From the NCBI RefSeq assembly GCF_009834535.1, contig NC_045696.1:42596001-42660000 (forward strand): a stretch of 64,000 bases of DNA. The letters run 5' to 3'. Below, one piece after another: positions 1-64,000 of the stretch; positions within the stretch are counted from its first letter, which is position 1, and each line of letters begins with the position of its first letter. A program made the translations under genes and the position numbers. This DNA comes from Camelus ferus. Lineage: Eukaryota. The notes below the pieces were generated by a model that ran no database searches, was not told the origin of the DNA, and saw only the letters and a list, made by a program, of their open reading frames with translations.

Positions 1-1734
1 TTATTTGATCATGTGGCTTTGAGCAAGTCACTGAAGATTTCTGGGCTTAGATTTCTTGATCTAGTAAAACAGTGGCCTTGAACTTGATGAAGAGATGACC
101 AGTGACACCTGATCTTAAGGACCAGCCTTGTATGTGGAAAAGGCAAAGTGGAGATGCAGATATGAAGTCAGTAACTAAGTCCAGTTTTAAGCTGAAAAGG
201 TAGAAGGTGGAGCCAGGAGACTTCCTCAAGCATTAGAGTACTGGCATCCAAGAATATATATGGTAGATGCCCCCAGAACTTTTAGGTTCCACATTTAGAC
301 TTCATAAACATGAGAGTGTCACTGATTTCCATGTTAGCTCCAATCCCACTATACTTCCAATTAGTATCTTTCTCCAACTTGTGACCCAGGACATCCAACC
401 AGTTATTTTACATTTATCTTGTTCATGTAGAACCTTGACAAAACACTATAGGAACAAATCAAACAGAATTGACAGTTGATCCTTGGCCAGGTGTCCACGG
501 TAGACAAGGTATTCTAGCAGAGACAGTAGCATATACAAAGGCTTGAGTGTAAGGGATGGTTATGTAGGTTTGGTTATCCCTGAGCAGTGCCCTGGGTGAG
601 TTCAGGGGGCCGTAGGTGTGAGTGTCGGCCAGGAAGGAGAATCACATGGAGAAGTGGCCGGAAATATAAGCTAAGTCTGGGTGGTGGAGTTTGTACCATC
701 ATTGTATTAAGGCTGCCTTTCTCTGCATAGAATCAAGTTTTAGTTCCATCTCAGCAGGAGTTTCCAACAATTAAGCACAAAATAAAACTCCCTTCATTCT
801 AATCAGATTGCATGTCTTTTGCTTTATCTTTCTCAGAAAAATGAAAATAGAAGTTAGGATATAATTAATTTCACAATTTGTTCTAATAGAATAATTCAGT
901 CATCGTAGTGCTGAGATGGGATAGATGATGAATTTTCAGATGTTTGTTTATTTAGATGGAAATAGCTTCCTCTGTATAATAAGATATCTTCTACAGGAAG
1001 TTCCTCATGAGGTGGGCTGCTTTGTAGCTAGGTCTACTGCCTATGATGTCATCCTTTTGGAACTATTGCAACTAAATTCATCTCTGAGTGGGACCAGAGA
1101 TTTGTGTATTAAATATAATTGATGCTGTTGCTGGGGACCACTGATGAAGGCAGATCTGGTGAATGCAGAGGAAACCTTGACTTTAGGAAGCAAAACACGC
1201 TCCTCTTCCTGGTCTCAGGTTACTGATTCAGTCTCTTTCATCCCCACCTGCTCCTTTTTTACCTCACAGTCCCACTCATCTACTCTCTGCCCACTCTGGA
1301 TGCCTCCCTGTTCCCCTTACATTCCTGCCCTTTGATGCTAAGCTTTTGGAGATGCTATTTTCTCTACCTGGTCCAGGTAGGGGCTTCTCTTTGGCTGTTA
1401 TAATAATGCTTTGATACAATTTAAGTTATTCTCGACATCAATTCCTTGGCGTCAATCGGTTCAGCTATCAGCTATTATTAGCCTTGTGGTTTGATTAGTG
1501 GAGGCGAAGGAATTGGGGAAAAACGGAATTAGAGGGGGATAGAGAAAAGAGACTCCTCCCCAGGCTTCACTTTTCAGAGATAAGCTCTGTAATCCACATC
1601 CATAACCAGCAATTTAGAGGAGAAATACCCTTAACTGAGATCCATCTGGAGAAAAGGAAGGACGGTTGGAAGAAGGGAAGGGAGGGAGAGAGGGAAAGAG
1701 AGGTGAGGGGAAGGAGCCAGGAGGAAGGAACCTA

Positions 1735-1935
1735 CTTCACTTAGGCACTCTTCTTCCTAAATCAGCGCAAATGATTTCATTAAATCCTTGCTACAATCCT
1801 GTGAGGTTGGAGTTGTTACTTCCATTTTCCTTTGAAATATATAAGACTTAGAAAGTAAATAACATTTCCAAGGTCACACAGCTTATAAGATAATGAAGCT
1901 AGAATTTGAATCCAGTGTTTTTATGTCTTAAAAGT
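1735..1935 (-). mobile_element. MIR SINE
   Basis: aatcct...acaatcctgtgagg...ccaaggtcacacagct...agaatttgaatccag is the reverse MIR core. Confidence 0.75.
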
Positions 1936-4169
1936 CTACATCTCTCTTTCCATTTCAACAACTACCAACAGCTCTGGTTAGTGCCTTATTACAGATGAGG
2001 TAGGAAGTAAATGAGATAAAGATGTTATAGAGATGGTCATTTTGGTCTTCTGATTTATTGCCCAGTGTTCTAGCTCTATTGCATTTGAAATACTGTCTCT
2101 CAGATGGGAAGATACTGTCCTACATATTTTGGTTGTGGCATCAATGTCACCTGTCTACTGAGTGGCCATCTCCTGGATTGATTTGGCCCATGACACCACT
2201 CGTATTTTTTCTTGGAAATGGTTGGAAATATATAATTTTGGGCTACTGGGTATAGACCAAACAGCATGCATTACACATCATTGGGTAATTCCAGATCTTA
2301 AAATTATTCTCAGTTAAATGCCTTGCTCCTTAGAATACACTGAACTAAACAGAACGCACTAACCTAGATGTTAAGCTAGGAATTCAGTAAGTCATATTCT
2401 AAAAGCTCTTGAGGCTCTGGGTTCTTTGGTTATAATATTTAGAATTACTGTGATAATTTGTGACAAAATAAGGGTAATGGGGAGGAATAAAGGGGAAGGA
2501 GGAGACTTCTATAATTTTGAAGGTGATTGCAAGTACAGTGACTAGTAAGGATAAGCTTGGATGTCCTAGAACATCAGGCAATAATAACAAAAAGGAACAC
2601 CATAATAGCAACATTTTAAATGAGAAAATAGCTTTGCTTTATCCCACCCTCATCTATATAAAGTGTTTCAGCTGTCCAAGTGAATGAATATATAAGTTCT
2701 TAATAGAATCCTCAATAAAAACAACAATAAAAATAATGGAAATAAGAGTGGGATATAAATGCTTTTAAATCCACTGAAATTGAAGTGGACATGTGGTATG
2801 TAAGGGTTAACCCCTCGCCTTTAGATTTTCTAATAAACTTGATAACAGGCTGTTAAGAGTTCATTAGCTCGATGTTGGTTACTCATCCTTACTGTTTCTG
2901 TTCTGGACCACGGTACAGGCACACAAACCACATTAACCAGCACACGAGCCCTTTATAAGAATCTCTTAAAAATAATTTGTTTAGCTTATTCACTCCCACA
3001 TTTTTGAGTTCTCTGAATTATAGAATTCTCTGAGTGAATCAGTACCCCAACTTGTTTGCCAAAATGTAAAGATGAAAAGAAAAATGAGCTCTCTTACAAT
3101 ACCCTCTGGGACTAATTACCCTGATCTGACTAGACTGGTTGTTAGATCTGAATTATAGTCATGAATAAGTTAGATCTTAATTAAAGTCATGTAAGGGGTC
3201 CAAGAGGCAATGTCATACAGGCAAAAAAGCTGTTTTGTAATAAGTGGAAATTACTATTATAATGCTTTATGAGAAATTGGGCTCCCAGTTAGAAACTTAT
3301 CTATTGAGATTTATAAGAAATTTCTGACTTCAAAAAATTACCCCATCTTCTTTCACTATATACAGGTCTCGTCTTAATTTTCAGTTTAGAGCCATATTAA
3401 TTGCTAGGTTTCCAGCAACACAAAGGAAATCATATATTTTCAAAATTAATTCATCATCATTTTCTTTTACCCGCAAATTTATTTTAGCTTTATTTAAGGT
3501 TTTAAACTTTGCAAATAGTTCACAACATCTTATGTAGAGAGACACTGGAGCAAGAAAGATTTTGGTTAGTTAGATAATGTAGGAGAGGATTTCCTGGTAG
3601 TAGAAAGTATTAAACATTACAAAACAGATCTAGAATAGATAGTGGAATCTTCTTCTCCAGAGGCTTTTAAATTTAAAGAAATTTCATTCAGAAGGCAAGG
3701 GGATGAACTACATCTCTGTTTCTTGACCTGTTCCTTTCACTGAGCAATGAAAACGTTCTAAACTTGTCACCAGGCATCTGAAGGCAGTGAGGTATTGAAC
3801 ATGGACACAAAAAGCCAACACCAGTGGAAACGCCCTTGTTGGCCTCAGGTGACGAGGTACAGGGTATGCACACCAGGAAGGTGCCCGAGCTGAGGGCTGG
3901 CTTTAACATGAGGTAATAACTCACAGAAGTGATGAGGAGGGACTCTGTGCGTTGTGTGAAGGAGCCAGATGACAGAGCAGATGTGGGAGGTATTTCCAGA
4001 GGGAAACTCATTTTTCTAAAATTGTTCATTGTAAGTCAGGGATCCTAATACTGCCTGAGATCCTAATATTTCCTGAGGGAAATAATTTTCTGGGGGAGGG
4101 GTACACAGTAGTTTTAATTTTTCACCACATCTAAATAAGACTTAGGAGCTTACAAAATGCTCTCCCATC

Positions 4170-4320
4170 TACAGTAGGTTGGCGAGTGAATAGAGGTGGT
4201 GATTCCCATTTTATAACTGGAGGAAATTGAGACGTGAAGTTCATTGACTTGCTCAAGGTCGGAAAGCTAGAAAATCGCTGAGAAAGATTTCAAATGCACG
4301 TTGTCTGACTCTAATGTTAG
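4170..4320 (-). mobile_element. MIR SINE fragment
   Basis: cccattttataactggaggaaattgagac...gacttgctcaaggtc...tgtctgactc. Confidence 0.65.
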
Positions 4321-5836
4321 TATTTTTCATATATATCTTGACATTTTTAATGGGTTCAGAGTCCTTCTTTGCTGGAAAATGAGGCGTCAGAGGAAGCTCA
4401 ACAATCTTCTTTCCTGAGGAGAATTCTCAAAACTGGCAGAGTAGGGTTTTTGTCTGTTGGTTTGGAGGGTTCAGGCCTCAATTTCCACTATTGGATCTAG
4501 AAAGCCAAGGCTGTAATCTCATACAGATAGGTAGCTTGACTGAACTTGTGTAGCCTGGATCACTGACTCTTCAATTCTCTATCCATCCATTGGCTCATAG
4601 GGTCAGACAGGATTTTAGGTATCACTTAATCTGGTGCTTTGATTCACACGTGAGGAAACTGGCCTAAAGTGATTGATCCTATGCTTATCAGATGTATATT
4701 ACAAATGGACGGTTTCAGTGAAAATGTTTGGATTGTCAAGAAAGATTCCAAAATAGAATAAAAACCACAGAAGCCCTGACCCATGTTCTGTAACAAGAGT
4801 TGAAAAAGAAATTAGTAGTTTATTAACCAGATTCTAACCTTGTTTGTATCAAGGAGCAGCAGTATCATGATGACACATCCATGAAATGTTACACAGTGGA
4901 GTAAGAGGTGATGTATACAGTTGACCCGTGGTCTGAGAAGGATTATTCTATAAGCATTCAACAGCTGTCTCATTAGTAGATTTGATTTTTGTAGTGTTTT
5001 CTTCAGGGCTTGGTGGTCTTACAGAGCACAGTAACTTGGAGATGAGCCTGCATTTCCAAATGAGTCATCAGGATGTGTGCAAAGGGAAGGAGTGAATATG
5101 TAAACCTATATGCATGTCTTCTGCCCTGTCGTTTTCTGAGTCTTCCATAGATTTGAGTTTGGCTTATAGCATGTTTGTTTCCCATCCCAATCTGTCCTTA
5201 AATACATCATATGCTAATAATAGGATGTTCATTAATGCCCTGAATGGCTTACATGTGCAGTATAATTGCACCTTGCTCAGAGATTAGATTATAAATTAAA
5301 AGCAGAAAGTGAAAATCATATACAGAGTTGCTCTTGAAATGTCCCATAAAGTATACTATCAGAGCAACCTGAATTCATTTTATTCAGCTACTTTTCCTTC
5401 TTGTTTCTTGGAGTGAGCACCAGATGAAGCATCTGGCTTATTTTTTGGGGCCATATGATACAAAACAAACACACACACGCAGGCCAAGACGTAGCACCGT
5501 TAAACACTAGAATTAGAATAAGCACAGAGCATGTGTGCGTGCTGGGGACATGTGGGAGCCAGACCAAGCAGGTTCCTCCTCTATCTCATGATCATGCTGG
5601 AGTCACGTACTGAGTGAAATGGTGACAGGATTCACCAGAGTTATTTAAATTGTTATTTCTTTCCCCCTCTTGTATCGAAGTGAATAGAATTGAATTAGCC
5701 AAGTTAAATGTGTAAATAGTACCCGTGCTGTGTGCTTTTTTTTTGTTTTTTTAAACACCCTCCCCAACTCTTTATGTCAACAAGTAAGTGTAAAATAAAT
5801 AGAAATACTGACTAGGTCTGAGACTTTGATGGCAAC

Positions 5837-6180
5837 TGCTATGGTCTGAAGGTCACCTCGCAATTCATATACTGCAGTCCTAACCCCCAAAGACAGTGGT
5901 ATTAGGAGGCAAGCCCTTGGAGATGCCTCATCCATGATGTGGGAACCCTCACGGATGGGACTGGAGTCCTATCACAGAGGCCCCGGAAAGATGTCTAGTC
6001 CCCTCCACTGTGTGAAGATACAGCAGGAAGTCTGTGACCAGGAAGAGGGTCCTCCCCTGCCCATGCTGGCACCTTGATCTCAGACTTCCAGCCTCTGGAA
6101 CTGTGAGAAATAGATTTTCCTTGTTTATAAGCCACCCGGTCTAGGGTGTTTTGTTACAGTAGCCCAAGTGGACTCAGGCA
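5837..6180 (+). mobile_element. MLT1A-like MaLR solo LTR
   Basis: TGCTATGGTCTGAA...gctggcaccttgatctcagacttccagcctc...gtttataagccaccc...CA; flanks GCAAC/GCCAC (4/5 TSD). Confidence 0.85.
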
Positions 6181-6779
6181 GCCACATTTGAGTTTGGCCT
6201 CCAGCATGCCTGATTCTTATCCCAGTCCACCCTTAAACAAAATCATCTGAGTAATTTGGTGAATTTGGCTATGAAGTCACTCAATAGCATAACTGATTTT
6301 AAACATGTGTTGGCATCTTGAATATTCAGCAGCCTTATTACAAAATATACTTACGTTCAAGGTAGGTGGTTCTTTAAATGGAATTAACTCAGGAGTGGTA
6401 GGAGGGTTGGATACAGACGTGGTTTGGGGTGTAAGCACTTACGGACCCCTCCCCTGAACCACACGCTCCTGCATCAGGACGCACACCTTGAGCCTGGGCG
6501 GTACCCATCGCTGGGTTTGGGCAGCTCTGGGCACAGGTACTAGCAAAGGCAGCAGACAGGATCTGAGCAGAGGGATGTAGGCAGAGAAGAAGCTGGCTCT
6601 GGGAAGCTGAACAATATAGATTTTTTCCACCCAAAGCCCTAATAGCTCTGAAAACAATGACTTCTCCTACGTTTTCTGCAAATACATTTGGTGGGAAAAT
6701 CTGAAGGGAATTCATGTGTATACTTGAGCCTCTTAGAATATTCCTTTCACTGTGGAACGCTGGAGTTTTGATTACGGGT

Positions 6780-6912
6780 GTTGCCGCAAAAGCTGTGGGG
6801 AGGGGGGTTATGTAATGCGTGGTGTGAACACTATGGAAATTGAAATTTGTAACTGGAGAAATTCTGAATTCTGAAACGCACTTGGCTTTCAAGGAAGGGA
6901 TAGTGGACTTGT
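6780..6912. mobile_element. Tigger4/MER46-like DNA transposon fragment
   Basis: aattctgaaacgcacttggctttcaagg-aagggatagtggacttgt resembles the MER46 terminus. Confidence 0.45.
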
Positions 6913-7362
6913 GATGTTTTGCCATGCAGACTTTCCACAGTTTTCTACTAACTGATTTGCTCTAGGCCCCAGGTTTGTAGTTTTGAACCTGCTTACTGTC
7001 TTAATCTGTGATGTGATATCTTCATTTGTGCTAAACTCTATAATTAGTGAAAGGCTAAATGATATTTGTCCTTCTGATTTCCTCTTTGTAGATAAACCCC
7101 TAAGTATTAAGTTTTTGATGAAAAGTAATTTTTTGGCTTCCTTTGGTATCTTAAGTTTGGAGAAGCAGTAAAAACAACCCAGTCGGTCAGAAAAGACAAA
7201 ACAAGAGTAATGGGTATGTCTGGAGAACTCAGTGGCCCTTGAGGTGTGGATTCACCACAGAGCACCCGAGGCTAATGGCCTCTCTATCACTGAGACTGTT
7301 GTCATGGGTGTAACTCACTGAGAACCGAGAAACACCCGAGCTGTCCAGTATTTCAAAGACCT

Positions 7363-7624
7363 TTATTGCTTTATGTGTTCAGAGGTGCAGCGGGTAAATG
7401 GACTGCTTATAATTGTAGGAGTAGTACCAGCCATTAAAGCAAATATATTTGCAGCCCCTGTAATTATATTTCGGTAAAAGTTGTTCTGGATGGCTTGGCA
7501 GGACTCCTCCCCAGGTAGTGTGTTTACTTTGATATTTTCTCCAGTGATGCAGAACGGCTCATAGTCCAAACATTTTCTCCTGATGATACTTTTATTTTTG
7601 GCTTGACCTTCTTCTCTTTCAAGT
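7363..7624 (-). other. Candidate minus-strand exon of an unidentified (possibly non-coding) transcript
   Basis: Strong acceptor T11-CTTTCAG ending at 7625 on the minus strand, followed by non-repetitive sequence with an 86-codon open frame (LEREEGQAKNKSIIRRKCLDYEPF...); no protein recognised. Confidence 0.25.
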
Positions 7625-8829
7625 CTGAAAGAAAAAAAAAAAGTACAATTTATAGAAACATATAGAGTGACAGATAAATGTAATACACTCCAGGAACTTA
7701 TTGATTTATTGACCAGCAGTCACATTTAAAGAATTCTATAATCCAAAGCTAATGAAATAAGGAAGGCACAGGAAGTATGATGTCAAATAAAGTATATGTT
7801 TAGGTTTGATGTTTGAATTCTTATCCTGATGTCCTCGTTCTTGGATATTCTTGCACAGACTTTTCTGTTGCCTAAGTGTTTGTGTAGCACAACAGGGCAA
7901 TAGGGGCTAACAGAAATATTGTATTACAGCTTTCTGTTCAGTGACAACACGAGCGTTCTCGTGGGAGAATTTTAAAGCTTACTTAATTAGGTCACCTTTG
8001 GGCAAATTGAGTTTTGGGCAAATTGAAAAGTATCTCAATTCTTTCAGATCACCTCAGTACCATTTAGTGTCCCGATGTGTTAATTTGCCAAATGGAACCC
8101 CAGGGAAGAGAAATAATTAAGTCAATAAATAAAGGAAATAAGTAAATGCTTACTTATACATGAGAATATTCTATGTTTGTATAAGATCAATGATTTGTTT
8201 ATGGACTATGGTAGAAAAGACTTGATGAAAGGAGTTTCTAGTATAATTTTATGACATTTACTTTTTTTTTCTTTTATCAAAATGCATTTCCATGTGTTTC
8301 CCCACAAAGGCTTCATAGGTTATAAGGTCATTGAAGAATTATTTTTTTCTTTATTTGATAACTTTATCATTCTTAATATGGTGCTTTTAATAAATGTTGG
8401 ATAACTGCCTTATGTTGGAACAATAGACGTCTAGTCCTATAAAACTCAGGATTCTGGAGTAAAGTAAGAGATAAAAATATAAATTAGTACATCTCATGGA
8501 ATTTTTTGATCACTAAAGCAGTGGGAAGCTATGATTTTGGTCTTTCTAATACCTATTTTCCAATGGAATATGGCCTCTTTTCTTTTAAACATGTAATACA
8601 ACATGTCTATTAATCAGAGTCATCCAATTCCTGACAACAGGAATTATGCCCTAGATTTCTCTAAATATAGAATTTTTTTTTCATTCCAAGTAGAATAGAC
8701 AACTATGTATAACAGGGTCAGTAAAAACCTTTGTGTGGTATTTTACATACAAATGTTAAGAGAATGGAATTCCTTTTTGATGACGAATGAATTTTTGATG
8801 GTAAGCTATAAAAGAAATATAGGCTTGGA

Positions 8830-9070
8830 TCAGTCAGCATCCAGCTTTCCATATAGAGAATTCAGTTTGCTGAAGAAGGCAAGGAGGCCAACACACAAAG
8901 AGCAGTGAGAAATGAGTCAAGATACGAAAAGAGAACCACTGAACTTGATCTAGCCACACCTGAACTTCACTTTTGGATTTCCTTTCAATCCACCTTTATT
9001 TAATCCACCTTTATTTAAGCTGGTTTCAGCTACTTTTAGTTCACATGTAACGAAGTATCCTGACCCATAA
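8830..9070 (+). mobile_element. Old MLT1 (J/K-like) LTR fragment
   Basis: gatctagccacacctgaa...tttaagctggtttcag...tcacatgtaac...tcctgac 3' terminus pattern. Confidence 0.55.
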
Positions 9071-10014
9071 ACTCTGCATGTTTGGAAATTAACTTTATAT
9101 TATTTTGACACATAATTTAAATAAACATGCATGCAGAATCTAGAAAATCAGATACACATTGATTTCTCATTTATAGCAAGTCAGGTAAGGATTTGTAAAC
9201 CAAATGTTTATAAATTACAAAGTTACTTTTAGGACTCTGAGTTTCTTTCCAATTAGTGTTAATCATCATACTGTCATAACTATTTGTAAATTTTTGAAAA
9301 TAGAATTACTTTTGATGAATGCAGTGTGAGTCAGAGTGCTGTCAATATACAGTCATTTGACAGTTTTTTTTTTTTTTAACAATGTCAAGCCTGCAGTAAA
9401 TTTTAGGATATGTTAAAAGTTGTTTATCATATCCTCTACCTAATAGATGTAATCACACAAAGGTTTTCAAGCCAATTCAGAAGATTCATTTTATAGGCAC
9501 AAGATCATGGTAATTTATCTGGATGCTGTAGTTTTGGTTGAGGTAAAGATTTGCAGTTTCACATCTCCCTGTCCATGGTCAGTGTTCGTCTAATAGCTAG
9601 CATCCTACCTAAGATTAGATTTATGTATTTGTTTTTGGTTCAAGGTTTCTTGCTCCCACTGGCAAACACAGATGCTCCTAAACTCCTCTCCACCTGAATG
9701 TGCACAGAATATAATTATGACGGGAACTAACATTATCTGAAATACATTTCTGTTTATGCTTGTAGACCAAGGTCAGAACAATTAATCTGAAAAATGGTAG
9801 CACAGCCACAGATTAAGCCAAAAAACATTTCCCCCAGGAATGCGATACCATATATTACAAATACGCAAAATATTCATGCAAATTCTCTGCTGGTCTCTCT
9901 GTCGACTCAGGTTTACTGTCACTAAATACGAAGTTGACAAAATAGATTGCAGGGAATGCAGATGTTTCCAGTGGTGTGTGTTTCTTGAATATGTTGAACT
10001 AATATTGTGATGAT

Positions 10015-10141
10015 TCATTTTATTCAGCTTCATTGAGATATAATTGATATATAACATTGTGTAAGTTTAAGGTGTACAATGTGATGATTTGATGTATGTA
10101 TATATTGTGAAATGATTACCATGATAAGATGAGTTAACACA
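10015..10141 (-). mobile_element. L1MA-type 3' end
   Basis: ttcattgagatataattgatatataacattgtgtaagtttaaggtgtacaatgtgatgatttgat. Confidence 0.8.
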
Positions 10142-10142
10142 C

Positions 10143-10283
10143 TGTGTGAGCTAATTTTATGTGTCAATTTGAATGGGCCATGGGTTCCCAAATATTTGGT
10201 CAAACATTATTCTGGGTGTTCCTGTGAGGGTGTTTTGGGATGAGGTCAATGCTTAAACAGGTAGAATGAGTAAAGCAGACTGA
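10143..10283 (+). mobile_element. MLT2 (ERVL) LTR 5' fragment
   Basis: taattttatgtgtcaatttg...atatttggtcaaacattattctgggtgt...gagtaaagcagactg; truncated. Confidence 0.8.
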
Positions 10284-11859
10284 AGAATTAAAAAAAGAAT
10301 TAAAAAAAAGAATTAAAAAATTTTTTTTTCTTTAACCTTGAGCTTTCTGAAAAATAGGTAGGAGAACAGTCATGGAAAAAACATGATTATTGGTGATGAA
10401 CCGGCACATTTCAAGGGTGCTATTGCTGAAAATCCACTTCTGCTGTGGTTGGGGGAGTGGCTGGTTTGGAAGCTCTATAAGAGGAGGTGCAGGCTGGCAT
10501 GTGCGTTAGAGTCCTCCATGGTTGGCTCCACATTGCAGTCCTCCCTCCTCAGTTGGCTATAATTTGGGGTTAAAACTAACTGATAAATCAGGTTAGCAGG
10601 GTAATAATCATTTGACAGAATTGGAAGCTAATGCTTTAAACTCTCTGACAAAAATCATAGAGTCAATCAGCACTAGAAAATGCCAGGCTTGTTACCAGTG
10701 GATTCTTCATTATTACCATCCCCTGTCACTCCTGCTGGCATCAATTACTTCATCCTACAGGGCAAAGGAGTCAGGAGAGGTGAACAGCAAATTCTGGTGA
10801 GCTGGTGACTCTCCTTTGACAGCCGACTACAACGGTATTTTAAACTAATCAGCCCTCTACAAATTTTTCTGTTGTGTAGATGTGAACTGAAACATACAAA
10901 CTATTCTAGGGCTTGAAAACACTTTATGTCAGTCTAAAAGCCATGCTCTTTTAAACAGATCCTACATTTTGGGATTTGAGTTTTATTTTTAACTTTAAAT
11001 CTTTATTAAAGCAGGTGTATCACCAGAAAAAAAAAATCTATGAAAGAGCAGAGGAATTTGATCCTGTGAGTGATTATTGCTAAGGGACCATTTCATGCAA
11101 ATTAATCTGTAAACATTTAGCAACTAGATACCTGATGGGAGGGGAGAAGGGTAAGGAAAATTAGTCAGGTGAAGAGCAAGAAAATTACTCCCATCTGATT
11201 AGAAAAAGATAATCATGGTGTTTTCATGCAGACCAGCAGCGTTGTGATGTTTCTTTAATTTCTCTTTCATTTCTGCTTGCCTTGGGCTGCGTGTAGGGAG
11301 TCCTGAGATAGATGAGGATGTATACCTGGCTGCCTGGAGAAGTAAGGCAACTGAATACATTTCAGGTTAAGTAATACCTATTCAGGTGTCTCAGTAAAGA
11401 AAAGATCAAAACTGGGAATACACTTGTCAGACACTTCCCCCAACAGACTCCCCTGCTCCCAGGCCCAGAGCTCACTGGAATTTTCATACTTGCCAACAAG
11501 CCCTGGTTGAATTAGAAGGATGTGCTTTACCCACATCTGAGGGAAACCAAGAGTTACAGCCATGGTTGGGATTGGTTAGATATTATACGTAAAAGATGCT
11601 TCCAGCAAACTCTTTTTTTTTTCTTTTAAATCTTTATGATAAATATTTAGCTTTAAAAAAGCACAGTGTTAGGAATTAGTAATTAGTCATATTTAGTGTT
11701 TTTCTTATTTGATTATTTAGCATTTCAAAAGTTGATGTAAGTTGAAATGGAACTAATAACTATATTTTGCTTAATTTTGCCTGAGTTTAGAGCATGGAAT
11801 GATAATTAAAATGTGGTTAAAGTGTATATTACTCTAGCAAGTCTAAAGTTGAGAAACAA

Positions 11860-12150
11860 TGGTAATTGTGATGGTATTGTGCTGTATCTTGCCTGTGGTG
11901 ATGGTTGCATGAATCTGCACATGTGATAAATCACACACACACACACACACAAATGCATTTAGAACTAGTACAAGCAGAATCAGGTTGGTGGATTGCATCA
12001 ATGTCGATTTCCTGACTGCGGTGTTGCACTGAAGTGATGTAAGATGTCACCATTGGGGGAAACAGGGAAAAGGGCTTACTAGAGGTCCCTTATTACGTAT
12101 TACAACTGCATAAGAATCTACAGTTATCTCAAAATTAAAGGTAAAAACAA
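11860..12150 (+). mobile_element. L1MC/MD-type 3' end with (CA)n
   Basis: ctgtatcttgcctgtggtgatgg...gatgtcaccattgggggaaac...caactgcataagaatctacagttatctcaaaat. Confidence 0.8.
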
Positions 12151-14749
12151 ATGTGAATGTCATAAAAGAACATTACTTTTTATTTCCTTACTTCCTTGAA
12201 AATTGATATTTAAGCATTGTAAAAGCTAACACATTGAAATTACTCTTTGGAAAATTATGGAAGAGTTTAGAAACTGCAATTTTTCTACAGAGCAGAAAGC
12301 AATAAGCTTTTACACATATGGTTCCAAAAGAAAAATTCTGAATTATTATGTTCATGGACTGTGCTCATAAAATTGCCCACATGTAACAAGTATAACTTGC
12401 TTTAAAATAATCCAACAGGACAGGGCAGCAGAATGCAGTATGGTCTGTGTAAAGACCTGCTTACTGTAAATACATGGAAAATTATTTCTTTCCATCATGT
12501 TGCCTGTGGATAATTCAGTTTGAGTTTGAGTTAAAATTTTTAGAACACATTGAAATAATTTTTCCCAAATGATTATCAAAAACATGGGTATATTTAAACA
12601 ATAAAAACAAACATCTATTTACATTTTTTACCATACAAATGACCCTGATGATTGTGTGCAATGTTAAATATTGAGGCAACTAAGGGACTTTTTTCTAATT
12701 CTCAAAGGTTGTAAAATATGCATCAGTTATTTTTTCATCAACTATTTTTGAATAGCTACAGTTGGGCGCAGTGCCAGGTGACATAGCTATAATAGTAAAC
12801 AAAAAAAATGGGCTTTAACTTGATGATGCCTTCTGTCCAGCTGAGAACTTATAACAACAATGCTATAATGATAACATTTATTGTTAACTATTAGTGCCAG
12901 ACCTGGTCCTAATCACCTTATATTCATGTTTTCATTAACACCATAAACCTGGGAGGCTGATGTCTGGGATAAAAGGGGCAGTGATATAAATGATAGAATG
13001 AGTTAGAGCTTGGAAGAACTCAAAGGTCTGATAAACAACATTGGTAAATTATAAAAAGGAAAATCCACTGAAGCTTAAAACAACAAAATTCTTGTTTAAA
13101 CTGTATAGGAGAGACACGGAAGCCCAAGATACTGACCTATTCAGAAGGAAATATAATGCTAGTCTGCTGCTTGCTGCTTCTGGAAAAAAATTAGCTACAC
13201 AGTCTTCTTAATGGACCAGTTCCTGGTACTCGACTTACATATAGACTAAAAGAGAAATAATTTTAAAAAATTAAATGATTACTGGAGAAAATGTAAATGT
13301 CAGAATCAAGTTACAGTTGATGGGTGCTGGGGGATGGAAAAGGATGAGGGAAGAGATGAGATTGCACAGAGAAAGGCATCAAGAGAGACTTTCTGTAGTT
13401 GATGGAACTAGAGAGATGCAGTTGAAGAATGTTAATTGAGGTCACAGAGCTCACTTCTACTAAGGTAGAGGAAGGGAGATGCAGGAGGTAAGAGAAGTAA
13501 GAGTTAAAACTCCTCTACTATAGTGAGAAGATGGTAGACAATGTCCTAAGTTAATGAGCCAAATGTTATACTAAAAATGGTACACTTTTTGAGGGAAAAA
13601 AATCACACACCTAGAAGTGGCTAAATGTGATTGTTTCTGAAATGTACAAAGGACTGGGAATGAAGGTGAAAGTATCTTTTTACCACAGACCTTTATATAC
13701 TACTTGATTATTATTTTCTTTAAAAATAAACCAGAATCTTTTATTTTGTGTAAGAAAGTTCCCCCGTAAGTAATTCATAAATTTCAGTTCTTCGCTTACC
13801 CGAAAACCATTCATTGAGCATATACTTTATGGAAGGGTGAATTTTACTTGAAAGAAAATAAGATTTTTGAGGATGATGGTATGTTTAGCTGAAATGAATT
13901 TCTGGTCCAAAAGTTAAGATTTGTCTGTTTGTATGTATATAATATATTCAGTGTCTGAGAATGTGAAAAATGACACGAGTAGAACTATCATCAAGATATA
14001 TGTCTAAGGTTTGATAGTCATGAAGCTATTTATTTTAATATTTTCATGCATCTAAACTTTATCCTTGATTTTTGTTCTTAGAAATCATGAAAAATGGTTG
14101 ACAGTCACCATCCAGATACGTCTTTCACGTGGACCTAGTGTTAAAGAAATTTGACCCCCAAAATTCATCCTTAGCTCTGTTTAGAAAATATACTCATTTA
14201 CTGTGTATGTTGCACATGGTGCTGACCAAGAGATTATAGTTTGTAAGCATTTTACTTGCTGCAAAAAAAAAAAATCCATTAAAGCATTCTGGTACAGTAA
14301 CAATGCAATGCCTGTAAAGAGAATGTTTCCCAATTTAAAACCTATTCAGAACTTTTGGAAATTGTTGAAAATAATCGTTGATCTGTGGTAGTTTATTTTA
14401 AAAGATTAGACTTGCAACATAATACCCATGATTTCTGCATCTGTAATCAACATTGTATGGATTTAAAAGCATACAGGCAGCAAGGAGTCTAAATAAAGCG
14501 AGTACCTAAAAGGCAAAATTTAGGAGATGCTCATGGCCATAATTTTGTTAGAACAGCTGCCTCAGATAGGACGTCTTACCTCCAGAATCTTCTTTCCTAT
14601 GATGTTTAAGGAAAGAACACAGGCTTTGCTATTAGTTGGCAAAAGTGGAACAGGCATTTGGGGGCACAGATTGTCTCAATTTATGCATCTGCAAAATGAA
14701 GAAGTATTAGTATCAGTCACTGAATCACTAACAACACTGTTGAACACCC

Positions 14750-14965
14750 AACAATAGTAGCTAACATGCACTGGGCACTTACTGTCTGGTAGCTTCTGTT
14801 TTAAGTGCCTGTACAAGAATCTCTGTTGATCCCTCCAACTATTAGCCTCCACCTTTTAAATAGGAAGGCAATGAGGGTCACAGGCACCCTAGTTCTTCAT
14901 GCTAAGTGGTAGAAAAGAAACTGAAACCTATCTCTAATTCCACAGCCCTTGTTCTTAAAATGCTA
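14750..14965 (-). mobile_element. MIR SINE
   Basis: atagtagctaacatgcactgggcacttact...attagcctccacc...ctaagtggtagaa. Confidence 0.55.
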
Positions 14966-15544
14966 CCCTAGGTTACCCACTTCAGTAGGTGAATTTAAGG
15001 GTTCTCACAGTTCAAATACTCTGTTAGTAGCCCTAACTCCTGTACCCTGGACACTTGGGGTGGGGGCTCACAGCCACTGTAAGACATTCATGGTCCACAT
15101 GTGTCCAAAGCAAAATCTGTAGACTGGATAATATTATACACATGCATAAGTATGATATTTCAAGAGTAAATAGATGCCATGTGATTAATGTAAAACAAAT
15201 GTAGTTAAATAATTATTTGAAACATGTTTCTTTTTTCTAGTCAGCAGTTTCTAAAAGTACACTTTATATCATTACGGAAAGTGATAGCTATTTTGGTGTT
15301 AAATAGGGACCGTTAGACTCTGGTTCACTGCAGGACTTCTGGTGTACCATTTCCATAGACCCCCTCCCCCCCAACGTGGAGAAGATCCCGTGGAGTTGTG
15401 CGTACACAAGTTTTATCATTGTAGGTGTCCAAATGCAAAGTCTGGAATTTAGCATTTTATTGAAATAGACATTTTATTGAAAAATGAGAGCTCATGCTTC
15501 ATTGTACTGCCTTTGTACTACCAGAAAGCTGCCTTTGGAGATAC

Positions 15545-15945
15545 GTATTTAAGACTATTTGGCTAGAAGTCATAGACTGAAGCAGAAACAATGATGGCAA
15601 ACAAGATAGTAGTTTATTTCTAGGACTGGTGTGTCTTGTCATTGTGTCAGGGACCATGTTTCTTCCCTGTTGTCCTGCCATTCACAGCAGGCAGCACTCT
15701 GCAGTGACTGCTGAAGCTCCAGCAATCATGCCCACATTTCAAACTATAGGAAAGAGGACCAGGTGAAACAGGCTTGCGTCTCTCTCTAAGGACCCTTCTT
15801 GGAAATCCTTTTGCCTATATCTCATTGGTCAAAACCTGACCACATGATACAAGGAGACTGTATATATTCTAGCTAAAACTTCAGTATTTGGGAGGAAAAG
15901 AAGGGGAGAATGGATATTGGAAAAACATTAGCAGTCCCTGCAAAA
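15545..15945 (-). mobile_element. Old MLT1 (J/K/L-like) LTR
   Basis: ctgctgaagctccagcaatcatgcccacatttca...tatatctcattggtcaaaac...gaaggggagaatggatattgg. Confidence 0.65.
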
Positions 15946-16266
15946 CATATTGGTTTCTGGTCCTATCACTTTCCTTTATTTCCAAAGCGTCTCTCAAAAC
16001 TTCATATCCTGCTCAGATTAAGATTTGCTTATCTTTACTAGTGGTTAGTCCTAATGATTCAGTAACAAAATTTTTATGGTTTCTTTTAATGTTTAACCCG
16101 ATAATAAATGTGGGTACACACTGGTAAACCTTAAAACCAAGTTTGGAAATATCTTACAGATTCAAGGAAAAGCAGGCAATACTTGACTATGTCTGGTTGG
16201 AAGAATGATGTTTCTCTTCCTTGTCTCTGGGGTGTTCAGAAAAGGACCGTAACTCTTTGTGCTGCC

Positions 16267-17045
16267 TGTGTTGGCTGGTCAGGGCTGCCATAACCAGGTA
16301 CCACAGACCGGGTGCCTTAAGCAGCAACAGAACTTTGTTTTTTTACAACGCTAGATTAGCAGTCTGAGATCAGCATGCTGGCAGGCTCAGTTTCTTCTAA
16401 GGCCTCTCTCTTTGGCTTCTTTTTAAAAAAAATTTTTTTAAATTTGTATTATTAATTATTTTTTTAATTGAAGTATAGTCAGTTATAATGTGTCAATTTC
16501 TGGTCTACAGCACAATGTCCCAGTCATGCAGATACATACATATATTCATGTTCATATTCTTTTTCTTTAAAGATTATTACAAGGTGCTGAATATAGTTCC
16601 CTGTGCTATATAGAAGAAATTTGTTGTTTTAATCTATTTTTATGTATAGTGGTTATCATTTGCAAACCTCAAACTTCCGGATTTATCTTTTCCCACCCCC
16701 TTTCCCCTGGTAACCATAAGATTGTTTACTGTGCCTGTGAGTCTGTTTCTGTTTTGTAGATAAGTTCATTAGTGTCCTTTTTCTTTCCCTTTTTTTTTTT
16801 TAGACCCCAATATGAGTAGATGGCTTTCTTCTCCTCTCATTCTCGCAAGGTCTTCTGTCTGTGTCTGTGTCCTAATCTCCTCTTCTTATGAGGACACCAG
16901 TCATATTGGATTAGGGCCCACCTTCATGACCTCATTTTAACTTAATTTTCTCTTTAAAGACCCTGTCTCCAAATACAGCCTCATTCTGAAGCACAGGGTT
17001 TAGGACTTCGACACACGATTCTTTGGAGGGACACCTATTTTCCTG
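16267..17045 (-). mobile_element. MLT1B-like MaLR LTR interrupted by an L1
   Basis: agggctgccataac...ggcctctctctttggctt | agatggc...cttatgaggacaccagtcatattggattagggcccacc...gaccctgtctccaaatacag. Confidence 0.85.
16418..16817 (-). mobile_element. Young L1 3' end (camelid/artiodactyl type), nested in MLT1B
   Basis: T-rich tail then aattgaagtatagtcagtt...aatatagttccctgtgctata...tttcccctggtaaccataag. Confidence 0.85.
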
Positions 17046-17129
17046 CTACCGCCCTGGCTTTTTCTTCATAGGCATGTGCCGGCTCTACTTCCTTTTGTCC
17101 TCTGGTTTTTCCTGCCAGCTCTTACTTTT

Positions 17130-17352
17130 CTATAGGTAATGTCACCCAACCTTCCCCTAAAGCTTCAGACTCCAGGGATTCTGATGGACAGCTCTACCTC
17201 AACACAGCTGGGACAGAACTCTTCATAATCTCTCACCCTCAGTCAGCTACTCATCTGTCTCAAAAACAGCACCAGCAATTACTGTCATTGCTTAGAACCA
17301 GAACTTTGGAATCATCTTTTATAGTTCTCGTTTCCTCACACCTGTAGTCAAT

Positions 17353-17388
<36 letters not shown>

Positions 17389-18230
17389 CCTAATGGCTCT
17401 ATCTTGAAATGTAAACTCCCAATTTCCAGCTTTCATTTCTCACCACTTCAAGAAGCTATCACCTTTGTTCAAGCCTACATCACCTCTTTTGCATAAACTA
17501 TAGTCATCCCTTTCTAACTAGTTCCCAGGCTCTTTTAATTTTTCCCATACCCTCTACAGTGATCTTTCAAAATTAGAATCCTGAGTGACGGTTACATGGT
17601 GTATATACATGTGAAAGGTCATTGATCTGCACAATTAAGTTTTTTTGTTCTGCTTTATGTAAATTTGTAATTCAATTTCAAGGAATTCAGAGAAAGCAAA
17701 CATGGTTCAGTTCATTCTTTGTCCCTGCTCAGAGCTCTTCAGTGACTAAACATTATCCTTCAGACGCTCTACAAATTCAGTATTATATGCCCAGTCGAGC
17801 CCTCCAAGTTTACTTGTCACTTTCCATCATTTACCCTTCCCTGTTCACACTGACCTTCTTGCTATTTTTTGAATGCACCAAGTTAATTTTTGTCTCAGGA
17901 TCTTTTCCTGCTTCCCCAAACACTCTTCTTTTTAAATCACTGTCTTCACTTCTCAAATATCAGAAGGTCCTTTAGAGAAGGACCTACTTTAGAGAAGGTC
18001 CTACTTGATGGCTCTGTATCAAATAGTAGACCTACCCCCATCCATTATTTTTTACCTTCTTCACTGCTTTCTTTTCCTTCACAGAAATTACCAAGGAATC
18101 CTGGTTATTATATCATCTATTTATTCCTTCCTTTAACTTCTGTCTGTTTTCTCCACTAATGTATTCCCAGGCCTAGCACAATGCTTAGTGTGTTGTATAT
18201 ATTCAATGTGTATTTATTGAATGATTTAAC
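17130..18230 (+). mobile_element. L2 LINE 3' region (decayed)
   Basis: CT-rich L2 motifs (aactttggaatcatc, catcacctc) ending tattcccaggcctagcacaatgc...tatttattgaatga. Confidence 0.65.
17358..17387 (+). repeat. Poly(A)30
   Basis: Uninterrupted A run. Confidence 0.9.
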
Positions 18231-19907
18231 AAAATACATATGTAAAAAAACCAAATTTTAAAAATCATTTTGACTGCAATTTTGAGACCACTTCAAATAC
18301 AGTTCAGGGTTTGAGATGTTCTCTCTGTTACACCAATTCTCCATTTTCCTTTGCGTACAGACCTCCAGCTTAATAGATCTACTTTCACTTTTTTTTTTTT
18401 GCAATTTAGATAAACTTTACTAAATTTGATAAAAAATATTACTCAATCTCAAGTACAATCAGGCAGATAAATTTCATTGAGCACATACATACTTTTTCTC
18501 TAAATATTTGTAGCTAAATTAGTCCCATTACTTAAGACATTTGAGTACAAATAATGATGCAACTACAAATGTCCTTTCTTTATGTTAACAATATATGTCC
18601 CAAAATGTGGTCTGTAATAAGTTTTTGGCAACTTTAATATATTAGGGGATATCTCCCTGTTTATAAAAATAACACTCTGAAGGCTTTTGTAAAACAAAAG
18701 AGGAATTTATGATATGAATAGTTGGTCTCTAAGCTTCCATACGTCAGTAAACTTGGAAGAATCTTAATTTCCTTGACCCTTTTATACATACATATAAAGA
18801 ATGGTTCTAATAGTAATAGTAATAACAATGATATGGTCACAGAGTTATTATATCAAAGGTTAATTACAAGATGAAACAAAATAATTATGAGAAATTATAT
18901 TATAAAGTACAATAGTATAAGTGCTAGAAATTATCCTTTAAATCAGGCAAATATTTGAGGGCTTATGATTTGAAGTACAGTGAGGAAACAAGGAAAATAA
19001 TTATTTTAACTCTAAGATAAGAAAGCTATTTTGAACTGAAAGTTGGAGAAATTTTCTCTACTGGAAGCTAATGAATGTCCTGATAAATATAACAAATAAA
19101 TCTTGTCAGTAAAAGTAAATTTCATAATCTCTTCTTTTTTTTTCTTAGTTTTTATTTTGGTTCAATTGATTTTCTAGAAACTTAGCTTTGGCATCATGTT
19201 CTGAAGTTTTCCTTCTCCACTGAGAAACCAAAATTGAATTCTTTATCTTTCTAATTCTCAAGAAATACCTTTCAAAGTGTTGCTTGAAACTGTAGAAAAA
19301 CTAACCAACACGATCTCAGGTAGAAATACTTTATTTATCTACATACCCTTGTTCTCTCTAGCCTATGACTACAAATAAAGCTATACTTCTTTATTTAATC
19401 AAGGCATATTGGCATAAGACCGCATACACTTCTTTGTCAAAATAACTTCTGCAGAGAAGGTCCGTAACGTATTTCAGAGAATTTCTCCAAAGTACTGCTT
19501 CACATGTCACCAAAACAAGATCTTCAGATTCTTTGACTCTTGGGTTCTTTCTTGCCACCCGTCTGCTACAGCTGTTGCTGAAGATGCTTGTGAATTACGA
19601 GTTCTCCTGGGCAAAGTTATCCATGTTAGCGATGCCACCTCTGTCCCTATTCCTATCTCGGGTGGGGCAGCTACTCACTAACCTGTCCGAAGGTCAGTCT
19701 TAACTCTTCTTGCCTCCTGCCCCGTTGGATTCTCTGGAAGCCAGACCCTGTACCACCCTGCTGTGACTGTCAGGGGCAACCTTGCTGCTGTCCTGCTGCT
19801 GGCAGGGTAGGAGCTCACTGCCTCCACTCATTTCCACACTGTTTCCACATGACCAGGAGGCTATCATCCCCTAGCAATCACACCAGGCCTTTCTACTCTT
19901 TGGAGTT

Positions 19908-20489
19908 TGTAATGGTTAATTTTAGATGTCAACTTGACTGGGCGAAGAGAGGCCCAGATAGCTGGTAAAATTTTATTTCTGGGGTTATCTGTGAGAGAAT
20001 ATTTCCAGGAGAGACTCATACTTGAATCAGTAGACTGAGTGAAGAAGATCCACCCTCACCACTGTAGGTGGGTATCATGCAATCTGTCGAGAACCAAATA
20101 GAACAAAAAGGGAGGTTGGAGGGAAGGCAATTTTCCCTCCCTCTTGAGCTGGGATGTCCATCTTCTCCTGCCCTTGAACATCAGAGCTCCTGGTTCTGGA
20201 ATGAGGGTCTCTAGGACTTATTCCAACTGTCCTACCCTCCGGACTCCCACCTCTTCTCAGGCCTTTTGCCTCAGACTGGAAGTTACACCTTTGGCTCCCT
20301 TCGTTCTCAGAGCTTTAGACTCAGACTAAATCGTACCCCCAGTTTCCTGTTTCTCCAGTTCTGCAGAGGGTAAATCATGGAACTTCTCATCCTCTATAAC
20401 CACGTGAACCAACTCCTATAATAAATCTTTCCTGTGTATCTGTATCTGTCCTATTGGTTCTGTGTCTCTTGAGAACCCTGATTAATAAA
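19908..20489 (+). mobile_element. MLT2B-like (ERVL) solo LTR, full length
   Basis: TGTAATGGTTAATTTTAGATGTCAACTTGACTGG...ctattggttctgtgtctcttgagaaccctgattaata; perfect TSD GAGTT (19903-19907 and 20490-20494). Confidence 0.9.
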
Positions 20490-22094
20490 GAGTTCATTCC
20501 ACTTTGGCTCCAAGTCCTATGGAAAAGTCCCTTCTCAATTGTCTGTTCAAACTTGTTGCCTAGTGATCTACCCCAGGATCAACCACAACCCAGGATGATT
20601 GACAGTGGGTATATACCATACACTTCAGAGGTAATTCCATCTCTACCCACCAGGTCATAGAATGAACCCATGGCTTTGATAAGGCCATTAACAATTAACC
20701 CGAGATTGGTAAATTTCCTGAAATCCAACAGTTCAGCCTTTCTTATGATCACTTTGTTACTTATATTAAAACCAGTCTGGTGCTAGATATTTTGAGAGCT
20801 TTTTAAGTTTGAGCTGAATGACTGTCCAGGCTGAATAGAGTTAATAAATCTCAGCAATGAAACTCATTTTGTTAAAGGCTATCAGTAACTAAGTACATAA
20901 CATTTTATAGTGTACCTAACATTCTTGATGATTAAACTATAGGCAGTAACTCATATATCTGCTAATTTCCCGATTTTTTTTTGCTGATCATCAGAACATA
21001 CTGGTTATGACTTAGTGATCACATCAGTCATGTCTTCGATAGTAATGATCTTCAATTTGCAGATTTCTTAAGTATAAGATACATTATAAGCATACTTGTT
21101 CAAAAATATTGAGGGTTGATATATGAGTGTGTATGTAGTGTAAAATCGTTGTTTTTACAGGTTACTACCTTTTACAGGATATGATGGTCTCACCTGGAAA
21201 CAAATCTTGCATTCAGGTACTCTTTGTTCTTATCACTCTGCTATTAAATAATTGCCTAAAATTTGGGGAGTATCTAAAAGAGAATATTATGTAGTAAGAA
21301 TTACAGGACTTAATTCTTTTCTCAGATGTTCAAATTCATATTGACTTTAACTCTTTTCTGCAGAACATCTATTATATGTGACCATTCATGTACAAATGAG
21401 GCTAAGTAATTATGCAGGGTATTAGCGTATTTGTGCTCAGTGACGTGAATTCCCAGTAACCCTCTGAGCTTTTATAAGAAAATGGAAAGAAATTGATATC
21501 CATTCAGATACCACAAAGGATGCTCTTTTATCTCACTAAGAGGCATTTCTTCAAGCTAACTTTAAGATCATAATGTGCAGATGCAAATGCAGGGAAAGTG
21601 ACAAAACCCCATACTTCACAGTGTCCTTTTGTACCTAAGAGTCTGTTTAGTTCACAGCAGAAGCTCAACAGTAACTTGTATTTGGAGTTAGGCAACACAG
21701 CCTGGTATTTAGTTCTAGTTTTATGCATTAATTTGCCAAAGACGTTGAGCCCCCTAGTTAATAACTTCTACATACCGAAGGCTCAGAAATACGTTTCAAC
21801 ATCTGTTGATCTTGTGAGAGGGTCCAAATAAATTGAAAGTACAGAGATGCTATAAGATCCTTGAGAGAATTTGCTAAGGGTCTCATGACATCAAGCAAAT
21901 TTGGTGACATAGCCTGAAGTGTAGGTGGTCAGTGATTCCAAGTACAGAGAGAGGCTGCATTTGAACTCATTCTGCCTAAGGCCCTCATACAGAATACCGT
22001 GTGCCTGTGAGTCCTCTTTCCTGTGGTTCTTGGGGCTCTTCACTGCCAGAATTCATCTCTGTTTTTTTTAACTAGCATTTATTGTTTAAATATT

Positions 22095-22205
22095 TATTTA
22101 TTTATTTGTTTGTTAGTTTGTGTAATGGAGGTACTGCAGATGGAACCCAGGACCTCATGCATGCTAGGCATGTGCTCTACTACTGAGCTATACCCACAGC
22201 CCCAC
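22095..22205 (-). mobile_element. tRNA-derived SINE (camelid Vic-1-like)
   Basis: ggaggtactg...gaacccaggacctcatgcatgctaggcatgtgctctactactgagctatacc with (TTTA)n tail. Confidence 0.85.
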
Positions 22206-22324
22206 CCCCATTCATCTTTTAATCTTTGATGCTTTTTGCTCTTCTAACGGTAGAAAAAGCCTTCCTGATCCTAAATGTTACTGTTGTAGCAAGGATACTA
22301 GCACCACGGTGGCATTATTTAGGC

Positions 22325-22455
22325 TTGGTTACAGTGTGTCCAGATTTCACTGGAATCGTCAGGATGTACAGTTTGTGCCAGTGTAATTATAAATAACATC
22401 TCCTTTGACTCTCAAAATTGTCCGATTTTGGACAACAAATTATAATTTCACCCTA
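22325..22455 (-). mobile_element. MER94-like hAT-Blackjack element
   Basis: gtgtaattat...cctttgactctcaaaattgtccgattttggacaacaaattataatttcacccta; a related fragment lies near 23305-23360. Confidence 0.7.
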
Positions 22456-22812
22456 TTGAGGATCCTGGTTTTCAATGTTCAGACCTCTTTCCCACAGGGT
22501 GCATGGGAACCCAAAGACAGATCATGAAGGCAAAGATTTCTGAGCTGCCTTCCAGTGTCCGCCTGTGCAATAGTCTGGGTGATCTAGAGAATGTTGGCGG
22601 GTGGCAGTGGCGTGCCTGGAACAGCAGCCCGAGGGCATCTATGCAGTGATGCTCTGTGGCTGTAAAAGTGGTCCCTCAAAACTGACATGCCCACGGGAGG
22701 CTCAAAGCAGAGCAGTGCCACAGCATGGGTGGCAATGTCAGAGACACATGTATAGTGACCAAATGTCCTGTTGGCGTGAAATGATCCAGGCATAAATATT
22801 AGTGGGTGCTCC

Positions 22813-23260
22813 TGTAGTGGGTGCTGTTAGTGGCTCACCCAGATTCTTTTACAGGCTGATGCACTCGTATCTCAGTAGCTGTGAATGTGGACTGCTGATG
22901 GCTTGCAGCTGACACTACACCAACACCCCCCCACCCCGACTTTGCTGAACACATAGGCACATGCGCACGAAAGTGCCCTCAGCTTAGAGAGGAGTGTTTC
23001 TCCAGGAGTGACTGATCCATAGTCAATGGCCAACAGAAACAGGTGCAAAAGATCCACCCCACCCGCTCAAGACGGGGACACCTTTATAGAGTGATTTATG
23101 CCGCAGAGACTCCTGTGGATGAGGCTGGGACCAGACCTCAGTGAGACCCTATCCTTGCTCAGTTCCTGCCAGCCTTCCTCTTCCACTTCCCTCACTCCCT
23201 TATAGGTTTATCCTGAAGGGCTTTCCCTCAGTAAATCAAATGCACGTGGATCCTTATCTT
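22813..23260 (+). mobile_element. LTR16-like (ERVL) LTR
   Basis: tgtagtgggtgctg...cacccagatt...cttccctcactcccttataggttt...tccctcagtaaatcaaatgcac. Confidence 0.7.
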
Positions 23261-24059
23261 GCAGAGGAGGGCGGGTGCTTTACTGCTAAGCGACTTGACT
23301 TAAAGCAACCTCCTTTCACTCTCAAAAGTGTCCCAGTTTGGATGATAAATTTACCCTAGACATCAGTCTAGTGCCAGCCACACCAGCAGAGGCAATCAGA
23401 GTGAAGTTTGGACAAAACAGTGAAATTGCAGGAGAGCAGCAGGAAGGCAGAGAGAAATGGGAAGAGACTGTGGGGCAAACCATATGTCACTCTAGGCATT
23501 TCCACAGCAACATCACAAAGCAGAGGGATAAGGTCCCGTGTTAATGTGTGAGAACTATTAATCCAGTGGACTTTGGGTTGAACTGTGAAAGTGAATATAT
23601 TTTGTATGATCCCAGGGGATATTGTTTATATAGATATTAATGTAACCCAGATGTTAGTTGAGATGACTCTGCCCTTTTAAGTAAGATAAAAAGTTTTAGC
23701 ACAGATTTATTACCTTATATCTTAGAGAGACCAATATGGTGCCCCAACACTTGAGCAAGTTCTGAGTACTTACAGTCTTTTTCCGACTCTGAGTTTTGCT
23801 TTTGCTGGACTAGATCTCACTCTCTTTGGCAATATGAAGACCCTTGATGACATTGAGACCTGATTCCATGGGCCTCATGGGTGAGGGTGAGGGGCTTAAC
23901 TGGAAGAGTGGGAGGTGAGAAGTGGAGATAGGAAAAAAAAGCTATTTAGAAGAGTTGACCAGAAAGAAGATTGGTGAAATGGGGCTGTAGATGGAAGGTG
24001 GCTTAGTGTCTAAAAATGACTTTCTCAAATATGGAAAGTATTGAAATACATTTCTATGG

Positions 24060-24295
24060 GGATAATAAAAATAGCTCATTCTTATATAAGGTACCATGTG
24101 CCTGAAACTAAGTGTTCTAAAAATACCGATTCATTTAATTCCCAATTTTTATAAGAATCTTTCATCTTACAGAGGAAATTGACTTACAAAAGAAGTCAAG
24201 AGTGAGGTCATGGTCATGCAGCTACTACAGGGTGGGGAGGGGACTTCAATCCCAGCCCTCTATTTCCAGATCCCACATCCTTAGGCACTGCTTCT
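24060..24295 (-). mobile_element. MIR SINE
   Basis: ataataaaaatagctc...ccatgtgcc...tcatttaatt...ttacagaggaaattga...ggtcatgcagcta. Confidence 0.6.
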
Positions 24296-26189
24296 CATAA
24301 AAATAGGAGTGATCATGTTGGGAGAGAGAAGGTGACGGAGAGAGAAGTGGGTATATTGTAGGAGCAAAATCCTGAAGGACGAGAAGAGGGTTGGGTCAGT
24401 GTGTAGGGGAAGGATCCCCTCCCTTAGAAATCAGAACAGTCTGTCTGCTGGACTGTAGATGAAGGGAGGCTGTCGGCCTTTGTGGTGACTCTTGTCTAGT
24501 TTTGTTCTGCTTATTTGCTCAGCGTAGTAAGAGTTAGGAGTAGAGAGGGTGGTATTGAAGAAGAGAGGAGATGGGTGAGATACTCTGTGAAATAATGGCC
24601 TCATTTCTTTCATTTCCCACCACAGACCTTGAAGAGGATGTCAGCCAAATCAAGGGGCCTCATAAGTGTAGGAACTTGGCTACTCCTTACCGTAGAGCTT
24701 GGTTGACGCCCATCTGTGCTATGGTTACTGTCTTAGTGATCCAGGAATTCTCTCCTTCATGAGGCTTTCTTCTCATGGCCAAATTTCATGGAAATGGATG
24801 AATGTCTCTTTTCCAAGAATTTTATTAAGGACACATGGAAATTAAAACAAGGTTTGAAGATGGCCAAGGGGTAAACTGAAGCATTTCACATGCCTCGTTA
24901 AAGCAAAATACCACAACTGGAAAAGAATGAACCTTTAAAATCAATCGTCTGAGACCTCAGCCCAGGAAGTTTTATTTTCCTACAGATTAAGCATGTCTTT
25001 CCATTTTCTTGGAAAGAGACCTGCTTGTAAAGTGTTTTATGTACAGTTTAAGTGCCCTTGGTGTGGTGTAACAGGAAAATGGGCATTGCTTTGTGAATGT
25101 TCTTTCCTTCTTACTCCCTGTCAAGATATGTCTTCAACTACTGATCCATTAGTGCCTGAGATGTTCAAATATACAAACACATGCACCATGAACATGTTTA
25201 AAATTTGGCAAGTAATGCAGTCATCCCTTCTACTACTCCTATTTTCATTTGTAGGAAGCATGCTTGACCTAGGCTCTTCTGCATATTAGTCTGAATGCCA
25301 GGATGTATTTAGCGCCATTTCTAAACCAAAACACACAACCATTCTGAGCAGGAAGCAAAAGGTACCAACGGTTTTTGCTTCACATGTCTAAATGACTAGC
25401 TCTATTTAACCAGAGACAAGTTTTCTCAAAGGTGTCCTAAAAGCCATTTGGCTCTTTTGTGTCCAACTGAAATTTCTAGTGGAAACAGTTAGCCAGTGTA
25501 TGCTTGGGAACCTAGCCATAGAAGTGGTGTATCTGCACTCTTATAACCTCCCTCCTTTGTGTCTTCTACCAGCATCACCACATCCTGCTTGATTGTTGAG
25601 GGACAATCATAGCCCTTAACTGCCTTATGTCTTGTCTCTTGCTAATTTCCTGTTGGTAGTATTCTTATACCTCAGCTTTCACTCTTTCACCTAATAGCTC
25701 CATTTTTCAGAATAATACTGAGATTTCACATCTCTATGCTGACCTATTAGAATGTGTACCCATGGGTGATGCCAAACCAAGGTATTTAAAGAAAAATTTA
25801 TTGGGCAACTATTAAAGATCACGTTGAAGATTTGTATCTGTTGCTGTGGGAATATATGTACAATATTATGTTAAGAAACAAAAGCAGATTATTTAAGAGT
25901 ACACATAGTATGACCCCATTTTGTATAAAAATTGTCTTTAAGTAGTTTGGAAGGATCAGTATCAGAATACAAACTGGTTATCTTTGGTAGCATGATGACA
26001 CTCCTAATCCCTTTGAATTGTATTCATTAATAAAAAGTATTTTACATCATTTAATATAAAGCATGGGGGGCAAGAGGCAAGGGATAGTTTTCCTTTCCAT
26101 GTGGCCCTTCATCTCTGAGAATTTTAAGTCACCCTGGGAATCTGTGTGTGAAGTGCCTCTCAGCTCTCATTATTCTGTGCATTCAGTTT

Positions 26190-26372
26190 AGCATGATGGT
26201 TATGGGCCAGGGTTACTTAACTGTCTCTGTGAATGTATGCAATTCCCTTAACTTGTATGTACCTCAGTTTCCTCACCTATAGAATGGGATAATAATGGCA
26301 TCTACATCAAAGTGTTGATTTGAGAGTTTAATAAATGTAAAAAGGCTTAGAACAAAGACCTAAACACAGTAG
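26190..26372 (+). mobile_element. MIR SINE
   Basis: cctcagtttcctcacctatagaatgggataataat...gcttagaaca. Confidence 0.7.
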
Positions 26373-27504
26373 CTGTTCTTTTTCATTCTTGTCTATTTCA
26401 TCCCGGCACATTAAACGATATGCTAGCACCTGAAATAAGTCCGAGAAGTCTAGAATCAATACCTGTTCACAGCTTAGTGGAAGAGACAGACAAAGCAGCA
26501 GATGATTATAGTAAATAGGCTGATTGCCATAGAGGGAATACAGAGAGTGTTATTGGAATGTTTAAGAGGGGCATGCCACGCAAAGCAGAAGCTTCCTCAA
26601 AGAAATGAATGACATCATGGAAAAAGGAGGAAAAGGAAGAATCATTATGACGAGGTAGAATTCCAATTATGTGGGCCAGGAGCCAAAGCCAAAGGGCAGC
26701 AACACAAGTTTTTTTCCTTCTCTCTACAATCTAACATGTTGTGAACTTGACCTTTTAATTCAGCTTTAAACATCTCGGTTCCTCCATTCCTTCTAGTATT
26801 CTATGTAATGAAGCCATTACATGCTCCATGTCTTCTAGGAGTAAGGAGAAACTATAATCATTTTTGATAAAGAACACTGAAGACTCATTTGTAAAATCTC
26901 CTTTGGGAGCGGAATGATTAATCCTTGAATAAATAACTTTATAAGCCAAAAGGAAAAAGAAAAGACAAATCTTAGAAAGTTAATCTGTAAATCCCAGACT
27001 CTGGCTTTTATTGGCCATTTATTAGACATCTCTTGAAATGGGGAATTTTTTTAAAATTTCAAATTGAAATCTTTGAATGAAAAGGAGATATAGAAGGCAA
27101 AGCTAATTCCTGTATGCACTGAGATAGTATTTAATGGTTTAATTAAGATGCAGATTAAGTGGTAGATAGAAAACCTTACTATTCTGGGTTCTAACTAGAG
27201 AGTTAAGAAGATTGTTTTCATTTTGAGCAAACAGATACAAACAAAGGAAATCCTACTTGATAAAGAGTGGTGTGGCCAGATCAGTAAATTACCTGCAGTA
27301 TGTACAATGATCCTTTGATTCCTTTTTATAACTTCAGAATTTTTTTCTGTAGTTCATATCTAATATACTTCTGGGGTCTTTTATAGTTTCAGACATAGCA
27401 AAAAAGAGTAAACTTCAGGGACTTCCCTTTTACTTTAGGCACAAATTATTTTAGTCACAGAGAAATACTTAAACAGTTAACCCTTGACATTTTTTCCAAC
27501 ATTT

Positions 27505-27705
27505 TCCCTTGTCTTAAAATATACATAATATGAAATTTATCATCTTTAACAATTTTTAAGTGTACAATTCAGTTATATTGAGTATAATTATATTGTCCTG
27601 CAACCACCAGCACCATCTATCTGCAGAACTCTTTACATCCTACAAACTGAAGCTCTATATCCGTTAAGGTCTATATTCATTTTGCTCGTCTCCCTAGTCC
27701 CTTGA
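27505..27705 (-). mobile_element. L1MB-type 3' end
   Basis: aaaatatacataatatgaaatttatcatc...tttaagtgtacaattcag...gcaaccaccagcaccatctatctgcagaac. Confidence 0.8.
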
Positions 27706-30590
27706 CTTTTAAATAGCGTCTACTAAATGCTTTTTTTTAAAAATTTCTAAACAGTAATTTGTAATAGCAGCAACACAGTGATGATAGAATTCTCAATTCA
27801 CAAAAAGCCTGTTTATAGACTAGTTCACGAGACCTATTTAATTGATAAAATAGACAAATTAATAGACAGGATTAGAAATTATAATAGGCAGTAGGCAGAA
27901 ATTTGTAGAGAATTAAAGATATTCATACAAAAACCTCACTTTATTGGGTACAAGACGATCTCTCAGCAAAACTGGGGAAAGAGCAAATTTTGTGTTTGGT
28001 AGCTGCCGCACCCTTTGTTGTGTTCATCTCTTATGTTCTGATGCTTTTCTCCCTAGTTCCTAAGCACTTACTTCCCTGATACTACCCTAAACCTGAATGG
28101 TATGCCTCACACAGGTCTGTGTCACTTTCAAAGTACTTCCTTCTTGTACATTTCGGTTGGAGATTTTCAAAAGTGAAGATGAGGGTGTTTTATAGTAAAA
28201 CAGGCTTGAAGGAGACCTGCAAACATTTACAAGTCGTTTTTCACATTCTTAGAATCAGAAGTAGTATGACATCGCCAGATGTAAGTGTAGGAAATAGATT
28301 TCATCACACTATGCAAAATAGTAAATGAAGAACATTTAGAGATAACATACTAGTGATGAGATTCATTACAGCCTGGGCTCCTTATCAGCCATTTTTCAGA
28401 TGCCAACTTTGTGGCTTATAGAGAAGCTACTTTGTTATTAAACTTAAAACATATTAAATTGCGTTTGCTGCAGTTGCATCATTGATACTGAATTTATAAA
28501 TTTCCTCTAGTCAGAATGTCAATTTACTTTCTCCATCCATTATCTTTTCCATGTTTTATACTTCTTGAGGAACCTTCTTGAGGCTGGGGCTGGTGAAAGT
28601 TTAAATTGTAGATTTAGGAGGAGGAAGGATGATTACAAATCCCTAAGGAGGTCATCCCTCTAAGCTTCCATCGGAGATTTGTGAGTTAGGAACTAATGGT
28701 CCTCATCGTACTGGGAATCATTAGCTTCTCCTGTATACTGTAACAATAATACTCATCATTATTTCCAGGGGAATTTCAGGCTTTCCATTTTGGGTCCTCA
28801 CCTAGCGCTGATTAGACAATCTTTAACTCATGAAGTTTGGTTGCTGGAAAACTGATGTCCATTTACTTTGTTGATGTGAACTCTTGCTTTTTGGCAAAGT
28901 TTGGATGGTGATAGTTTGCCCTGAGATCTCTGGCAGCATGTTATCTTCTTTGGGGAATGTAGGAAATGGAAAGATTCCCTTTGATATTTAAATGTTGAAG
29001 ATTTGTACACTTCCCAGTGGTGTTTCCTCCCAGTACCCCAGAGTCATAGTGTTTGGCTGCCAAAGACTCGTAAGAAAAGAACAGCTTTTCTGATCCATTT
29101 ATTCCATCTATTCCACTCAGTTCTGCTCATGTGCCCTGTGTTGAGCTCTTCTGTAGCAGAATTGTTGCTTACCTCTGACTGGTCCTTGAAGGTCAGCCCT
29201 TGCTGAAGGTCATTCCCTCAGCTGACTGTTTCTGTTTCTTGCTGGCTGAGACATTTCAGCCAATGCCTTTGTTCTAGAAAGAAATCATGCAACTGTTTTT
29301 ACAGCATACTTTGTCTGGTAATTAAAATAACCACAAGTACTGCAGTCACAAAGTTGTTCCATTTATTATAGTATACTATTTTAATAATACTTCAATTCTC
29401 AAAACTTATTCCTCTATTGACGACTGTGCTGAAACACACAATTTACTCTCATACTTGGAGAATAGTTTCCATTAAGGGTTAGATGTTTAAAAGGCATATT
29501 TTTCAGTGACACTAACTCTTTTCTTCTTACTCTTTTATTTTAATCATTGCTGCCCTGGGTTTATAACTGTGACATCGTCACGTCAGTAATTCTTACAGGT
29601 ATAATGCCAAGTTATGTTATGCTTTTCAGCTCAAAACATTGCCATAGGATAAAACTAAATCGGGGTTAAAGAAACAATATAAAAGTAAATCAGAACAGAC
29701 ATTTATAGGGAAGAAATAATATTTTTATTGAATGGCCTACAGCTGCAGTAATGTTCAGAAATGGGAAAATGCCATCTTAAGAAAAATAAACAAATAATAG
29801 GAGACTTAGTTTGAAGAACCAAATACTTGAAATTCATAAGTTTTCTCAGTGTTATAAAACTCTTTTTATCAAAAAGAGGCAATTATTTCCTTATACACTA
29901 AGTCTGGTCTATATAAAAGAGAGTGGAATTATGGAGTAAGCTGATTAGTTTAAGCAGCTGATCTAAATTAGTCTTGTACACCTTTACCCTCTATATGTTT
30001 GGCTTCTCTATGTATTTGGCATCTGTTATTTATCTCAGTTAATGATGAATATGGGCAAAGATCTCTAGACTTAGATTATGACTCTACCTACCCAGGCCTA
30101 ATGATAGAAGCTGAGATATTTTCTGACCATCCAGTTATGCCGTCATAATAGATACTCAGTGTGATTTACTTCTAGGGGAGACAGCGTGATTGGAGGAATA
30201 GTAACCATTAAATAAAACTATTGCTGCTACTATGCCCTATTTCAGTTACTGAAAATACTAGCTTCAGAGTTATTTGACACAGTTATAGTGAACCATTCTA
30301 TGAATGGTCTGGGGTATTCAGGCAAAGCCTATGAAGCCTTCGGCCAAAAAAGTTTTACATTAAGGCTGAACCTGGCTCTACACATTGGTTGCGTTTACAT
30401 GACAATTCACTAATTATTTATTTTATAAACTTTGGCCTGTGTCCTACAATGACTGGAAGGGTTTGTGGGCTCAGCTTATAACAGAAATAATCCAGTGATT
30501 ATCCACAGTCAGTTATATCCACACTTCGTCCCCAGAGCTCAGTGCACAAGCATTTATTTGCTAAAGGAAGCCTGAAACTCTCTTCCTTTC

Positions 30591-31147
30591 TTTTTAATTT
30601 TAAAATTTTGTTAAATTTATTTTTTAATTGAAATACAGTTGGTTTACAATGTTGTTAGTTTCTAGTGTTCAGCAAGTATGATTCAGTTTTATATATATAT
30701 GTGTGTGTGTGTATGTGTGTGTGTGTGTGTGTGTGTGTATTCTTATTCCTAGTCTTTTCTGTTATGTTTATTACAGGATATTGAATATAGTTCCCTGTAC
30801 TATACAGTAGAATCTTGCTATGAGTCCCATTCCTGGGTATATATCTAGGGAAAAGTATCATTTGAAAAGATACATGCACCCCACTGCTCATAGCAGCACT
30901 GTATACAATAGCCAAGACATGGAAACAACCTAAATATCCATCAACGGATGGACTGGACAAAAAAGCTGTGGTATATTTATACAATGGAATACTACTCAGC
31001 CATAAAAAAGAGTAAAATAATGCAATTTTGTAGCAACATGGATGGACCTGGAGATTGTCATACTAAGTGAAGTAAGTCAGACAGAGAAAGCCAAATATCA
31101 TATGATATCATTTGTATGTGGCATCTAAAAAATGACACAAATGAATT
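30591..31147 (-). mobile_element. L1 insertion with 5' inversion (twin priming), contains (TG)n
   Basis: 30591-30818 is the L1 3' end in minus orientation; 30820-31147 is the ORF2 end/3'UTR in plus orientation (gatacatgcacccca...caacatggatggacctggag...). Confidence 0.85.
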
Positions 31148-32679
31148 CTTCTTTCTTTCTTTTCTACTCTGTTCTCTCCCTTTTGGCTGCTACTTCTGTT
31201 TGCCCTTAGCTTTTTGTGCCCCAGGCCAAATTCCATTTATTCTTTGAGACCAAGGCTCTAAAACCCTGCTTGTTCTCACATATGGAACTGAATTTACTAC
31301 ACCCAGAGTTGACTTTACTAAGTGCAGAGCCTTCCTTTTTATACTTTAGATATGGGGGGAAAAATCTTTGTATTTCTGATTTTTTAATTTAATTGTGTAT
31401 GGGCAAAAATATCCTCTTAGGAACATCTCACCAACAGGATTTTCTACTTGCAAATGGAATTTTTAAAATCTGCTGATGTGATAGATGCGTCGAACACTAG
31501 TTCTTGACAAAGAGGGCTCCTTTCCTGCTGTTTTGAGACTTCATCAGTCACATTTGCTGATGGAGTTCATAAAGCAGCACTGAAAGCAGTAAGTTTAAAA
31601 CATTCAGAAGAGTGCTGAAAGGTTTGAAGTTGAGTTTGGAAGGGCACACAATTAGCTGGGTAGGTTTTGGTCACAAGGTGTTGATGGAAGACTACAGTAT
31701 CTTAAAAAGCATTTCATTGACTTTCAAAGAGAAAAAAGATCTAAGATAGGAGCAATAAACTGTATGCTTCACACCTTCACCTGATGGAGAAATGTGAGAC
31801 TGTTGAAGGGACACTGCAGGAGGGTAACAGGAGAGCTTATGTGGCAGTTCTAAGAGCCTGGTCATTAGCGGATTGATTATTGTATGCAAATCTGTATTTA
31901 CTATTGGAGAATCACTGACTTTTGAAAAAGTCCTCCAGGCCTTTCTGAAAGCACAGAAGAAGCATCCCTAACACATCTGGGAGGCACCAAGGGTCAGAAA
32001 GGGCCGAGGCATTAAAATTTGCTGTATGTATTCTGGAAAGTGGCAATACGATATCTTGTTGTAATTCACATGGAATTTCTTTGAAAATATTATTCTGTCT
32101 CTTGCCATATTTAGTATTTTTAAAATTGTCTAATATTGTCTAGAGAAGGAAAAGTATGTGAATGTGTGGCTTCCAGATTCCTTCCAACTACCTTGCTATT
32201 GTCAGTTTAAATCATCAAAGTGACAGTTATCATTTTTTGAGCTTTTATTAAGTGTGAGGTATTATCCTAAGAATTCTATATTCCTTCTTATTTTTATCCT
32301 GGAAATACTCTCTTAATGCTATTATTATCTCGATTTAACAGAGAAGGAAACGGAAATAATGAACTTAAGCAATGTAAGTAGGTAAGTCATACAGGATTAC
32401 ACAGTCAGCAGAGGTTATCCTGGTCCTTTTTACCTTTCAAGGTCTTTCAAGGGCTATAACTCTCTGCAGAATTGAATTACAAGCTAAAATGAAAAAAAAA
32501 AAAAATTATACCTTGAGTCTTCTAGAAAAATTATACGTAAAATGCCTAAAACATTAGCTGTCTGTAGAGAAATATAGGGAAAAACAGACTTCAGACATAT
32601 ATGAGGCCTGTAAAAGTGCAAGTCAAATATAAATGTACAATTTTTAGTTTTGCACATTTGTATTTCTTAGCTAGAACAT

Positions 32680-33065
32680 TAATTTGATTCATGTTTATTT
32701 AGTTCATCTATTATATACCAGATATTCTGCTAGATCCTGGAAGAGTGTGTGTGTGTGTGTGTGTGTGTCTATTCTTGACTTCAGTGAGTTAACTCTCTAC
32801 AAAAGGAAACAGAAACAAAGTAGTAAACCAAAAACTTACACATTGAGATAAGGACTATGAGGAAAACAAATGTGTTTGTGAGAGATAATAACAGACAAAA
32901 AGAACTAATTTAGGGAAATCTACCCTGAGAGTAATACTTTAGGTGGAACTGAAGAATTAAAAAACCACTCAAATGAAAAAAAAAAAAAATTCAAAATCCT
33001 CAGAAGGATGCTTGGAGTGATGGAAGAATCCGAAGACCACCAGGGCTGGAATATGGTTAACAGAT
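32680..33065 (-). mobile_element. L2 fragment with (GT)n at about 32744-32768
   Basis: attcatgtttatttag...ctattatataccagatattctgctagatcctgga pattern. Confidence 0.5.
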
Positions 33066-33188
33066 AAGTTGATTTGAATGATGGTGGGTTAAGAATGCAG
33101 TTAAGCATTTCCAGTTATATCAAATGATTTCAGGAAGTAAAGCTTAAGGGATTTGATTATCAAAGGAGGCTTAATTTTATAGGCTCAC

Positions 33189-33569
33189 CGTGAGCTGGCC
33201 TTGAGATGAGTTAAGGCCGTGGGACCCAAGGCCACCATCAGAGCATGTTTGTAGTATGCAGTAAATAATTGCTCCACGCATGCGTCAATTATATAAGATT
33301 TAGAACAAAGAAAATAGAAGTACGCATGTGCTAGAGATATTCTGTAAGCCTAATGAACAAAGAAACTCACTCTGCGCATGTGCTGACAGAAAACAGATAA
33401 AGGCAGGGCAGGTGAATCATAGGCGTGCACCTCCCTGTGGCAATAAAGCATTGTTAACCCCATGGTGTCTCCGGCTGAAGTCTGTCTGGCGGTATGGCAA
33501 CCCCTTGTGCATTTTTTCGTTTGGGCCGCTCACCTCCTAGAACTCCACGTCAGCCTCCCTTGGCTGACA
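33189..33569 (+). mobile_element. 5' LTR (381 bp)
   Basis: CGTGAGCTGGCC...GGCTGACA (terminal TG mutated to CG); aligns end to end with 39208-39586; TATA-like GATAAAGG near 33396, AATAAA 33442-33447. Confidence 0.96.
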
Positions 33570-33596
33570 CTTTGCACTGTGAGCAGGATGAGGTGA
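33462..33596 (+). CDS. U5/PBS-encoded 44-aa hydrophobic ORF; putative first coding exon (leader/signal peptide) of env
   Basis: ATG 33462 gives MVSPAEVCLAVWQPLVHFFVWAAHLLELHVSLPWLTLCTVSRMR*; the TGA lies inside the donor AG|GTGAGT; the same frame is open in the 3' LTR (ORF from 39479). Below the 60-aa cutoff of the ORF track. Confidence 0.65.
   Translation: MVSPAEVCLAVWQPLVHFFVWAAHLLELHVSLPWLTLCTVSRMR
33572..33589 (+). promoter_or_regulatory. Primer binding site complementary to tRNA-Ser(CGA)
   Basis: TTGCACTGTGAGCAGGAT, 2 nt after the LTR end; 16/18 match to TGGCGCTGTGAGCAGGAT, the complement of the tRNA-Ser(CGA) 3' end as I recall it. Confidence 0.88.
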
Positions 33597-33598
33597 GT
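33591..33598 (+). promoter_or_regulatory. Major splice donor of the provirus (AG|GTGAGT)
   Basis: Consensus 5' splice site immediately after the PBS; exon ends at 33592. Confidence 0.8.
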
Positions 33599-33637
33599 GC
33601 CCCCTCTGAACCCCCTGCCCCTGACAGGGATGCTCTG

Positions 33638-34700
33638 ATGGAAGCAAAGTGGCCCCCTACCTCTGTATGGTACCCGGTGGCCACCTATTTGCTGACGTGG
33701 GCTCAACCTCAGGATTGGGACACAGTGGTGCCCTGGCCAGATGATGTCCGGAGGGCATTGGAGCTGTTAGAAAATAATGTCCCATTAGCCCACCAAGAGG
33801 CAGCCGGGAGGGTGGCCTGGATGTTCTTATCTGTTTTACAGCATGCTAGCCAAGAGATGAGAGATTTACAGATGCAAGTGGAGGAGTTGCAGTGCAGAGA
33901 AGAGGAGCTTAAGCAGAGACCCAGCATGGCAGAAAGGTGTCTGCATGGTCCTAGCTCTGCCACCTCTGAGAGCAGCTATGCCTGTGTAGCTCTGGTCCCA
34001 CTGTCTCTGAGAGCAGTAAGCCTGACCCCTAGCCCCTTTCCACTGCATCTATGGCCCATGGTGAGGCAGCAGGTGGAACTGGAGGAGCCCATGGCTCGGG
34101 GGGAACTCCTGCGGGACCACTGTGAGTGACATACGAGTAAATGGACCAAGTATTTGGACTTAATGCAAGTTGTCTGAGAAATGGATGCACCAGATGATGT
34201 TCGCTTTGCATTTCCATAGTCTAAATGATGAGCTCCTTACAGTTCGAATGAAAGATTTGATTTTGGCTAATGGCCCAATGGGAACATTTGGGAGTATGGC
34301 GGCCCTACTAGTACCATATGTAGACCGCCCCATACATGAAGTAACTGAGGCTCTGGCTCGTCTGGGGGACAGAGAGGTGCGCCGAAAGGGGGTACGTGCT
34401 GCCAAGACTCAAGGTGAGTCCAAGACCCCCTCCTCCTGTGCAGTGACTCAGAAAGGGAAGTCCACACAGAGGAGGAAAAAGGGGAATCCTCCAATTTTAG
34501 GAGGGCCCCAAAAGCTAGATTGCCAGCAGATATGGTGTGATTTACTGGCAGCTGGCCTAAACCGTGTAAAATTACATGGCCAACCTTTGGAGGTGCTGAT
34601 GGCCTTAAGGAAGCAATTATGGCCTGAGCAACAATATTCTCCGTTGCCAACCTCCCAACAGGCCTGAGAGGTGGCCTTTGCTGATTTCCTCCCAGACTAG
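33638..34700 (+). pseudogene. gag: gag (class III / ERV-S type), disrupted
   Basis: MEAKWPPTSVWYPVATYLLTWA...AGRVAWMFL followed by a coiled-coil stretch; C-terminal IWCDLLAAGLNRVKLHGQPLEVLMAL motif typical of ERV-L/S Gag; no CCHC zinc knuckle; stops and a frameshift at about 34127-34180, premature TGA 34665; terminal TAG 34698-34700. Confidence 0.85.
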
Positions 34701-37700
34701 GAGGAAGGCCAAGGTGTTCAGGACGGGGGGCATCCCAGTGACCGGAGGCTACATGTTGAACTGACTATCCACTGGTCCCCCATGAATAAACAGTGAATAC
34801 TGGCACTAGTAGACACAGGAGCTGAAATTACATTGGTGCATGGAAATCTGGAACGTTTTCAGGGGCCATGGGTTGATATAGAAGGATATGGAAACAAGCA
34901 AATGTATGTTAAACAAGAGACTCTGATTTTGGGCATTGGCCATCTGCCCCCATGCTGCAAATGAAGTGCATATATCCCCAATAGCTGAATATATTCTGGG
35001 GATAGACATTTTGCAAGGATTGCAAATACAGATGACTCAAGGGGAGTTTCACCTGAGAGTTCACGTGGTGAAAACAGTTATATGGGGGCATCCTCATCAC
35101 GCACCTTTAATTTTGCCACAGGCCACACGAATGGTGGCTGTCCGGCAATATCGATTGCCCGGAGGCCATGAGGAAATAGGACAGACTATTCTAAAGCTTG
35201 AGGAAGCCAATGTAACTCGGGCTACGCATAGCCCATATAACTCTCCAGTGTGACCAGTGCAGAAGCCATACAGCTCCTGGAGGATGACAGTGGACTATCG
35301 GGAACTGAATAAAGTCACTCCCCTCATGCATGCAGCTGTGATGAATATAACAGATTTGATGGACCGGCTGTCCCATAGACTGGGTACTTGTCACTATGTG
35401 GTTGATCTGTCTAATGCATTCTTCTTGATAGACATAGTCCCTGAGAGCCAAGAACAGTTTGCCTTCACCTGGGAAGTCAGACAATGGACATTTGTTGTGT
35501 TGCCGCAGGGATATCTGCACAGCCCCACACTGTGCCATGGCCTGGTGGCCCAGGACCTGGCTACATGGAGCAAACCGGATACTGTTCATGTGTTCCATTA
35601 TATAGATGACATAATTCTAACTTCTGATTCGCTTTCAGATTTGGAAACCAGTGCCACAGCGCTGCGAGAAGCCCTGGCGGGCGGGTGGTGGACCATGAAC
35701 AAGGACAAAGTGCAAGGACCTGGATATTCTGTCAGATTCTCAGGTGCTGTCTGGTCGGGTAAGACAAAAGTGCTGCCTGGAGCAGTAATAGACACGATCC
35801 AGGCATATTCCCGCCCTGAAACAGTTTAGCAGTTACAGACTTATTTAAGTCCTCTGGGATACTGGCAGGTATTTATTCCTCATTTGGCCCAAATAGCCAA
35901 ACCTCTATGTAAACTGATTAAAAATGGAGAAGTCTGGAATTGGTCTGATGAGACCAAATACGCATTTGTTGAAACTAAGAGGGTGGTGGCCCAAGTGCAA
36001 ACGCTTCACGTTATAGATCCAGACCTTCCTTTCTGGTTGACAGTCCATGTGGACAATGATGGATATGGCTGGGGCTTATGGCAGAAACATGGGCAAAGGA
36101 AAGTGCCCATAGGATTCTGGTCTCAGTTGTGGAAAGGGGCTAAATGTTGTTATTCTCTGATTGAGAAATTGCCAGCAACTTATGCATCCTTGATTGCCAC
36201 TGAACCCCTGACGGGGAAGCAAGAGGTCCAAGTGCAGACCACATGCCCTATTGCAGGGTGGGTACAGACATGGGCAAAGCAACCCCAATCGGGAACTGCC
36301 CAAACCCCAGCTCTGACGAAGTGGGGTGCTTATTTGGAAGAGAGGGCCCAGTACACTGCTAGCCCCTTGGCTGCAGAGTTGCAGCAGGTGTTAGAGCCTG
36401 TGAGATTTGTTGCGCCTGACGTACAGATGCTCCCACAACAAGGGGTGGACCCTATGCCCAGTCCCTTTTGTGAAGGGAAAGGGCCACCCCCGGGAACTGC
36501 TTGGTATACTGATGGATGTTGTAAGGGCAGTCCGCCCACTTGGGTTGCAGTAGCCCTGCACCCTGCCACTGAAGCCTTCTGGTATGAGACCGGAGAAGGC
36601 CAATCCAGCCAATGGGCTTAGTTACGAGCAGTATGGCTGGTGTTGATGAATGAACCTAGTCCCTTGCAGATTTGCACCGATAGTTGGGCCATGCAACGTG
36701 GATACCCCAATGGGCCCTGCAAGACTGGATGATTGGGCACCGGCCCCTATGAGGACAACAGATGTGGAAACAGTTATGGGATAAAGGCCAAGAAGGCCAG
36801 TATACTGTTTACCATGTACCAGGGCACCGCCCAGCCCTGGCACCGGGCAATGATGCTGCTGATGTGCTAGCCCAACTTTGCCCTGTACAGGCCATGGTTC
36901 CAGGACCCAACATAGGTCCTTGGCTCCATAAGAAACTTTGGTCATGTAGGCTCATACACAATGAGGCAGGTAGCCGACTGGTGGGGCCTGCACCTGAGCC
37001 ACAGTGAAGCCAAAGATGCCGTGCGGCAATGTCCATGGTGGGCTAAGCACCACCTGCGCCGGCGGCAATGGCCCCAACAGATGGGGAAGATTGCATGGAG
37101 AATTCAGCCATTGTAGGTATGGCAAATAGGTTACGTAGGCCTCTTTGCACCTAGTACAGGCTTGCGGTACCTGCTGACAGCGGTAGACACCGCTACTGGT
37201 CTAGATTTTGCTCACCATGTGCCCCGAGCTACATAAGACTCTACTATTAGAGCACTGGAAGTTTTATGGGTCTTTTATGGGATACCCTTAAAAATACAAA
37301 GTGATACAGGGGCCCCTTTTACTGCCCAACAGACCTAGGAATGGGCCAAGGAAAATGATATTAACTGGATATTGCATGTGCCTTACCATCCTCAAGCAGC
37401 AGGAATGATTGAACGATACAATGGCCTATTAAAGGACAAACTGAGGGCTCTCAAACCACAGTGTCTTGCCGCAGGTGGTACATCTTTTAAATGAACAACC
37501 TACATACACGGTATGAGCCTACTAGAAAAGTTATTGCAAGGGACTATTCAGAGGCTCAGAGTTGGGCCCATGTAGAATGCCTCCGATGTCTCAACAGTGG
37601 GGCACACGTTAATATTACATGCCCCCAGGATGTTGAACTCGGGAAAACAGGACACCTGGACATGGAAGAATCAGGTCCAGACTGAAGGCCCCTGGCTAAC

Positions 37701-38046
37701 CCTTTTGGAACCATGGGGTGATGGGCTAGAGAAAGCCCTGCAGGTAACCCCATGAGTGGGGGAATGGCCTTTTGATGTGCATGTTACTCTAGGGAACACA
37801 GGAGTGTCCCTACTTAAAGGAGCAGAAGCCCTACGGCTTTGGGCAGTTCCACTGGTAGCTCCTGAAGCTCTCCCAGAGTGTAACCAACCTAGTGATGGCA
37901 GGTTGGTGTGGTACCACCACCCAGGGCAAACAGCCCTTTGTGCGACTGTACTCTCACAGGATGAGAAAGTGGCTTGCATCCTCCCAGAAGGGAGAGATTT
38001 GCCAATCATGATGTCCACCTCTGCTCTGTCCTTCTGTCCAGAGTAA
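34701..38046 (+). pseudogene. pol: pro-pol (protease, RT, RNase H, integrase, dUTPase-like C-terminal domain), disrupted
   Basis: LVDTGA (D at 34812); QYRLPGG, WRMTVDYRELN, LPQGYLHSP, YIDD (35599-35610); WYTDG near 36502; IN QSD (37303) to MIE (37411) with D(35)E spacing, first catalytic D mutated (WQIG); ends TAA 38044-38046. Confidence 0.95.
38011..38041 (+). promoter_or_regulatory. env splice acceptor (branch point, polypyrimidine tract, CAG)
   Basis: ATGTCCACCTCTGCTCTGTCCTTCTGTCCAG|A; AG-free pyrimidine tract, candidate branch A at 38011. Confidence 0.75.
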
Positions 38047-39198
38047 CAGCAAATACCATGTTCTCCTGGGCACACACATTCACGCGAGTCCACAACGTCT
38101 CTCACTGTTGGGTCTATACTGAACTTCCCATAGACGCAGGAGATGGACTGCCATGGCACCTCCACCCCGTGTCCAGAGTTAATTGGAACACCTTGATTCA
38201 ATGGAATGCCGACAGGACAGCAAAATCACCCTGGGACTTGCGGCGGCAGACTATTGAAGAGATACTCCGATGTGAGCGGGGCATTGCCTCCCCCCCAATT
38301 GAAAGAACTGTATGGAATGGGTGGGGATGGATGAATAGTGTTTATGTAAAAATGAGAAATTTAAGCCCTCTCTGTCTTGAGCAGCAGTTTGAACACAAGG
38401 CTCCAAACCGCACAGTGGGGTGGCTCCCAGAAGAACTATGTGCCAAAATTATTTATAATGTAAATGCCTCCACCTGGTGGGATGGACGACCTTTAATTGG
38501 CGTAAACCCCACTGATTTCTTGCCACCAGGGTACCTGTGGGTATGCGGCACCCACGGATGGTGTTATCTCCCAGCTAAATGGACAGGGCGCTGTACTTGG
38601 GGTAGAGCTTACTTGCCCGGACATATCTGGCCCATTTTAACAGAGCGCCCCACAAACTGGGACCCACTGCACACCCGGTGGCACCAGGGAAAGCATGCAG
38701 CTTGATGGTTTTATCCTATGGCCCTGTTCCTGCCTGGTGCTGGGACCATCAGTGTCGAATTACAGGTAGAAGCTTTGGCTCAGCACATATCAGCTATACT
38801 GAATGTTACTAGAAGAGTTATAGAGAAATTGTTAGATGAGACTACCCAGATGCGAAAGGTGGTCTTACAAAATAGAATGGCATTAGATATTCTCACTGCA
38901 AGCCAGGGTGGCACATGTGCTATGCTACATATTGAATGTTGTATCTATATACCAGATCACCAGAAGGAAGTTAACTAAGGCACTGCATGAAATAGATCAG
39001 GAATTGGATTGCATAGATAATGTAACTCAAGACCCCCTTAAAAATTGGTGGTCATCCTTGACGTCCTCCTGGAGATGGAGCCTAGCTGTCCTGGCTATTG
39101 TAGCTGCCTGTGTATTAGTAGGATGCTGTACTCTATATTGTTGTTGTGGTTTTTGGGCACAATGCTCTGCCATGTGGGCTAGGGTCCCCAGGACCTAG
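38042..39198 (+). pseudogene. env: env (gamma-type SU-TM): SU open, TM disrupted
   Basis: SU NTMFSWAH...NVSHCWVYTELP (CWVC-like), LWVCG..GWCYLP.KWTGRC; decayed furin site QGKH; TGA 38703-38705; fusion peptide [33 protein letters not shown] followed by CX6CC (CAMLHIECC); frameshift near 38975; TM helix WSLAVLAIVAACVLVG; stop at 39198. Confidence 0.93.
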
Positions 39199-39207
39199 GC
39201 GGTGGAA
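39198..39207 (+). promoter_or_regulatory. Polypurine tract
   Basis: GGCGGTGGAA directly before the 3' LTR TG, resembling the ERV-L/S GGGGTGGA PPT. Confidence 0.7.
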
Positions 39208-39586
39208 TGTGAGCTGGCCTTGAGATGAGTTAAGGCCATGGGACCCAAGGCCATGATCAGAGCATGTTTGTAGTATGCAGTAAATAATTGCTCCACGCAT
39301 GTGTCAATTATATAAGGTTTAGAACTAGGAAAATAGAAGTACGCATGTGCTAGAGATATTCTGTAAGCCTAATGAACAAAGAAACTCAGACTGCGCATGT
39401 GCTGACAGAAAACAGATAAAAGCGGGACAGGTGCATCATAGGCGCACCTCCCTGTGGCAATAAAGTGTTGCTAACCCCATGGTGTCTCCGGCTGAAGTCT
39501 GTCTGGAGGTATTGCAACTCCTCATGCATTTTTTCGTTTGGGCTGCTCACCTCCTAGAACCCCACGTCAACCTCCCTCGGCTGACA
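39208..39586 (+). mobile_element. 3' LTR (379 bp)
   Basis: TGTGAGCTGGCC...GGCTGACA, preceded by a purine-rich tract and followed by TSD CTCAC; about 26 substitutions plus one 2-nt indel versus the 5' LTR (manual count). Confidence 0.96.
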
Positions 39587-40609
39587 CTCACATTTCTACA
39601 TATGGACAAAGATGATCTCTACAGGCCAAGAATCAGAGCTTGGAAGGGAAGCAGCTTACAGCTCCTTCCTTTCCAATCTTGGAAAAGTAAAGCTTACTTA
39701 CCTTTATTGCAGATAATTGCTCATCGATTGTTGGGCTCCTCCAATGTCTCCATCCAGGTCACAGCTAAGAGATCGAAGACACACAAATAGATAATTCATC
39801 CTTGGGAACATTTGGGAGTTCCAGTGGCCAGGAGAGTTGTTAATTCTAGGATTTCTGAGAGTTTGGAATCTTATGCTTTTTCTCCCCCTCAACTCCAGGT
39901 TTTTTTGACTGTGAATTTGAGGTTCTCATTCTGTTACACTCTTTACAACATATACACTTAAGATGTTTGGTTTTGGATTCAAATCTATGTATTCAGTTCA
40001 GTGCTATCACTACTACATATCTTTAATTCACCTCTGAAATTTATAACTTGCAGCCTTTCTCTTTTTAATTTTTTAAAAAGTTTCTTTCACCCCCAAAATT
40101 AGCTTTCCCAGGTAATACTTCTAAAAATAGTCTCTGATGGGAATTTGGAAGCCTAAGAGATAGCTGTGTCATCCTGTCTTAGAACCATTGGCTGGAGAAC
40201 ATTCACAACTTTGGGGGTCCTCTCAGGTTCTTTGGGCAAAGTTATACATGTCCTACACAAATATTACACATCCTTGCACATCTAAGCAAGATTTCTAAAC
40301 TCAGATGAATAACTTACTAGCTGGATGGGTTAGGAGAGGGTTTTTTGGTTTGTCATTTTTCATCAAGAGAAGACTGAAATCATCAGTCATCTGCTTTTCT
40401 TGAAGACTGCATTGGTCCTGGGCAGGGACAGTCTGGGGAGCTGAGAGGGAAGGATTAGTAGCTAAATTTTCCTACTCAAAGCCCAAACATGACCCTTGGT
40501 TAGCTGGTACAGGGACATTTTCACCCTGCAAAGGGCCTAGGAAGCTACAGCTATTAGATACATAAACATCACTTCTGTGATATCCTGGCCGAACAGACGA
40601 GAACTGGCT

Positions 40610-40700
40610 TCTGGTGCCATTAATCTGCAGTGCTTTGTGGATGAGTCACTTAGTCTTTCTTGGCCTCAGTTTCCTCATCTGTTAAATAAATGATTTGCAT
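40610..40700 (+). mobile_element. MIR fragment
   Basis: gtcacttagtctttcttggcctcagtttcctcatctgt. Confidence 0.7.
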
Positions 40701-41464
40701 TTAGTTCTCTTTGGAACATCTGTATTACTTCATTCACCAAATATTTAGTGAGCACCTGCAATGTACAAAGCACTCTAATGAGTGCTAGGTAATCAGCATA
40801 AATCTAAAGACACTTTGGGCAATTAATTCTCCAAGGTCCAGTTTTTTCACATGTAAACACGTGTTTCAAGTAACTCCTATTTTATAGGATTTTGAGAATA
40901 ACCTATATTCATGGGATACTTTATATAAAGAGGCAAAGCGCATGGGATGTGCTCAAGGTGTGGTAGTTATTGCTTTGCCTGTTATGAGTGGGCGTTGTAA
41001 GCTTTACCCTCATGGAGCCTCTGAAGGGATGCAGACAGTTGCAGTACCATAAGGGCTGGCGTAAGGCAAGGTTTCTGAAGGTAGATCATATAACCTTCCG
41101 CCCAGCAGTTGCCTGAAAGCAGCCTGTGATTTTACACTCTGAGCCTCAGGGTATCTGTTTCTCCACCTTTCATAGTCAAAGTCATGCATAAAGTCTGTTC
41201 TTCTATAGAGTTGGCAAAATCTAGTTTCCAGACTGAGTAGTCATCTTAAACTTCCCAAATTTTCCCAAGTTTTCTTAGCTTAAGAACACTTGATTAATGT
41301 CAAAAACTTTTTGCAGATTTTCTTAGGTATAATTTTTATTTTACTAGTTATTGAGCAATTGTGAAAATACATAGTGACAAATATTACTACATAGAAATAT
41401 ATTTGAAGTCAATTTATGTGTTTAAATCTCAATAGTATCTACATACTTTGAAAACCAGTACTAC

Positions 41465-41851
41465 ATCATTTAGAGTGCTCCAGGGAAACTGAACCAGTAG
41501 TTAGGCCATGAATAACTTACATTATTATGGGGGCTGGCAAGTCTGAAATCTGGGGGAAGGAGGAGGCCAGCAGGCTGGAAACTCTTTGGGGAGAAGGCTG
41601 ATGCTGCAGTGTTGAGGCAGAATTTCTCCTTCTTCAAGGAGCCTCAGTTTTGCTCTTAAAGACTCTCATCTGATTGCATGAGGTCTACTCTCATCTGATT
41701 GCATGATGCAGGGTGGTCTCCTTTACTTAGAGTTAACTTATTAGAGATGTTAATCATGTCTACAAAATACATTCATGACACCTAGATTAGTGCTGATTAA
41801 GTAACTGAGTATTAGAGCCTAGCCAAGTCGACTTACAGAATTGACTGTCAC
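41465..41851 (-). mobile_element. MLT2C/D-like (ERVL) LTR
   Basis: tccagggaaactgaaccagtag...gggctggcaagtctgaaatctg...ctagccaagtcgac...aattgactgtcaca. Confidence 0.8.
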
Positions 41852-43389
41852 AAATACACAATTCTAAAAAGTATTTTGCTTATTCATTCTATAAACAAAC
41901 AAACAAACAAACACTTAACAAGCTCATGGATTGAAGGGACTCTCTTTGGTCTAGGCGACAAGACCACACATTGGCTTCCGTAGGTTTACATCAATGAAGA
42001 CAGCACGGTTCTTGAAGAGCCACGGCTGTTCTATACTTACAAAAGAACGTTAGGCAAGTGTCCAATTGCTTTTCCCAGGGAAGACTCCAATTTTCCTTAT
42101 ATCAAAATTAGTGGACATGCCTGACTTACGTGGGGACACCGCGCAGCAGAACAAACAGGCTTCTGAGAACTCTGCACCTGTGATTTGTGATTCCTGTTTG
42201 TTGTTGAATACTTTTTTGTAAAAAACCCAGCTAGCAAAATATGACTGCTCCAGCTGGCTAACAAAGGCAGCATGGAGAGGATTATGAATTATTACTAAAC
42301 CATATTGATTTTTTGAAATGCTGGCTGAGATTTAAAAGGAAGCAGAGAAGCAAAATCCCTGATTGAGGAAGGCAGGGCCTTATACTGGTAGAGAAACATC
42401 TTTATAGACATTTCTAGGAAAAATATATTTTTATAAAACTAAGTCTTTTCATCTTAAATGCATTTTCTCATTTTTTTCTCTCACTGATTTTTTTCTCTCT
42501 CCCTTTCAATTCCCCTGGACAAAGACTTTACAAAACAATGCAAATTTTTATAGGCGCTGGTTCAAATAGATTGAAAGCAGCTAAGAAGAATTATTGCTGA
42601 ACAAACATTTACCTAATCTGAGAAATTCCATGTTACACATTAGTTGTTAAAGTTGCGTGGTTTTGTCATTACAAGAAGCTTGAAAGTGAGAAATCTTTTT
42701 TCTAATTCTAGACTAACCTTGGCACTGGCCAAATGTATTGCATCTCAAATTAATCTTTTAAAAAGGAATCCAGAGAAGGGAAATAAAAATAATTATAGAA
42801 ATTGAAAAGGCATTTGAGAAAAAGTTAAACTCTCGTGAGAAGAATTCTAAGGGCAAACTTGATTCCTGTCTTTGAGAATTTGTAGGACATTTAGGAGTGA
42901 GATGTTGGCCAGTTATACTCTGTCCACAAGGAAATAGTCGTAAGAAAATAATCTTAAATTAGTGGCAAGTGAGAGCTCTGTTGGACATGGGAGGTGCTTG
43001 ATCATATGGTGATAAAACACTGAAATTGCCTGCTGAGGGAAGCAATGCTGCCTTTCCCCCTAAACATGTATTATACTTGATAACAAATAGTCCTTGTTGA
43101 ATGAGAAATTTCCCCGCCTTAAGATGGGAGGCTTACCACATATGTTTTCAGTCTCCCATGCAGCTCTCACCAGACTGAATTGAAACTTTTATGTACAAAA
43201 GTAGGTATTTATTGGATATATACCAGGTTAGTTTTTCTACGTTGCCATGACAAATTATCACAAACTTTTTGGCTTAAAATAACACAGATGTGTTATCTTA
43301 CAGTTCTATTGTTCAGAAATTCAGGAGGAGTCTCACCTGTTGGCAGGCTATGCTTCTTTCTGCAGGCTCTAGGAGAGAAGCAGAGTGGT

Positions 43390-44300
43390 AAAATGACCAA
43401 CTTTGTTTATTACTGGGGTCTGAGAAAGTGCAGAAAGGAAGATGTTTAAATAGAATCCCTTAGAATGAATAGGAGGAAGAGATTCCAATCTGAGGGAACA
43501 GCCTGGACAAGTGAGGTGCACGGCGCAGGCAGGGCTGTAAATATCTGGCATGTGTGAGTGTACCTAGATAGTCTAGAAAGCTGGGGGCCCAAGGAACTGG
43601 GAGGTCATCTTTTTGGCAATGAGAAAAAATTGGAAGAGTTCTAAAATAGGTTATGAAGGTCTGATTTTCATTTCAGAGAGATCATTGATGCAATACAAGT
43701 AGTAGCAGTAGAGATAAGAACTGGGAAAATAACTCAGAGAACAGCGCCTAAGTAAACTTAACAAGCCTTGGTGATGCATTTCTTATGGTTGGTGAAAGGT
43801 TGGGAAGAGGCAAGGCTGATGCCCTGGTCTCTGGTCTGAATGACGAGGTTGATGATGGTGCCACCACCCACAGTAGGAAACAGAGGAAGAGATTCTCGTG
43901 GGCACAGGTTGAGTGTCTGATACCTGCATGTGATCTGGGAACAGAGACTTGAAGCACAGAGAAGCGATTTGGATAGCATACACAAACTTCTAGAGTAGGG
44001 AGATCCCCAGAGAGATCGTGCGGAAGGAGGCAAGAGAGCCAATGTAAACTAGCAACAGTAACAGGGTAAACAAAGCACAAGAAATCTGTAACAGAGACAG
44101 AGGAAAGGCGATAAACCATGCCTAGCAGAGAAGAAGAAAGCCACAAAAAGAAAGCAGCCATTTTTTTTAATAGTGTCAATTTTAATGGATGAATAAAATT
44201 AGCTTGCCCAGATTTGATGACTGAATTTGTAAATTAGGACATTAAATTGGTTGTCTCAGGGGCAAATTTCGGTTTCTTTATGTTAAGGAGTGAAAGAGAA
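43390..44300 (-). mobile_element. L2 LINE region (decayed)
   Basis: GA-rich; gatgatggtgccacc...gttgagtgtctgatacctg...ttggata motifs. Confidence 0.55.
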
Positions 44301-44959
44301 AAAAGTAGCATTTGAAACAAACCAGTGGTCAATAATAATACTAAGTCATATGGTGCTAACTATGGTAGAATAGGAGTTTAGAGAAGGCGTATGTGACACC
44401 TGGTGAAATGGAAAAGATACATAATGAGATAGACGCAAAATTGAATTTGTTGCCAAAAGATGGATAGAGCAGTGATAAATAAAGGTGACTAGAGAAGACG
44501 TTCTAGGTGTAGGCGATTGAAAACATCAAAGTGGGGCTGGGCCTGCGGATTTGTGGAATAGTGTAAGTGGAGCGAAGTTTCCTTAATAGGAAGCATGGGC
44601 AAAAATTTGAGATGGAAAGAGGGAGGCTACATTATTTAAAGCATGATGGTTAAGAATAGGAATAAAGTATAATAACCAGGGAGATCATGAGGGTCTCTTA
44701 GTATGGAATGACGTGATTAAAGAATGTTTGAACACGTAGCTTGAATATCACATCAGAGGACAGGGGTTTCTCTCCCTCTTACTTTTCTAATTGCCACTGG
44801 CTACCCTGTCCACTCCAGAAATCACACCTGGAAGATACTCTCTCAAGGAATGGTGGCAAAAGAAGGAGTGTGGGACTGGGTGCAGGGAGACCAAGAAGTG
44901 ATGGGAGGAGTCATGCAAGGTGGGGGGTGAAGTTGGCTTGGCAAGAACAATGAACTTTG

Positions 44960-45120
44960 ATAGATATCTTATGTAAGCATCTCCTGTAATTCTCCCAACA
45001 AACCTGAAAGTCATTTACACAGTGTATCTATTTTGCAGGTGAGAAAATTCGGTCTCAAATAGTTACTAAGCAGAAGAGGTGCGAATCAAACCCAGGTTCT
45101 CTCTGCCTCCAAAGCCCGAA
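44960..45120 (-). mobile_element. MIR SINE
   Basis: ttttgcaggtgagaaaatt...aatcaaacccagg...tctgcctccaaagccc. Confidence 0.65.
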
Positions 45121-45614
45121 GAATATTAAAATAAAAGGTATGGCTTCAATAGCTTTTTTCTTTCAAAGATAAGGAAGTTAAGTAAATAAGGTCAAAGATT
45201 GTCTTTAATTTAAAGTTACAGAGTACTTGGAAATGTAGAAAACTTACAGGACTCTACACAATGGCTTTTGATACCCTGCCTTCCTGGGTTGTTTCTACTC
45301 ATTGTAGAAGTTCCAGTTTCTGGGAAGCTTTTCAGTGCACCTCCAGTTGGATTAGGAGGCTTCCTAATTGTGATCATCTTCATCACAACACTTGTAAGAC
45401 TATATTATAGTTAATGATTTACTTGCGCTTCACTGTGAATGTTTTAAATTTCCATATTGCTGCCTAACTTCAGTGTCTTTACATAGTAGGTACTCAGTGG
45501 TTGTTCAGACATCAGTGGATGATAAAAAACTAAATGCATCAACAAAAATTAGAAGTGACTTCTGATTTAATTTAATTTAATGAACATGTATCCACTACCA
45601 ATGTTTTTTCTAGA

Positions 45615-46021
45615 TGTTGCAGCAAAAAAACGGCCTCTGTACCCTGAAAAATGGGTTGAGACACGGAGGCAGAATTCTGAGAAAATCAGAAAAGAACAGC
45701 TTTCCTGCTTTGCCAGGCCAAGGGGAGTCACTGCAGGCTTATATCTTAGAGATGGTGACTCTGCCTTGGGGTTGGGGGCTTGAGGTTTTATGGAAAAACT
45801 GGATAGAATGGAAACGGTGATAACAATCAGGGCATTTTAGAGGGTGCTGCATTCCTCTTAACCTCGAGGAATCCTGGCTTTAGGGAGGAGCCCTGGAGGG
45901 TCTGGGTATTCTTCTGAGATTACTGGCCCATTACCTGCTTCCTGGAGCACAGCCTCTGTGTTAAAGCTGCTCTTGGTGGGGGTTGGTTAGAAGCCAGTTA
46001 GTTTGCCCCCCCATTCCTTCA
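45615..46021 (-). mobile_element. ERV1-type solo LTR (probably lineage-specific family)
   Basis: TG...CA termini, 4-bp flanks TAGA/CAGA; homologous to 61916-62402. Confidence 0.75.
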
Positions 46022-47359
46022 CAGACAGTATCCTCTGTGCTATATTTCTTCTCCTGTAGGTGCTGACAAAATAATGGGCATTATATATGCAAATAATTAT
46101 AAATGAAAGACAGCCTGTGATAAATTGTTTAATAGGCATATAAGCAAAGACCTATGGAGATGAGAACGAGGACGCGATGGTACCAGCTGAGATTCAATAT
46201 CTCCAGGTCTGACCGGTAGTTTCTAGCATTGGTAATTTAAGAGACATATCTATTACATACATTTCTTCAAAAGATCACAAAATATCTTAGAGTCAGTATT
46301 TCATGAATTCTACTTGAAATTTAGATAGCAAATATCTTTAGTTTGTGAATGAGGATTGATAGGCACAAAATACTGATAATCTTCACTGTAATTCAATGCC
46401 CATTTCCCTGATTGTTTCTCCTTCGCATTTCTTTTTCTTTTCATCCATGCTTCACATTGCCGAAGCATTAATTTTTCTGGAAGCAAATCTCTTGCTATCA
46501 TGCCTTTTGTTAAACACTCAGGATATTTAGATGTCTTAGCCTCCTAATGAGGCCATCTGATGTAACCTACCTTTTTAGCCTCACTTGCTTCTGCTCTCAA
46601 TACTTCACGTAGACTGGGAACCACTGTGCTCTGCATATAGTCTGTCCTTTGCTGCCTCTGCATCTTGCTCCTGCAGTTCTTTCTCTCTGCTGGGACTGCC
46701 TTTGCCCATTTCCTCTTGTCCAAATTCCACCCACCTTGAGGGTCAAACTGAGAGGAAAACCTGTCTCTCTTACATAATTCATCTTCATTTATTTTACTTC
46801 CCAATCATACCTGCCTTGCTTAATTGAAAATTCTTTAAGGCAAAAATCTGCATCTCATTCATCTTTGCATCTATTCAGTGCTTTTAAAGAAGTATCTTTT
46901 AAGTACAAAATGTAGATAAATACTTGTTTGGTAAATAATGCTGAACATATAATGGATGAATGGAATATATCTCATCTCATCAGTTTTCACATATTTCAAT
47001 ACTTGTAACATACGTGAATAAAATGTTGTGCACTTCTGAATCAAATACTCAGTTGTGGTATACAGTCAACCAATACTTGCATTCCTTCCAAGACAAGCCC
47101 TATCATAATGTTAGATCTGGATGAAGACCAAGATTAATACTGAGAAAAGCACTGTGCTAAGTGCTGGAGATTCCAAGAGACACAGAGTAGAGTTCCTGTA
47201 ATCCTGCATGTTCCACGTATACATGGGATAAACACGACACACTCATGAAAAGTCACCGGACAATAGCCAGGAACATGGGTTAAGCCACAGCTGAGCTGTG
47301 TACCTGATGGGTGATTCTGGAAGTGAATGTGTGGGGAATTATTGTGAGATAATTACAAT

Positions 47360-47600
47360 TTAGGAACACAGAGTTTCACGTTAGCAGGTCTGGGTTTGAA
47401 CCTTGACTCTGTCTAGCTGTGTGACATTGGGCAAACTACTTAATTTCTTGGTAAGTGAATTTTCTGATCTGTGAATTAAGATAATCAGAATGCTATGTGC
47501 TTCATAGGGTAGTTGTGAAGATTAAGATTATATATATTTAATCTAAGATTGTGTGCCTGTCTATCTATCTATCTGGCACAGTGTTTGACACACAGTAAAA
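47360..47600 (+). mobile_element. MIR SINE
   Basis: ctgggtttgaaccttgactctg...agctgtgtgacattgggcaaactacttaa...gttgtgaagattaa. Confidence 0.8.
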
Positions 47601-48296
47601 TGTTACAATTTAAACATTTTTTCATTATTTGTGTATAAAGAAAATTGGGAAGATTTCTGGGGGAGACAGAATTTGGGTCTGAATCCGAGGGATAAGGGAA
47701 ACTTCTGTGGGAGGGGAAAGGTGAGGAGAAGAGCATTCAAGGGACTGAATTAGAAAAGAGGAAATTCAGCCTTTAGTGGACTTTCTTTCTGATGCACCTC
47801 CAAAAAGTAAATTGCTTTTAGTTCAGGAAGCTTAAGGAAATGTAAGAGAATGCCTGAAATTATTCCTCCAAGATGACTGGTAATGCACTTAAAAATGGCT
47901 TTAGTTGTGGCATAGGACTTTTAACAAGAGCAATAGCCGTCAGAAAATGGACATCAATAGAATCAGAAGGTCTTTTTTTAGAAGAAATCCATAGTGTACC
48001 TGAGCATTCAGACCTTGTAGGTTATCCTGATCTGAAATAAAGTGCTGAGGGTGAGTCAGTGTCAGAGGCTGGGTGACTTAGCTACCCTGACCCTTCTGAC
48101 TCTTCACTCTGAGACTTCAGTGAGTCCTGGGTCTTATTTCAGGGAAGGAGCCCATGGGAAACGTGAACTTTGTCGTTATTCCTTGGGACCCTCTGAGCAA
48201 ATGAAGATTTCCTCCTCCTGTGAGAGGTGGCTGTGACAGAGGGCTGGGAGTGGGGGCATCCTGCTGTCAGACTCTTGGAAGGCAAAGAAAGGACAG

Positions 48297-48808
48297 TGTT
48301 GGGAGGGGCAATTTCCCCCTCTCCTCTCTTGAGTTCTTGTGGCCGGGCTAACAAAATTGACATAAGACAGATTAATAGGAGGAAAAAGAAATGAATTTTA
48401 AATCATGCACATGGAGGTCTTCTAAAAATAGGACCTAAGAAGTGGCCAAAGCAGGCAGCTTTTATACTTTTAGACAAAGAAACAATAAATTGGTGATGAA
48501 TTGACAGGACTAAAATAAACTTAGGTTTTGGGTGCTCAGTTAGTGAAGAATCTAGACAGAGTTTGGCCTTGGGGGAGGAAACTGAAGAAGGAATAGGATT
48601 TGTTTACACAGGCTTTCCTGTCTTCGGCCATAACAGTGTCTCTCTACCTTCCAGATGCAGGGAGTGCACCTTTCACATGAGAGATTTATTTCCTGCTTTC
48701 AGGAAGACAGAAAGGAAGACAGGTCAGAGTGTTCTTCTTTTGTTGGCCATTTCTTAAGGAACTGTAATTCAAAATATGCAATATGCCATCCCTTCCTGAG
48801 CCCCAACA
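48297..48808 (-). mobile_element. MER34-like ERV1 LTR
   Basis: aaattgacataagacagattaataggagg...ggtcagagtg...taattcaaaatatgcaatatgcca...cctgagccccaaca. Confidence 0.7.
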
Positions 48809-49039
48809 GTAGCTTCCATTCTTTGGATGCAAAGTGAAGCTTCTGTCAGATGTCTAGGTTGTAGGGTCAGAGATGAATTGTGCTATAGGATAACAAAGCA
48901 CAGGCTTTGGACCAGTCATGGGGGATTCAAACCATGTCATGCTCCGTACCCAAATGAAAGTGATTGAAATGGAAGGTATGGGCTGGTGTGGTTTAAGAAC
49001 ACCATCTCCACATTAGACTTCCTGTATTCAAATCTCTGT

Positions 49040-49152
49040 ATAGGGTGATCAACCAACCGGATTTCTTTGGGATGGAGAGATGTCCTGAAACACAGGACTT
49101 TCAATGCTAAAACCGGGACAGTGTTGAGCAAACTAGCATAGATGATAACTTT
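49040..49152. mobile_element. MER81-like hAT-Blackjack MITE
   Basis: tagggtgatcaacc...ggactttcaatgctaaaaccgggacagt. Confidence 0.7.
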
Positions 49153-49677
49153 AACCTACTGGCTGTGTGACCTTATTCTTTTCTCCACATGCTCACTTAT
49201 TTTGTGTTGAAAGGGAGCAGAATTGGGATTTATATGCATTAACCACTTCAGGTTAACGTTCTCTGTGATACTGGTGGTTTATACTGCTTGCTGAGACAGT
49301 AGTGATACGTGCAGTGGTTTCCAAAACAAATTATTTAAGACCCTGTGGCCACTTAACCTGGTGCTGAGGAGCTATTTCTCATTCCACTTTGTACACTTGC
49401 ATATTTCTTTGTTGGAAACTTGGCTTTAATTTTCTTGAAAGTCACTTAAAGAAAGAGGGAAGCCAAATTATTTACCGAGTTTCCAATGACCCTGAGCTCA
49501 AGAGAGGTTACAAACGAGTGGCAGGTAGAGGACAAACTAGTTGTGAAATTACACAAATGATACAGTGTCTCCTGGATGATTTTACTTTCCAAGCACCCTC
49601 ATTGCTTCTTTGGAAGATTATAAGGGACATTTTCTGTTGCTCCCCTAGCATCTTCTTTCTATCGTCACCAACAGTGA

Positions 49678-50112
49678 TGTATTGGTTTCTGAGGGCTGCA
49701 TTAACAAAGTTCCACCAACTGAATGGCTTAAAATCACAGGACTTTATTGTCTTACAGTTCTGGAGACTAGAAGTCTGAAATTAAAGTGTCAGCAGGTTAA
49801 TGTTTCTTTTGAAACCTGCAGAAGAGAATCCCTTATTACCTCTTCTAGTTCCCAGTATTTGCTGGCGGGCCTTGGGGCTCCTTGGTTTGTAGATGCATCA
49901 CTGCAATCTCCACCTCTGTCCTCACCTGGCCAAAATTCCTCTTCTTATAAAGACATTCTTATAAAGTCATTTTGGATTAGGGTCTGTCCTGATGACCTCA
50001 TCTTAGCTAAGTACATCTACAAAGAGCCTGTTTCCATCTAAGGTCATTCACAGGTACTGGAGGGTAGAGCTTCAACATATCTTTTTTGGGAGACAGTTCT
50101 CAACCCATAACA
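49678..50112 (-). mobile_element. MLT1C-like MaLR LTR
   Basis: tgtattggtttctgagggctgc...cttacagttctggagactagaagtc...ccttggtttgtagatgcatcact...caacccataaca. Confidence 0.85.
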
Positions 50113-50374
50113 AGCTGCTTTGATTTTCTTTTGAGAAACCATCATGCTCAATTTTCAAGTATAAATTTTTAACAGAAGTGACTTGACTAACTCTCAATTC
50201 CAGAGGAGGACTATGAGAGGTTCAGTCAGAGAATCCTGCCCCATCTTCTTGGCCCCTCTGCTTGGTTCTGGGTGTATGTATATTTCAGTCAAATCTGTTG
50301 GGATACTAGGAAGCATTTACTAAAGTGCTTGGAAAAAAGTTTTCTTCCCTCCTTTCCTTTCCTTTTCCTTCTTT

Positions 50375-50458
50375 TTCCTTCCTTCCTTCCTTCCTTCCTT
50401 CCTTCCTTCCTTCCTTCCTTCCTTCCTTCCTTCCTTCCTTCCTTCCTTCCTTCCTTCC
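50375..50458 (+). repeat. (TTCC)n microsatellite
   Basis: About 21 perfect TTCC units preceded by a degenerate CT tract. Confidence 0.95.
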
Positions 50459-50804
50459 ACTTACCTGGAGACCAAACATGGTATAAGGATTTGAAATTTG
50501 GGTCAACTAAAGCCATTGCACCACTAACTACTGCTAGGGGCATCAGAAAATGGTTAAAGCCGACACAGAGCCTAGAAAGGATCCCAGCAGGTGCAGAGAG
50601 CTACACCCTGACATTGTGCCTCAGCCAGTCAGTATCTGAAACCACCCTCTTTACTAGAACTTTCTATAACAAGGCAAAAAGAAAATATTTTTTCCATTTA
50701 AGCAAGTGTGTTTGAGTTTCTGTTACTGCAACATGAGTCTCCTAACTCTGTTATGCTGGAAGTGGGGATAGAGTCCTCACATTACGGCTGGCACCTGAGA
50801 AACA

Positions 50805-51010
50805 GTAGCAGCTAAACTTTGTTAGGTGGTTTCTCTGCCCCCAACTTGGCTCTTTGTATAGACGAGCTCATTTAACAGCTACAGCAATCCTGGGAACTGT
50901 TCTATTCTCTCTTTTATAAGTGAGGAAGCCGAGGCACAATGATTAAGTGGCAGAATGGGAAATCAGATTTAATGGCTTGACTCCAGGACCCATGTTCTTC
51001 GTCATTACAC
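50805..51010 (-). mobile_element. MIR SINE
   Basis: ctcatttaa...ttttataagtgaggaagccgaggcac...taagtggcagaatggga...tgactccag. Confidence 0.65.
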
Positions 51011-51147
51011 AGTACCGTCGTCGTCTTTGCTATGAGGGCCTATGCAAAGGCAGCTTTGAGAAAGTCCAAATACTTTATATACACAACACAGAGGAGTCGT
51101 TAATACTATTCAAGATCACAGCCATTCCTTCCCCTCCCCTCCTCTTT

Positions 51148-51631
51148 TGTATTAGTTTGCTATTGCTGTGTAGCCAGTTAACACCAAGGTAGCAACTTAA
51201 AACAACACCCACTTATTACGTCCTGTTGTGAATCAGGAGTCTGAGTTGGGTCCCTTGCTCAGGGTCTCACAAAGTTAAAATCAGGGTATCAGCTGGGCTT
51301 GAGATTTTCTTACTGGAGCTTGAGGTTCTCTTCCAAATTCGTGTACTGTTAGAATTCAGTTCCTTGCTATTATAGGACTGAGGTCCTTAGCTTAGAGGCC
51401 ATTCACTGTTCCCTGCCATGTGGTCTTCTGCACGACATGCCACCTTGCTTCTTCAAGTCCAGCAGGATTGACTATCCTATCACATTTGTCATATCACACT
51501 ACTTGTTCAGGAAAGAAAGTATCCCATCATATTCACAGGTCTCACTCACGCAGAAGTGGGAAGAATTATACAGGACATGTGCACGATGGGGTGGAAATCT
51601 GGGGAGCCAACTTAGAATTCAGGCTCCCACA
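51148..51631 (-). mobile_element. MLT1E-like MaLR LTR
   Basis: tgtattagtttgctattgctg...gctcagggtctcac...agaattcagttccttg...atcccatcatattcacagg...cttagaattc. Confidence 0.8.
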
Positions 51632-52905
51632 CCCCTCCCTGCCTCCATAAAGAGAATGAGTGAATATGGGGGAAGCAGGACATGGGAGGCACCATGTGTA
51701 TTCCTGCCTTAGACTTGCCTGGGGACTCCCAAAAGAGCAGAACACAAATGCTATTCCTCATTGAGAGGCTGGGGAAAAACACAGTCACCCATCTGGATTA
51801 TTATGAGGTTAAAAGACCTAGGAGATAATGGAGAGTTCCTAAAATGGAAGAAGATTTCAAGATCTCCCCATCCCAAAGGTATTACCTCCATGGATGTGGT
51901 TAAATTGGGCAGAAGCCACCTTACAAAATGTTTATTTCAGTTAGTTGCAGTTCATTAAGACTGCTTTGTGAGTAACTCTGTTAGGGTTTCCAAATCTCCA
52001 TTGTTTGTGAGGTCAGCTCCACTAAATCTGGATGGCTGTAATAGCAAAGCCTTTGGTAAGAACCTATTTGGACTACAAGTACTCTGAATCCCATGAAATT
52101 TATTAGCCTGAATTTAAAGAGGATTCTTAATTCTGAATCTGTTTTAAAATGAGTATTAGTTAAAATAGGGTTATTTTTCATTAAAAGAGCATTTCCATGA
52201 AAGACTAACCTTAGATTACCTTTTTTATTTAGCTAGAATCTACCTGGGAGATTGGGAGTTAAATAAACAGATTGTCTTATTGACCAGTTTTTATCTTTTG
52301 TTTATATTAAGTAGGTGCAGTAAGACTATCATTATTGCAAAGAAAATTGCATTATTCTGTTGCTAACTTTCAAGCGTTGGAATAGAAACTAATGTAACCT
52401 TTTAAGCTGTGGTATTCAAACATATTTTTCCAAAGAAAATTGATTAGTCATTTAGGGTTTTTTCAATCATTAAGTACAGTTATCTTTTCCCTGTTTTGAT
52501 TTTATTTCATACTGTTCTGTGTAGGAGAAAAACCTCTAAGAGTTGTATGAGGTTGATCTTACAAAGAAGCCTTAAAATTACTATTGATCATTTTTAGCAG
52601 ACTTAATCCATTTAAATGTAATTTCAGATATCCAGTTACCTCATATGCATATTTTGCTGATATTCTTTCCTGAAGCTGATTACATTGTCGTAGATTTAAA
52701 GGCTCTGTGCCTACCTCGCTCATTCTGCCTCTTCCAATCTTTGGTTTGCTCACCCATTCTAGCTGACTGCAGTCGCTTGTGCTGAAGACTGTTGTCTGTA
52801 GCTTCTCCAAGCTTCCCTGGCTCCTGATAGAAAGCAATCATCTGCTTACTAATGATCCTTACCGTGGGAATCACTGAGAAGAGAAATTATGATAATGGAA
52901 ACAAT

Positions 52906-53009
52906 CTTTTTAAAAATTTATTTATTTATTTTTAACAGAGGAACTGGGGATTGAACCCAGGACCTCGTGCATGCTAAACATGTGCTCTACCATGAGCTAT
53001 TCCCCACCC
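52906..53009 (-). mobile_element. tRNA-derived SINE (camelid Vic-1-like)
   Basis: ctggggattgaacccaggacctcgtgcatgctaaacatgtgctctacc; degenerate TSD tggaaa(c/t)aa(t/c)ctttt on both sides. Confidence 0.88.
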
Positions 53010-53714
53010 ACTGGAAATAACCTTTTGATTTTTTTGCCTTATCCACCCTCATTGACACACTTGCAGGCGAGTCTCAAAAGCCCAAACCTTTTTTGTGGAG
53101 GTGCCCAGAATTCTCTTCATCTGTTGCTGGACTGTTATCTTTGCCCCAGCCCACTCCTATCAATATTCTTGCCTCTGCAGCTCAAACTTAAAACCTATTT
53201 CTGGCCTTTTTAATTCAGTGATTGCTTTTGATCAGCTATTTTTAAAGACTGACTTGCTGCACTCCTCAGAGTCCTAATGAGCTGACTGCCTCAGGTAGGA
53301 ACCCATGCTCGAATTTGGTTCCATGGAACCAACCCATTGCAGCAGGCAGGGGCAGTCACATCCCTGGAAGAAGGGAGAACGGAGGCCAGAAAGCAGGAGC
53401 CATGGTTTGGGAGACAGCGCTAGCTGGCACAATTCAGATGTCTCCCCACCTAGTCCCTGACGGAGTCGCACACATGTTCTGCTAGGCTGCAGTCATTCTG
53501 TGGGGTGCTTGGTAAAACGAGCTCTAACACTAGAAGGGAGGAAGTGCCTTTTCTATTCTCAGTGATAGCTATACTGATGACTACAGCAGTTTTTTCCATG
53601 AGACACTGTAGAAGGATTTGATTCTTACAGTCACGGTCTAAATATTTGCTGAATTTTGGGCTTTAGCTATATTCTTCCTCTAGCTCAGATCTAGGCTTAT
53701 CCCAGTCACTTCAT

Positions 53715-53930
53715 GACTTAGATTGGCTTCCCTGGAAACAGTCTCAGAAACTGAGAATTGCATGCAGAAGATTTACTGGGGGCTGCTCTCAGGAGATATA
53801 TCTGCACGAGTGGGCAGAGGGGAGAGCCAATCATATTGAAGTAACCAATGAGGCATCTGCCAACCTATGGCAGGCTCCGGGGCCAGGACGGACCTCAGTG
53901 TTGTCCCAAATTGAGGCAAAGGGCAAGCGG
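53715..53930 (-). mobile_element. LTR16-like fragment
   Basis: ggcttccctggaaacagtc...tgcagaagatttactgggg...gttgtcccaaattgaggcaa. Confidence 0.6.
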
Positions 53931-54059
53931 TCATTCATTTCTTTGCAGTATCCACCACAATACATTGTTAGTAAAACTGTTTTAGCAACATTTGACCTAT
54001 AATCAAGCAACTCTTCATGCTAAAAATCATTTATCACCGACTACCATTAAGTGCATAAG

Positions 54060-54531
54060 CTGTTAGGATTTATGGCTGGCACCTTAGAAGAAGACAGAAT
54101 TCACTTCAGATGGTTCAAATGATATTTCTGTGAAAGTAATAATTCAAAGACATGGAGAGTTCAGGGGATATATAGGGGTGATGTGGCACCCAGAGATAGC
54201 AACAGTAGGATGAAGTTAACTCCCCAGGGATAGGAAGGAGATGGGATATAAAGAGAGATACAGAAGCCCAAGGAGAGCTCGAGTCACAGAGGAAGGTCTC
54301 CACCAAAAGGAGCTCCAGCCCTGGAGATGCACAGCTACTAATAGAGAGGGGGTGCCGGCCGAAGCCCTTGATTACACGCCAGTGACTTCCCATTGGCCAA
54401 CCCAACTGGAAGCCAAATAACGAGTCTGGGAGATGCAATGCACAAGGTTTGGTCTCTTGGGGCAAAGAGTAGGATTAGAGTGATAAGAGCAAAGGACGGA
54501 AAAGAGGTGGCAAACAAAGAATAATCACCAC
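54060..54531 (-). mobile_element. LTR33-like (ERVL) LTR
   Basis: gcacccagagatagcaacag...cccattggccaacccaactggaagcca...ggcaaacaaagaataatcaccaca. Confidence 0.6.
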
Positions 54532-56075
54532 AGTTCCCCAGTTAAATACAAGTTGCTCTTCTATCACAAAGCAAGCCATTTTCTGTAACATATTTGGCTA
54601 ATAATCCCCGAGGAAAACACTTCATAAAGAGGCACCCTCAGCTGAGATTCCTAGGTCTCATGATAGGAAAACTTCATCTACTCATTTTATTTTATTTTTC
54701 CCCTTTAGAACAAGCCCTCAGTAATGAAATATTGAAAGAAAAAAAAAATCTCTAATTGCTAAGTCTATGTTGTAACCATTTTATTGGTTGGGTAGGTGCC
54801 GTGTAAAGAGTGCTGTTTTTGAGAACAGGGCAATTACAGATACTAGAGAAGCCACCAGGAGAATTACTAAAAGAAATAATTACTGCTGAATGTTCAGTGT
54901 GGGGTGTGTGGCTTTCACAGTACAACACCCATTAAGTGACAGTCACGTGATTAAACCTTATACGTATTTTTTCCAAATTTACCCCCTAAGGGGCAAATTA
55001 CCACCCTAGTTCTGAATAACATGATTGTAGTTATTAGTCTTTGTGTGCATAATTCCCCATCCATGATGTTTACAATTTTCTCCTTAGTGTTCCTTTGAAA
55101 AGCCACACAATTACAATATTTTCATTATGCTATGGCTTACACAGATAATTAAACAAATAAATACGCCCTTACACAATTCATTTCAAACATTCCCAATCTT
55201 TATGAAACTCCCTCATTTTGGAAGAATAAAGACATTCAGTGTACCTGCAATCTGTGTTTTCTTTTACAAAGGCATCACCTGGAAGATTAATAGAACTCAT
55301 CAGCTTAAGGCGTAACCTTAATCATTCTCTTTCCAATCAGAGAGTAAATGGGTGCAAAGTAATAACCTCACAGCTTTTACATGAGACTGGGGAGAGCAGT
55401 ATATTTTCATTTTAGAGAGATCTAGAGAGATTAAAAATGTATTTCTCACAATTTAGTGACTTTATTATTGAGACTAGAGTCGAGTTAATTTTAAATGTTT
55501 TGTGTGTTTACTAAAGTGAATTAAACTCTCAAAATTTGGGGCTTTTAACACAGCCCATTTTTGGTAGGTGCTAAGTCTAGTAAAAACTGGTACTTAGCTA
55601 TTAGAAGCAAACTTCCAAAATATTTAGATTTTACTTTCAAAAATAATAGAATTCTAGAGTAATCTGGAAAAATAAGTTTATTTTGCCAATAAAGAAACCA
55701 AATCTCAGAACTATAAAATGGCTTTCTAGGGTCCCACAGCTGGTTCCGGCCAGAGGCAGAGCTACACTAGGCAGTCTTCTAAAACGCCGCGATTGAACCT
55801 TTCCCCTGTTCAGCATGCCTCTTCCAGCGGACTTTGTATTTTCTCTTTCAAAAAACACTTTTGAGCCTCTGCTCTATTCAAGTACCACCTGGGGTGCTAG
55901 AGACAAGCAAGTGAGTAAGACGGCTCCCAGCTCTTTTAGAAGAAGCTCACAATTTAGTGAGAGAGTCAATTGTGTAGATGAAAAATTGTCCTTTATTACG
56001 AATTGCAGTATGTGTTTTGAGAACACAGAGGAGGGAGTGCTGGCTCTTTCTTAACTCTCTCCTTTGATTTTAACC

Positions 56076-56241
56076 TTTTTTTTTTTTTTTAATTGAAGTA
56101 CAGTCAGTTTACAATGTTGTGTCAGTTTCTGGTGTACAGCATAGTGTTTCAGTCATCCATATACACATATTCCTTTTCATTTTCTTTTTCATTATAGGTT
56201 ACTACAAGATATTGATTATAGTTCCCTGTGCTATACAGTAT
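56076..56241 (-). mobile_element. Young L1 3' end (camelid type), 5'-truncated
   Basis: T run then aattgaagtacagtcagtttacaatgttgtgtcagtttctggtgtacagcat...ttccctgtgctatacagta. Confidence 0.88.
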
Positions 56242-59200
56242 GGGATTTCATTTCTTGTCTTCAACTAACACAGTCACTGGGATCTTCAGACACACCAAGT
56301 CCCCGTCCTTAGCAGGCACTGGTCCTGGTTTCTTGCACTGTTTCTTGCAGCTATTTCTGTCGGCCTTCTGTGTTCGCCTGCCACTCCCACCAGTCCCACT
56401 TTCTGCCCCGTTGCCTCACGCAGCAGTTGCTGCCAGTGTGCTACTATTTCTGATTTTGAAAGTTTGAAGCCATCTGCAGCTCCAGAAGTAGAAACTGCTC
56501 TCCTAAAGAGGAGAGCGTACTCTACTCACAGCAGTCACTGCCTCCTCACTCTGCTTCTCCAAGGCCCTCCTTGTCCTTTGTGTTTCCCCCTTTCCCTCAA
56601 CCTTTAATAGCACCTATCCCCAAGCTGGAGAGTGGACTTTCAACGGCACCATCCAAAAGTTACACCCTAACTGACTCACTGCACGTGACCCGTGACATTG
56701 ACAAGCAGGACATACCCGCATACATGGACCAAGGATCATGGGCCCCAAACACACAAGGCATAACTCCCTTTTGTTCCCACTTTCATAGGAAATCCCATAG
56801 GTTAAAAAAAAAAAAAGGAATAAGTGTGCTATAAAAAGATAAATATCTCATAACTATTTACATAAGATTATGGAGTCACCTATGAGCAAAACCACTGTCC
56901 CAAAACCTGCCTCCTCAGTAATAATCAGCTGGCATCCAGATTCAAGACAAGGACACCTGAGCGCTTCCCTTTTCAATAAGCTTCCTACTTCCCTCTCAGG
57001 AATATGCGCCCTACCCCACAGCCAGTAAGAGATTCCTAACTGACCTAATTTCTTCTCTCTGTCCTTTGTAAGTTTGTTATCCTATGCTTGATCTTCAGAG
57101 GACTAACCATCTTTGCAGCTTCTCCCAGGAAGTCCTTGCCTCCATTCACTAGGGATCACAAGGTGAGCACAGAGAGTAAGCTACCTGTGGTGTCCTGGCT
57201 GCAAAGAATGACTTTGTGACATCTGCAGTATCTGGTCAGATACTTGCCTCTGTGCTCCCAAAACAGACAGATGTGATCTTTGAACAGGTGTATTACTCAC
57301 CCCATATCCTCACACTAGTTGGTACGTTGTCCAAATAAAAAGCTTGAGTTGCCTGCTTCTACCACCCGAGTGCTTTCTGGTGATCTTGTAGTATGTGATT
57401 AATATTTGTCCTAAAAATTAACATTTGATGCCTGCAGACAACTTTCAACTTGACTTCTTTCAATCAATTATGGTTAATGAATACTTTTCTGTAGCGATAC
57501 TTATTAATGACCATTGAAAAATCTATCATCTGATTTTGTGTCTTATTGACTAGAGGTATGTTAAAGAAGTGTGTGCAGTTTTGGGCAGAAAGATGGAATT
57601 TTTAAGTATGGTGTGTAATTTATAAAAGGTTGTGGAATATAAACTTTAGAAGGATTATTATAAAAAATTTCTATTTTAATTTTGAGCCTAAGGGAGATGT
57701 ACATTTGAAAGGGCAGGCACTGGGGCATCCATGAGAAAAGTCCCTGTCTCTCACTGCTGTGGGTACATGTGATAGAAATTCTAAGATCTGGAGGGCAAGT
57801 TCAGTGCTCTCCTTGAGAACTGAATGGAGATCTATCTAAGAAGGTGATCCATGGCTTTTCAGATCTGAAAACCCTTTTGCCCGGGGATGAGAGTGTTAGG
57901 AGAAGTCTCTTCTGTGCCCTGACTTCATCAGTCCCACCTCTAACCCCTGCCAGGCTGCCGTTCCTCACACAGACCTATTTGCTCACTCAAGAGAGAAAGC
58001 AGCGGCTTTTTCTGGACATGCATGAGCCCCCTATGAAGCTAAGAGGATTTACATGTGTATACAGAAGGATAATACAGCTTTTATTTTCCTGTTATATTAA
58101 GTGTTCTCTCATTTTCCCTGAAATACAATTCTATGATCATTTCCCTCCAGTGCTGCAGCTTTGCACTGTTGGCCTAATTTAACTATCTTTGCTTTTTGAC
58201 CGAGGTCCCCTATGATGCTTCAGTGCAAAATCAATGTGTGATGACAGATCCTTTGTGTTCACTTAATATGTGAATTATATGCCTCTTTGCCTCTTTAATA
58301 GATGAGCTATTTGCCATCCAGAGCATCTTTACTTCCAGTTTTACCCACCACTATTCTCATTTCTTCCTTCGTTGGTCTCTTGCCTTCCTGATAGTAGAAA
58401 CATTCTGCAAAGTTGCACTTAGCATTACTTTGTTGTTTTAATGTCTTCCTCTGCCATGAGTTAGTATTTTGGTTATTTTTCCGAATATATCTCTTAAAAG
58501 CTTATAAATGTTAAGAAAGCTTCAAACTCATTTCTTTCTTAATTTCATGTTTCCCTTTTATTTTTCTTCCGTAGCAGCTTTTACTCTACACATTAGGAAG
58601 TATAAATGCAATTGCAATTCCATAATTATTTCTTTTGGCATCTGAATCTTATCAATTTAAAATTTTTGTCTTAAGGCAGACTAGGAAAAGATATATGCTT
58701 GACTTTCTTTAAAAAAAATGACAAATTCGCAAATTATACTGAAGTTGCCTCCTGGAGGAGGAAGAATGGTAGGTGTCAGGAGACCTGATCTCACATGATG
58801 GTTTTGCTGCTAACAAGCTTGTGTCTTTGGGAAAGTAACTTACCTTCTCTGAGTCAGTCTTCTTTTTGGAGTGAATTGGATTTTAGTTCTTTCCAGCTTT
58901 ATAATTCTATATGAGAAAAAGCCTCTTTGGTTTTACTCTAATGTATCAACTGAGGATAAGACAGAGGAGAGAGAAAGAAAAGAATTTTCTTGGACACAAC
59001 ATTAAATTGCAAGTCATACAAATGCTTTGATCAAGATGCCACCTCCCAAGGGTTGTGTTGGGGTAAAAAGATAGAAGAAACCTCCATGAGCTCTAGTTCT
59101 TTTCTCTTTCACTTCATTCTTTATGTTTCCAATGTGAATGCAAATCCATTATATCATTAGAGAAGGTCAGGTCAGGGTTGGGGTGGGGAGGGAAGACGGA

Positions 59201-60084
59201 GGAAGATTAGTAAAAGTCCTTTGCTGCATATTGGGAATTGGGGGTAACTAAATAATGGTATATTTCTTCCATTAAAATGGCCTCTATAACCTTCGCCAGA
59301 AATAGCATTTGAGACTAGAAGAGAATTAATGTTCAGTAATTTTTGAATCCTTATTTAAATGTGACTTTCAAATATCTTTCCCAAGAGAAGCACTTAAAAA
59401 GATCCATCAAAAGCAACGGTGCTAATAATCTGCCCTGGGACCTGGGCAGTAGGTTGAGAGACTCACCTCTCATTAATTAGGTGAAGGATTCATGGAGTGT
59501 TAGGAGTGCACCTGAGCCCAGTATTCATTTGCAGGAGAGTGATCTATCCAAGAGTGTAATGATACTGGAATTATCAAGCATCTAGCCAAAGGAGGAGAAG
59601 GGAACAGAAAATTAAAAAAAAAAAAAAAAAAAAGAAAACCCATCAATTTGAAGATAGTGAAATTGCTTCCTGTTTAAGTGGTGTAAAAGGGAATTTACAC
59701 TGGAATCATTCTGGCATTCACTAGAAAGCAAAGAGTGTCTCTGTGTATCAGGGATTAGTATCTGAGGGAACACCTCAGCCTAGCAGCAGCTCTGGATTTC
59801 TGTTTCCAAGTTCAAGGCTCCCACTTCCCCTTCTGTCTGCGGAATCCAGGAGCTTCCAATAGTCTTCCATAATTACCTTGCCTGAGGCATCCTCCAGGCA
59901 CTCCTGAGAGGTATGTGGAGGGTATTTAAACCTACAGGATCTGTTAATTCATTCTGTCCCTTGAGGTGTGGGTTTGAAGGGACCAGATGGTAGGCTGAGC
60001 AAGGAGAGCAGCTGAAAACAGCAGGACTCCTGTTCTCTGGCTCTGAGGAAGTCAGGCCGTATCTCTTCAGGATCAAAATTATTC

Positions 60085-60192
60085 GGGGTGGGGATGGTGG
60101 TGAGAGTAATAGCTCAATGGTAGAGCACATGCTTAGCATGAATGAGGTCCTGGGTTCTATCCCCAGTAAGTACTTCCATTAAAAAAAAAAAA
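60085..60192 (+). mobile_element. tRNA-derived SINE (camelid Vic-1-like)
   Basis: atagctcaatggtagagcacatgcttagcatgaatgaggtcctgggttctatccccagta plus A tail; A box and B box visible. Confidence 0.88.
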
Positions 60193-60989
60193 TTGCTGGA
60201 GACATAATCGTCTTTAGCAGTGACCTGGAACAAAATGATTTACCCACCATACCAAACCTAGGAGCTGTTTTGGTTTGTTTTTGGTTATTCCATAACTGAC
60301 AGATGTACGGAAGAAGAAATTCAGGCTTCACGTTTATTAACTTTTAGAACATACATAGGATAGAGTTAAGGGCTAAGTTCAACAACATTATTTTGAAAGA
60401 TATTTGTAAATAAGTCACCTGTAAAATTTTGGTCATTAAAGGCAGGTATGTAGCAAAGCCTGAATGAAATAAGAAATCAAACCACCTAAATCTCATCTCT
60501 TCTGCACTCTAAGAACTGGGCTGCTTTGTTCAGAGCCTCCACTCTCCTTTCCCAGATCCTGCAGTCACTGGATCATCTCCAGTTATGTTAGACTCTTGAA
60601 GTACTCAGAGAGCCTTTATTTTAACAGGAAGGAGTGACGGAATCCATTAAGGTCAACTGGGTACTTTTAATGTTCCTTACGTTCTGTGGAAAGATCAGTA
60701 TGAAATGAGGAGGTAAGAGTAACACAAGTGACACCAGTAACCACAACAAATAACCTCCATTATCTAACGGGGCAGTGTGGCCGTGATGCTGGAGGTGTGT
60801 TTGAGTAAGAAGTCAAAGGGTCTGCAGAGGTGGTTTCCTATGTCAATTTAAACTGGCTGTGTTCATGCAAAATCAATTCACACTTCTTATAAAGAATCAA
60901 CCTTTGTGGTAGTCTGTGATCTTAATTAGCAATCACAGGGCCCCTCCTACTCTTCGTATGTCCAAAATAGAATTGCACAAACTATTCGG

Positions 60990-61908
60990 ATGTTAAAAGT
61001 TCCTAAGACTGCTTGGGAACACTTCATTCCTTTTCTATTCCTACAACCAGATTTTTGCCTATTAACATTTATAGACTAAGGCAGGAGTGAAGTTGAGAAT
61101 ATATAAGAGCTTCATAACCTTGCTTATGGAAGATAAGTCTTACCCTTCACCTTGTAAAACCCTGGAAAATCTCTTACATGTCCGGCCAGCGCTAGAGACT
61201 GAGAATCCAAGATGAGCAATTCTTATATCCATAAAACAAGTCTTTCTCTGAGCCCTTTGTTTCTGGTAAATAGTGAAGCTGATAGCAATCCCCTCACCCT
61301 TATTTATTCTGAAAAACTACTTACTGCACAGAACCAGCCTACCCCATATGATTTAGAGAAGGCTCTGGGATATTTCCTTTGTTTACATTTAACAAACACA
61401 GACCCTCGAAATTCCTTTTCCTTGCCTCACAAATAATTAGCTGAACTGCTTGCTGCCACCCTCCCCTACCACCCAACCCACGCCATTAATCAGAAGGAAC
61501 ACAGTGCTTGTTAACCAAATTTTGGATAAGATTCTCTCCTTCCCCTAACCCCCTGAACTGGCCCACCCTCAGCCTGATCCTGCACGGAATCTTTCTTCAG
61601 GGCCCCTCCAGAGAAATAAGAAAACAGGCTGCCCTCAGTGCAACACTTTCTCTGAGCTGCTCTATTCCCTGAACTTCCATCCCACTTCCCCACATCCTGT
61701 GCTCTCTCTGGCCTTGTTGACTCCTCTCTATCACGGAAAATCCTTCTTGCCCACCTCTGGAGACTCTGGTAGCAGATCTTACAGCCATAGCTTCTTCCTG
61801 TTGCGATAATCCCCCTCTTCCTGTTCCAGCAGGCCCTCCCCTGGTGACAGTTATTCTTTTGAATAAAGTCTCTCCTTTACTGAGTCCAGAAATGTTTTTT
61901 ATTTGAAA
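60990..61908 (+). mobile_element. MER31/MER67-like ERV1 LTR
   Basis: ttaaccaaattttgg...ttctctccttccc...cttttgaataaagtctctcctttac...ttttatttga 3' terminus; 5' boundary uncertain. Confidence 0.6.
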
Positions 61909-61915
61909 AAAGATA

Positions 61916-62402
61916 TGTTTCCGCAAAACCGGCCTCTGTAACCTGAAAGCCAATTTGAGACAGAGTTTTGGGAGAAAGGGATCAGCTTTATTGCTTTGCC
62001 AGGCAAAGGGGAGTCACAGCAGGCTAATTTAGAGAATTTAGAGAGGAATCTGTCTTAGGGTTGGGGTCTTGAAGTTTTATAGGAAAACTGAATGGATCAG
62101 TAAAAGGCATTTACAATCAGGGCGCTTTACTGGGTGTTGCTACATTCCTCTTAACCTCCTGTCATGGGGGAACTGCCCTGCAGAGGGTCTGTCCATTCTT
62201 CTGGGATTATCAGCCCATTACCTCCTTCCTGGAACATCATCGCCTCTGGGTTAAAACTATTGTAAAGAATGTAAGGGAGAAGTCTGGGGGATGCTTAGCA
62301 CAAAAGTAGTGAGGGTGAGAGAGCGACTGCAGGATTTCTTAGTCAGAAGGAACCAGCAGACAGGTTTAGCACCAGGGGAGTAGTTTATTTCCTGCTCTTT
62401 CA
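61916..62402 (-). mobile_element. ERV1-type solo LTR, same family as 45615-46021
   Basis: TG...CA, 4-bp flanks GATA/GATG; minus-strand AATAAA (tttatt) and TATAAAA (ttttata); shares ggcctctgta.cctgaaa, gctttgccaggc.aaggggagtcac, cattcctcttaacctc. Confidence 0.78.
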
Positions 62403-64000
62403 GATGCACGAATTTGTCTGAAAAATAATCTTTGTTTATTTTTATTTGTGGTCTGTAAGGGGAACCGTTTTTCTCTGTGTTTCACGTGCGATTTAGCTAT
62501 TCTATGTATCACCTGACTTATGTTGGTGTGGAGAACAGATAGACTACTGTGGATGTCCTGGAGTTTATCTGTTTTCTGTGATAGGTACTGCGCGTGAAGT
62601 AAACTGGGCAGACGAGCAGGTGTTATTAAATACCTTTCTCAAAGACTTTTCATAGCTTTGGAGAAGCAGACAAAAGCCTAGGTAAAAGTGGGCCGACTGC
62701 TCAATAAATTTCTAAATTTTTTGAACATCCAGAATTTGCCCAGGACTAGGAGATGACCTGTGGTTATACTGCTGGATATGGGATACCATCTACTAAAGAA
62801 AGAGGAAAAAACAACATTACTTATTCGGGTCATTCAGAACTAGGGGATTTGATGAGAGAAACTGCCACAAAAGTGCTTCCTGAGACAGATGCCAAGTTCT
62901 GGCAAATTTTACAGCAGTGAATTTTCATTTGCAACTGTTTTCATTAAACCGCAAGAGCCTTTGAGTCATGGCCTGGGGTAATTCTGAAATAGGAGACTTG
63001 AGAGAGAATAGTATGGAAATGCAAAGTGGGTTGGCTCTTTGACTCAATCACTGTAAACCAAGTACCCTTTGTGTTGTTTTAGTACAATCACTGCCTTGAA
63101 AAACCAGCACTCCCACCAAGCTGCAGTCCTTGAGTTTGTAGTCAACATGTTAAATCCTTGTGCTTGGCTGTTTTAACTATTGGTTTCCCTACTGAGTCCC
63201 CAAAGAAACATTGGTTGAGCATCCAGCTATGCCTGGGGCAAGACGTTGATTACCGAACAGTCAGAAGCAAAATAAACGCTCTGCAGATATATTAGAGAAC
63301 AAAAAGACTGGCTTTGGAACAATGGAGAAAAATTGCAATTAGGCTTTTTCTTCCCTCCCTGCAAGCTAGGCTTTGCCCTGTGTTATTTATTGTGTATCTT
63401 TGTCAACTGGTCTCTTGGCCTATCACAATGCTTTCTACATTTTGATAGAATGGTAATAAAAGGGCAAACTTATTTATTACTTTCGTCTCTTAATTGAATG
63501 TCAGTCACTTTCCATTCAAAAAGAAATGGCTTTTGGTGTAATTGAGAAATTCACTGATCTTTTCCTATTCTGCTCTAATATTTTAGTACATACATTTCCT
63601 TTTATTTTACTATTTATAAAGTCGTTATAAATCAAACCAATTGCAGCATAACAGGAAATGGTTGACATTTTCTATCTCAAAGACTCATTCATAATTTCCC
63701 AATTACATGTAGTTTAAATACATAGCATCCAATCTGCAGTCTTTGAAATGGTGCCAAATTCCATCTGCTTTCCTGCACATCAGCATGACATGAGAGAGCA
63801 CTTATGAGAACTCTAACTTGAACACAAACTTCTCTCAATAGAACCTTACTGTTAATTTGCAATTTTCTGTTCAATAACCTTCTCTTATATAAATGCACAG
63901 TTTTATTGATTTCATATCTGGCTGCTTACTGACCTCTACTAACAACCTATCAGCCTTTTTTTCCCATTTAGACCAGGGGGAGCTGATACCTCTTCCAAAA

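Follow-up and report, generated by a model that had tools for sequence, protein, structure and literature searches.

The env gene of an endogenous retrovirus in the window, the 64,000-nucleotide stretch of DNA analysed here, is predicted from its sequence to be expressed from an mRNA of three exons, in which the signal peptide of Env is provided by a mini-exon inside the reverse transcriptase (RT) region and not by the env exon. We give this reading a probability of roughly 0.6. Exon 1 would comprise R, U5 and the primer binding site (PBS) up to the donor 33592|33593, exon 2 would be a mini-exon of 120 nucleotides (35639-35758) that lies within RT in another reading frame, and exon 3 would be the env exon starting at 38042. 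The signal peptide proper would be formed by the 3' half of the mini-exon and completed by the V-T-A of the env exon, with cleavage after V-T-A, directly before the mature N-T-M-F-S-W. Initiation in exon 1 would yield a leader of 87 residues from the ATG at 33462 or of about 45 residues from that at 33588. We infer that both junctions would be used in RNA, that the mini-exon peptide would work as a signal peptide and which AUGs would be chosen.

An initial annotation of this sequence had placed the Env leader in U5, the att site and the PBS, spliced to env. The donor, acceptor and U5 ATG of that proposal all recur in gene models of the locus. Its view of the U5/PBS peptide as the signal peptide, joined directly to env, is not supported: in those models the mini-exon intervenes, with a core homologous to the N-termini of Env from six mammals. 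A signal peptide upstream within pol, which the annotation had named as evidence against its view, is predicted within RT in an unexpected form, a spliced out-of-frame exon.

The retroviral sequences in the window are best explained as a decayed provirus of approximately 6.4 kb of the ERV-S type, an old camelid endogenous retrovirus (Table 1). The two LTRs are 92.9% identical, with 25 mismatches and one gap in 380 positions. The R/U5 border is likely to lie at the CA of CCCCA|TGG and hence would sit on the ATG at 33462. A PBS complementary to the 3' end of tRNA-Ser, as in ERV-S elements, was found; 15-mers of the two PBS types in the family match the 3' ends of the tRNA-Ser(AGA), tRNA-Ser(TGA) and tRNA-Ser(CGA) genes called by ARAGORN in the same genome. 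With regard to an ERV-L/spuma-type pol, the nearest solved RTs were the foamy virus PR-RT (2.8e-16) and, practically equal, the MLV/XMRV RT (2.5e-15). The env is of the gamma type, with CXXC in SU and both an immunosuppressive domain and CX6CC in TM. Its SU is short and begins about 20 residues before CXXC, the motif reading CWVY in the window copy versus CWVC in most of the 30 family copies fetched for this study (29 of them anchored for env, L058 being left out), and the TM remnant matches the TM of syncytin-1/2 and MLV.

Table 1. Positions of the proviral features within the window.
Feature	Positions	Strand	Remarks
TSD CTCAC, 5' copy	33184..33188	+	Read from sequence; 3' copy at 39587-39591
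5' LTR	33189..33569	+	TATA-like box 33291-33298, AATAAA 33442-33447
U5/PBS open frame MVSPAEVC...SRMR	33462..33596	+	ATG, 44 codons, stop TGA within donor GAG|GTGAGT
gag-frame ATG, context GGTATGG	33494..33496	+	Frame continuous with gag across U5, PBS and donor
PBS, tRNA-Ser(CGA) type	33572..33589	+	From copy alignment; 2 positions differ from 18-mer of copies L002 and L003
Second in-frame ATG	33588..33590	+	Formed by the final PBS dinucleotide and a G; one codon ahead of donor
Major splice donor GAG|GTGAGT	33590..33598	+	Exon 1 ends at 33592, phase 2
gag, ATG 33638 and initial open stretch	33638..34129	+	Frame 2, downstream of donor 33592/33593
pol RT and RNase H remnants	35254..36621	+	Pfam RVT_1 1.4e-19, RT_RNaseH_2 1.2e-10
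Mini-exon acceptor, pyrimidine tract then CAG|A	35619..35638	+	AG kept in 23/23 copies; 12/17 pyrimidines
Mini-exon (putative), 120 nt, within RT coding region	35639..35758	+	One base out of RT frame; 40 residues
Mini-exon donor CGG|GTAAGA	35756..35764	+	GT kept in 23/23 copies; 7/9 consensus positions
env acceptor, pyrimidine tract then CAG|A	38022..38041	+	AG kept in 27/30 copies
env exon, SU part	38042..38705	+	V-T-A|N-T-M-F-S-W...; stop TGA 38703-38705 at SU/TM border
TM remnant	38706..39188	+	Fusion peptide, immunosuppressive domain, CX6CC; interrupted by stops; PF00429 1.2e-11
3' LTR	39208..39586	+	92.9% identical to 5' LTR

The ERV-S group, which includes HERV-S, EqERV-S1, the rhinoceros ERV-S.1-Dbi and the Xenopus XtERV-S, is characterized in the accessible text of its literature by a tRNA-Ser PBS, an ERV-L/spuma-related pol and a class I (gamma-type) env (bioRxiv 10.1101/2024.03.17.585361, PMC8278194, PMC5682256, bioRxiv 10.1101/2024.10.28.620668). 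The tRNA-Ser PBS and the gamma-type env are common to the group as described there and the window provirus. The XtERV-S Env, given as 441 residues, is similar in size to an Env of the window type, whereas XtERV-S stands apart, as far as that text goes, by a 19-residue signal peptide of its own in the env ORF and by a donor that precedes the PBS. The same portions of the ERV-S literature were found to contain no mention of an RT-internal signal-peptide exon or of coding in U5.

The env exon has neither a start codon nor a signal peptide of its own, in agreement with the initial annotation. Its frame is open from 37965 and the first ATG is the Met of N-T-M-F-S-W at 38058; within the exon only three codons (V-T-A) lie ahead of the mature N-terminus. 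No in-frame ATG was found upstream of N-T-M-F-S-W in 27 of the 29 anchored copies, the remaining two (L039 and L051) having acquired one each through private changes. The acceptor at 38041/38042 lies in phase 2 of the env frame, as had been proposed, matching the major donor; with 14 pyrimidines in 17 positions it shares the highest pyrimidine content among the 218 YAG sites of the provirus. A TAA (38044-38046) just past this acceptor closes the pol frame. The major donor agrees with the consensus at eight of nine positions, ranks among the top three of 308 GT sites in the provirus and is used in the gene models P0002, P0004, P0005 and P0009.

The mini-exon has a length that is a multiple of three, and the open stretch of its alternative frame extends no further than from 35628 to a TAA at 35760, inside its own donor. 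The length of 120 nucleotides is kept in 21 of 23 copies and the frame is open in 18, with four of the five breaks being one CGA-to-TGA CpG change. By a crude consensus count its splice sites are good, not outstanding. In most copies the peptide consists of a charged n-region ending in S-A-R, the core W-I-F-C-Q-I-L-G-C-C-L-V-G and then V-T-A|N, and the last 14 mini-exon residues form the hydrophobic core and cleavage motif together with the V-T-A of env. Windows as hydrophobic as its best 14-residue window are rare (2 of 2405 in three frames of the provirus interior). Hydropathy and homology place an n-region, a core of about 10-15 residues and small residues at -3 and -1 at the mini-exon/env junction. 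An Arg is present inside the core in the window copy and the Camelus orthologues.

At the protein level, the mini-exon peptide has homologues in the signal peptides with which the related Env proteins of sloth, horse, donkey, squirrel, horseshoe bat and orangutan begin. The window model P0009 aligns with the full-length sloth Env P0016 (426 residues) at E 7e-46; no gap interrupts the passage from the mini-exon peptide over the junction to SU, and residues 67-87 of P0009 pair with residues 7-27 of the sloth protein, which are the N-terminal signal peptide. The same continuity across the junction was observed for orangutan (P0048), horse (P0113), donkey (P0115), squirrel (P0114) and horseshoe bat (P0112). 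For the lineage of the bat type, SU is common to the Logan-derived unspliced ORF P0014 and the spliced model P0112, and the two diverge exactly upstream of V-T-G|N, which is the same junction. The mature N-terminus is fixed by the more distant syncytin-Car1 (P0062) and a sheep protein (P0063), in both of which a classical signal peptide occupies this position ahead of N-x-F-L-x-W. Env proteins of the syncytin-Car1/syncytin-Rum1 type are distant homologues (approximately 31-35% identity) with the same short SU (N-x-F-L-x-W...CWxC), although unlike the window env they have their classical signal peptide in the same ORF. RT conservation alone keeps an alternative-frame peptide alike, and the agreement between species is not fully independent.

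The three-exon translation of the window is identical over 304 of 304 residues to the NCBI model P0009 (XP_032334113.1 / XP_045359804.2), which starts at the U5 ATG. The same exon structure was found in the alpaca orthologue P0002 and at a second locus, P0004/P0005, which matches copy L004. P0009 and the models XP_031312205.1 and XP_015097995.1 (Camelus, Vicugna) agree in the U5 start, in the mini-exon and in the use of donor 33592 and acceptor 38041. Evidence for the junctions 33592^35639 and 35758^38042 comes from these automated predictions, which carry no comment on LTR, PBS or RT overlap and are named 'endogenous retrovirus group PABLB member 1 Env polyprotein-like', a name that points to HERV-P(b) and not to ERV-S. 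Automated models can spread between species by protein alignment.

The three-exon chain could also be the product of no evolved strategy at all, if cryptic host splicing acted on a fossil provirus, the pipeline chose the exon chain with the longest open frame and the camelid env start had already been lost. We consider this unlikely. It would fit with env being broken in all 30 copies, with the inclusion of another, clearly cryptic gag exon in P0005 and with the lack of a mini-exon ATG in 23 of 23 camelid copies, and the similarity of the alternative-frame peptides would follow automatically from RT conservation. The env breaks, however, are either recurrent CpG stops or vary from copy to copy, which is the pattern expected of an env still intact at integration, and intact Env proteins of 409-483 residues from five other species begin with a peptide of the mini-exon type. 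Chance splicing would moreover have to bring together a phase-2 donor, a 120-nucleotide exon, an open alternative frame bounded by splice sites, a canonical hydrophobic core directly abutting small residues at -3 and -1, and an env exon that offers no alternative signal peptide.

Within the three-exon model, the camelid mini-exon has GTG where sloth, horse, bat and squirrel carry ATG, and therefore the only in-frame AUGs would be those of exon 1 (33462 and 33588). Given the rest of the model, we regard initiation in exon 1 as having slightly better than even odds; what counts against it is the U5 dN/dS of 0.91, together with two open frames out of three, the short upstream ORFs (two or three) and the strong out-of-frame ATG at 33494. 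Judging from the family alignment, this last ATG is present in most copies. It is quite unlikely that a genuine mini-exon signal peptide is translated from the near-cognate GTG of the mini-exon, the U5 open frame being coincidental. The GTG has G at both -3 and +4, and the U5 frame shows no coding constraint, with two of the three frames open, but in the scanning model ribosomes take upstream AUGs first and would here meet those at 33462, 33494 and 33588 before the GTG. Two of these (33462 and 33588) are in the Env frame and would yield Env anyway, whereas the one at 33494, in its strong context, would divert ribosomes.

Much of what the initial annotation had read from U5 was reproduced. The ATG at 33462 opens a hydrophobic frame of 44 codons that spans U5, the end of the LTR and the tRNA-Ser PBS. 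This frame ends in phase 2 at AG|GTGAGT (33592/33593), is stop-free in the 3' LTR too and, once spliced, accounts for the first 44 residues of the protein in the gene models. This ATG, proposed as the first of the predicted transcript, is not the first after the TATA box at 33291: the ATGs at 33326, 33353 (15 codons) and 33378 precede it. Conservation in the family, which the proposal called for, was found for the separate elements and less so for the whole: among 26 informative 5' copies, the ATG is kept in 21, an ATG-to-donor length of 2 mod 3 in 22 and the donor GT in 25, while ATG, phase and absence of stops occur together in 15 (16 if L025, with two compensating indels, is counted). Two copies of approximately 80% identity, L026 and L030, also retain the frame. 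The U5 frame stands out from chance only weakly: of the three frames, two run open through U5 and the PBS, the frame of ATG 33494 also crosses the donor, and dN/dS is 0.91. A dN/dS below 1 had been suggested as a sign of coding; when the 17 copies of the main group are compared with L026/L030, the U5 value is neither clearly below 1 nor below those of the other two frames (0.71 and 0.68), and differences by codon position are 11.3 / 10.3 / 8.9. The U5 peptide shows no constraint at the protein level and evolves like non-coding sequence.

The best 14-residue hydropathy window of the U5 peptide (1.79) is equalled in 4 of 2405 windows of the provirus interior (three frames), and the hydrophobic stretch is kept in the divergent L026 and L030. 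A direct splice from 33592 to 38042, in which the 44 residues from U5, att and PBS would form the signal peptide and be cleaved after V-T-A, would join the strongest donor and acceptor of the provirus in a stop-free frame of 264 codons, the 120-nucleotide mini-exon being skipped without loss of frame, but it is very unlikely: for Envs of this class homology assigns the signal peptide to the mini-exon and not to U5, between the U5 core (residues 7-26) and V-T-A stand about 20 residues, E27, R42 and R44 among them, where a classical signal peptide has only a few, U5 dN/dS is no lower than in the other frames, relatives with a mini-exon ATG need no U5 coding, and no direct-splice protein (33592^38042) was present among the 7 and 3 matches from the database model searches.

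The three-exon env mRNA predicted here shares elements with several known systems. In ASLV, the env mRNA takes the gag AUG and six codons from upstream of the major donor and splices them to an env exon that lacks its own AUG and contains the signal peptide. The window provirus resembles it in having AUGs (33462 and 33588, candidate starts) upstream of the major donor and in frame with env after splicing. It differs in that its gag ATG (33638) comes after the donor, the ATG at 33494 is in another frame and the signal peptide would lie in a separate exon, with only three env codons before the mature N-terminus; neither a gag start AUG as initiator nor a signal peptide in the env exon was found. 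Doubly spliced three-exon mRNAs are known for HTLV/BLV tax-rex, HIV tat-rev and HERV-K rec, but these encode regulators and have their middle exon at the pol-env border, whereas in the window the product would be Env and the exon lies in RT. In the accessible text of one source, such mRNAs of complex retroviruses have a small internal exon overlapping other coding sequence (PMC9631305). A small overlapping internal exon with N-terminal coding, in so far as that text describes it, is what the window model has as well. Long Env leaders are found in HERV-K(HML-2), JSRV and foamy viruses. The MMTV leader is given as 98 aa in the accessible text of its sources (PMC8725593, PMC2649029). All these leaders have their core near the C-terminal end, like the predicted 87-residue leader, and are contiguous with env, unlike that of the window provirus.

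No description of a spliced RT-internal signal-peptide exon for a retroviral env was found in the literature searched. The RT-internal env signal-peptide exon predicted here would be a new form of retroviral env expression, to which the U5/LTR stretch may supply at most the start codon.

A doubly spliced mRNA may be the source of the Env of mammalian ERV-S elements, with its signal peptide overprinted on reverse transcriptase (RT) as a 120-nt mini-exon. In camelids, where a GTG replaces the mini-exon ATG of the relatives, translation would start at an AUG in U5, and the first 44 of 87 leader residues would be encoded by the end of the LTR, the att site and the primer binding site (PBS) for tRNA-Ser. 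The same reading takes the window locus as perhaps a domesticated gene for SU alone that has stayed open in both Camelus and Vicugna. We put this whole reading at roughly three chances in ten.

At least 30 related copies were found in the genome for each of the two regions compared, namely the 5' region and the env region. Two PBS types of equal length occur in the PBS columns of these copies (L001-L030), one matching tRNA-Ser(AGA/TGA) and the other tRNA-Ser(CGA), and 15-mers of both types are the 3' ends of the respective tRNA-Ser genes in the same genome. The provirus is therefore an ERV-S type element, and the primer was switched within this one family. Both RT and RNase H are recognisable in the pol remnants, the closest solved RTs being the foamy-virus and MLV enzymes at roughly equal distance. 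The TM is gamma-type, and the SU is short with its mature end (N-T-M-F-S-W) about 20 residues ahead of the CXXC motif. Env is broken in all the camelid copies, which are fossils.

Features of the single provirus (window positions)
Feature	Position	Remarks
Target-site duplications, CTCAC, 5 bp	33184-33188 and 39587-39591	Enclose the single provirus of the window
LTRs	33189-33569 and 39208-39586	Mutual identity 92.9%
TATA-like box	33291	In the 5' LTR
AATAAA	33442	In the 5' LTR
Primer binding site, 18 nt	33572-33589	Two bases past the LTR end
Predicted mini-exon, 120 nt	35639-35758	In the RT coding region, one base off the RT frame

When the SU frame was searched against proteins, the matches included NCBI camelid gene models that begin with the peptide encoded in U5. 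The model of the window locus, P0009 (XP_032334113.1 / XP_045359804.2), is a letter-exact translation of 33462-33592 + 35639-35758 + 38042-38702, and the predicted exon junctions discussed here rest on such public models of the locus. The mini-exon is preceded by a pyrimidine tract and CAG/A and is followed by CGG/GTAAGA, and its alternative frame is open solely from 35628 to a TAA within its own donor. In most copies its C-terminal residues read S-A-R-T-W-I-F-C-Q-I-L-G-C-C-L-V-G and are joined to V-T-A/N of the env exon, so that the junction peptide has a charged n-region, a hydrophobic core of 13-14 residues and small amino acids in positions -3 and -1. Both splice dinucleotides are retained in all 23 copies, the length in 21 and the open frame in 18, with four of the five frame breaks being one CpG-derived TGA. 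This CpG (35690-35700; same column in L061-L080) has become TGA in four and CAA in another four of the 23 copies. It lies in a CGA codon of the alternative frame and in AAC-GAG of the RT frame, where the change to TGA is synonymous in RT and a stop in the leader.

Relatives in other mammals were collected by word search and by a HMMER search of the whole protein library. Homologues of the camel mini-exon peptide, whose alternative-frame likeness follows in part from the conservation of RT, stand at the very N-terminus or just ahead of SU in full-length Env proteins of the two-toed sloth (P0016, 426 aa), horse (P0113), donkey (P0115), grey squirrel (P0114) and horseshoe bat (P0112) as well as in an orangutan model (P0048). 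The passage from this peptide to SU shows no gap at the junction, either in the BLASTP alignments or in the multiple alignment. Within the bat-type lineage, the unspliced contig ORF P0014 and the spliced model P0112 have a common SU and diverge exactly ahead of V-T-G/N. Syncytin-Car1 and similar distant relatives carry an ordinary signal peptide at the equivalent place, which fixes the mature N-terminus. The peptide starts with M-G in sloth, horse, bat and squirrel, whereas all 23 camelid copies have V-G (GTG) or A-G.

The initial annotation had assigned the signal peptide to U5 and the PBS, joined to env by a single splice. Its open frame is borne out, as the ATG at 33462 opens 44 codons that run from U5 over the LTR end and through the PBS, with a stop TGA inside the donor GAG/GTGAGT (33592/33593); donor and env acceptor are both phase 2, and their direct join gives 264 open codons. 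Among the 26 informative 5' copies, the ATG is retained in 21, an ATG-to-donor length of 2 mod 3 in 22, and ATG, phase and freedom from stops together in 15 (16 when L025, a copy with two compensating indels, is counted). The divergent copies L026 and L030, each about 80% identical, also keep the frame. The purifying selection expected in this frame failed to appear, the dN/dS between subfamilies being 0.91 versus 0.71 and 0.68 in the other frames, with no third-position excess. The hydrophobic stretch of the peptide is genuine and uncommon; it is separated from V-T-A by about 20 residues and three charges. Beyond the three camelid model clusters already found, a protein search returned no longer proteins matching the 44-residue peptide. 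Openness is also shared by a second frame: an ATG at 33494 inside U5, in the gag frame and in a strong context (GGTATGG), opens 211 codons through the PBS and donor into gag, so that U5 and PBS are open in two of three frames, and a possible N-terminally extended Gag would result. The dN/dS, the distance from V-T-A and the second open frame argue against the U5/PBS peptide as the signal peptide itself.

What stands of the initial annotation is the place of the candidate start codons: the only AUGs in frame with env in camelids lie in exon 1, at 33462 in U5 and at 33588, where the final two bases of the PBS and the G that follows them form the codon. The public gene models already encode a start at an exon-1 AUG. 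Under the scanning model, ribosomes reach these AUGs before the mini-exon GTG, and we infer, rather than observe, that 33462 or 33588 must be the start codon of any Env translated from this mRNA. The further claim that 33462 is the first ATG of the predicted transcript does not hold, as ATGs at 33326, 33353 (a 15-codon ORF) and 33378 lie between the TATA box and 33462. Several short upstream ORFs, including those at 33326, 33353, 33378 and 33588, are present in the leader, and a two-codon ORF (ATG CTC TGA, within 33630-33640) overlaps the gag ATG with its stop (TGATGG).

The env exon indeed relies on upstream exons. Its frame is open from 37965 and, as had been noticed earlier, has no ATG ahead of the Met of N-T-M-F; an in-frame ATG upstream of SU is absent in 27 of the 29 anchored env copies. 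The pol frame stops at a TAA (38044-38046) three bases past the acceptor CAG/A (38041/38042). By simple consensus counts, which are crude and no stand-in for MaxEntScan or SpliceAI, this acceptor shares first place among 218 YAG sites and the donor 33592/33593 ranks among the top 3 of 308 GT sites. A signal peptide contiguous with env and read in its frame ahead of the acceptor (L-H-P-P-R-R-E-R-F-A-N-H-G-V-H-L-C-S-V-L-P-S) is a very distant prospect: it lacks an ATG, having TTG or CTG where P0084, a distant Logan-derived ORF, has M, its hydrophobicity is weak, and its L/S/P content matches what any frame of a pyrimidine tract encodes. The ATG(G/A)TG at 38008 was rejected as a frameshifted env start, as it belongs to the pol C-terminus ending at the TAA at 38044, and none of 30 copies has an indel shifting this ATG into the env frame.

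In the three-exon arrangement the window locus has a frame of 304 codons (33462-33592 + 35639-35758 + 38042-38705), whose length and terminal stop at the SU/TM border are shared by the Camelus models and the alpaca orthologue. Compared with alpaca, the encoded protein differs at 5 of 44 residues of exon 1, at 3 of 40 of the mini-exon and at only 7 of 220 of SU, and Tyr replaces the second Cys of CXXC in Camelus and alpaca alike. The window copy alone among 30 copies has the whole SU open. It is possible that this locus is a domesticated SU-only env gene. A 489-residue database isoform, P0011, departs from SU at D-F-L-P-P-G; a portion of the SU/TM border follows in a different frame, and the isoform then extends beyond the provirus (38500-38760 and downstream). 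Judging from this model, transcription of the locus seems to proceed into the host sequence downstream. Elsewhere in the genome, an intact env-derived ORF of 467 codons was observed (L081 132-1535; G000:C27:10718831-10720234), in which SU and the TM ectodomain follow a long N-terminal extension and a hydrophobic stretch, and which stops short of any membrane anchor. The ORF is similar to P0079 from another species and is possibly a captured env gene.

The nearest known mechanisms are the splice between the gag AUG and env in ASLV and the use of small middle exons by complex retroviruses. In passages of the published accounts, the ERV-S elements XtERV-S, ERV-S.1-Dbi, EqERV-S1 and HERVS are described as having a tRNA-Ser PBS, a class III pol and a class I env, and XtERV-S as having a signal peptide of 19 residues inside its env ORF. 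Neither these passages nor a full-text literature search covering the articles themselves gave a signal-peptide exon in RT or coding in U5 for ERV-S; the ERV-S.1-Dbi annotation (Supplementary Figure 10 of 10.1101/2024.03.17.585361) may have a bearing on the question.

If the three-exon reading is true, a group of retroviruses present in at least six mammalian orders hides its Env signal peptide in an RT-overlapping exon. Overprinting would have a further example in a coding region that is among the best conserved of retroviruses, and a structural gene of an otherwise simple-looking virus would have a three-exon mRNA. ORF-based env screens and reconstructions would label such genes as N-terminally incomplete or give them a wrong start, and intact ERV-S env genes, as in sloth, horse, squirrel and bat, could be missed as candidates for co-opted genes. 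The in-frame AUGs of camelids, in U5 and at the PBS edge, offer a concrete and testable case of an LTR and a primer binding site serving as coding sequence.
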